Below are positions 1 through 64,000 of a stretch of DNA of 64,000 nucleotides, piece by piece. The notes below the pieces were generated by a model. That model saw only the letters and a list, made by a program, of their open reading frames with translations, was not told the DNA's origin and made no database searches. The DNA is taken from positions 12,162,698-12,226,697 of the forward strand of contig OZ037765.1 in NCBI GenBank assembly GCA_964035545.1. Direction: 5' to 3'. Source of the stretch: Bugula neritina. Taxonomy: Eukaryota > Animalia > Bryozoa. Position numbers and translations under genes: made by a program. The number at the start of each line of letters is the position of its first letter. The stretch's first letter is position 1.

Positions 1-420
1 ATTATATATTATATTATATTATATATATATATTATACAAGTATAATAATATTATATATAATATATATATATATTTTTTAATAATATATTATATATTATTA
101 TATTATATATTATATTATATATATATTATATATATATAATATCATGTATAATATATTATTATATTATATATTATATTATATATGATATATATATATTATA
201 ATAATATATTATGCATTAATATATTATATAATATATTATATATATATTATATATATAATAATATCATATATAATATATATAATATATTATTATATTATAT
301 ATTATATTATATATATAATAATATCATATATAATATATTATTATATTATATATTAAATTATATACATTATATATATAATGATATTATATATAATATATAT
401 ATATATACATATAATAATAT

Positions 421-490
<70 letters not shown>
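1..490. repeat. AT-only low-complexity tract ending in (TA)n microsatellite
   Basis: Almost pure A/T sequence from 1 to about 490. The 182..532 I/Y/N-rich ORF is an artefact of it. Confidence 0.95.
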
Positions 491-491
<1 letters not shown>

Positions 492-2357
492 GCCGAATAT
501 TTACTACAAAATTCAAAAATAGCATAAATTAAGTAGTATTACCGTGCTTATTTGCATCCAATTAACTAGTCTTACATTTATAGCAACTGTAACGTATTTT
601 GTGTATAATGGTTATTGCAAGCATTATTCAATTCATATTCACATTAAAATCACAGCGAAGCTTGAACTTTATAGCTTTGTATTTATGTGCATGATTGAGT
701 TTTAATTTTTCTTTTAATTTTATGTGCATTAAAAATGTGTTTAAAAACTTTACCAATAAAAAAAATTAAAAAAAATGTACACATAAAATAGAAAAAAAAT
801 AAAATAACAAAAGTGGCAAAATTTTTCCCTTATAACTCATATAAACTCGCGGTACCAATCTCGGCATAATGGCGCCCATATGATTCCGTAAGATTTGCTA
901 ATGGCAACACTCTTAATATACCACACTGGCCAGAGGAGCTAACCCCTATTCCACCTTTTTCTCTACGATATTATTATTATTATTTTATAGCTATTGTTTC
1001 GTCGTAACTAAGCCCACCTCACCATTCTATATTTCTCTCTCTATATTATCTTTACAACTACCGTGTTAGCCATAGTTCAAAAACGTTATCATAATATAGG
1101 TACATAAAATATTAGCAATTATGTCGGTAAATATTATAGTTGCACTTTTGAGTCATAATAATGGAAACGGTCCATACAAGAAAATATAACTCTACGAAAG
1201 CAGCATATTGAGTCAATGCAGGCTGTACTAGTAACATAATATTGGCCTGTAAAAAAGTTGAGACCCCATTATAAAATAGACTATTATAAATATCCATGCA
1301 GCTTCCATAAAAACAGAACTATTACTTTGATTTGGTTTATGACCACTTTGCTCTGCATTAATCTTTGCATAAACATCTTCGGCCCCTTTTTTAAAGATTT
1401 GAAAATTTGGTTTAATAAGATCATGTTTAAGTTTCCAGTATCCTATGCATAGTAAGCCAGCTGACCGTACCTAAGAGTGTTACAAAAATATACTTTGTAT
1501 TAAATTGCAAAATAGTTTGTGTTTTCTAGCTTCGACAAATTGAACTCTACGTAATTTAATAAACTGGCCGTAACTTTTTTTATTTTATCTTCTGGAGGAT
1601 TTAAATGTTTCTATTTTTTATTCCTACAAATCCTAACAAATAATTTGACCCAATTATGACAAAAAAGCTCATGCAAACTACAAACGAATAATTCGGCTAA
1701 TGAAACTATGCACAATATACATGTTGGCAATTTATATACCAAGGGCTACAACCAGTTTTCAAACTTGTGTGAATCATTAATTGTTTATATGAAATACAAA
1801 ACATATTGCACCTTTTGCCAATTTTCTGAAACCATTGCAATAGACACTTTATAAACATCATATTTGTTGCAATTGTTTTGTAGAGATCCACATATAATTT
1901 ATTTTAATGAGCCATTTAACTAAAAGTCAATGGTGAACTACGATGTTTGGTCATACAAACATAAACTAACAATGTACTGGCTGTTACATCAGATTATAGG
2001 CTACCTTAGAATTATTATATTCCACTAACTAAATACCCACTAATACATCTGTAAGCATAATTACACAGGGAAATCATGCTATGGCTCTGCTTATGTGATT
2101 TACACTTGTATTAATGTATAGATAACTACCGATTAAATTTTACAAAGGTCAAGTGAGTATAGAGCCTGTCTAAAGCAAAGCAAAAACTTGATTATCGCTT
2201 AATATATTATCTTCAACATATCTTAACTGACTTTTAAGTTTTAACTCATCTATATGTTTTACTGCACAACATTAATAAATCCTTTTTTGGTGTCAAATAA
2301 ACTATACTGCTAAATGAGAAATTGTAACTTTTCAATGATAACATAAACTATGCTTAA

Positions 2358-3126
2358 AGGATTGCTCTATCTTGTCTAATAAATGGCCATTTAGGTCAAA
2401 CACACATAATATTGTGTTTTTCTAAGCGTGCATTGACAAAAAGCATTTGACCAAAGGTAGAAAAAGTTAGTTGAAGTTGAGGGTGTAGATTGGTAACAGC
2501 CAAAACGCCGATTTTGAAATGAGCTGGGAAATGTGACGTAACAGCGCCAGCATTCCTGCTGGTCACGTGACTATGCAAATGAATAACTATAGAAATATGA
2601 CTGTGAGATGTGATCTTTCAGCTCGTAATTTGTATATTTATAGAAGTGCAAATGTGAATTATCTCAATCTATAGTTTTTTGACATGTTAAATAACATGTA
2701 TGTGATAACATTAGGCTATATTTTGCTTGTAAACATTAGAAAAAAGCCTTGCAAAAGCATGCATTCTTTAGGATGAATGCCTGCGACCGATCTAAACTAG
2801 GTCAGATTGTGCAATATTACGGGCACACCAAAGCTGACCTATATAGCGCACTGTAACTGCTTGAGCGTTATTGGTTGATGTTGCGCCCAGCAACCTTGAA
2901 TACTAGTGTTATAGTTAGCACGTGCAGCATAGTTACTGGCGTTCACACGTCACGTATTAGGCTATTCTTTTTCATGGCTGAAAATTTTACCTCCCTCAAA
3001 ATTGGAATTTTGAAAAGCTGTTTTCTAGGCACATATCCCTTTGCAAAGCCACAATTGTTTGCATACACATTAAATTATAGTTCATAATTATAATATGATT
3101 GTAATAAACTAAGATTGAGCAATCCT
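2358..3126. mobile_element. Non-autonomous DNA transposon (MITE), Kolobok-like
   Basis: Left end TTAA|aggattgctctatctt (TTAA at 2354-2357). Right end aagattgagcaatcct|TTAA (TTAA at 3127-3130). This gives a 16-bp TIR with 1 mismatch, a TTAA TSD and RR...YY termini, as in Kolobok. No ORF of note inside. Confidence 0.75.
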
Positions 3127-4489
3127 TTAAGCTACTTCCATTTGTTTGGGATATACACCAGCAAATTAGGACTGGAAATTAAAATTGGTTCAAAATTCAT
3201 AATTTAATTATTTGATGAGAAATTCCATGTTCTAATTCATAATATAAATTATATTATAGCAAAAAAGCCGGGAGAAAAAGATACTGTGACCATAAATTAA
3301 TGGAATGTCATTGTCTGATGAGCAGACAGTAGTCATTTGTAAAACTGCCACATTAATAGTTCTCTTCAACTCTAAAACTTGATTCATGTATTGAATTAGT
3401 AACTTGGGTGGTCAACAACTTTTATATGATGCAACTTTGTCGTTTTCCAACAACCATTTTATTCATTGCAATACCTATCTTTATTTAGAAAGCTAAAAAG
3501 CTATACTTCTTTTTTCAATACATCTGTCATTGCTTTTGAAATATCATGTTATTTACATTTTATATAAAAGCTACTTATAAGAAGTCCTGCAGGGGAAAGT
3601 CTGGTATTCTTGCTATATATGTAAAATTTTAAGCTTCACAGCTAATCCAAAACTTGCAGTCAAAACCAGGAAAAGAGCAATTGCATTTTTAACGCCTATC
3701 ATAAAAGTTTCTCAGCATACTTCTTACACACATTATTTGCTGACAACTACTTATAGCAAAATAATTTTTATATAATTTTAATTTTTATATATTAATAATC
3801 AAAACCAGTTGTATTTTTCATCATGTTCACTTTTTTTTTAAAAATGTGTGTCTAAGCAAGAATTTTTTGCTTGTAAACCAATCCAAATATGTGAAAAATA
3901 CCAGTTCTTTTATTCTAATATATTTATTATTAACTATTGCATCTAACTCATCTCTGCAAGTTTTGAATATAGGAACAAAACAAGGTTGGATTGATACGGC
4001 ATGGATAAAAGAAATAATAATAGTAAGGAATAATACAACATATTTGAACCAGCAGAATAAATGTCACAACTATAAAAGATATAGTTTATAATATATTTAA
4101 ATAGCTCTTGATATGGTTTATGAATAATATATATTCTCAAAGCCCAATACAAAAATAAACAAGAATATTAATTTTAGGAGAATCGATATAATAGAAAAAG
4201 ATTTCTGTTCCATGATGCACCAAAAAAAATCCAAGTTCTAAAATAATAATCAAAGCAAGTAAACGCCATTTTATACAAAAATGTTCCTCCTTTCAACTGA
4301 TATATAGAGCATTTGTACTATCTAGCTGGTAAGACATTTAACAAATCCAATAAAATAATAACTATACTGATAGAAGAATAAATTCATGTATGTAAACAAC
4401 GAATATAACAGTGGCTATAAGAAGTCTGGGATGCAAAATATAATTCATTATATTTTAGAGATGTAATGTATAAAAATGGCAGATTTAGA

Positions 4490-7400
4490 TTAATCAAATT
4501 CCCTATTAGAGCAGACCAAGGGAGCAATCAGAGTCCATATATAGATAATAAAACAGACCCAGCTGGAGGAGATTTTTACCCACATGGCTGGCATACTATT
4601 GCTAAGCTGTAATACGCCATCAAGTACCTCTGGCCTAAAACAGATCAAACCAAAGATCAGAATTTCTAATCAAAATCAATATATTGAGAACAAGCCATTC
4701 TTAGAACAAGAGCATACAAATGAGATTAGGTAAATAATGCTTATGAATGGTAGGCATCACTGCATGGATATCATAAAAATTACCTAAATTTTGCTGAAAT
4801 TTGTGAATTTATGGAAGTTAAATTGTAACACTTGTATTATACTTGTACAACAAAGTCAATGATTCTTGAAAATAAAAACAAACACATTATAAGTTACTTA
4901 TGATTATTAATTATATAAGTTTCCCAAAAACTGTTAAATTTCTCATAAAAAGCCGTAAAAATTTTTCTAACTGATTGAACACACTTAAAATTTATTGCAT
5001 GCTTATTAATTTAATAAATACATTTTGAAAATTAAACTCCACAAATCAAATTTGCGACAATTTCGACTACTTTAGGTCAACATGTGTGTATCTCAGTTAA
5101 CATCATCAGTTAAAAAATGAAGTACTGCAATGATATTCCTGGAGCAAAGGAACATTTTAGCACACCAGCTAGAGAAATAAAAAGACTTTAGAGACAAAGT
5201 GAGAGATGATACGTACTGGAACCAGTTAGTCAATGTCATCATGGCATAGAAAGAGGCAAGCATAAACATGAAGTGAAAGAAACAGTAGCTGTAAGCAACA
5301 CCATCTTTTTCATTATCATAGACTTCCTGGCCGCCCGTTTCACTGTCCCCTGCAGGCTCTCCTAAAGTTGTGTCCTCTTGGTTAGATTGCATAGTCAGCC
5401 TACCTACATTACTGTGTGTACTGTTCCTCAAGCTGAAACACAATAGTAATTTACTTAATAATTCACATCTACTTTGTGACTAAATGATATGTACAGCGAG
5501 ATGTTGATGAAAATAGACAATTATTGTCAAATAATTATCAAACTGACAAACAGAATACAACAGCTGAAAAATAAAAAATATTTACTTTCTCTAAAATTTA
5601 TTTTGTGAAAATGTATTAGGCATGTCATATTCAGACTGAGACAATATAATATAACAGTTATAGGTGAATTGTTACTATAGGTGGCAGACTTCTGGAAATC
5701 GCTTTAGTTTTGAAACACAAAAACCAAAACACATACTAGGCAGTACTAATATAATAAATTCATTCTGTAAAACACTACTCTACCCCTGTTTGTTGTCAGG
5801 GTGAAAATGACTGGGCATGTAGGAACTAACAACATAGGCATGTCGGACATGAGAAAACAATTTACAAAATATGTTACTATGCGATCTAGCATAATATAAT
5901 TTTTCTAACCTGGCATACAGCAGAGAAATAAACCAAATAACAAGTGTAACTACATTCAGCGCATCAAAATTAGAATTATACTTGATATTTCCACCCAGAG
6001 ATGTGTAGATTTCTCCCAGTGAAGGTGTACACTCTAAAACAAACACATTTTTTATAGATACAAGTTTATTCATTCATTATGATCTTAAAACATAGGACAA
6101 CTAAATAAAAAAGAGAAGCTAGTGCACAAAAATATTGAATATCGCATCTTAAAGTTACAGGTTCATAATATGTAGTAGCAATGTAGCAAATCTAGGTCTA
6201 GAGACTGCTAGATTTCAACAAATCAGCCCCCCCCCCCCCTTTCAGGGACCAGTTGAGCGGGCATATAGGAGTTTACCAGTTTACAAATGTTAATCTAAAG
6301 TTAAGAAACTTCTACCCAGTGAACAATCTACATACCAGTATCATTGCTGATGGCCGACCAGGTGAGGTATGTAATGTACATGGACAGGAAAGCTGGCTGC
6401 AGCAGACCAGACTTTGGTATCTTGTTTTGTATGGGGGGAAGAATAGACAGCACGGAAACTATTACAATCAGAACAATGTTTATACTCAGAAAAGCGTTAT
6501 GTCTATCGCAGCCTGGCTTTTGAGTCACCTAAAAATAAAGATATAATAAACTTTGTTTATTGATAAAAATGAGTGAATACCAGCCGAAAGTAGAACTGAA
6601 ACTTTATGAGCATAGTTGTGTTAAATATATTTGTTCAAAATCAATAACTTCATGGTTATGGGAAAAGTAAACGCAGCACTATTGAACTGAGCATTACGAA
6701 AATTAAAAAAACTTAATGTAGGAGCAGAATGCAGCCTTTACATGTGCAGAAGTTTTATTTAAAATAATGTAAGGAAATGTTATAATGATGACATGCACAA
6801 AGGTATACCAATACAATCATTATTGGTGTTTAATGTGGTAGTAAACAATAGTTACTTACATCAGTGGATTTGCCATAGTAGATATACATAAATACCATCC
6901 CTGTTAATGAGATGGCGTAGAAGAAAATGGCCAATACTAGCATACCTGAAAATTGTCAAACAATAAATAAGTACCATAGACAGAAAGTGTTATAGCAGAT
7001 AGAAAAATCCTTACAATGGCCTTAAAACATTAAAACTCTAAGAAAAATAAAACTTTACAGGCATAAAACATATTTTCACAAACAGTAGCGAAAGGTAGCT
7101 GCAGGTTGTTGAGTGAACTTACAGATATACCAGCCTTTGTGATCATTTTCCTCATATTTTGCAAGCATGCTTTCAGTAATGGCATAAGCAAAGTCAACAA
7201 TGAGGATAAGTTGAATTAAAATAAAAATAAACGAAGCAACCATGCCAATGATCATCCACGGAGTAGCCATTGCATCCCACGGGAGGAAGAACCCTCCAAT
7301 AATGGAGCCAAGGAACATCAGGATCTTTATCAACCAAAATCTTCAAGTAGAATAATAGAACAATAAGATGCCACTGCTACAATAAAATATCGATGAAAAA

Positions 7401-8619
7401 TAATATTTTAGATGTTACAAACAACTCCTTGGTAATACACTATGATTATTGATAATCATTTCAAACTTATAGTTTAAAAACAAGTTAGATGATGACCCAA
7501 AGAAAGTGTACCAACACAATAGTTGACTCTAAACATGGACTCACCCATTTTGAAAGCCAGCTCTGGGATCCCGAGAAGAATTCACACATATCATCAGAAG
7601 AGACATAATTGCAAAGAAAACAACCAAACCAAAGCATACAGAGTACACCCCCCTGTACCCAACCACCAGTTGACAGTTCACTGCCCCTGTGGTTATGCCT
7701 TTGATGGTATTAACTACAGGACTCAATGGCTCAACAATTCCGACACAAAGCCCAGGAATCTGAAGAAAAAAACATCGAGAGAATATAAGTTGAACAATAC
7801 TAAATCCAAAAACAAATTATATGTTTACAAAATATGATTTCTTGAAAAGAAAAACTATAATAAAAAACAGTTGTTATGAAGCTTGTATTACATTAAAATA
7901 CTTATTACATTTTTAACGCCGACTCCGTTGTTCTGTTAGTGGTATTGTGAAACTAGGCAGCTGCCATTGCTTATATCGTTAGTAGTAATGAAAATGTGTT
8001 GTAGCATACGTAGGCATATTTCATTACTTTTTAATAAATTGCTGTTGATATTTTAAAAAATATAAACTTTACCATCTTTGATCAAAATGGGAGCTGCATT
8101 ATTACGCTCTATTAAATTAAGTTTAGTGAGAAAAAGACAACAAAAACACAGAAAGTACAGATTAAACCTACAGGTTGCTACTTACTTTCACCAAAGCCGT
8201 CTGTAGACCAGGTGCTAGTAATATCCATGACAAAATAATTCCAGCAAAGAGCAGCAGTCCATATACTATTCTTGAGCTGGTAGAGTTCTTGCAGCTTGGG
8301 CAACAAACGCAGCATAAACTACATGCTGCGCTTGTGACGCAGCAGGCCAACTAAATGAGAAATTTAAAGTAATGCTAATAATTACTCAAGACATTTCGAC
8401 AGCTTTCATTTAAACTGTTACACCAAAAGTAAGAATTATAATTAAAGGTTGGAACTTGAACCATAAAAAATAGAAAATTTGGGAACTTTTTGGTAAAATA
8501 AATAAGAGATTGATACAAAAATATAGACCCACATGATTGACAACTTGAACAGAAATTTACCGCAATTGATAAATATTGCTAGAAGTGCATGTAGACTATA
8601 AACTTACCCCAACACACAT
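4490..8619 (-). CDS. SERINC: Serine incorporator (SERINC/TMS1 family) multipass membrane protein
   Basis: Exons (-): 8619-8608 (MCVG), 8350-8186, 7759-7545, 7340-7123, 6945-6860, 6528-6336, 6033-5910, 5432-5217, 4634-4490. All GT-AG with consistent phase. Family motifs: Cys-rich N-terminus CCVTSAACSLCCVCCPSCKNSTSSRIVY, DPRAGFQNGFW, FILIQLILIVDFA, SGLLQP, YSYCFFHFMFMLASFYAMMTLTNW, and C-terminal MWVKISSSWVCFIIYIWTLIAPLVCSNREFD*. Confidence 0.95.
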
Positions 8620-9639
8620 GAGTAGTCACTAGCAGCTAGAAGATGTAAAACAATTAGATATATTTATGGGATTGGTCAAATACAGTCTCTTTTCTGCAAA
8701 AAAAGGTATTATAGAATTTATATTGGCGCATTTAATTACTGTTAACACCACTGCTAACAGTGATTAACCTGAGTGGCAGTAGGATTTGAAGTGGTAGTTG
8801 ATACTCTTAAAATTACATAACCTGACTAGCAGCTTAGTTCTGTAATATATTTGTTTACCATTATATACTCATATTCTTATTACTGGTTTGTCATTTATTC
8901 TTATAGAAACTGTTCTTTGCTTATCATTACCACATGATCAGTTGTATTTACTCATCCCTGTTTTACTCGTTGGTCAGTTGCTTGCTAGTGCTTTATCAAT
9001 ACAATCATATACTACACAAACTACTTCAAATTCATATTATCACAATGAAACACAAAACACAACAGTAGTTAACAAGCAAAATTAGGTATTTAGGATTCAA
9101 TTTTTTTTTAAATAATATATAATATATATGATATCATTGTAGTCAATTGTATTCCAAATAGATTTTACACTAAGCAAAAAAGAATTTAACATTAAAATAG
9201 ATACTTCAATAAATTGCAAAACATTGTCCATTATTTTTATTTCTGCTATTTTAATGTTGGGTAGTAGCATTGTCCCCAGGTCGAATCTAAAATCTAAAGT
9301 TTTAGTCTAATTCTAACTGAAATAAATACATCATTGTAATTAAGTTCAAAGCGTGAAGTATTAAAATTCTAACTACCACGCTAAGGCTTAGCCTTAGATC
9401 AATATCATTTTGCTTATTTTTATTGTCGTCTAACTACTTTCTGTTACTGAACCAAGATTATAACCATGGCTACTATGAATATCCACGAACCTAAGCCTTG
9501 TGGCCATAGGTTAAATTTAGAAGTAGCCTTATAATACTATCATAAATAATTAAATAAACTTTGAAAATTTAAATTTGATAACCACATAACATGATTTAAA
9601 TGTAATTTTTTTTCAATTAAATAATCAGTATGATTATCA

Positions 9640-10400
9640 TGATGATACTTTACTTTACTTTCTACTAATTACACTAATATAAATATTAATAATAATTATA
9701 ACAATTGAAAAACAATTATTATAAATATACTTTATAGCATTAAAGTGACATCTAACTAATAGTGAAATACTATTAGTATTAGTAATACTTATACTACTTA
9801 ATTATTACCACCCCCAGTAGTAGTTCTACTGTCACTACCAGTACTACCACTACTTTCACTTTGCTACTGCTAATAGTAATTGTATTAGTAATACTAATCA
9901 AAATACCAATGGCAATAGGCAACAGTTAACGTTATGGTCATAGTGATAGTATTAATAATACCAATACTGCTACTAATAGTAATAGCAATACTAATACTAA
10001 TAGAGCATTCGACTTCGTAGCAGCTCTAAATATAGAACTTATACCTATTAACTTATAGCTAACGTTATACTTATACCACTTACCACCACTAGTACTAGTA
10101 GTACTACTACTACTAGCACTGTAAAACTAGTACTAGTAGTAGTAGTCATACTCATAGTGATACTGATAGCGATACGGATACTCATACTGATAATTGTTCT
10201 AAAAGTAGTATTTATATTTATTGTCAAATTTATTAGTACTACTGCTACGAGTAAGTCTTAGTCTGAAGTCGAAAAGTAAATCTTTTACTTTTAGACTCAA
10301 ACTGAAACTGATAGTCATAGTGATACTGTCATATTCGAAATCATTATGATTATCTTACGGCTACTGTCACTGATGGTGATTAGTTGTACTGTAACAGTAA
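9640..10400. repeat. Degenerate tri/hexanucleotide-periodic tract (agt/act, gatact/catagt)
   Basis: Example: tactagtagtagtagtcatactcatagtgatactgatagcgatacggatactcatactgata (about 10130-10192). Lies in the presumed first intron of SERINC. Confidence 0.7.
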
Positions 10401-10407
10401 CACTTAC

Positions 10408-10693
10408 AAACCACAAGTTACACTAACCCTAACGGTATGAATTACGAGGTTTTACTGCGTTTACGGCTTTAGTTTACAGCGATCTTCAGGTTCAACTTCA
10501 AGTAAATTTGGATCATGAATCATTCAAAGTACGTATTACTATTAGTAATTATTTAGAATCACGAGACCAATAGGCATTGATCATTCGCTACCAACAAAAG
10601 GAAACGCGCTGTGACGTACATGTAAATAAGGGTTAAAGGTTATAGTGTTACGCACCCACCAATAGGAATTCAGTGATCAGCTAAAGTAACCTG
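10408..10693. promoter_or_regulatory. Putative bidirectional promoter and non-coding first exons of SERINC (-) and BICRA-like (+)
   Basis: Outward-facing gtaagt splice donors at 10407-10402 (-) and 10694 (+). Two ACCAATAGG boxes (CCAAT at 10567 and 10659) and a TGACGT CRE-like site at 10612. CpG is locally retained. Confidence 0.6.
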
Positions 10694-11798
10694 GTAAGTA
10701 TTCTACATTGTTATTATTATTGCTAATGATTGGCTTATAATGTTATGTATGTGTACCAACCTATGACTACACAGTGCAACAAGCATTAATTTATACATTA
10801 GGACAGAATTTAGCACTGTCACATTGCCATCACACGAAAAAGTATCAAAAAATCGTATTTTTAAGTCTCACCTAGTTTCCGAAAATCTTGATCAAACTGT
10901 GAATGCCAATGATGGTCGGCACATGATAAATTGGTCCTACAAAAACTATTAAATGACTTAGTCTGTTTTATTAGCTATAAAACCTAGTTGGCTTGCTTTC
11001 CCTAACAACAATATATGATTTAATGGCAGATATTAAGTAAGACTGAGCTGCTTTTTCTATTCAAAAGTTGAGTAGATTTTCAGTGCATTCAATATGGCGG
11101 ATACTTGAAATCTTTAATTTAGGGGTAGTGATATATTCCTAAATGTATACGCATTATTCAATTTGCTCTGATTTCCAACATAAATTACTTAAAATGTGCA
11201 AAAAGCTTAATAATTTTATCCTATAGATACTTTTTCTTGCAAAAAAATAATGTAATTTCTTTATAAAGTTAACAGTTTATGCACTGCGAGAAGGCACTAC
11301 ACCCGTCAGTACTTTGTACAACCATAAGCAATTAGGTTTGATAGATTTCAAATCGTATTATTTTATTTCAAACTGTCTAGTGTAATAACTACAGAACTTT
11401 TTAATTTTTGAGAAAATACTTTTAAAAGTTTATTTCTGACAGTCTTAAGATTTTGCTCGTTCTCGGAAAATAGTTTTGCGGAGCCTTTGTGGCTACATTT
11501 GTCGTAATAGTCGTACAGTAGCCATTTATGAGAGGGTAACTCCGTTTGCTTTTTCGATGCAGGCTTTGATTGTGCATTGAATAGCTAAGCCATATTGAGA
11601 TAATCACATTTCTAAAAATGTGCTATAAAAATATAAATTATATAATTAGATTCGGACAAGATGCATTTAAAGGAGTTGCTGAAGTCAATTTGTTGAAAAT
11701 ATGTGTTGACAAATGAATACTTTGGTGATAGATATTGCTTTGAAAATGGTAATAGCTTATTACTTATAGTTATATTATATTAGTTATATTAGTTACAG

Positions 11799-11800
<2 letters not shown>

Positions 11801-11848
<48 letters not shown>

Positions 11849-11963
11849 ATCTGTGGACAGCAGCTGTTTCGGGATTTGTCCCCTCATCAGCACAGAACAG
11901 AGTACCATGGCCCACACCTTCGCAATAGTCAAACTTATAGTTTCACTAAAGCATATTTAAAAG

Positions 11964-12029
<66 letters not shown>
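11801..12029. repeat. Two (TA)n microsatellites flanking a ~120-bp hammerhead-bearing insert
   Basis: (TA)n at about 11801-11846 and about 11968-12029, with unique sequence between them. Confidence 0.9.
11850..11896 (-). ncRNA. Type I minimal hammerhead ribozyme (Penelope/Neptune-type)
   Basis: Minus strand reads UCUGUG-CUGAUGA-GGGG ACAAA UCCC-GAAA-CAG CUG CUG-UC-CACAGA. It has the full catalytic core, a 6-bp stem I, stem II, a short stem III and a GUC cleavage triplet. Confidence 0.9.
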
Positions 12030-12031
<2 letters not shown>

Positions 12032-12263
12032 TTTATATTTATATTTATATATATATTTATATATATATATTTATATGTATGTATGTATGTTTTAAAATGA
12101 ATGGTTTGATTTTAATAACTTGTGTTGAGAATTTTGAGCTCATAATAGTTTAAGTGAATATTTTATATATCTAATAAATTTTCTAATAGCCTGCTAATAA
12201 TTGATAAAATATTAATGTACTTTGTAGTAGAAGTGAGGCTTTAACAGCCATTTTAGTTTGGGT

Positions 12264-15200
12264 ATGGAAAATGAGCTGACAAATGCATCAAACGATGATC
12301 AAGCCAGCGTAACCCAAAAACTGGTAATTAAATTCTTCCATATTATACTTATACAGTGTTGCACTTCTTTCAGTGTAAAGCTTTATATAGGCTATTTCAT
12401 TTATAGGAGTGTTCATATCAAGTTATCTTGACAGAATGCTCATTTTTGTGGAAACAACGATATTTTGGCTGCTGAAAGTTTTGTTTAAATGTTTTATTTT
12501 AATAAATATTATCAAATGACTGTTGGTATAAAATGTTTCTTGGTAAAATATTACATGGATCAATTTAAAAGGCCAATTATTTTTGTAAAGACTGAAATAA
12601 TTTCTGTTATTCAATTATCTTTGTGTATTGATTTCACTTAAACACTTGTAAATAGATAGCTAATTATTGACAAATTAAGTTATTCACTTCTATATATTGT
12701 ACAAGGTCAATGGAAATAGTTATCAACATCAGGCATACACCTCCATATCTCCCGCAGTTGTCACAGCTGCTCTCACTACAAAGAGTGCTGTCTCCAACTC
12801 TCCTTTCAGAAGCTTACCAAATATTCAGCCAAAAAACTCTGAAAGGTAAAACTAATTTAAAGCTTAAATAGAAAAATATTTGGGGTACCTAGTTTAGTGA
12901 AAGGCTCAGCTTTTGAAATATTTTTTTTAAAGCTGATGAAATAAATTGACAAAAGTATACTACTTTCATTTTCAATGCAATTATAACTATAGTTATATTC
13001 ATATGAAAAACTGTTATCAATTTTATTTCGTTAGATTAACTTATACCAGTACAAACATGGCGTTGTATACACATTTAATTGCATGTGCCTCGTCTTATCA
13101 TACAGTGCAATACCTCCGAGACAACTGATTCCTAAGACAGATGGTACCAGTACTCAGGGTGCCGCTGCTGTTCAACCTAACAATGTGCTCATCCCCCAAG
13201 GCATCCAACATGTGCTCATCAACGGTCAGCTCTACCCTATCATACAGACTGCTAATGGTACACACCTCCTTATACAGCAGCCTGTTGGCCAGGTGCAACA
13301 CTCCACAGCTAAGCAGGTGTTCACTGCACAGCCGGTTCAGCTTGGCGGCATGGCACCTCCTCAGTCTACTCAGCTGCTCACTGCAGGTAACCACATGCAA
13401 ATATCTAACTCACAATCTTTGCCTGCGACTGAGCAAACCAATGACAGTCTCAGTACCACCGACAGTAACATCATTCACACAACAGCTGGCAATCTGGGTT
13501 TAGCACCCATAATGCCCATTTCTTCTACCGGAATAAATACTATGACATCAACATCTTCTAGTCATTTTCTACCGACTTCACAAACTCCGACCAACTCCTT
13601 CCATATGCAGCCTGTAGCTTCCTCACAGTCCGACCCTCTCAACAATTCTCGCAGACCAACTAACTCAGGCAGCGTGGTTGTTAGCCCTCAAGCTCAGCAA
13701 CTTCTGGCTAAAATACAACATCAACTCCAGTTGTTTAAACGTAAACCAGTCTTGGATGAGGAAGCAAAAAAGGCATATGCACAATTACAGCAAGCTGAGC
13801 ACCAGGTTCTCAACAACATACAGTCTCAGCTGCAAGCTCACAGGGCAGGTCAAGATGCGGCTCAGATGGGCCAACCTGCAAATCAGGGTGCAGCTGTGGG
13901 ATTTGGAGCAGTGGGACCTCCAGGTCAACCACCACCCCCACAAGCCTCCTTGTCTGCTCAGCATACTCTGTTGTTACAGCATGGTGTTACTCCTTCTTCA
14001 GCCAACAAATCAGAGTTAATAATCAAGCCAGGTTTGTTGATTGTATATATCATCTAATAGTGTGCAAACCATTTAAATTACAGACTTGCTTGCTACAAAA
14101 CTCCACTCTGCTAAGAAAAAAGTATGTTGTATTCTATAGCCAGTGTGTGAAATTAGAATGGTTGCTTTTTGCAATGAATTGGGTGTTCAAATATGGCTGT
14201 TTATCAGTGCCATTTACTAAATAACAAACTAGCTGTGTGAATTTAACTTGGTACAAAATAAAATTAAAATTAACTTGATTTTTCATAAAAGTTTTCTCAT
14301 TTTTTATTTTATAATGCAGTTGATTACATTTACATTGTAGTGTTATCAATTGTAGCTGATGCCCTGGCTGTATTAGCACTATTAAAATGTTTGCTTAATT
14401 CTATTTTTCTCTTTTCTGCATAGTACACTGTATATAGCATAAATGCATAAAAGCTGTGAATGAATCTTTAAACTCGAAATTACAGTCCCTGAAGGAGCAT
14501 CTCCATTAACACAAGAAAATATTATGGCCATCATGAATGCTTTTGCCAATGTGAAGGTAAGGAAATTGTGATAAGTTTATTTGTCTGAAAGAGTTTACAT
14601 ATTCAGCTTTTGTAGATCTTTTAAACACCTGATACTTTTTTACATTTTTAGAAAAATTGTCATTTGCTACTAGATTGTTACCCATTATGTGCAGTGTGAA
14701 ACTATACTATTTGGAAAAACTTGGGTGCATAGTTCTTAATAAATGCATCATGGAATGTTAAATCAATGATTTCTTTTGGGCATTTTTGTCCTACATGGTA
14801 AATTTTGTTCAGCACTGCTCATATGTTTTGCTAAATGAATTTCAAACTTTCTAATAGTTTAGGAATTAAAGCACCAGGGATCTTTCAAAATTGTAATATA
14901 AAGAATGCTCTAGACTAAATTGATTTAAACAATACTAAGTCCTAATGTTCAACAGCTTCTGGAGGAAAAGAAATTTATAGTTATTGTGTGTTAACTGCTA
15001 GATTACTGATCATAGGATTGGATTGTAGGTTGGAACACAAATATATAACATACAGCTGACGGATGGGCAGAAAAAGTCTTTCATAGAAGCAATGAGTACG
15101 ATGACAGCTCAGAGTCAGCACAACTTTCTACTGCAGCAGCAAACTGAGATTTTGCTCACTGTGTTTAAGAATCAACAGCAACAGCAGGAGCTCATTCAGC

Positions 15201-18200
15201 AACAGTTTCAGCAGCAAAACCAATTGGCTGTCCAGTCGCAGCAAAGTTTCATACCTCAATTTCAGCAGCCACAGGCTCCAGCATCATCTCAACTGTCCAA
15301 CAAACCTAACGTAATTTCTCTTGTTTATTCGACTATTTAAGTTTGAAGTCATTTTGTTTATTGATCATGGCTATAAACTGGTGAATGGTGGGAAGTTATC
15401 AATACCTTTAAATGATTTGAATTTCCATTGCAGCCTAGAAGTCGATCAAAGAAACGACCGGCAACTAAGAGTAAAAGTTCAAGTAACTCTATTGGGGAGT
15501 TGCCCAAAGTTCCAGTGTTGCCGCCAATGCCACTAGTGCCTGACCCTCCTCCACCCGGCATTAGTAAATCTAAACTTGCTGCTAAAAAAACTAGGCATCC
15601 TGCAAACATGTCCACAAAAAAGATTAGTGAGAAGTAAGTTGTTTATGTTTCATAAATGCAAATAAAAAGTCTACATTACTTTTATTTCATTTTTATTTTA
15701 TGCACATATGCAAGCATTTTATTGGCTTTGTTGTTTTGTTTTTAAAAGTTATCATTTTCCCTCCTTTATATTATTGTGATCATCATTTTTTCATTCTCTA
15801 AAAAAAATATCTGAATAACTTTTTTTGTTGCTGTTGAAAAAAGTATATTATTATTTTTTCTATTAATCCTAGTTTTTGATTTCTTTGTGCATCATACTTC
15901 TTTTACCATTCATTCCTTTATACATATCAGTATTGTTAATGTTCTGCTACACTAAAGTAATTTTCCTAAGTTGTTTTTTAGAATGCTTCAACAGATCATG
16001 AAAGATCAAGAAATAGTGCTCAAACCAGGTGGTCATAAAAAAGCATTTGCCAATGCTAATCAAGTTCGAGAAAGACTTCTTAGGTTTCATCTCTTCTATA
16101 CAGCTGAACCTTATAAAGCATATCGAAAGCTACAAGGTCTGATATTTTACTGCAGGATAACATAAATTGATATTCAAATTCACATAGACAATACTGTATG
16201 ATTTATTTTATTATAAAGAATAACTTTAAATCAAAAACATGTATGTGCAGTCTTTCGCTGCTTTCCATTAATCAACTGTATATTATTTATTTTAGAGGAA
16301 CAACTTTATCGTACGACTGCTCATGAAACGGTGCTGTGCAAAGAGAGGTTGATAGACAGATTTCGCCTTTTGCTGTGGAAGGATAGTATTGATCTCAAAG
16401 TAGCCGGAGAAGATAAACTTATAGCAGATTTGCTGAAGCAAGACGAAGAAGAGGCTATGGAGCAAGACCACGAGCTGGAACTCTGTGATATTGGTATGTT
16501 CAGGTCATCAGCATACTCTTTTAATTATGTTTGTGAATCTGAACACTATTAGTGCTGTAAAATAGTCCAAAGGGCAAATGGAAAACTTAAAATGGCCTGC
16601 TAATGATAATTTTTTTCTGTTTATTTCTTTTCTGTTTGTAGAACATTTTAAAGCTATTTACTCTCAACCTGCGAAAGACCCCACACCTCCTTCTAGTCCA
16701 GAGCTGCAACTTTCTGATGCTCATATTTTACCCACAATTTCTTCTCTGTCTGATGAAAAACCTAGTGAGCTTCAAGAATCTTCTTATGAAACTGAAGTTG
16801 AACTTGAGGAAAAGATTCAAGCCAAGAAGTTATCCAAAGCTAAAGGTGGTTCTTACCCGCTTTCTCCAGAGTCGGACATAATTAGGCACTTGAAAAGAGA
16901 AACGGCGCGAGAAGCAAGAGAACAAAGGGCAGCTAAAAGGGGTTCGGTTCCTGGCAAAGTGAGTGCTCATGATATGCCTTTAGCTGTAACTAAACGGAAT
17001 AAACGCGGTCGTCCACCGAGGATTAAAACACTTTATCCACCCGGCAGTAACTCTGAAAACTCAGAATATACAGATAGCACTAAACCGTCCAATAATATTG
17101 AATCATCATTGTTGTCTTCGGGTCATGAAAAGCCTACTTCAACTCATCAAAATAGCCATAACAATGCAGATACTTTGCCGTTAGTTGGTGATGATCAACA
17201 GGTGTGTAGATCAGCATCTTCCCTATCAAGAAGTAGCAGTAAGAGAAACTCGTCTGCTGAAGATACCAGCAGCAGCAGTAGTAGTAGTGAGGATGAGCTC
17301 ATAGATATTATTGGCTCACCACCTACTCCTCCATCTTCTAATCATCAACTAGTCCCAATAACTCTTGCACTGCCAGTGACTTCTGATTTACATAACTTGT
17401 CTGATAAACCTAGACCCACTTCTCCGGGTGTAGCTAGTCATTCGTCTTATGTCGACAGCTACACTAGCACTCCAAAGAAAGGCTTCTCCATATGTACAGA
17501 AACGGTATTTGAACAATCTGAACAGCACGACAACAGTTTTGAGCAACACAACTCCACGTTTTCACAAAACGACTACGAAAGAAGTCACTCATTCAATGAA
17601 AGCCTGGCACCTCCCAACATTGCTGTACCACCTTCCATTAATTACCAAACACAATATTCAGAAGAGAACAATTTACATCAAGATAATGGTAGATCAGATT
17701 ATTTAGATAATAATCAGTGGCATCCCAGTAACTATAACTCATACAGTAATGAGAATGAACACACGAGAAGTGAAAGTGCTGCAAGTCAGCAGTTATCTGT
17801 AAGTGAAGCAAGTGGAACGCTGCCTGAGCCATCCGATGACCTGGAGTATGATAACTCTACCGATGATGGTGATACAAACGATATTGAGGGAGGTGTTCCC
17901 GTGGCATGGGAAGACAACACTAGGAATGTACTTAGTGAAGCTGAGGACTCCAGAGAATCTATGGAAGATGGTCATGATCAAACTGGAGCTGCTCATGATG
18001 CGCTACAGAAACCTATCATGCCACTGCGCATCAACAAATCTAAGGTAAACTGCACCATATATTCATTTACATACTTTTGCTAGTCAGATTTTCGGTTTTT
18101 TTGCCCTTTTCTTTGTCCTCTAATACAATGCAGTTATTATTTAGGTTAATAAATAAGTTACTTTTATATGCAGTGCTCAAAATATATCTCTCTTGATCTG

Positions 18201-18950
18201 TTTCCGCAGTTTGGTGATTACATGTGGGCTAGTGACGACAGTGCAAGCTCATCTCCCGCACCAATCAGATTGAAGATTAGTGAACCTGTACCACCACCAA
18301 TAAAGCTGAGAATTAAAAGAGATAGAAATGACAAATGGGAAGCTGCCTCTAGCGTCAGCAGTTACGCTTCGGATGCGAATTCTGTGTCCGGCGATGATTC
18401 AAATTCCGAGGAAAATGGTCAGTGTTGTAGTATAGCGTTTGTTTGCTCTATGCATTCAATATTACTGCTCAAGTGTAGGTTCTATAAACTTATTGTTCCA
18501 GTTACACTTATTGTCGATTTTTAAAGACAGCGGATATACATATACATTCATGTTTACTAGTAGACATGGATATGCAATTTTTTGGTACCAGATATTAATG
18601 TTTCCAGTTTTTTTTCTGCTTACATTTTTAAGTCAATCAGTATAGTTCAGTTTGTTAAATTGAGCCTGCAGATTGAGTCTTTCAACAGATTTGTTTTATG
18701 ATATAGTGATCTTGTGAGGTTAAAATATAACGTAGAATTGCAGTGGGAGTAGCTGAAGCCTAGCAAATAAGAAATTTGTATACTTTACACCATTCTTCAT
18801 AGCCAAGTTCATCTTGCAGGGAGTGAGAGTTTGAACTGGATGGTGACGGAGGAGGCAGATCATAGTTCTTCTGCATCTGTTAGTGAGACAGAGCAACAGT
18901 TTGAAGAGGATGGAGAAGATGACGTTCCGTTCTCACATTATGAGTCTTGA
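12264..18950 (+). CDS. BICRA: GLTSCR1/BICRA-family protein (GBAF/ncBAF chromatin-remodelling subunit)
   Basis: Exons (+): 12264-12323, 12706-12845, 13106-14031, 14486-14556, 15029-15310, 15434-15633, 15982-16136, 16296-16493, 16642-18044, 18210-18417, 18820-18950, phase-consistent. Q/P/S-rich disordered N-terminus. The segment QQIMKDQEIVLKPGGHKKAFANANQVRERLLRFHLF...KERLIDRFRLLLWKDS...EDKLIADLLKQDEEEAM matches the GLTSCR1 domain pattern (DQ..VL.P...F......RLL..H...YRLLL). Confidence 0.8.
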
Positions 18951-19567
18951 CCATCTGACAGAGTGTAACTGGTTGTAGCAGTTAACCAACAAGCAATTGT
19001 GCTGTTCAATTTATTTTTTTTGCTGCTATGCTTCATTTACGTTGGATAATTGCTGCAGTAATTGCACTCCCCAGCTCCAAAAGTATTATTTTCTCTACTA
19101 ACTGTATCTGTACATAAGCCTTTATATTGTGATGCAATTTTTTTCAGCATGTTATTGCAATATTCCCAATGCTTTTTACTCACTTTAATTATGTATATAG
19201 CATGTTTCATAACTTGTATAGTTTTTAAAATTTTACTGAGTGAATTTGCATGTTGGCAATTGGCAATACCTCCCTATTTGATATTGTAAGCTTGTAAATA
19301 TTATGTGCTCACAGAGCTGAGATTTTTTTATTTGTATATTGAACTTGCTATCTTATTTCCACACACATTGATTAGTGTTGTTTCCATCAGTATTGAGTTA
19401 TTACCCAAATAAAAATAACTGTTGAACTTTGCATTAAATAATTTCAGTATTCAGTTAAAACCAATAAAAAAAGGATAAACATAATTTTATAGCATAGCAT
19501 TAGATACAAAAAAGTCAAATAAATTACTGGTGTAAGAGCTGTGCTCTGATTTACCGACTCAGGTATT

Positions 19568-22500
19568 TCAAGAAAGTGCTCTCCGCCTATAATAATGCCC
19601 CGAATCAGATTTGCACAACTCGCTGAAGATCATTTTAAACAAGAAGAAGTGGAATGTAACAATAAGGAGAGCTAGAATAACCCAGAAGATAGCTGGCAGC
19701 CCACCATAAGAATGTCCATGTTTATGTCTTGCTAACACTCTGTGGTCTTGTGCAGGAGCTACAATCCAAATATCAAGCATATAATAAACTGACCAGTGAT
19801 GTGATTCTTAGGTGAAAAGAGTTGTTACCTAGTTACAGCCAACTTTATTCAATTGAGTTCAAACAGAGCTGCCTACATTTATGTAGTATTAAAATCTGTG
19901 TTCTCCAAGACAAAGGCAGTGAAAAGTTACAAAAGTAACTACAGTTTGGGCAACCTATGGTGAAGTTTCGGTTCAATGAAAAATAATTTATTGAAAATAT
20001 TCTACCTATATATTAATACTTATATTGTCGTATGAAAATATGCTACTTTAGTTTTTTAATCGGCAGTAATTTTGGCCTTTGACACCTGTAGCTATATATA
20101 TATGTTTTCTCACTAAGCAGTATGTATAGCATGTGGTTCAAACTTAGAGATCACTGCAGTCATCAATCTGTGTATTGTCACAGCTAAGAATAGCATGTTA
20201 TAGTTAGCAGTAATCATTATTAGCTATCTAATGCTGCCAAAACTGAGCCAGGCTGCAGCATTATTAGCAGGTATGTAAGTGTCAAACTAACTGAAGACAT
20301 GCTTAAAAATTTTGTAATAAAACCAAATTTCTGAGGCGTGTAGTCCTGAAATTGCCTTTAACTGATGCTAATTCTTTTGGACCATTTAAACGCTGCATAA
20401 ATGTAACAACCAACATAGACTAATCATACCACTATGTTAAATGCTGTTGCACATGCTTCCTTCACACCAGGCTAATCACCCACCAATGTGTTTGCCAAAA
20501 CTGTGCTATGTATATGTTGGCACATTTTTCCTTCATTTTTTTCCTTATAGGACTTTTTGTTTGTGGTTTACTTTCTTGTGTATACTTTCTCTTCTTTGGT
20601 TACCAAATTTTGCCTTAATACTACTTCTTTTTATAAAATCCTCTCACCAATGCTTTATGGGGTAAGGGCACACACATTTGTTGTATCCTCTTTACGAAAC
20701 CTTGCCTTACTGCTACTCAAATGTAACTTGACAGCCTAGTATTTAAATTAACAGTAAATTGGCAAATGCTGAGAAAAAAGAGGAAAGACCACTAATAGAT
20801 TGAGGGAGAGATTATCAGTTGTCATCCTCCACTTCCCTAAATACTGTTTAAGTTAGTAAAGACCCAAGGCTATGTTGTTACATACCAAGAACAGGTACTT
20901 CTACATGCTGTACAATCTTTCTCAAACTGTTTAGATGCTTTTTACTATCTGAAACGTAGAGAATGGCTGTGAGTGGCTTCGTTAGTTTCACTGGAAAGGT
21001 CTGTGTCTTTCGGCTGAAAAAAAACATTATAAAAATGAACAAATATATTTTAATGAGTTGCTGCTACAAAAATATGAACCAAAACTTTTAATTCTATAGA
21101 GAAAACTTCAATCTTTAATAAAAGTAAAATATTGTAACGAGAAATTTAAAACGGGTAAAAACCTGTGTCTCTAAGCAAACCACAAGCTGGTGAACAACAT
21201 GAACAAAGATCGGATACATTTTGAGAGATTTCACTTCATAGTCAGAAACTTTCTAGCACTGCGTTTGGTAAATAATTTAAATTATTTTGCTTAAACTATG
21301 TAGCAAAGTAGCATATTATATGTAAATAAGTAGCATGCATAAGTATTATACACAGCATTTATTAGAAAATATATTAACGTAGGAAAAAAAATGAAAACAT
21401 GGGTTGCTTTGATTAGCAGTGACAACAAGAAGTACCTTAAGAGTACTGGTTCCGAGAGTCCAGCGTCAGTTCCATAGAAGTTGTCTGCACTTGAGCTAAC
21501 ATGTAGCACCGCATGGTTACTCTCATCCACAATGACGGAGATGTTGAGAAAGGTTTTATCAGCATAGCGTATGTTAGTAAACTGATAGTCTCTGTGCAAA
21601 TCTGCCGGGTCTACATTGAACTCCATGTGCACTACTTTATCATTGGACTCCCTAAAGCTGAGACCACCGAGGCTGAGTAATACAGCCTGTAATACGCCTT
21701 CAGCACCTGCAACATGTTACCATAGTCAAGTATGTATACATGCAACAACTATTATACAAACATACAATATAGAACATGCATCTGTTTGCATGCAGGTGGT
21801 TTTAAAATAAAATTTATAATGCGAATATTGCATAAATTTGAACAAAATTTCTATGTTTAATATAAACTGCATAACTTCCTATTTCCAGTTATGCTTTAAA
21901 TTTTATACATTGTATATTACAAGACTTCAACTACTTGCAGCCAGTTAAGTTAATATAATACACACATGGCATAGCACTATGTATATATATGATTAAATAA
22001 TGTATAAAACTAGTAGTATGTACACAATTTTACCAGCTTTGATATAGTTGGAGCAACCATAGTGTTCTAGACTGCTGAGATGTGTGTCTACCCCTTTGTT
22101 CATTGCTTCCACAGTCTCTCCTATCTGCCACAGTGAACTAAACTGCCTGAAACACAGACTGGATGCGTGTATACACCTCACACTAATAGAGCAGCAAGGC
22201 AACCAGCATAACCTTGAAAATAGCTTGCCGATCTACACTATGTGTAATGCTAAGGGATCCCTTGCAGTGTACAGACTTTTCTAGTATTGTTAGCTACAAA
22301 ATCATTTTACAGTAAATATGAATTGAAATCAAAATAATCTGATGATAAATTAAATGTTAGTATACATTAGTTTTACTATATTATATAAAATCACCAGATA
22401 TACTCTGTAAAATGTAGTTCAACACATTTTGTTAATGTTGGATTTTAGCTTACTAAGTAAACCTAAAGTACATAGCAATAATGAGCCAGTAGTACATAAA

Positions 22501-25500
22501 TACGCTGTATAACAGCTTCAACATGGCAGATCAGAAAACCAGTAGTTTACACTGAAAGCTACAGAATAACTACAGTTCCATGCCAACACTATTTTTGTAG
22601 CATCTCAAGATGCTTCAACTTGCCTTTTGTCAAGTAAAGTGACTAACTTGAATTAAATAGAACTCACAAAGTATGATGACTGTTGTGATAGCAAGCGCGG
22701 GGTTTGTTGAGATAGGTCATAGCCTGAGATACTTCAGATGGAGAGGAAGTCAGGTCTTGCAGAGTGGAGGAGACGTGAGACAAAATGTAGTAAAGTGTAG
22801 AGTTGATGACGTCCGAGTTGAGAGAGTCTGGTGCTTTACTGTCGCTGATGGCAAACCCTGACTGCCACAACTACACACCACAACATGTCTTTACAGTTAA
22901 AATAGGCATCAACTAATCTTGGAACAGGTTAACGAATAAAATTACAGGTCAGACTTGTAAAAAATAATTGGGCATATTATTAATTTCGTAATGAGTAAAT
23001 CTAAGTTGTCATGCATTGCAAATCTGTGCGACTTTGTAAATGGCCTGTTAACTTGCTGCATTTACTATTTAAGCGATGCATGCTGTCATAAACATTACAG
23101 GATTTCTAACAAATGATGATATTATTTACACTGGCTGTGTACAGTGGTCTATGCATGTTATTAAAATCCAAGAATATGAGTAAAATAAGCCGTCCGAAAA
23201 ATTCCACAGTGACAACATTAAACACTTTTTAGAAAATTAAAATTGTTGTTGTAAACTCACGCAAGTTTATAGCGACTATCTCTGTGAGAACTCCTGGCGG
23301 AAAGGATTTTTAAAAGAGTCTAAAGACTTATTTCTATGTGGCACGGGAGCAATTATGACTGAATGCACTTCCTAACATCACTACTAGTGTTCGAACTCGA
23401 ACCACCAATTTTATGTTACCTAGGCCAGCACCCAAGCCACAGCCGCTTAAAAACTGTCCAAACTATAACCTGTAGACAAACCTTATGCCATGCAAGTGTG
23501 TGCTGCTCATAGAGGTCACTGCTGCCGGTGTGTAAAGCACTCTTCACTGCCTTCACACAACGTGACTTCCTGTCTTGAATAGTTTTCTGAGTGACACTCT
23601 TATCGCCTTTGTTTTCCATCACTGTGTAGTCAAACACCGTGAGAGAGTGCCTCAAGACAGTTCTAGATGTGACACCAATTACAACATTACATACCAACAC
23701 CGAAAACAGTATTATATACATTTTATTCTGTGTTTATTATGAATTATAGCAACAAACCTACTAGCTTAATACAGTATCACTAGATAAACATACACAAACT
23801 ACTATATAAATAATTTTGAAGTACTAGCTAGAGTTAAATTCAAGAAAGTTTAATTTTACATAATTGTGATTCATATCCTTCAATAAACCCCCCCCCCCAC
23901 TCCAGGCATCTCTCAAGTTTCTAAAAATTATCACACTTACTTCTTGGCAGGCAGCTCCATAATGCCGGTTCTAGAAAATTCTCGACCAGCTACGGTTAGT
24001 AAAACTTGCTTAGATAATGTTTTGCTGCCAATGTGCCATTTGGTTCCTGAATCGGCATCAGCTTCAGAGTTGTCTTTCCTAAATAATAAATGGTAGAGTG
24101 TCTAGAGGAGAGAGAAATCTACTCCAAAACAGTAAGAGGTAGTGATAAAACTAGTCTAGCAGAAAAGAGGATAAATTTTCCCATACAAAACCAAAAACAC
24201 ACTAAAAATTTTACTTTTATAGAAACAGTCTGTTATGATCATTTACCGGCAAGAAGTCCTGAAAAGTATTACACGCATACCCAAGAGTTTCTTTACGCTT
24301 GGTTGTTGTAACTGCTAACACATAGCAGTAGTTATAAGAATAAGTGGTAAATAATGAGTATCCAATGACATTCAAAAAGAGAATAGGAGCAACAGACTAC
24401 ATACACATGCTCTATTGGGCTGTGCTCCGTGGCCCACGAGGACAGGATGTCTTGAGTCACAGACACTTCAATATTCTTGTCTGTAGGATTGTAAAAACTG
24501 ACTTCTTGGACCAGCAGGCCGGGCCTGGTCCGGTGAACGTATAGAGTCTCCTTTAGTGTTATACAGTTGGCCAATGACTGGAGCAAATTCAGAAATATAA
24601 GTAGTTCATTTATATAAACTAGAAAGAGAGCCAATTTTAGAGATAAAAAACTGGTGAGAAGAATTATAAAACAGTGTAGTAAAATAAAGGAATAAAACAA
24701 AAGCATAGAAAACAACAAAAGCAATGAACACATGGGGCAGTTGCAGCAGTGCTTTGGACTGCTAATGTGCTGAAAAGATGAATAGCAAAACTTGAAGAAA
24801 CTAATGACAATAAACTGTACACTCTATCAAAAAGCAAATGTACAGAGGTCGTATGTTAGCAGATAAGAAGGGGCAAAGGAATATTGTTAATTGAGAAGAA
24901 TTGAAGAATGCACACATAGATAGAGACACAGCATTGAGTAAAACCCAACTGCAGTGGCACGAAAATGACAATTGCACCAGAAAAAGATTTAATTTTATGG
25001 TGATAAGGATTTTAAAAAGTGCATAATAACTACTCGACATCCACCATGAAAATTAAAAAGAATTAGGTGCAGTAACAGAGAAAATTCAGTAGCTCAAGTT
25101 TTTAATTTTATTAATGAAATTTGTTTGAGCATAAATTCTTTTGTAACATTATTTCTCTAGAACACAGGCTTTTCCCAATTTTTCCACTACTATCTCTAAG
25201 AAGTGATGTATAAAGAAGTGCTTTCAGACAAGTCTGAGCTATTAGAATACGATGTAATGCACACAGCCAATTTATGGTGATACCTACAGCTCCATGTTGC
25301 TGATAGCAAGTATGCTTCACTATTTTTCCATCCACGATGTCAAGGGCAAATGCTTCTGCAACAATTAATATACACATATTCAAATTTTAATAAAAATTTC
25401 AAATTTTTAAATGTTACGCAATTTTGTCACTAATAACCGGTTTGATAAAAAAAAACTAACATTGGTGTATATACAGTAATAGTAAATTATTACAGCAAAA

Positions 25501-27206
25501 TAACTTACATGTTACTAGTGAAAACTATTATGTGTGATAACTAACAAATAGGAAACAAGAAGTAGTGATGACAGACAAATACAACAAAGAGTCAGCAAGT
25601 AAACTGAGCATACAAACAGGTGTTATCATTGCTCTAGTAAACTGAAATATGGTCATAAAATCTTGACTCTATAATCACTAATTAACATTATATTTAGAAA
25701 AAAAAATTAGTTCCAATGCCGAACAATAGTAAAAGGACAGTTACCTTTGACATCATAGCCAGAGATCTCAAAACTAACAAGAGGATTATAGTCTGTAGCT
25801 ATATCTAAGCCACGCTCTCCCTTTAACCATACACCGTGTTTTCCATCTAATGAAATGCCTATATAGCCATTTCCTACAAGGTAATGAGAACTTAAAACAG
25901 GTGATTGTAAAGTTAACTTAACGAACACTCTTAGTTTCTGGACCATCATGGGTCACACAGCTATCTCTTTCTAATCTTGTTCTACAAAATCTCTCTTGAA
26001 GTGTTAAACAACAATAAACAACCAGTCAAATCATTTAAAAGTCTGTGAGTCACCAATACAATATATGAAAAGCGAAAGAACTACATTGCATTCAAGTATT
26101 CTAGCATAAACCAAATATAAAAGTACAAGGAATCAAGTAAAATAAAGAAGAACTTTCACAGTTATTGCAATATAAAACTTTTTAAAATATTATAAGTTTC
26201 ATAAAATCAAGAAATACTAACCTATGTATGGCAAAAAATATTTTTCCACGGGTTTTGCTTTATCTGATGTTGGAACATGATAAACAAATGAATTCTGTGA
26301 GTTAACTTTAGTATTATATATCTTTAGTCGATCTTGAAGGCATCTCTCTATTCGAGCTAAAAGCACAAGTAACAACTGTTTTTTAAATGTAATGAATATG
26401 GCTTCAGATATGAAGAAATGACACATGTTTAATTATATACACTTTAAAAATGTATCTATAAGTACATACAGCATATCTAACATAAACAGCTATATGAATA
26501 TGTTATGAAAAGTGGTTTCATACATGAAGTAACAATGTGTATGATAATGTTTAATATATACTATACAATCATATCTTCATGTACACACAGCACATCAAAT
26601 ATATTAGCTCAATTACTTTATTGACTACCTGTAGTCACATAGTTAACCTAAACCATTTGATAAATGCAAGTATCTAATCAAGATATTCTTTAACATGAAA
26701 TCAAAACCACCTGTAGTGTATGGTTTCAAATCAACGTTAGTTTCATTCTATTTTTTCTATATTAGTGTTGAAAACTTTCCACGCTATTTGCTGGAAATTT
26801 ATTAAAATAAAATACAGGCATGACTCAACACAGAATCTCCATACTTACTTAATACCATGTACCGATGACTCCCCGACTTCAACAGAGGTATGATTAAATA
26901 AATTATTATAACCACGCCCAACACCCCCAGGACCAGCTTTCTTCCGCTAGGCCTGCAACAAATGCGAAATTCTAAAGAGGTATGATCTATTTCTCTTACA
27001 GTGATGTGCAACAACTTCTACATCAGTTGAGACAATAAATTTGAATTCAAATGACAGTGGCTCACAAAATGATTAAATCCTAGCTCGATGAAAGTATTTT
27101 AAAAAAATAAAGAATTAAGGGCTAATAAAGCTGAGGCCACAAGCAGCGGAATTTCGTGTGCGAAATGTATGCAGTGAAAATCCGCTGCTGAAGTTACTCA
27201 CCACAT
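19568..27206 (-). CDS. KIAA2013: KIAA2013-like (DUF2152) conserved membrane protein
   Basis: Exons (-): 27206-27202 (ATG TG), 26952-26849, 26356-26222, 25873-25745, 25355-25288, 24577-24405, 24078-23941, 23662-23482, 22870-22668, 22146-22034, 21706-21436, 21013-20886, 19758-19568. Features: N-terminal TM, FLPYIGNGY, YVHRTRPGLLVQE, LWQSGFAIS, INSTLYYILS, GAEGVLQAVLLSLGGL, FPVKLTKPLTAILY, and C-terminal TM GLPAIFWVILALLIVTFHFFLFKMIFSELC. Confidence 0.9.
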
Positions 27207-28019
27207 GCAATACGTTGACAGCAGGGCGAAATTTAAGCAACTAACTGTATTTGCCAATGGCTTTACTTTCCTATTAAAAATTATTTTATTTTGAAATTTT
27301 ACTTGCTGTTCTCAATAATGTGGAATCGATTGAAACAAAACTAAAATATAAAACACAATAACTGGGCTCACTAAATGGTGATCAGCCAAATAGATTGTTA
27401 CCGCATAAACTTTTCACAGTATTCATTTATCATTTTGACTACATGAAAGCCTCACAAAATAGCCCTATTTTGCTGCCTTTGCAAAGTTTTCGAAAATGGT
27501 CCACTCAGAAAGCCTCTCTGTATGGCCCTAGCTTTATAGTAAAATTATACTTATGCAAATTAGGGTTCAGATTAACAGCTCCTCAAATAACTGAGATAAG
27601 ACATTGTGTATATCTGAAACTCACCTTGCTAATGAAAAAGAACTAAGCTTTTGAAGTAATATGTTTTTCATTTGACCTTGTGGGATATTCATTCTGTGAA
27701 AACGATTCAGGAACTGAGCATTATATAACTTAAATGTCATCAAGCAGTTGATGGGAAGTTATTGAACAATGGCCAACTGCAGAGAAGAGCTGAAATAAAG
27801 TTTCGATGTGTGAAATTGAAATTTAAATAACTTTAGATATTTTATTCAAATGAGCTGAATTCTACAAGACAATACTGTTGATAGTTGACTAAAACTTGCT
27901 GCTATGCTTATTTATTCTTTTCAACACTAGTCTCTAACACTAATCTGTTTTCATTGTCAGCTAACCTATGACTGAGTTTCAATAAAATGATGCATTGCAT
28001 TTAGATTTACCAATTATTT

Positions 28020-28760
28020 CATTATCATCGTCATCATGTTTATGACATATTGATACCGATAGTGATACGTTGACAGTGACACTCGGATATTCATGTTATC
28101 AGTATGAGCATGAGTATCACTCTCACCATCGCAATGAAAATGACGGCCATCTTTATCATGACCATATGTGATCATGATATGATGGTTGATTTACTTTTGC
28201 TTTTAGTGATTATGATTACCATTATCACTAAGTTTATCGTTATGATTATTGTTATGATATCTTTATGATAACATATAACTATTAGTATTATTACTATTAT
28301 CACTAGCAAAGTACTAGTATCACTATCAGTATCAGTATGAGTATGAGTATCTCTGTTTGAAGTTAAATACTAAAATAGTCTAGTAGTAGTATGAGTATCA
28401 CTATCAATATTTATTAGTATCAATCACACTATCACTATAATTATCAGTATCACTATCAGTATCACTATCAGTATCTACTAGTACTATAGTATAAGTATAA
28501 CTAGAGTCTATAACTTATAAGTATCAGTATGACACTGACAGTATCTACTTCTAGTATCAGTATGAGTATCAGTATCTTTGCTTAAATATTCTATTATCTG
28601 GAAAACATTAGCTTAGTACCAATTTTGCTGATTTTATTCAACTATGGTTGCAATCAATTAAATGTTATTGCTATTAAATACTAAATTTAGTAATTACAGT
28701 CATGACTCATAGTGATAGAATGATAGTGATAGCGTCAGCACCATTATCATTATGATGATA
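28020..28760. repeat. Degenerate hexamer-periodic tract (agtatc/agtatg/actatc)
   Basis: Example: cactatcagtatcagtatgagtatgagtatc (28321-28351). Upstream of the KIAA2013 start codon. Confidence 0.7.
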
Positions 28761-29696
28761 ACAGTTGTAATTTAACAGCGGACACACCAAGAGAAATTAG
28801 GTTACTTGACTTGCTAGTTTTAAAGAACGACTGCTCAGCGTGTACTAACCGAAATAATATTGTTTTATAAAGTTAAACGGCTTTTTAATGGGAAACAAAA
28901 ATATATGCAAGATATGATACAAAGAAAGGACAACTCATAAAAAATATCTACGTATTCGCGTATTCTACGTTTCACAATTTTCACTATATCATTTTGCAAG
29001 TGGTTTCAATGGCTGCTTTAAAAATACCGCAAAAAAGTAAACTGTAGTCTGTAATGCTTTACTTTTATTTGCAGAAAAACTGAAACAGTTACGAAACAAT
29101 TTAGTCAGCAAATACATGAATACGTATTACATTCACTGACAAAAATCTTCACAACTCTATCTGTAAGTTACAAATACATACCATTGTATACAAATTAATA
29201 TAGGTACTGTATTATATCAAAGCTAGGTAATTATTAATTATAAGATATGCTAATATTTAAATGTTTAAAATAATAGCTGCTGCAAACACAATAATACTTA
29301 CTGTGTGAAACGTTATAGTCTTGTCAGAATTTGTGTAAAGAATTTTAATAATGTATATTAAAATATACCACATATTCACGCGATTGAAATATTTTCATGT
29401 AGAGCTTTAGAACAAGTATAATATAGAAATTATTTTAAATGTGGCTTGAGCAAAAAAATAGCTGTTTGACTCTAATTTGCAAGAACTCATTGTAAAACGA
29501 TTATATAGTTGAATAATATGTTTATTTTAGTTGGGATATTATAAACTAAAACTTTATGCAAGTTAGCTAAAATGAATTGGTAAATCATGCACTGTAGTAT
29601 ACTAATATTTTAGTAATAAATACACATATTATATTAATATTATACATTATATATTGCATGTATTGCATTGTCTTGAATGCAGTTACGAATGTAGTA

Positions 29697-30934
29697 ATGT
29701 CAACTGTGTTGGGCACAACGTCACTACTTTGCTTGTCAACTTCGTTGTTACTTGTGAATTTTGCGAATCCTATCTTCTCTATTATATCTGTCATAATGTG
29801 TATACTAGAAGAAGAGTTCTTTGATTGTGTTGAAAAGATTGTGGAAGAGTATTTTGATGCTCTGGAACAGTTTGGTAAGATTCTCAATAAGCATATTACA
29901 TAATTATGACAGCAATAAGCTGATATGTTATTATGCTGTAATAATTAAAACATTGGAATACTAATTCAAACTAGCTTATTTTAGACTTATTATTTTTCCC
30001 AAACAGTTTTCAAGTAAATTGACTTTATTAAACTCACCCCATACCTCTCACCTAAACATAACTCATACCTTGTGTTTACAGATGGTGAAAAACCCACTTT
30101 GCCTCAGCCAGAGCTAAATGATGACCAGCCAGATGAGGCAGAGATTAGAAAGCCAATTGATATTGATCAGAATGAAGTGACAGATGAGGACCAAACTCAA
30201 CCACTCCTTCCAACTGTCACCATCAGGCCAGGAGTGGTAGGTTATCTACTCTGTACAATGTATTATGATATCAAATTATACTATTAAAATTCATTGCTCA
30301 AACCACAAATTGGATTTAAAGCAGTGTGTCAGCATCCTAAATTAAAGCAAGCAATTTGAAATTTTATATAGGTGCAAATTATTGTGTTGTATAATGTTTC
30401 TTGCTATAATTACCAATGAAATCATTATCCTTTGCAGAAACCTAAATCTGGGCCTCCATCTGAAGTAGCAAGCTTTGAGCATGAGTTTGAGGAGGTATGT
30501 TAACCATAAAGTTCTATACAGTGCTAATTATTAATAATAGAAACTGATCTATGACAGGATGAGTGAGCATAAAATCTAGTGTAAACAGCTAGCTGAATGT
30601 ACTTATAAGAAAATATGATATTTTTAGGGCTGTTATGGCGGACATTGCCGATTCTGTTTGATGGCGAGAGGAGAGTATGACGAAAGGAGATACCTGAGTA
30701 AGTGCACCTATTTTTAAGAGACTAATTTTCATGAAAAACCCAATTCCTTTCAATTTCTAATTGCTGTGAATGAACCATAAATGTTGTGTCTTGAATAATA
30801 TAGGCTAATCTAAAATTTATAATTTTGTAGATTACAGGGGTCGGAGGTCACTTGGAAAAAGAATCAAGGGCTTTTTTAAAAAAAATTTTTGTTGCTGTTT
30901 TTATCCTTATGGCGAGGACGTCATTGTGCTTTAA
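29697..30934 (+). CDS. Small orphan protein with two FFAT-like motifs, an acidic linker and a polybasic/CCC C-terminus
   Basis: Exons ...-29874, 30082-30236, 30438-30494, 30628-30697, 30831-30934, all GT-AG in phase, with AATAAA at about 30968. Protein: ...EEEFFDCVEKIVEEYFDALEQFDGEKPTLPQPELNDDQPDEAEIRKPIDIDQNEVTDEDQTQPLLPTVTIRPGVKPKSGPPSEVASFEHEFEEGCYGGHCRFCLMARGEYDERRYLNYRGRRSLGKRIKGFFKKNFCCCFYPYGEDVIVL*. The start is uncertain: ATG 29697 gives a hydrophobic leader, while ATG about 29572 plus a microexon gives MNCYECK. Confidence 0.7.
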
Positions 30935-31669
30935 ATTATATTATTTATTATGTTATATTTGAAATACAATAAACTATTATATTCCATTATTCAAATCTAT
31001 TTGTAAAATACTATTAGTGTTTTTTGGTTTAAACTAAATTTATAAATGCAGCTAAACCAGTTATAAGTCCACAACTCTTTGTCATGCATGTGAGCACAAG
31101 TTAAATTGGTATGACAACTACCAACAAGTAGTCACAATTGTCCTACATTCTAATTTTTATAATATTGTGTTATAAAAGTACATAAATAACCAAAAGCATT
31201 CAATACTCATAGAACCCAAAATCTATAAAAGCTGCAACTTGTAGCCCAGGGGCACTGTAGCCCAATTACAGGGCAGGTGGTAAGCAGGAAACACTATGTT
31301 AGAAAGAAGGCAAGGTTTATGAAATTTATTTTACTCTTTTAGCTTCACCATATGAGACTAGTATATTTATTATTTCATAAATGTTAAGATCGATTTGCAC
31401 TGGAACATTTCATTTATGGAGACAGCTGTTTACAGTTTTTAGAAAGCCGGCAGTAAGCTCTACACACTCTACAAGGCCACCATTTTATTACAACTAGTAT
31501 AACTGAGCTGAGAAATTGTATATTTATGTGAAAACAAGAGCATTTAATGGCAAGACTCACACTGTGTAGTTTAGCAGTTTCCATAACAGATATTCTCTAT
31601 TTCCCTCAGATATTTCAAAACTCTTTGAGCTAAAGACTTCAACATCTAAAGGCGTAATAGCAGTTGCAA

Positions 31670-31933
<264 letters not shown>

Positions 31934-31989
31934 TTGAGAGTTTGAGTCAGCTAGTGATACTGCCATTTTTAACAATCTACCCATAATAT

Positions 31990-33090
31990 TCTGGAGATGA
32001 TGCTTTTATAAAGACAATTGTTACCCGTCTCTAGATGTCTGCCTGGTAACTTTTTACATGCAGCATAAGTTTATTTTTTGTGGGAAAAGCTGAGAATTTT
32101 GTTGCGCCATCTTTGTTGGAGAACAGAATACAGAGCATATCAGCCATCATCTACGCTTATTTACAAACTTTTCTATTAATAAGTAGTTGCAGTTGAGACT
32201 TGAAGTACTTTCCAAGCTGTTCAAAGCTTCCAGCACAGTCCGAGTCTTATTGTTTCAAGAAGGAGTAGGATGTGCACTTTGCTTTTCCATAAAATTGTGC
32301 AAATCAAATCACAACCTGATAGAGCATGAAAGCCAGAAAGTGCTGCACACAACTCATGTCCAAGTTTATTTGCAGCAAAATTGAGATCTAAATATCTCAT
32401 ATGATCATCATGTTCTGTGAATGTATAAAAGTTTTCAAATAGTATAGTATATTGCAAGTATTGAGACTCAAGATAAAGAGTCAGTGTCTTGAAACTTTAG
32501 TATTATACACTTACACACTATATTTTTTATATAAGATCACGCATGTATGCATGTGTCTCATCATGATCTGTATATAAGCGCTTGATTTCAGGTTTTCTTA
32601 TGAACTCTGCCATGTTTTGACAATATTAGCTAAATGCAGTTTCCTTCAAATGCAACAACTATGACAATATCCACTGTCTAGCCTCTTTCACCCTATTTTT
32701 CATGCAAAAAGTGCACCAGAAGTTTTTTGCTAGCTGCCAGGAAATTGCAAAATAATTGACTGGAAATCTTTGATTTGAACAAATGTTCCATGACCACCTA
32801 TTATATAGCATGACTTGATCTCTCCATGTTCTTAAAACAGGTTTTTTAGATTTAAGTCACACAAAAAATCTATCTAGCATGAAGGATAGGAATGGGCTCT
32901 TACAATAAGTTTTGTAAGGATTGTATATCAGCATGCAAACCAATTGCAAGAACAGTTTTCAGTTCGTGGAGCTCTGCCATTCCATCAAAGATGATAGTTG
33001 AGTTAATAGATGAATGTTTGAAGCATTGCAGTCTGTGGTATATTCTCTTCCAATAGCATTCATGAGAACACATATAGGTTCATCAGATTT
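31990..33090 (-). mobile_element. Decayed Academ(X)-like DNA transposon fragment (XPG/FEN-like nuclease region)
   Basis: Minus-strand remnants in the expected order: TIIFDGMAELH (about 32970-33000), TDHDE..H (about 32550-32572), QDTD (about 32480) and ELCAALSGFHALSGCD (32310-32357). Interrupted by stops and frameshifts. Confidence 0.65.
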
Positions 33091-35266
33091 TTATATATAA
33101 TATTAGATTGAGTTAAACATTGTAAGTAGGTGTTATGCGCCTACCAGAACCAGACTCCAAAAGAGTCTAAGAGTGCAGATCGAATTGAATAAAATTAGAA
33201 GTGGGCAGTCACGATTTTGTGATTTATTTTTATCATAAGTTAACTAATTATAGCCACAATTTATGCATTTAGTTGGAAATTTTCATTGGACCCGTAATTT
33301 TATTGCTATAATCATTTAAGCTCCCTTCATACTTTCTGGTGTGATAGCAAAAACGTAGCCTAAAATTGGATAAGAAATATTTTTAGAACAGCAAAACATG
33401 CCTAGGTAACCCTTATAAGCCTATAAATGTGCTAGTGTTTCTGGTTTACTCACCAATCAGTCTAGAACAGTTTGTCCTAGTTTTCTAGCAGGAAATTATG
33501 TTCTTTTGTGACTAATGGCACACATAAAAAGTAGTTTCCCATGATCCTTGTAAAAGGCACCACCAGATTTTTTTCTAATGGGTGACTTAAGCATAATTAT
33601 ATTATATAATATTTTAAATTATAGCAAAGCTTTAGGGTATTCCCTAAAAATAACTGAGCTAAATAAATTTTGTTTCTGAAATCATTATTAAAATAAAAAG
33701 TATGCATTTTAACGAACAGCATTGCTCATAAAATTATATATAGTTCAATTTAAGTTTTACAAAGTTGAAACATCCTCCGAAGTTCAGAAAAATTGCTCAT
33801 GCTTCTCATTTCCTTTTATTGTACCTAATAGTAGTGACAATATTTAAAATCATTAGCTTTAATAATTTCAAGATATCTGACGGCATAGATAAATTTAGGG
33901 GAAAGCAACTCCCTCGACAGTTTGAAGAGCTTTTGTGGTTAAATTGGAGGACAAAACAGCCTAGAGCTTTACAAAAATAGAGTTAAAAATGCCTTTATGA
34001 TCATCTGTATAAATTCTTATGTATATATAAAAATACTAGCCTTAATAAGTCCAAATTATTTAACTGATTTAAACAAAAATTAGGAGAAGACAACCAATGA
34101 TTTATTTTGAAAGTTTGAGAGGCTTTGTGGCTAACTATGTGCGCAGAACACTTTAGAGTTTTCACAGAATACTTAAGAACCTTAAAACTCTTAATTTCAA
34201 AAATAAAATTTCGTGGCTCACCCTCGGAGTGTACTGAGTGAAAGATAATTGGAGGTTGCTTCTAGACTAACAAGGGAATTTAACTTTTTTGTGTCTCTTG
34301 TAGTCGTTAGTGAACCAATCAAACAGCTACAAAGATGTTTTTAAAGTATTTTACTGAAAATGCACTAAGGCTGAAATATGCTCAAATGCTGAAAAGGAGC
34401 TGGTAAAATTGTTTGTGAGCTAGGGACTAAAATAACCCTAATTTACACGCTTTTGTTCTTCAAAGCAATCTAAGTTGCATTATTTTGAAAAGTTTTAGAA
34501 TATTTTGGTAAAGAGACATTGAATTTTCAGTAGCAATGTGTAAAACAAGTCATAAAAACGCCCATTACATGCAAAGGCCATGAAACAGACTCAGATACCA
34601 TAACTGGCATAACACAGGCTAAGGCGGTGGCTTTTAAATAGAGATATATAGAGTTCTTTTTAAATATACCAATGATTGACATGTTCAAATGCAGCAAATA
34701 GAACAGTGATGTTTTAGCAGTTGCATATTAACAATATTAAAACAGCTGAATGCATGGTTACTGCCTTGTAATAGTGTATTGCATTGCCAACAAGAAGTAA
34801 CATTTTAAGTAGATAAATGCTGAAACAATGAAAAAGTATAATATATCATGTTATTTGAAATTGATCAACTTGACTTTTTGAGAGATTTTTAAGATTTTTG
34901 GCTAAAAGAAGTCATTTTTAAGCAAAACTATGCTCCAACAATCTTGATAAGTTTCTTTATGTGCTTTTGTACAGAAATAACAACTATTTAATAGAAGTGG
35001 CAATTGGAAAATTCAAAGGCCATAAAAAGGGATGCCATAAAAAGGGCTAAAAATGGTGTTTAATCAAAAAAAATTTAGTGGAAGTGCATTGAAATAGTTT
35101 GAAACATTCACAAAGCAATGGAATGTCAGAAAATTTTATACAGTTATTGTAACTTAAACACAACAATTGTATTCCCTTATGTTTCTGAAAAAAGCTTCAT
35201 TGTTACAGATTTGAACTTTAAGCCAACAGCAAAAATTTCACAAATTACGTGTGATTGAGCACTAAC

Positions 35267-37010
35267 ATGCTTGCACAACTGAATATAATCGCCTATTTAA
35301 ATGTTGTTAATGTGCTCGTCATATTAAGTGGGATAATTATTGTACTGCCAGTGGCTCTGATATGTTGCTGCTATTTTAAATCGTCTGGAAAGCAAGCTGC
35401 AGCTGAACATTTTCGAACGAACAGTTCCATGCCAGAAAATGAGGGGTGGGTTTAATTAGCGCTAGCAGTTGGTGTAACTGTCCTGTTGTTTGATAGATCT
35501 TATATATCACATAATATTGTATACTGCTGCAGATTCAAGCTTTTACATTAGAATCAGCTAAGCACGTTTCTATTTAAGTATTGACAGTTGAACTGTCCTT
35601 TAAATAAATATCAAGAAAATGTTGCTATGGTTAAACTTAGTTTTTACATTAGATGATAAAAAAACTTATGTTTCTATTAAAGCATATTTAAAATGTGTGT
35701 AAACTCAAGCCAGAGAGTTCAAGTGACCGTCAAAGCCTTACATAGTGCCAGCAGCTTAAGTTTATGGGCACGGTTAGAGAGCTCAATCATTTAATATTAA
35801 TGCTTAGCATATATATTTCTACAGTAATTTTTCTCCAGAAAGATATTTTTACGTGCTTCCATGTAAACATAACAATGCATTTTAGTTCTGCCAATGAAGA
35901 TAATCAAGCCTCTGGTAACAGAGAATATTATGCTATGATAAAGAGACCACTTAATTATGTACCCAAGTAAGTACTGGGCAAACAGAGATTTCACTAAAAT
36001 ACTTTAAAATTAAAATTATATCTGTAAAACGAAACCAAAATATTTTTCCAAGCACCAGCACCTACAAAACCAATGCAAACCATAGATTAGCTGTTTTATA
36101 ATATAAACAAATTTAAAAATATGGACTTTTCTCTGGTAGCTCCTCAGTTCTTCAATAATATCTATTCCTTAATGTGAGAATAAAACACTTTGTCAAATAT
36201 TTACATTAGCATTCAAAATGATAACTTGTTGACTGCATTATGTGGTCAGCTATGAATGAGTGTTATGATTGTTTCAGTGGTATTATAATATATTACAGTT
36301 TAGCCCCAGCTATTTGTCCTTTATATCACCTATTTTTTGCTATATGTCGGTATATATAAATAAAATTTGCTGGCATAGCTGTTGCATGAAAGCTTAGTAG
36401 TGCTAATACGAGTTTATTATACTTGCAGCCCCAAGAATGTAAACCGGCAACCAACAAGTCAAGACTATTATGATAGGATGGTAGGTTTTCCCTAAACTCT
36501 TTTCTTTCTTATATAATTTATTGACTTGTAAAGTTGTCAATTAAATATTGTAATAAATTTTGCTTCTTATTTGTAGCGACAAAACCCCAACAGAAGATCT
36601 GAACCAAAACCGGTACCTTTACCAAAACAGTTTTCGGGGTCCTCCCTACCATCTTTTGGATGTACACCTCCACGTATTCAATCATATGTACAACCATACA
36701 TTCCAGCACCACAACCTATACTTGTTCAAGTAATTTATACATAACTGTATATTAGTACTTTAAATAATGTCTATCATGCATTAATCTGAGGCTGCTAACC
36801 TTAGTATCCTAGGATTAGGTTCTCATATCCGGAAGTTTAAAGTTTTAAAGTTTAAACTTTTTTATTTATTTTGTTAATATACCACACACAAACGACAATA
36901 TAACCTTCCTATATTTGTTTATGTTATATATAAAGAAAGTTGCAGGTGAATAAATTAACTTGTGTGTGAGTGTGAGTGTGAGTGTGAGTGTGAGTGTGAG
37001 TGTGAGTGTG

Positions 37011-37060
<50 letters not shown>

Positions 37061-37702
37061 TGTGTGTGTGTGAGTGTGTGTGTGTGAGTGTGTGTGTGTG
37101 AGTGTGTGTGTGAGTGTGTGTGTGTGAGTGTGTGTGAGTGTGTGTGTGAGTGTGTGTGTGTGTGAGTGTGTGTGTGAGTGTGTGTGTGTGTGTGTGTGTG
37201 AGTGTGTGAGTGTGTGTGTGAGTGTGTGTGTGTGAGTGTGTGTGTGAGTGTGTGTGTGTGAGTGTGTGTGTGAGTGTGTGTGTGAGTGTGTGTGTGTGTG
37301 AGTGTGTGTGTGGGTGTGTGTGTGAGTGTGTGTGTGAGTGTGTGTGTGTGTGAGTGTGTGTGTGTTAGTCATTGGAAGCTCAAAAGTATCACACTATAAG
37401 TTAATTTCAAAATACTATTATGTTACAGATCTTAAATTATTTCATATGTTAAAAAACATAGTACAATGGCTCTATTAACACAAGCTCTATATTTACTGCT
37501 CATTTATTAAATTAACTATTTGTTTATGACAGGGTTCAGTCAAACCTATTGAAACAGCACAGCCTCAAATTGTTCAAATGATAAAGAAAAAAAGAAAGAA
37601 GACATTGATTACTGATGGTCGGTTTAATACATGCTTTGAAAAAAAGAAATTTGGTTTTGTATATGTTGTTCACTGTTCTGTGGCCTATGCAGCAATGTCT
37701 TG

Positions 37703-37787
<85 letters not shown>

Positions 37788-39405
37788 ATATGTTTTCTCT
37801 TTCAATTAGAGACAAAACTCTGATAATAAACAAAAATCTGTAAAATAACAAGATGTTATATTGAAGGATGCTGAAAATTTGCTTCATACTGTTTATAGTC
37901 TAAAAACTGAATTGCTACAGAAAATTAACATTGTTTGCAAGTTTAGAATCACAACATGAGATTTTTCAACGTAAAAATGTTCATTAATTTTTTTCGAAGG
38001 TCTATTTGACATATATGCATTTAAAATATGCTTCATACTGTGGAACACATTTTATTTTTTGGCAGCATATACTTTGTTCCGATAAATAAGCACAACTTCA
38101 CATAACTTTCTGAAAGCAGCATTGGAATTTGTTAATAAATCTTTACAGATTATATTATTTCAATATTTCATTATTATATTTCTATGCTATGTTTACAGTA
38201 GCAGGAATTTTAAGCTTTGCATGCACCCTTCAGGTATAATTTTGCCCAAATCACCATCCCTGTGAGAACCCCTGAATGGAAGGGCTTTTAAATGAACTGA
38301 GGACTTGATTTCAATTGTGACACAAGAGCAATTTTGACTGAATGTCCTTCTTAAATTCACCAATGGCCTTTAGTGGAGATCAAACCACTGGCCTTGTGTT
38401 TATTAATCCAGCGTTCCAGCCACTAGACCATGAATACTCTCTTAATAACTCTGCCCAAATATAATGTTTAAATGATTCCCAATATCAAGTTTTTGCAAAT
38501 TTTAGATGTTGACAAATTTTCATCCCACAGTTTAGATCGATTATTCAACATCAATCAAGCGGTAAGCTGTATCATCAATTTACCATCTTATCAAGCTCTC
38601 TTTCGTGTTAATTATTTTTGGAATAATGTTGCACACCATTTCAACAAGAAACTCAGAATTTTTTTGCATATTACAAAATTGAGTAAACTATAGGTTGTTT
38701 GGGGATGGAAGTTATTTCGAAAAGTTAATCCAAACAAGTTGCACCTTGCAACATTTTAATGACCATCTCTCAGATTCTATAGAGGTTTATTTCATGTTAC
38801 ATGACAACTTTCTACTATGGGCAGACAAAAGCTCTTCGATCATCACAAGATGAAAATCAGACACGGATAAGCGTCTCAAGATCACATAGACCATCTGTGA
38901 ATCCGAGAATATCAAGTGCTTCAACCAAAGCTGGAACAGTAAGTATTTTCTATTTCTACATTAGCTTCTAGAAAAGTAAATCTATTAATGCAACTTGCAT
39001 GTACTTTATTATGTAAATATAAGTGTAATATACGAAACCATAGCCATCTGGCATCATGTGCAAAATAGGGATTATAAATTTGTTTCAACATTTTTATAAC
39101 TCAAAAGTTTTGCAAAGTGGTGTAATAACTAAAGACACATTTCTGGTCTAAACTTGCAGTCCTCTGGATCACAGTGTCAACTCATGAAAATAAAATCAGA
39201 TGAAAGAATACGAAAAAGAAAGAGTAGATCTCGACACCCATCAGCTTCTTCAGTCAATTTGTGGAAAAACCTGTCACGAGGTGCATCAGCTGCTTCAATC
39301 CCACAAGCCCTAGACTTGCAATGCGGGAGCTTGCTTGCAGGCAGTGAAGCGGGAGTTCTAGTACGCAAGAAGAGGAGAAAACAAAGTAACCTCCCAAACC
39401 TGTGA
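35267..39405 (+). CDS. Orphan single-pass membrane protein (N-terminal TM, juxtamembrane CCC, disordered basic tail)
   Basis: Exons (+): 35267-35445, 35886-35966, 36429-36480, 36577-36729, 37533-37617, 38506-38561, 38825-38938, 39160-39405, phase-consistent. The TM segment VNVLVILSGIIIVLPVALICCCYF is followed by a Pro/Tyr-rich, then K/R-rich, tail. An alternative terminal exon 37810-37823 is possible. Confidence 0.65.
36961..37365. repeat. (TG)n/(TGTGAG)n compound microsatellite (intronic)
   Basis: Direct. Confidence 0.97.
37705..37783. repeat. (TA)n microsatellite (intronic)
   Basis: Direct. Confidence 0.97.
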
Positions 39406-39678
39406 ACTTTTCCGTATTTATCGATTGCAATAATACGCAGAATTAGAGAGCTTGTAAAAGTCAAAAATGAATTAGTTTTGCAAGCTGAATGTAATAAAAC
39501 TTTATATTGCCATAGTACCTTTAAAAAATAAATGTTGCATGCTGTTTCCATTATAATTGCATAACAAAATATATTTCATAATTATGTTAGTATAAAAACA
39601 GGTTGGAGATCATTGTATATCACCAGACATCATTGCACATATGTAAGTAATAATGATAACAATTCACTCATTACAATT

Positions 39679-42600
39679 TCACAATTTCTTAGAAGGCTTT
39701 TTTGCCAAAGATTCGGCTCGTTTGGACACGGTTTTATTAGAGCCAGAAAACTTCTGTTTGTCTCCCCTGAAATAAACAGACACTTCTTATAGGACTTTGG
39801 AACAATTTACCTGTCATAATGGTAACACTTACTTCTATATGCAAAATTTACCAGCAAAACACCTGCTTCCATCATTTCCAAGATTATAAATGCATAGATA
39901 GTTAACAGCCATCTAACTGAAGACCACTTAATACTTCTTAAATCATGCCAACATAAATATATTGTCAACTTATTTATTGAATTACGCATGATATGTAAGG
40001 CTAATTTAGTATCAATACTTACTTGGCCATTGCAAGTTTGTTACGACAACCTTGGCCCCCTTCCCAGTGTTGAGACTTGGATCTTGTTAGAGAAGAATCA
40101 CAGGACACACACGGTTTGGTTAAAGAAAACCCCTGCAGAGTAATAAACCAGTAAAATAAACTAACAAGTATTGCCTGGCGGTATAATGTGGGTAATGAAG
40201 AATGAATTTGAATGTTAGAACTTCGGAATCTTGAAGAGAGAAGAATGCACCCTGTGTTTTATAATCAGACAACAATTGGCAAGTTCACCATATACTGTAG
40301 GAGCAGCTAGCAAAAGACACAAGATATTAAGTCTACCTGCTCTTTGGAACAAAAACCACAAATCATTCTGTTAGCCAGTTCCATCTCATGATCTGTTTCT
40401 TTCTCATCATGACATTTGTCACATGGATACAGCTTCCCACAGCACGGGAATCTACAACAAACACTTGCTAAATTAAAAGCTATAGAATCACATTTCAAAT
40501 AAATTAATTTTTATATAGAGGGCCTCTTTCTCTTGCATTTCTTGCACATGACCTGGATTTAATTAAACTACATAACAGAGTATGTAAATGACACTTGGAA
40601 GTGACTGACACAGTCATAACCAATGCTAAGTGGCACTGAAGCCTACTTAGAGTTGTAGATAAGACAATATAAATATAAGACCTTGGATATGAACAGCACA
40701 AGCAGCATGTGCTAGAGCAGCCATGTCAGGCAATGCCACAACTACAACAAATCTATCATGTAATGTAAGTATTTAAACTGTTTCCTCTAAGCTGAGCTGC
40801 CACATGAGCTGGGGATAGAGCATCAATATCAGCTCAAGAAATAGTTTTAGCTAAAATATCCTTCTATAACGAGCCGTCTCTTGGTGTGTAAGCATTTAGA
40901 GGTAATATACTGTTTTACTTCAGACTTTCAAGACTGTCTTGCGAATGTTTTGTACAGGGAGTGACCATCTTGGAGGACAGCGAGGCATACGTAGAAAACA
41001 TAAGTAGTATACTGACTATCATCATTTGTACAGTTGGAATTGCATTAAATGCATTAAACTTGGTTATCGCGACACGACGACCTTCCAAAGGATCACTACA
41101 CGTGTATTTGATCACCTTGTCCATAGTGGATGGGCTATACCTAATCTGTGTTCTACCTTCAAGAGCATTTAGATGTGGCAATGGATGTCAAACAAGACCC
41201 ACATTTTCAGCAAATATTCTAAAACTCGTCTATACACATACCTAACAAATTTTTGAATGTATCTTATTAGAAAAGATTTGCTAATCCAATTTTGCATAAA
41301 TGTTTAAAAATCCAAACTCATTTTTATAAACTTAGTTAAAGAAACAAAAAATTAGTAGCCTACTTGTAACTTTCCTGCCAGCAAAGTATACATTTAAGCT
41401 GTGATTGATTTAACTGAAATAAATTGATGATAGAACATATTTAAGCTGAAAGTTAAGTTTTCATTGAAGTTAACATTTAAAATGAAAATACTATTAGCAA
41501 CCATTATGCCATATTCACTACATTCCCATGCAGCCAATGTTCAAATATATCAGATGTATGTTCGCATTAACTTACAGTTGTGGCTCAGTTTAATTGACCT
41601 GTACCCATACATCAAATGAAAAATCCATTCGCACAGCATGGGAATGCAGTGATAACTGTACGTAGCGAGTGTTTCTCCTGTTTTTGGTAGGCCCAAATAT
41701 ATGAGAAGTTTGTATACCTCCCGGTTGCAAATACTCTGGTGGTGATTGATGCCTACGTTACCTGTGTTTGGGCTATACACAGGTTGACATATATACACAA
41801 ACCAAGGATCATCACCAACCATAGGTTCGTTCTAGCTTGTATTACATCACATTCCTACATACTAAACAAGTTATAAGGAAGTACACAAAACTAGATTCCA
41901 CTTGAGTTGAATTTTATCAGCTGAAATTGGAGTCAACGCGTTCAACTGTTTAGGCAATGTTTAGTAAGGTTTGCTCGTAAGTTATCAAATGCTACCTATC
42001 TGTAACAAAACCTACTTAGTAAGCAACACACTTACTACATCAGTGAAGATTCTGTTTAACTCTAAATATTTGTTATCTAAAATGTATGCGTAGCTTTGAC
42101 TTCTATAATGTAGTTTATGCAGACAAGAAGTTTGACTGTACAGCTCGAGCAATTATGTTCAAAATGTTGGCATCTTGTATTTGCAGCTCAATACCAGTGA
42201 AGGCTATTGCTCTAGCCACAATTTTCTCATCTGCAGTACATGTGCCGTATTTTCTCAAGTGGAAGGTGAATGGTAATCACCTGGAACGAACTCAGTTCAC
42301 GCTATCCAATGATGATTTGTACTACACCACGTTTCTAATGGTGGTAACCAGAGCTCTACCTATTCTAACGCTCTTCATAACCAACATCCTACTCCTTATC
42401 AATATCAACCAGGCTCTAAGGAGAAGAAAACAACTTACATTTCAACCATCTGCCCAGGTGAGGGGACAGGGAATCTCAGCTTGTGTTGGAAATATGTGGA
42501 AATTGATGCGCATTATACCCCTAACAGCAAAAGGAAATTAAAACCTTAATTTTTAGCAACTTTGCCAAACAACTCTAGCTACTCAATGGATGGGTATAGA

Positions 42601-45600
42601 AAAATGACCTTGACTATAAAACACAGAGCTAAACAAAAAGTTTGTGTCTTCAGAATTTGAATATTTAACAAGAAAAGGTTTCCTTGTAGATCAGATACTC
42701 TAAACAACAGACGAAGCTTACAGTGTTGCTGGTGGGTGTTATATGTCTGATGATAATAGGCAACACTCCTGTCGTCTTCGCCCATCCACCAATCTCTCAA
42801 GTATTATTTGACTTGAACGGTAAGCTAGAATGTATTCAGGTATGCGGTTACCAAAATCTCTAATCACAAACATATTCTAACTACTGCTTTGCATTGTTGC
42901 AGAAGAGTGTCTAGAATTTTCCAGAGGATATAGAGAGTTCCGAGCAATTGCCAACCTGCTGGAGCAGACCTCCTTCTCTCTAAACTTTGTGGTATACTAC
43001 TTCATGAATAAAAACTTCAAGGACTTTACCCACAAGGCACTGCAGTGTAAATGTGTGTCAAAAAACGCTGTGAGTGACAGTGAACTGACTTGATAGGTGA
43101 AAAGGTTACAACGAACGATGTAAAAACTGAAGATACAGTAACATGTCGTGTAATATAAATTGTAATTCTATAGTAACTTAGACTTTATTAAACAGAATAC
43201 GCAAGTGATAGAGTGGAGACAAACCTGAACCAGCGGAAACTCTTCTTGTAGTGTAGGCAAGCTCCCTTGTCAGGCAGAGGCTTCCCTTCTGCTATAATTC
43301 GTAAATCTGATTTTGCTTTCGCTCTCTTGGAAATTAAGACAGCATCAGCACCTAAACACATTAAAACTGACTAATAAAATTAACCAGTAATTTGATTTAC
43401 TATTTTCAATGTTCATAACATGTAAAACGGAAAAATATATCTTAGTACTTCAGGCATGCGATAAGATGATTTACCAATTCTAATAGCTGCACCATCATTT
43501 AGCAAGATGAAAGTTCCTTTCTCAACAGAGATGATCATCTTTTTATGACAGCTGATGCACCAAAATTGCTTTTCCTGGTCTGCATGTAAACCCTACAACA
43601 ATATTAGCAAGTTTTATGCTGTTAGCCAGCTGAATATACTAATATGATGAACTAAGGTGTTTGTAGTACAGTTTAAGAAAAAATATACCCAATTATTAAC
43701 ATGAAGAAAAAGACATGAGGACATTGTGAGACAAATTAACAAGTTGTTGTTATGTATCAATATAGAAAATTTTAAATAATTCTCTAAATTTATTTAAAGA
43801 TCTCATTTCATTTATTCAATAACTTAGGAATAAACTTTTTGAGGATTCCAAAACTACAAATTTTAGATGAACACATGGATACAGTAACATATATGGAGAT
43901 CTAGACACTTATTAATAATAGTCATTAATTGCATTTAAATGCAATTCTGTTGCACACAGTTACATTGCTGCCAATAGCTACTGACACATACTGTTGGTAT
44001 TACAATGTACAAAATGTTACTTACATGAACGGGTAACTCTTTGTTACATTCCAAGCAGCCGGCAATTAGCTGGCAGTCTTGTAGCACCAGGTCAAAAGGT
44101 TGGCAGGCACTCAAATCAAAGAAGCCAACAGTACTGGAGGCTGCATGCATTAGGGCAGCATGGTAGACCAAAGACATTTGTGATCGGCATCTGTCACACA
44201 CCACAATGTACGGCTTCTCTGAGTGCATGGTTATGTGGTGCACAGTCTACAGATATAAAGAGCACAGGCTAACACTGAAAAAGATATTAGCTGTACATTA
44301 TTCAATATTAAAAAATCTACCTATTAAACTGAATAAAATCATATAATAGAAATGAACTTACCTTGCAGCGAGTACATTTAATTCCTATTCTAAGAATAGT
44401 ACAGTGTAAAGTAGCAGCGGATTCCAGCAGCCTGAGATTTCTTAGCCTGAGCTCTGTACCTCGTCTCGCAGGGTCTAACCTTTTCGTACCCTAAAGAGTG
44501 ATCCACAGTGAGCTACACAAACTTGTAGCAAAAATATGTTTAAAATTGCTCATCCATTAAACAGCTAGTTGCAAAAAAGATATGAGAGTGTTAAACTTTG
44601 ATAGGCTTTAAAACTTTTCAACTTGAAGCTAAAAACAATTGAAATCAACAGATTCAAGAAACATTCATCAACAGCCTACAATAAAGTCACAGGTAATGCA
44701 TTTACTGCACATATACACTTGATAACACAATATGGCAGGGTTTTATAAAACAATTTTTTACTGGTTTTTAGCCAAATCCGAACACCGAATCAGAAATATA
44801 TTATACATCAAGCCTAGGAAATTGCATAGAAAATTCTGCACCAACCTGCTGCCCTGTTGATGGAGGAGGACTGGGTAGTTGGTCTGCTGATTTCTCAACT
44901 CTGGCAGAACTACTTGTATCTTGTATCTCCACGGCAGCCATTTGACTTGCACACACTTCTGTGTCAGGGGATGTTGTTTCAATAGTCTCAGGGTTGTCCT
45001 CCCCTGCAGGTACTTGCAGTTCTGTGTGATGCACAAATGTGAGGCCTGCAGCTTTGGCAGCCAGTTCTCTTTTGTACTAAAACCCAAAATATCAACAGTT
45101 TATTTTACATTTATATTAATAATTATCTGATTTATTTAATATAAATACTGACAATGTATAAAAATTAATTACACGTGACGTATTATCCCATAACCTACCA
45201 TAGTCAACCCAGTGGTGAAAAGTTGTTCCATTGTTTTGTCTAACCATCTTAGAAACGGTCGAAATACTAATTCTGTTTTATCTGCTTTTTGATTGGTCAT
45301 GTGCCTGTCTGTGAGCCAATCATTCATTTTCTTGCAAATGTGTCTAAACAGAGCATTTTTCAATTAAATTACATTAACATATCAGTATTGCATAATTAGC
45401 ATGTCTAGAGCTGTCACTGTATAATATTTATGTCTAGCAATTGGAAATGAAAATTAGCTCAATTGCACACCTTATCCACCCTAAAGAGGAAATGCTAAAT
45501 AATAATATATATACAAAAACTTTTTTACAAATATAGAGTAGTGAAGCCAAGCCAAAATCTAGGCCTCAAAAACTTTTTGTTGAGTCACTAAAACCTGTAA

Positions 45601-47815
45601 CTCTATAAAAAACATTTTTGTCCATAACTACATGTTCAAAGTTGAGATAGTTTTTGTACGTGGATACTGTTAAAGATTACATCATATTCCGTACACACTG
45701 AATGAACAATAAAATTTATATTATTTATACAGTTGTAATAGAAATTTTACTTGACTGTTTTTGACCATGCACATAGAACAGCAGACAGTTATGCCATGTA
45801 ATTTTAGTTAAAATTAAATGCTTAGTTTCACTACAAGGAAAGATTAGAAAGGTTATAGACTACAGAAATACACCTGACCGTGCTTGCAGCAGGCTTAGTG
45901 ATGACCCATAAAACTAAGTTTGCAATTGATATAGCTCAGTGAGAAGGTACTGTAAAGAGTATAATGGAAAATCTCTTACAGTATGTACTTTGTCCAACAC
46001 ACAAATTAAGTTTTTTTTTAATTATAGAGTTACATACTGTTCAAACATAATGCTTAAATTTAAAATCAAAATTAAAAACTATCAGCAAGGAAACTAATGT
46101 GAGTTGCATTTATCACCCAAAGCCTAATAGATAGATTTTTGACAATCACAAACCGTTATTCTAATCTAATAGTGCTGTTGACTTGAGATTATGTGATAAA
46201 AACACCAAAACACCATTAAATATAACAATAAGTGAGAGAGATAAGCATGGTATTAAATCTTACTTGGACAAAATAGGTGGAAGACAATCATCTTCATATA
46301 TTTTAGCTACCATGATGTGTTTAGGATATAGGTCCGCGAAACATAACTCCAGGTTAATAGCCTTGACATCAAACGGCTAAAATACATACATAAACCATTC
46401 TATGTTTATTTTTGAGGTATCACTACAGACAATAACTAAATTGAGACAAGCATTGATTACTTTACAACAAGCCCAATTTAAAGTGAAAAAATCTAAAGAT
46501 TGGCAATGCACATATAAAATACATTACACGATAAATAGCAGGGACCTGATAAAACAAGGTTTATCTACATAAACCAAATCCCAAACATTGAGCACTATTT
46601 AAAAGCATGTAAAACCTACATTATCATATATTTCAATAAGATTTTCCATTCCATAAACTGCCTCTTGCTTTTTCAAAAAAAAACTGAAAGTGAAATTTCC
46701 TTTTCTTACCCAATCAGGATCTGAAGATTTAAAAATAAATCGGTATGACTTTTCATCAACATCTACACGTTTTGGAAATCGTTTTTTAAGTTGCGTGATT
46801 TCAGTTCTACGCAAAGCTCTCAGTTGGTGATCTGTCAGCTCCGATAACTTTTCTTCCAAAGCATTTTTAGATGAGCTTACTGGTTTATGTACTTGTCTGG
46901 CATGAAGGAAGCCACATCTAATAATAATATATATAAGCATGTATATACAATCTAACGGATTAATTTAGTATATATAGACTGAAAGATATTCAGTTATAAC
47001 AACCATGTAAATAATGAATTAAAGTTTTTTATATATTCATATTGTGCTATTTATACAAAAATTAAAAAGATGATTCAATAACAATATAGGTTTACTAGTA
47101 CTACCAGTGCTTGAGTTTATAGTACTTAAACATAATATAAATTTAGAACAATATTTGTTAACTTATGTTATGAAACTTACCTATTACCCCATTTGCAGAA
47201 ACCTGAAGCATAAAATCTGCAGGCTGGTCTACTATCCATCTTTTTATTTACTAGACTAGAACGGTTTCTTTTGTCTGCTTCTGGCAGGTGCGACAATGAA
47301 TTAGAGCTCACAACACTTGAAGGATTGTTAGAGTCAGGCTGAGAACTCTCTTTAGCGATAGCACTACCAGAATTGAACGGTGCCGAACTATTAGAGATTG
47401 GGTTTATATCTGCCATGGAAAGTTCATGGCTAAATCGACAAGCATCTCCCAAGGCACAGCCTCTTTCAGAGAAGAAAAATTTGCAAGCGACCATTTTCTT
47501 ATGCTTAGTTTTCTCTAAATTATCACTACTAGATGAGTCGATTTGAATAGAGGTTTGTGATGTCAACTGTTTAGAACTAGAAGCTAAGTCTGATCTTGGT
47601 GTGACACTGACTGTGACTTTCGGGGTAAGTCTATCACTATGATATTGATTAGGTTTCGAGCTTATAAACTCAGACTCGTTTGCGTCTTTTTCTTGAGTTT
47701 CTTGAAGAGATACAGTTGAACTTGAGCTTCTTATTTCGTGTGTTGCTGTTAAATGGCTTGTCTCTGCAGCTGAAACTAAGTTTCCAACTGTCACTGGCAC
47801 CTGCTGGTCATTCAT
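39679..47815 (-). CDS. CCCH + CHY zinc-finger protein (resembles the S. pombe C18H10.09-like family)
   Basis: Exons (-): 47815-47181, 46917-46710, 46376-46264, 45343-45199, 45076-44846, 44490-44362, 44246-44025, 43592-43475, 43351-43225, 40451-40337, 40132-40023, 39766-39679. Two CCCH fingers (CKFFFSERGCALGDACRFSH; CRFYASGFCKWGNRCGFLH), an SDPDWPFD motif, CxxC pairs, and the CHY finger GKPLPDKGACLHYKKSFRWFRFPCCGKLYPCDKCHDEKETDH...RMICGFCSKEQ, followed by HWEGGQGCRNKLAM. Confidence 0.9.
40723..43093 (+). CDS. Rhodopsin-family GPCR (FMRFamide/sex-peptide-receptor-like, NFxxY type), nested antisense in a CHY-gene intron
   Basis: Exons (+): 40723-40764 (MSGNATTTTNLSCN, two N-glycosylation sequons), 40958-~41209, 41691-41824, 42187-42457, 42690-42819, 42903-43093. 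TM1 GIALNALNLV, TM2 YLITLSIVD, TM3 YLPVANTLVVIDAYVTCVWAI-HRL, TM4 SAVHVPYF, TM5 LPILTLFITNILL, TM6 KLTVLLVGVICLMIIGNTP, TM7 AIANLLEQTSFSLNFVVYYFMNKNFK. The exon 2 donor is non-canonical or weak. Confidence 0.85.
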
Positions 47816-49532
47816 TTTATAGTTGAGTAGTAGTAAAGTTGTTGCAATGAAATTGCACCACCAAAGGAAAGCGTGATGTCTTCGTAATTACTATATAAAA
47901 TTTAGTATCTGTAGAAGAAGATCTCATATTGGAAATTGCCCAAGCCCAAGTTCGAAAATAGCTTTAGAGCCGCAGTACTACGCCAGGGTACCAAAATTAG
48001 TGCTAGCGCTTATAAAAAAGAAGACAACTCATTTGTCAAATCAAGTATAAGAATAAAATTATCATGTTTTACTAACATATATTATATGGTATATATAAAT
48101 ATATGAGCATTGTTATGCATAGGGTAACATATCATTTGTGTTATTCAATACAATAATTTTAGATTCAAAAATAAGAATTATGCATTTTTATTAATATAAA
48201 ATGACATGTGTGGCACAAAGAGTAATAATACTATTTCGCATAACACTACGAAATGTTACCATTAAGTTACATGAGCATTCTGATTTAAATTTCCACATCT
48301 TTTAAATATTCTTAGTATCAATTACTGTAATGTAAATACTATGCATGTTTCAGAAAAAGAAATATTAGCTTATTTTATTGAAAAGATGTTGGCCACTGTT
48401 ATAATATTTATGTCTATCACTAAGGAGGAGATAAACCCCAAAACATATGAAATTCACAATGCTATCCAAATAAATATTCCACAAGGGCTAATGCATATTT
48501 CGCACTTGAATATAAGTAGCAAAAATTAACAGCAATTACTATCCAGCTTCTGTAGCAAAGAACCCTATGTGTTGCCTCATTATTTGAGAAAGATATATAA
48601 TAAAAAGAATTACCTGTCTCAGAATTTATTGCCATTATTGGCACAGAATTTATACTCATATATAATTATAATATCACTTAATTGCATTCATCCCAATGTT
48701 TAGATACTTGTATTTTTTTAATTGTCCATGATTTCACTAAAATACCACCAACAACGGTCACCTTGACAATAGTTACAATATTATTCTGGTATCCAGTATC
48801 CACACCTGTTCATAAAGAATCATTTGGCCAACACAACCATAGAAGTTTGGCTTTTGGAATTTATGGTAATATTTTTAATCTACCAATACTAATTCTACTA
48901 GGATGTACGTAGTATATTACTATTAAAACTGGATGTATAGAACATGTATTTTAGTAGAACACCAACAGTTTCACCATTATGAGTAATACTGTGTAAAACT
49001 AACATGAAGATTCACAAGAACATATTATTATGCATATCTGGTTACTATATTAAAACATTTAAACAGTTTAAAATAATTTAATTACCATCTATATATTTAT
49101 ATACTGTATATATAACTACATGTAAATGATATTCAATAGAAACAACCATAAAATTATAATTTATTTCCAGAAAAATAAGGAACATGGGAATTAGCATGTG
49201 ACCACCAGATAATCAACAATAAAATTTGTTTTTCTTAGAACCACCATTCCGTTGTTTAGTAGGCTAAGCAAGACTAAGGCTCATATAATAAAAACGGAGA
49301 ACACAATCGCGAAGGATTTATGCATTAGTTATTGTTGGTCATTGAACATCTTACACATTGAAGTTAATTAGTGCAAAGAGTCCATACTTAAATCATTACA
49401 CAAACCTGAAAAAAACGTCTCTAAAATGAATTAATTCAAGAACTTGTTTTAAATCTTTGCAAGCTATTCGCACAGTAAAAAGTCAACGGTGCCAAAATAC
49501 TAATCGAACAATTTGTATAGAATGAGAATAAT

Positions 49533-52500
49533 TTAGGATTTGTGTTGTTTCTGTATATGTTGTAGGAACTCATAGTAGGACATTGATGACTCGGTCTTAT
49601 CTTCTATCATGTACTGAATGAACACGTGTCGATTCCTACTATCCTCCCTGCAACAATCAGATGTGTCAATTTAAATCCTTAGAAATGATAAAGAATGCAC
49701 AAATGTATCTAAAAAAAGACTTGGTAACAAAAATCGCTTATATTAGCTAAAAAACTGCCAAATCATGATAAACAGTAACTGGTCAGCGTGACAGCCTAGT
49801 TTTTGACACGAATCTACCAACATGCTGTCAGTAAAAGCCCCTGTAACTCAGTAAGCCAGTGAACCAGCTTTTTACAAACCATCAGTTGGCAATAAATCCG
49901 TAAATACTGGGGTGGCATGTCTCATCATAATAAGTTCCAACATACCTGACTATGATAAGCGGGGGAGAGCCTGGCTTCCTATCTGTGAGGTGAGATATGA
50001 ACAGTCTCAGTTTCTCAGACATCTCATTCTCCAGTTCCGGCAGGTCACACTGTATTCAGGAACAAACCAACACTGTATACTTTGTGTGCGACAACAAACC
50101 AACACTGTATACTTTGTGTGCGACAACAAACCAACACTGTATACTTTGTGTGCGACAACAACCACTGCAAAACTGGGCTTTAGCAAACAGAAGTTCAAAT
50201 CAAAAAGTGCTAAGTTAAAACGAAATGATAATAACGACATACCAAACCATCCTCCAACGATGAAAAGTCAGGTCTATTGAAGACTTGGGAGCAAAATGTT
50301 GGGCTAATAGCAGAGCCAACCCATAAGTAAAGATATGTTCCAGTATCCAACAGGAATGCTCCATTCCTATCGATACTACCAGAGTTCAGTGCCAGTCTTG
50401 GAGGTTGTGGTATTACAATATCTTCTTTGAGGATTCCTCCCTAGAAACACAAGGACCAAACTAAGTGCATGCTGTGATGGTAGAAAAAAATAGCCAAAAA
50501 CATCACATTGACATTATTAATCAAACTAAGTCTTATATACAAAAAAGTTTCTATACAAATAACAGAAAGCTATATTAACAACTGAAAGGTATTTCATACT
50601 ACGAAATTAAACTTGCATTTAAAAATCTTATTAAAAAAAACTAAAATTACTAACGTGATGCAGAACTGCTGTGGGACTTACTTCATCGGTAAGAATATGT
50701 ACAGGGTAGAGTTCAGGCACAAGCTGCAGCATTAGTAGACTAAGTGGCAATGCCTTGCAATCATCCATAGCATGTACCCTGTCATCTGTCTTAGTGCTGA
50801 CTCCGAGACGGAGGGATGGGTGTTTGAGCATAGCAGAAACGTATAAAGGTAAAAGTCTGAGGGAATAAGGAGAGGGCACGGCACCCATCCTCTGCTGATT
50901 ACCGAGTGTAGCACCGTAAGCTCCCAAGGCATCCACACAGGCATTGACTAGAGCCTCCCGGGCATCACTAACTGCTGTGTTGATGCTTCGATCCACAGCT
51001 ACAACACAGGCACTGGCCAGTGATCATGTGACCAATCAACTGAAAAATAACTAGTCTAACTTCCTTTTATAAACTACCAAACTGTATAATTATATATAGC
51101 ATTCTGATGTCTGGTTCATGCCATAGTTACTATAATGAATCTAATGACAAGGATTTAAAGTAAGTTATGATTTTGTATCACACAATGCAAGCAGGCAACG
51201 TAACTGAAAAGTTTTTTTTTACTGTGATACCAAAGCAATTGTGACTGGATGACTCATATCTAACATCACTAACGAGTTTTAACAGCATAGACAATACATG
51301 CAGGGATGTAGTGGCAAAAATATTCTAGGCCATACTCTCAGGCCGGGGGGGGGGGGTCCAGGGGGCCGCTCAGACCCCCGGCGGGGCCCGGGGCAGCGCC
51401 CCGGTTGCCGAAGCCCTCAGAGCTTTTCTAATGCAAATTTATGCAATTTAAAGCCATTGTGAATTCTAATTCTTCTGAAAAAATCTGTGTTGAAATGTGC
51501 ACCTCACTATTATTTTCATACCATACCAGCTACATGACGACTGGGCATTGCTGCAAACTATATAAATATTCAGTATTGTCCCATACTTGTTGACTGTAAT
51601 TTTAAATGTAGTCTTACTCAACTGCAGTTAGGTTTGGTCTGACATGCATCAAGTCCAAACCGTACAGAAAAATTGCTGAAGATCTCAAAAAGATGGAAGG
51701 ATAGAGGCAGGTAACAAGTGCTCTCCAAATGCAACCTGATTATTATTTTTATTAATAACTAATAGACTGACATGCACAGAAAAAGAATAATAGATCAGAA
51801 GAGAGGCAGATTGCAAATCAGAAAATGTGTGTTTGTTATTTATAAAGAGCAATTTGAATTGATAACTCATTGGCAAGCAGAAATTGGTTAAAAATCTATA
51901 ATTGGAGTTTATTAGAGTATTAGTCTAAAGTCTAAACCATAAGGAGATACCACCGTACACCTTCTAACACACAATAAAGCACACCCAAGAAGGGTATGTT
52001 AACTTGGTTTTAAAATAAAACCCCTGAACTTTCACTAGACACATCAAGGAAACATACCCCAAATGAAAATATTTGACAGGTTTAATATGTGTTAACCTAG
52101 AAGATGATTAAATATAAAGCCAGATGTGCAATCAAACATAAACGGTTACTTATGGTGGTGTAAAGTTTGCAAAACCTCATTGCAATAATAATTAACATGC
52201 AATAATGCTAGGTTTTTGAGCAAAATGTGGACGCAGTACCTGTAGACCTCAGTGATAAATTTTCGTTAACCTCTCCTACACAACTGGTACTGTTTCTTTA
52301 AGACATTTTGATTTTGTTTCTGGACTTTTAAATTCCATTGCTTATTGACAAAATACAAGTCCACACAAAATAGATAAGGGCAACCTTCTAGCTGTCACTG
52401 CCTAATTGTGCTAGAATAAAAATTTAAAAACCATGTTGTAGATCTTCCTGTTCTTCAGAGCACCTGCTTTTTCGAGTTTTCAATGATTTTTTTGCAAAGT

Positions 52501-55500
52501 TATAGACAAAAAACTACCCATTTTGGCCAATTTTATCTGAAAAGTTTATTTTTCAAAATCTGCCAAATATCTCAGCAGGAAAGTATGGTATTGGAATAGA
52601 ACAAACACTGTTGGAAACCTGAGAAATTTATGCATAGCATTTTTTTGATCCTTTCAATAGCCTTCATAGATTTTCTACAAATTAGTGACTTACACACTGA
52701 AATGAAATATTTTTTCGTTAGCAATCACCAATGCACAGCACTTCGCGCTTCAGTCAACACGTAAAGATGAGAAGACGGAATGTTGATAGTGTAATGTCAG
52801 GCTAAACAATCACAAGTAGGCAACACGCATGCCACCCACATATCATCAACATGACATGAACTTGAACTAGATTGTGAGCGAAATTTATGATATTCTCAGT
52901 GAGGATGCCCTAACTATCCTGTGCACTAATCATCTTTCAAAAATATTATGCCCATACGGGCGTATGGCCTAGAACAGTCTATTTTCTTCTAGGCCATACG
53001 GCGTATGGGACCGTATGGGTACCACTACATCCCTGAATACATGTCTTGGTAAAATAGTGATTGTAGTCCCTGGATTATGACTTCATTCACCCCAACCTGG
53101 TATCCATGGTACCAAATAAGGAAAAACAAATGTTGCAAACTATCGGCGCACTTACAAGCTGTAATGTACATACAAATAAATATAAAATGTTACCAGTATT
53201 GAACTTACCCATCTTAGCCAAAAGACCAATCATAGCCTGCTGATCAACACTATTAATAATGTCGGTGAGAGACGTGGTTACTGGCAGACACAGCGTATGT
53301 ACTCTAATTCTCCTTTCACCTGAGATATGAATATATTTGTATAATACAGTCCAACAAGGCATAGCGAAATAAGCTAGAAGTCAACAGCAAGTAAACCTAC
53401 TGCAAGTATTCAAGTCATAGTGCTCACCTTTACTACTGGTGTACAGCAAAGCTGCTTGGAAGGCAGCATAAGGGCTATCTGTAAGATTGTCTTCAATAGA
53501 TACTTGCATACCAAACCCAGCATCAGGGTTTATGTTGGGCAAAGAAAGCAAATCTGTTGAGCGTACGAAGAAGTTTCCATGAAACGTGTGAATTGCCAGT
53601 CCTAAAATATAAAAACTGGTCATTAACTGACAAGATAGAAAAGGACCAAACAGCTAAACATTCAGCTGCAAAAGAAATTACATTCTGCCATCTTTTAGTA
53701 GTATCAGTTCATGATCTTTATCAAGTGTATGATTGTAGAAACCATCTTTGCAGATCATTTAAAGGCTGATAAACAAAGCTCAACCCTAATTTTAATCTGT
53801 TTAAGTGGCCTCCTTCCTTCTTCAGTAATGTAAGGCAATTGTATAGATAAGATATGCTGGTAGAAATATGTTGAAGTGGTTGGTTTAATTCCAAGGCTTA
53901 TCCCAACTTCTTGTACATTACCATGTTGTTCCCTCACAATTCTCCATTCAAGGATTTTTTTATTCTTTGAAGAGTTTTTATTATGGATGATGTTGAAATG
54001 ACCACTGAAGTATCTTGCATAGAGTATAATTTCTAACTTGTTTAAAGATGTCAACATGACCTCATGTCTTTTTATGCCATCTCAAGTCAGGTGGTGGAAT
54101 CCACGACTGGTCAGTAAGCAAATGGCTGAGGTGAATGTAATCATTCTATACTTAGTCTGTCAACACTATTGAGTCTTGGAATAATTTTGTTAAATTAAAC
54201 CTTTCCAGGGTTTTTAGACCAGAAGTGCCATCAAAACCGGATGATATTTTACAGGAGCACAATGATAATATAAGTAGATGTCTGATTAAAAACGTACCTT
54301 TAGTGCAGCGTACTCTCATTACAGCTTCAAGTCCAATTTTTCTATTCAAATATCTTTTAAGGTCAGCCTCGAACCTCTCCACCTCTGCTGGGTTGTGCAT
54401 ATTGTGGAACCCTGGGTATGCATAGAGACAGCCACCACAATGCCTTGCGGCACCACCTACAAAATGCATTAGATATCCAGCTATACCACCAATATGACAT
54501 AAAACATAAACAGCACAGTAAACTTACACCAACCATTTTAACTAGGCAAGCAGAACAGTTTTATTCAAAGAAATTAAGTAATTGACAACAATTCTAATAA
54601 ATATATTGAAAATTCTATTTTGTAGTACAGTTTCCTAATCTGTAGTCTACCATTATTATCTACAAATGTAGTAAACACACACCTAGACTAGCATGATCTA
54701 TGTACTGGGTGTTAAGTAAGAACATATCGATGGCTATCTGTTGTCCAGCTGCCTCTAAACTCAGCATCTTGTAGAAGTCTGTGGCTGGCTGCAGATTAGC
54801 TGGTTTGGAAGAAGCTCGCTGATTAGGATCCTCTCTGTTCTGCAGTTTACCAGGTCCAGTGTTGGGTATAGATGTCTGCACCACCGTCACTCTGCCTCCG
54901 CTAGCAGACTGCAAACATTAGGAAAATAGTTGCTATTTAGAATATGAGAGATAGTTCTTAATAAACCATCATGTGAACATTACACTTTTTGAGAGATTAT
55001 TGCTTAATAAGACTATATTTTGCATTTTCAAGGTACAATAATAAAGTAGTTATTTTGCGAAAACAAGTAACCCGATTTAAATATAAAAAACAATTTTAAA
55101 ATAATTTAGAAATGTAGCTGATGTTATTTTAAACAAAACTTTCAGGCCAACAGTTGATTTATATATTTTCTACGTAAGAACATAAAATGTATATTTTCTC
55201 AAATACACACGAGCCAAATAAATACTAATAAACCTACATTTTAATGATTTTTACAACTTGCAACAGCTAGATTAAAACTTTGTGAGCAAATGAGAATAAT
55301 GCTGACATGAATGTACCGTTGATCTTGGATATATAGGAATAACTAACTGACCAATAACTTCACAGCTGCTTGTAATGCTGCTCCTAGGGCGCTGCCATCA
55401 TCTTTATAATATTCATCTTGATGAAAGGTGGGTAGCTGCTCTAGTAGTTGATTGATCAATGCTCTTGAGCCCTGTAGGTTAGCTACCAGCCCATCGGGTA

Positions 55501-58500
55501 GTGGCAGGAATACATCTGCCGTTGAAGAACATAATATACCGTATTGCTATCAATGCCACTATATAACTATGTGATGCTTAAGTTAGCAGTCATCAGACTA
55601 CATGTTTGTATACAATGTCACAAACTTAACAGGTATTTCACTGTCTAAAACTGTATGGAACATATGTAATATATGTTTATTAATCTTATACAAAATACAC
55701 TAAACTAATAGTAATTTTTAGCCAGCGTTATATATACTGTTGAGGATATGAACCAATGCTTAGTCTAGCATTACCTCAAACTTTTGATCAACTACTATAT
55801 TTTATCTACCCAATCACTTGAAAGATTACAATATTTATAAAAACTGAGCCAACGCAGAAATTATGTATGGAAAAATTGATGTTTGTGCTATTGTTAGTGT
55901 GCCACAGTTGGGATAACTTGGCGTAGCATATTGAAAACAAATTAATTTTATTAATGTACATTAAGGAGCAAGAATAATACTACAATATGTAATAGACATG
56001 CATACCATCTACATCCGAGACTACGTGCATTTGTGGGGTAGACAACTCTTCTGAAAGATTGTAAAAGTGAACACTGGAATTGTAAGTGATAAATCCAATG
56101 AGAGTTCGGGAATCTCCAGGTATCTTGTCTATTTCTGCTGCTAATACTTCACAAAAGGATTGCAAGTATCCTGTTTGTAGAGCCGTATAACTCACATCCA
56201 GTAAAAATAGGTAGACGCAAGGCTGTGGAGGTCTGAGCTAAAATGTATACAGGTATTTATATTTTAATTAAAAGCAAAATATGTTATTTTACAGCTTATA
56301 AATACCGGGTAGTCACAATACCACAACACGCCATCAATACAATGCATTTCACTCATTAATACATGCTGTGTCTTAGAGAGGAGACAACCCTTACCATATA
56401 TTCAGATGGTGCAATAAATTCTATGGTTGCAGATTTAATTTCTGGTCTGCGTTCAGGAGATCCATATGACTTAGTAACTGGATCAAAATTGAACTCATCC
56501 GGTACTGAAAAAATAAAGACATGTGTGAGTGTGAATTATTTACCATGAAATGCAAATAAATTTATATAAAAATATTTCTACTTACATTCGTTGGCACGGA
56601 AACACAGATTACATCTCCACCGTCTTTGGTCTATGAATGATACAAACGGGTTGATGTATGTCCTACATGCACGGCACCTCACTATTACTGATGACTGAAT
56701 TACTGGCAAATGCTACAATACAACAAGATTCAACACAAGGTGAATTAACGTACCAATTTCAACTAATTACCTTGAATGCAACTAATTAGAAAGGTCCATA
56801 AATGAACAGGAAAATTGAGCAGCCATGAATATAAGTTAACATACAACACAATACAGCAGATGAAAGGATGATATAAGGACAGAATATAGTAGTGTTAGTG
56901 ATTCATGATAAAGGAGGTTGGTGAAGTTAATTTATAAATGCAACATATTTAAAAAATAACAGTGCATATTGAATTAGTTGAAATTTTAATTTTTCCAGCT
57001 TCTTGTCAGTGATGCATCAAGCTAGTAACAAGTATATTATGTAATACACAATGCGGTCTGTGTTTGTAAGATGCAGTATTGTTTTATGTTGATTGAAATC
57101 TGCAGGCCTACAGAACAGATGATGGTACCTACAGAGCAGATAGTGGTACCTACAGAGCAGATAGTGGTACCTACAGAGCAGATAGTGGTACCTACAGAGC
57201 AGATAGTGGTACCTACAGAGTTGGGGAAAGAGATGAGGGCAGGATAAGAGAGATTGCTGAGACCAGAGAGGGAGTCAACAGTTGACGAAGCGGCATTGTC
57301 ATCGTCACTGATATCTTCAGAAGTTTCTAATGTGGATTGGTTACTGCAAGATGCTGCCGAGAAAGGCAGCATATCATCTTCTGTCTGTCAGACATCATAT
57401 GATGTATTAGTGAGGAACATGATGCAACGTGAGAGAGTGGAAGAAGGCATTGAATAAGAGCAAGCGTGTTTAACATGAAGCATTTAGTAATTACAGTTAA
57501 ATCGATATTGCTATTTATTAATATCAACAAGTATGGCAGAGTATCTATTTTCGATGAGAATTATTACAATGTGGCTTCCGGAAAATATTTAAATGTCAAA
57601 CATGGAGATCAAAGTGAGAAAATGCAGGCATTAGATTTGAAGATTATTCATAACTTAGAGATAAAACTAGTGGTAGGTGCTACTAGCTCTTCAATGAGTA
57701 GAATTCATAGAATTTTCTACCAGCATAACCCAATCTCTGTATTAACATCTAACATTACTTGACTGGTATGTAGTTAGCAAAGATTTTTCAGTCAACAGGC
57801 AATAAATGAGACTGGCTTTACATGCATAAATCTACTGTAAAGCCAATGGCAGTGCCTTTCAATATGATGAGCTGGCTGGTTACATAATGTTTTTACAGAA
57901 CCACCAAGTTTTGCAATGCATTCATGCTAGATGGAGTGTTGTTTAAAGAATACTGAGAGCAAAGTATAAATCTTTAACTTCCTTGCAAAACATAATATGA
58001 ACTGTATATGTTTTTTTCAGTGTTAACTGTGAGAATTAATGATACAAGTTGGTTTGGCTAATCATAGTATTGCTTCATGACTTAATCCACTAGCTCAACC
58101 TGTCAGACACACTATAGTGAGTTAGAAAACTATGGCTTCCCCAGAAGTACACTTTGTTAGCTTACAATAGGCATGATTAAAAACTGATAGTAATAAATAT
58201 ATTTGATTGCTCAACACTTACTGATAGGTCCTTGAACGGGTGTATTAAAATACCTAGAGGAAGCCTGGACTTCTGAAGAAGACTATTACTTTGAGGAAGT
58301 GCTGATAGAGTACACCTGAATATACTGCAAAAATATCGTAGAAATTACTAAAGAAATTTTAAATCAAATTCTATGATAATTAGAATATGCAATAATAAAC
58401 AATAAGTCTGCAAAGAAACTTTATTATGCATGTGGTAAGGATAGAAGATCCATGTCTAAAAAAATCAGTTGCTGTGAATGCAGCAAAGTAATTTCAACTA

Positions 58501-61239
58501 ATATGGAGATTAAAGTTTATACAACTTAAACATTTGAGATAAGTAACTTACTCTGGACTGCAATTATTTCGTCTAAGATGATCTGGTAAGTTTGGTACTG
58601 GTGGTACGACAGGAGAATCTGTTAAAATATTTCGTTCTTGGAGAAGATTAAATGTTCTTAGTTCTAGTGGCACCTACAATAAGATTTCTTGAACATGATT
58701 GTTAAAATCCTCATCTGAAGTGAAAGCTTCTAAAATAAATTGCCAGCCTACAGGTTTGCATTTTGTAAGTACATAACACATACAATGACGAAAAATATTA
58801 AATCTAACCTGATTCTGTAAGCCCATCGATGAAAACTGATTGTTTACACCATAGATACTATTTTGTGTGTTGTGATTTAATCCAGGTGCAGGAGGGGGAG
58901 CATACCCAACACCAGGTGGTGCTCCTGGGCCAGGGGGTAGCCCTGGTCGAGGTGGTACACCTGGTCCAGGTGGTAGATTTGGTCCAGGTGGTGTGTTGGC
59001 ACTAGGAGGTAAGCCTGGGCCAGGAGCTGGATTCAGATGAGGTGGAAAACCTTGGCCAGGAGGATATCCCAAGGCGGTAGGAGCTGAAGCAGCTCTGGGC
59101 ATACCAGGAGCCATTGCATTGCTTGAAAGCATAGGTCGTGAGACAGGTGGAAACTGCGGCTGCCCAGCTGGCTGATATAGAGCAGGTGATGAGGGTTGTT
59201 GGGCAGCCATAGTTGAGGGGAAGTTACTATTCCCCAGACCGGCCATATTAGCAGAAGAGACTAAGTTTGAAGGAGGGTGGCCACGAGGTGGAGCCCAGTT
59301 ACTAGAACCACTGGCTTGAGGAAAGTTGGGACGCAAAGGCCCACCCCTGGGAGACGGAGTAGATAGCGGTACAGGAGACCCTGGGGGTGGTGTACCCAAG
59401 TTACTATCTGCAACAAATAATATTTGTATATGAGTACAAAAATTCAGAAATCTAGAAACTTTATAATATTGACAGTTACATTATACTGATATGTGATATG
59501 TTATATGGAATATAATATAGATATTGGCGACTTTGTGAGTTAATACATTTAGAAAATTGTAGAGTGATGTCTTATTTTCCAATCATTTATAGTTAAGCAA
59601 ATAGTCGCTGAAAATATATCTTCCACTTTATTGAGTCAAACATTTCTTTATGAGCTGAAGTTGATAAAACTTGTCCTTTGGAAAGAGTTGTGTGAGCTAA
59701 AAATTGCTCAAGGTATTACATCTTTTTTGAACGGCACAATGTACCTGTAAAAAAATCTCTAAGAATGTTTACGGTTACTTACTGGGTGTCCCTGATCTAA
59801 ACTGTCCTTCCAAAGCATCAAAGTGCTGATTGGGTATCGGAGACGGCACCCTTGAGGTGTTTAATGAAGATGGTTCTACAATCAAAGTTTTACTTGTGAA
59901 TACAATTTAAAACCCTAACAATTGCTGATAACTCCAAAGATCACACAACTAGGTAATGTGTTACAGTTGAGTAATCTGCATTCCATTTCTGTGTTATAAC
60001 AAAAAATGAAAATGTCGATGACCTAACTTTATCCAAGGTATATTCTAGTGAGCTAAGAATTGTCAATTATAAAGCTGAGTTTAAACTAGCAAATAATCAG
60101 CCAATGACATTTCCTTGCCTGTGAGTTAACTAATATCAGCCATATAAGAACTCAATCAATGACTGAAAAGTTATGGCAATAAAAATCTTTCAGCTGAGCC
60201 AGTTAGAAGCTTCCATAGACTGTACAGGGCATGCAATTTGTACATATAAGCATATAAGCAAAATAGTTTGTCAGTAGATAGGAAGACTTTTAGATTGAAA
60301 AAAAATTTAAACCAAAAGCAAAAAATTCCATCACAATTTTTCAACCATCAAGAACTATTAAAAATTACTTTAGCTGGTTACAAACATGACCATAAAATAC
60401 TTTAATATTTCACACACAGTGATAGCATCAAGCAAACCTACTAAAAAGATTGAAACCCCACAAATCATACACTGACCATTTATACCTGAGTTAGTAGGGG
60501 TGAGGTTAAGAGGCGGACCAACATGCGTAGTGTTTGAGTATATCCCTTTACCATGATAGGGCGCTGGTAACAGCTCAGCACTGCCTAAAAAAATTATTTT
60601 AGATGGTTTTGGAACCATAGCTAGCATGCATAAAATAACAGGTATTGATTAGTACGTACTATACTGCAAGCAAAGCCCAACCTTAGCAAAGTTATGAGTG
60701 CACTAACCACTGATAGGAGCATTTGATTGTGGTGGTCTGGTCATTGGTGGGAAACCAGATGGTGCTCCATTAGATATAGGTGGACCTTGTGCTGAATAAT
60801 CACCACTGGACTGAGTGCTTACAGATGGAAGGGGTGGTGCAGTGCCAGGGTGTGAGCTATACCGGCCAATACTGGTTGGTGGAAAAGTATTTTGATTCTG
60901 CGGAGGTTTCATTCCTCCAGCAATATTAGAAGGTGGCGGTCCGATTGATTTCCCATCAGATTGCTGAAGAGCTGGAGGGTGCTGTCCAGGTAATGGAGGC
61001 CTAAGCATTGGTCCAGATACTGAATGGCTAAAAGTTGGATATCTAGGTGGTTGCTGACCAGGCATTGGTGGAGCAGAAACATGGCCGCCTGGCATTGGTG
61101 GTGCAGAAACATGGCCGCTTGGCATTGGTGGAGCAGAAACATGGCCGCCGGGCATTGGTGGAGCAGAAACAGGACCGCCGGGTATTGGTGGCCGTTGCAT
61201 CATCCCAGGTTGTCCATTTGGTGGCTGATTCCAAGACAT
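49533..61239 (-). CDS. SEC24A/B: COPII cargo adaptor Sec24, A/B subfamily
   Basis: Exons (-): 61239-60708, 60584-60477, 59875-59783, 59407-58809, 58673-58552, 58324-58222, 56712-56586, 56504-56395, 56237-56006, 55515-55352, 54908-54683, 54456-54298, 53601-53428, 53319-53209, 50998-50682, 50440-50243, 50049-49946, 49647-49533. Pro-rich N-terminus, Zn finger ([12 protein letters not shown]...WRCNLC), [23 protein letters not shown] (A/B-type), GERRIRVHT, and C-terminal [20 protein letters not shown]. Confidence 0.96.
50062..50157. repeat. 32-bp tandem repeat x3 in a SEC24 intron
   Basis: Unit acaaaccaacactgtatactttgtgtgcgaca at 50062, 50094 and 50126. Confidence 0.92.
51301..53035. mobile_element. 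hAT-superfamily non-autonomous or decayed element in a SEC24 intron
   Basis: 14-bp perfect TIR (cagggatgtagtgg at 51301, ccactacatccctg ending at 53035) and perfect 8-bp TSD aatacatg (51293-51300 and 53036-53043). GC-rich subterminal block at 51341-51420, ccatacg..cgtatgg subterminal palindromes at about 52952-53017, and a weak hAT dimerisation-like remnant ([10 protein letters not shown], minus strand, about 51690-51720). Confidence 0.92.
57107..57220. repeat. 21-bp tandem repeat (about 5.4 copies) in a SEC24 intron
   Basis: Unit cctacagagcagatagtggta at 57107, 57128, 57149, 57170 and 57191, with a partial copy at 57212. Confidence 0.93.
61061..61190 (-). repeat. 30-bp coding tandem repeat ([10 protein letters not shown], about 4 copies) in the Sec24 N-terminal IDR
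   Basis: ggcattggtggagcagaaacatggccgcc units at 61061, 61091, 61121 and 61151. Confidence 0.9.
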
Positions 61240-62989
61240 TTCTTATGCTATCAAATATATAATAGTGTACAATTGGAGTGCTGCAAAAAAGTTGTAAGCT
61301 ATAACTAGAATGGACAATGGAGAAAAACAGCATCTTGAATTATCAAAAAAGCTTTACAATGTCTTACCAATGTTAGTGACTAGCAGAATGTGGAGAGTCC
61401 TTCAAAGCTTTAGTTGTACAGAATGGTCACATTACCCCACAGTGAGCTTGTTAATATCTCCTCACATTCTAAAATAGTCAAATATCTTTGAACAACTTAA
61501 AACAATACAACAGATAAATAATAACGTTGAATTGTAATTGATGAATATTTTTATTGAAATATTTAGTATAAAATTGAGAAAATTACAAACTGAGATGCAA
61601 ACAGAATAACATAGAACTACTAGAAAATTCACAAAAACAACTGCCAACTGACATGAACACTACTGAAACAAATGGCTAGAACTTGTAGAGCGTAAATGTA
61701 TATATTCCATTTCATTGATCAATAAACATCCAAAAATCCTTCCTAGACCTAATAACCATAATGACTTAAAGCAGTATTGCCTAATTATAGTTATGTGGCA
61801 TTAAAATTTGTAAAACTATCTCAGCTAAAATATAAATATATTTACTAATTGATCAACTTTATATTATTTTAGGACATTATTACAAATGATCTGTGGAACA
61901 AACTTTTTACTATCAATTGGAAATGGCCCAAATATATATGAAAATAATATTGTCACTGTAATTTACAATTTATCATTCTTATCTGATGAAAATATACTGT
62001 TTTTAAACTAATCTAGGTAGCCCTGTTGAGTTTATGGAAAAAACCAACATACAACGTATTTGCAAAAATACAGTTCCTTAGAAATTAAATGAAAATAGTT
62101 TAGTTATTCCCTTGGGTACACCTATAACTTAAATGAAACTGTTAATTCATCTATACCAGAAAGCGCCTGGTAAGACTTCCAATGAAATAACTTAAAATTG
62201 ATTTAAGAAATTTCTTTAATGATTTAAATTTTTTTTGTAATTTATTGTTTTATGCCTAGATCACCTTAGGTGGTGGGGGCAATATAATATACAATCTTAT
62301 TAATTTGCTGTGGATCATTTAGGATCACTTGAAAGTTTTCAAGCCAATAACTTATTTCTATAAAAAGAGCATAGACTTGAACATTGTAGACAAGTGGCTT
62401 AAATTTAGGGAGCCAAAGTTCTTAATATGTAGCCTCCACATGAAAAATGGAGACAATAAACTATGCAAATCTAACTGGCTTTGAGATCAAACTGAGATCA
62501 CTACGTGGGAGACTGGAGATATCAGAGATATCAAAGTATTTGAACGAAAATTTGTTCATGATAAATAACTCTCATAAGCAAATAGAGTTTTGCATTTGTG
62601 GCATGTAATTATATAAAGGTTAGGAAGCTGAACATGATGTCCATCTTTCCTGTTTCTACTATAATGTAGTAAACTGCAAATTTCACATATTTCAAGTTTC
62701 ACATTCTATTACAATTTGAAAATCAAAGTGAAAAAACTTCAATCTTAAATTTAAATCAGTTTTTAACTGAGCCCTTTCGCTGACAACTTATCTGAAATTT
62801 ATTAGATTTGAGCTAGGGGTAAACCTAAATTTTAAACCCAAAAATCCTAAAGGCAAACTATAGTTGACCAAGTGACCGTTCACCCAACACTCTTACTGTA
62901 TTGGTTTTGGTCCTAAATATTAGCTAGGCCTATTCAGCACTACTGAAAAACAATGCCTGTGAAATTATTAGATTATCTCTTACACTATT

Positions 62990-64000
62990 ATGACTAGTAG
63001 TATAAGTATTACTATAAGTATGTCAATTCGCATTACTAAAACTAGTAGTATTAACATTGATAATTATTTATTAACCAATAACATCATTCATAATTTTACA
63101 TTCATATTAATATAAAATTAATCATTGACTATTTAAATGTGAAAATTAAAACAAGTTTAGCAAATAGCAACTGGGTGTTAATGGCTTTATTGCGAAAGCA
63201 GTAAAGATGTAACATTTCCACTAATTTGTTATTATGTAATCTTATATTATAAATTGTATGTTGCATTACAAGTTGCAAGTCAATAGCAGTCAAACAATTA
63301 GGACTGTGATTATGCAATAATTTTGTTTTATAAATGTTGTCTGTTTTGAGTCAGTGTGTAGTGTTTGGTGAATAAAGTATATTATAAACCTCAAGAGAAC
63401 TATTTCAAGAACAATATCAATATCTATATGAATGTTAACATAATCATAACCACTTCATCAAATAATAACCATTTTTATTAATATATATTCATTGATTTAA
63501 CTTTGTGATCGAACTATTACTTATTAAAATACTTAACTCATCTCGTAAAAAGTAGATGCATATAACGATAATTTAAATTTAGTTTTACAATAACTATTTT
63601 AAGGACTTAAATTACTATAATTTACTACTAGTTTAAAACTATAGGCAAAACTAGAAGCCAGAAACAAAGGTGAAGTAATTGTACACTAAAAGTAAAACTC
63701 AAAAGGTCAAAGACTAAAAGTAAAAGTAAAAATAAGCTGTAAAGCATAGGCCTAGCCCTAACGCTAACACTAACAGTAACTGAAACTCTAACTCTAAGCC
63801 TTAAGGCCTAAGGGCTAAGAGTAACTGTAAGAGCTAACAGTAACAGTAACAGTAACACTAACAGCAACACGAACACTAACAGTAACAGTAACTCTAGTCA
63901 CTAAGTCTAACACTAACAGTAACAGTAAGTGTAACACTGACAGTAACTAAGTGAATAGTTAGTGTAACTCTCATTCTGACTCAACTGTAAGACTAAGAGT
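62990..64000. repeat. Degenerate hexamer tract (nnnTAA: agtaac/actaac/cctaac, telomere-like)
   Basis: Example: cctagccctaacgctaacactaacagtaac...taacagtaacagtaacactaacag (63751-63930). Lies 5' of the SEC24 coding start. Confidence 0.7.

Follow-up and report, generated by a model that had tools for sequence, protein, structure and literature searches.

The 64,000-nucleotide stretch of Bugula neritina DNA analyzed here (the window; contig OZ037765.1, positions 12,162,698 to 12,226,697) contains an unannotated five-exon gene at 29796-30934 on the plus strand, which on its sequence features is very probably a genuine protein-coding gene of this bryozoan. Its predicted product carries two closely spaced FFAT-like motifs at the extreme N-terminus and a basic tail with three consecutive cysteines at the C-terminus. 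The best explanation for this combination, which we favor tentatively, is that the 154-aa protein is cytosolic and domain-free, and would dock on the endoplasmic reticulum (ER) protein VAP through its FFAT motifs and on an anionic membrane through its CCC tail. A tether of this kind had been proposed in the original prediction for this stretch; the observations behind that proposal were partly confirmed by our analysis, and its interpretation as a tether appears partly supported.

The surrounding window is AT-rich animal DNA in which introns are short, and all four introns of the gene have GT-AG boundaries. That the gene is spliced is supported by conservation of these predicted splice sites, together with the stop codon and the AATAAA signal, in all eight copies that we aligned from two Bugula genomes. 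The features of the gene and its flanks, in window coordinates, are as follows.

29648-29655, plus strand: TATA-like TATATATT
29650-29925, plus strand: concertedly evolving block of ~250 bp, in which exon 1 is preceded by ~145 bp of putative promoter-proximal and 5'UTR sequence and followed by the initial ~50 nt of intron 1
29697-29795, plus strand: probable 5'UTR with upstream ATGs (the N-terminal extension of the original prediction), not conserved as coding sequence
29796-29874, plus strand: coding exon 1, MCILEEEFFDCVEKIVEEYFDALEQF plus the first base of a split codon
29814-29834, plus strand: FFAT-like core 1, EFFDCVE, with positions 1-5 and 7 invariant in all seven readable copies
29847-29867, plus strand: FFAT-like core 2, EYFDALE, invariant in all copies
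30082-30236, plus strand: exon 2, acidic and Pro-rich linker, weakly constrained and disordered in the structural model
30438-30494, plus strand: exon 3, short linker, with a protein sequence 100% identical to that of the ortholog L017
30628-30697, plus strand: exon 4, encoding G-C-x-x-G-H-C-x-x-C-(L/F)-M, 70 nt in all eight copies
30831-30934, plus strand: exon 5, tail and stop, RGRRSLGKRIKGFFKKNF-CCC-FYPYGEDVIVL-stop, with the stop codon TAA at 30932-30934
30968-30973, plus strand: AATAAA polyadenylation signal, 27-33 nt past the stop codon in all eight copies

The conserved start is the ATG at 29796 (MCILEEEFFDC...), which has an A at position -3, yields a product of 154 aa and is kept in frame in seven of the eight aligned copies. 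The AUGUSTUS models P0003 and P0004 of B. neritina also begin at MCIL. The original prediction had placed the start at 29697, giving a hydrophobic 33-residue N-terminus, and had estimated a size of about 150-190 aa; the product from 29796 falls within that range, whereas the 187-aa model from 29697 does not stand. The ATG at 29697 is replaced by ATT in paralog L002 and GTT in paralog L004, and indels separate its position from the motifs in L002 (+1), L003 (+2) and the ortholog L017 (+1 nt). Since this ATG is lost or the frame broken in relatives, the hydrophobic N-terminus is not conserved coding sequence. DNA upstream of the start region (codons ATG-TGT-ATA-CTA-GAA-GAA-GAG) is very similar among the copies, but its frame is lost.

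The conserved start MCIL gives no signal peptide or hydrophobic leader, and no exon encodes a hydrophobic stretch of transmembrane length. With nothing of either kind ahead of the motifs, the concern that they might face the ER lumen is answered. The upstream neighbor (a DUF2152 gene) lies on the minus strand, so the gene is independent and does not form the 3' part of a larger gene. A reading in which exon 1 continues a larger gene through a splice acceptor at TAG before AAGAAGAG was rejected on the strand of this neighbor and on the in-frame ATG at 29796; it is also opposed by the lack of an in-frame ATG in exon 1 downstream of that site. The Met-Cys N-terminus encoded at 29796-29801 is conserved in all paralogs, and we take the Cys that Met removal would expose to be a possible Cys/Arg N-degron or acylation site.

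Searching with exons 1 and 5 located four copies of the gene within 350 kb on one chromosome of the window's own genome: the window gene, L002 and L003 on the plus strand, and L004 on the minus strand. Four more were found in the GenBank draft GCA_010799875.2 (PMC7576161), namely L017 (the ortholog of the window gene), L018, L019a and L019b, and the eight aligned copies form three orthologous groups. The draft is collinear with the window over 25377-34160, and the introns of the window gene are ~83-92% identical to those of L017. B. neritina is a complex that includes cryptic sibling species (PMC11480708), and these levels of identity fit assignment of the draft to such a sibling. Six of the eight copies are intact; L004 has a 2-nt insertion that brings a stop after MCIL, and L019b has a 1-nt deletion that shifts the frame of exon 5. 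A further locus, L012 (G000:C1:12465164-12468247, minus strand), is a scrambled pseudogene copy that lacks exon 1 and contains an exon 2 with an in-frame stop, two exon-4-like pieces and two exon-5-like pieces.

With the open frame around exon 1 as query, a word-indexed search of proteins of 56-177 aa returned only three B. neritina hypothetical proteins (EB796_013049, EB796_013057 and EB796_003450) and one JGI fragment, and among annotated proteins of this size no relatives beyond Bugula were found. Three of the four matches begin MCILE(E/K)EFFDC, and EB796_013049 has MCTLEEEFFDC internally, after a longer predicted N-terminus. No Pfam domain was detected in the products of exons 1, 2, 4 and 5 or in the Bugula models P0002 and P0004, including none of the lipid-transfer domains (ORD, START or PITP) of the kind carried by OSBP/ORP, CERT, Nir2 and STARD3; the 19-aa product of exon 3 is shorter than the 20-residue minimum of the search. 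A PDB search gave nothing significant, with designed helical repeats and a C-terminal segment of CPT2 as nearest matches, an ESM Atlas search gave no usable match, and Rfam gave one spurious tmRNA match (18.9 bits against a threshold of 50 bits). These searches used single exons or database proteins as queries. They agree with the earlier view that the protein belongs to no known family and lacks a lipid-transfer domain, and so far as can be seen the family seems to be restricted to the B. neritina species complex.

The motif E-F-F-D-A-x-E in an acidic flank is a ligand of VAP and MOSPD2, and proteins that carry it are grouped by function and not by homology. Its consensus positions are numbered E1-F2-F3-D4-A5-x6-E7 (PMC7610837), and FFAT motifs are graded by position-weight scores (PMC7705450, PMC8306308). 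As originally described, the window gene encodes EEEFFDCVE and EEYFDALE in one frame on the plus strand, with the cores spaced 11 residues apart, and each core departs from the consensus by one conservative change (A5 to C in core 1, F2 to Y in core 2). Position 6 of core 1, the free position of the consensus, is V in the window copy and A in L017. L002 contains an in-frame 21-nt duplication of core 2 in exon 1, so that it carries a third EEYFDAL unit. When the whole window was translated in all six frames (128,000 residues), the pattern [DE][FY][FY]D[AC]x[DE] matched only twice, at these cores, and it was found in none of 50 shuffles. In the eight-copy alignment, no part of the protein is better conserved than the key FFAT positions. 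As for the acidic flank, two of the six residues upstream of core 1 (MCILEE) are acidic, a short flank that results from the location of the motif six residues from the N-terminus; upstream of core 2 the count is two in the window copy (VEKIVE) but three in the paralogs (VEEIVE).

The genome encodes two canonical VAP genes, L020 (G000:C5:17223369-17223533) and L021 (G000:C4:8475300-8475449), which have near-identical MSP signature exons (FKVKTTAP(K/R)RY(C/A)VRPNSG); the next exon of L020 carries the KHKFM FFAT-binding motif. Further MSP-domain loci were noted on C9, C4 and C1. A complex prediction pairing a VAP MSP domain (P0013:1-125) with the product of window positions 29781-29873 scored 0.22 against a mark of 0.34, which we count neither for nor against binding. 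We regard the case that the protein binds VAP as evenly balanced. In the mechanism that we propose, the FFAT pair at the N-terminus would engage the MSP domain of VAP in the ER. At the other end, the polybasic and aromatic residues and the invariant CCC (putative S-acylation sites) would hold an additional, anionic membrane (for instance the plasma membrane, the Golgi or an endosome). The two ends would be separated by ~70 residues of flexible linker rich in acidic residues and Pro, making the product a minimal VAP adaptor or tether that operates without a lipid-transfer domain. The complete two-ended tether model is possible but somewhat doubtful. The points that we count against it are the helix predicted for exon 1, the short flank of core 1, an excess of non-synonymous change in exon 1 (four, with no synonymous change, relative to L017), weaker constraint in two of the orthologous groups, the two broken copies and the 11-residue spacing of the cores, which may not leave room for two MSP domains at once.

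FFAT motifs bind VAP in extended form, and the predicted helical, amphipathic pattern of the motif region is therefore a real caveat for the FFAT reading. The helical hydrophobic moment of exon 1 is 0.55, a value reached by none of 2000 shuffles, and a single-sequence AlphaFold2 model of P0004:1-78 (the exon 1-2 product of the ortholog) has a helix at residues 7-27 (pLDDT 64-74) followed by a disordered linker. These results count for a rival explanation in which the likeness to FFAT is incidental, exon 1 forms an acidic amphipathic helix for dimerization or another partner, and the downstream cysteines bind Zn or Fe-S instead of being acylated, perhaps in connection with the ER cytochromes P450 whose genes were duplicated along with the family. 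We consider this explanation rather unlikely. Two adjacent near-canonical cores would hardly arise by chance, the selective conservation of the key positions also speaks against it, and the functional FFAT motif of CERT likewise precedes helix-prone sequence. The designed helical repeats and CPT2 segment among the nearest PDB matches would fit a helical exon 1, though none of these matches was significant. An AKAP-type RII-binding helix was set aside, as exon 1 has an aromatic residue where a small aliphatic one is needed.

The metal-binding part of this alternative draws on exon 4, whose small cysteine cluster had been recognized in the original prediction. In the window copy it reads G-C-Y-G-G-H-C-R-F-C, a CX4CX2C arrangement with a conserved His, and further cysteines (the CCC) lie 33 residues beyond it. 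Exon 4 aligned over a 17-residue loop to the cluster-binding loop of Fer2 (Pfam PF00111), which has the same CX4CX2C spacing, at an E-value of 0.08; the score of 13.3 bits falls short of the 21-bit cut-off. With this score, and with no room for a ferredoxin fold, our analysis does not place the protein among plant-type [2Fe-2S] ferredoxins, and we treat the CX4CX2C spacing as a lead only.

The possible connection with P450s comes from gene order: three of the four copies in the window's genome follow a P450 gene of the same orientation at a distance of ~0.7-1.1 kb or less, L018 and L019a in the sibling genome are placed in the same way, and overall no more than ~1.3 kb separates the P450 stop codon from the start of the FFAT gene. 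The best-conserved copy, that of the window, lacks a P450 neighbor, a point against a P450-linked role. Fusion to an upstream P450 was likewise rejected for the window copy. Model EB796_013057 (P0003; L019:6001-11160) is chimeric, joining exon 1 of one FFAT copy to a P450 heme-loop exon and then to exon 2 of the next copy; its P450 piece, which connects exons of two neighboring copies, looks like an artifact of prediction. The loci L029/L002, L030/L003 and L004 (G000:C1, ~12.43-12.54 Mb), along with L018 and L019, form a tandem cytochrome P450 cluster, in which the duplicated unit is a P450 gene (or at least its 3' end) together with the FFAT gene.

The remainder of the protein was largely as first described. 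Exon 2 encodes the acidic and proline-rich spacer, and exon 5 encodes the basic, CCC-containing C-terminus ending FYPYGEDVIVL. The exon-5 product comprises a polybasic and aromatic stretch (30836-30883), the CCC (30890-30898) and an acidic and hydrophobic C-terminus that ends in D-V-x-V-L. All seven copies with exon 5 in frame retain R-G-R-R-S, K-R-x-K-x-F-F-K, the CCC and the terminal D-V-x-V-L; the window copy has eight K/R residues in exon 5 and a Ser embedded among the basic residues. A polybasic and aromatic stretch beside clustered cysteines is typical of acylated peripheral membrane anchors, and lipid anchors that combine polybasic sequence with a cysteine cluster include those of GAP-43, the MARCKS effector domain and the CCCPCC of phospholipid scramblase. 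The Bugula tail resembles these in its basic and aromatic stretch beside clustered cysteines and in the Ser within the basic run, but the likeness is compositional, without homology, and acylation of the tail is putative.

The same tail could serve a protein that binds VAP without tethering membranes. Such a product would be a small, soluble competitor or regulator at the FFAT site of VAP, with the tail acting as, for example, a PKC-regulated electrostatic switch or a PDZ-type ligand; we find this improbable. Strong FFAT cores in a protein with no lipid-transfer or membrane-spanning domain would suit a competitor, as would the Ser among basic residues and the conserved D-V-x-V-L end, and variable copy number with two fast-evolving groups is expected of a modulator. 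The invariance of the CCC beside a basic and aromatic stretch is nonetheless typical of acylated peripheral anchors, and exon 5 is strongly constrained, with five synonymous changes and one non-synonymous change between the window gene and L017.

The proposed two-ended protein has partial counterparts among known VAP ligands. IncV of Chlamydia trachomatis, a tandem-FFAT protein without a lipid-transfer domain that tethers membranes to the ER (PMC7610837), shares with the Bugula protein the placement of two FFAT motifs in one short acidic stretch, the lack of a lipid-transfer domain and a proposed role of pure docking to ER VAP. IncV is, however, a bacterial inclusion-membrane protein with transmembrane anchors and is unrelated in sequence, whereas the Bugula protein is an animal's own and has a putative lipid anchor. 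The motifs of IncV are also further apart than those of Bugula, at ~24 residues. OSBP/ORPs, CERT and Nir2 carry the conventional motif (EFFDAxE; PMC7610837, PMC7705450), which the Bugula cores match apart from one substitution each and with some acidic residues nearby, but the Bugula protein differs from them in lacking PH, ORD, START and PITP domains, in carrying its motifs at the extreme N-terminus and in being restricted to Bugula. Kv2.1 and Kv2.2 are plasma-membrane partners of VAP (PMC7705450) and are alike in proposed logic, in that a protein at a non-ER membrane presents FFAT to VAP and so forms a junction. Unlike the Bugula protein, which has 154 aa, conventional motifs and a putative peripheral anchor, the Kv2 proteins are large integral membrane proteins with phospho-FFAT motifs.

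Comparison of the copies provided several lines of evidence for protein-coding function. Among the six intact copies, differences in exon length between groups are always divisible by three (exon 1, +21; exon 2, 155/134/122 nt; exon 3, 57/66/51 nt), exon 5 is 104 nt across intact copies and exon 4 is constant in length, so that the frame is kept, and intron lengths vary freely. Each intact copy in the two Bugula genomes retains both FFAT cores, the CX4CX2C cluster and the CCC; conservation of the two motifs and the CCC in related genomes was among the checks named in the original prediction. The window gene and L017 differ at a dS of 0.25 and a dN of 0.034 (dN/dS 0.14), a ratio that indicates purifying selection; identity between their introns averages ~88%. 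Their differences are unevenly distributed, with 11 synonymous changes and one non-synonymous change in exons 3-5 (five and none in exon 4) and six synonymous and nine non-synonymous changes in exon 2. None of the exon-1 replacements falls at positions 1-5 or 7 of either core, and one of them substitutes A for V at position 6 of core 1, which the consensus leaves free. Between the old paralog groups, exons 2-5 have a dS of ~0.9-1.6 and a dN of ~0.27-0.35 (dN/dS 0.2-0.3); constraint is weaker in groups B and C (dN/dS 0.5-0.7). The frame-keeping exons, the conserved splice sites, stop codon and AATAAA signal, and the low dN/dS together point to a genuine, taxon-restricted gene family.

That these genes are instead silent or decaying relics, young duplicates carried along with the P450 cluster that are no longer translated or never were, is very improbable: the lesions of L004 and L019b, the scrambled L012 and the omission of exons 3-5 from the public AUGUSTUS models (P0002, P0003 and P0004) would fit decay, but at a dS of ~1 between groups the frames, splice sites and poly(A) signal are still intact in six of eight copies, and the window gene has the low dN/dS and the predominantly synonymous changes in exons 3-5 given above.

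If the protein does bind both VAP and a second membrane, it would represent an ER contact-site tether built from two short linear elements and a linker with no folded domain, close to the synthetic tethers designed by cell biologists. It would also offer a dated example of a new gene gaining an organelle-contact function within one animal lineage. The reach of such a finding would be limited to one species complex, with function read from sequence. A bolder version holds that this is the smallest natural two-ended ER contact-site tether, at 154 aa, that it arose recently in one bryozoan lineage and was amplified with ER P450s, and that it may act conditionally through a Met-Cys N-degron or a metal or redox site formed by CX4CX2C...CCC; we consider this combination a long shot.

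In this family concerted evolution is cleanly restricted to ~250 bp around exon 1, and the remaining gene has diverged to saturation. Within 29650-29925 all four copies of the window's genome are ~90-100% identical, whereas other non-coding parts are mostly 30-70% identical between old paralogs, apart from a few shorter mosaic tracts of higher identity. One such tract was observed between L004 and L002/L003 at 30596-30835. Among paralogs dS is ~0 for exon 1 and ~1 for exons 2-5. Over the block, read depth exceeds that of the surrounding sequence several-fold; the reads (run X1) are from genomic DNA, and their contigs cover introns and exons alike at ~120x. Our data suggest that the block has been homogenized, at least in part, by local gene conversion, perhaps favored by selection on the motifs or the promoter.

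Two kinds of repeat lie near the gene. A very high-copy repeat occupies 28167-28667, where summed contig depth is ~1,000-25,000 compared with ~120 nearby and many rearranged joints occur. Long (CA)n/(TG)n microsatellites at 31646-31984 and 36866-37372 give rise to artifactual His/Thr-rich open reading frames on the minus strand.
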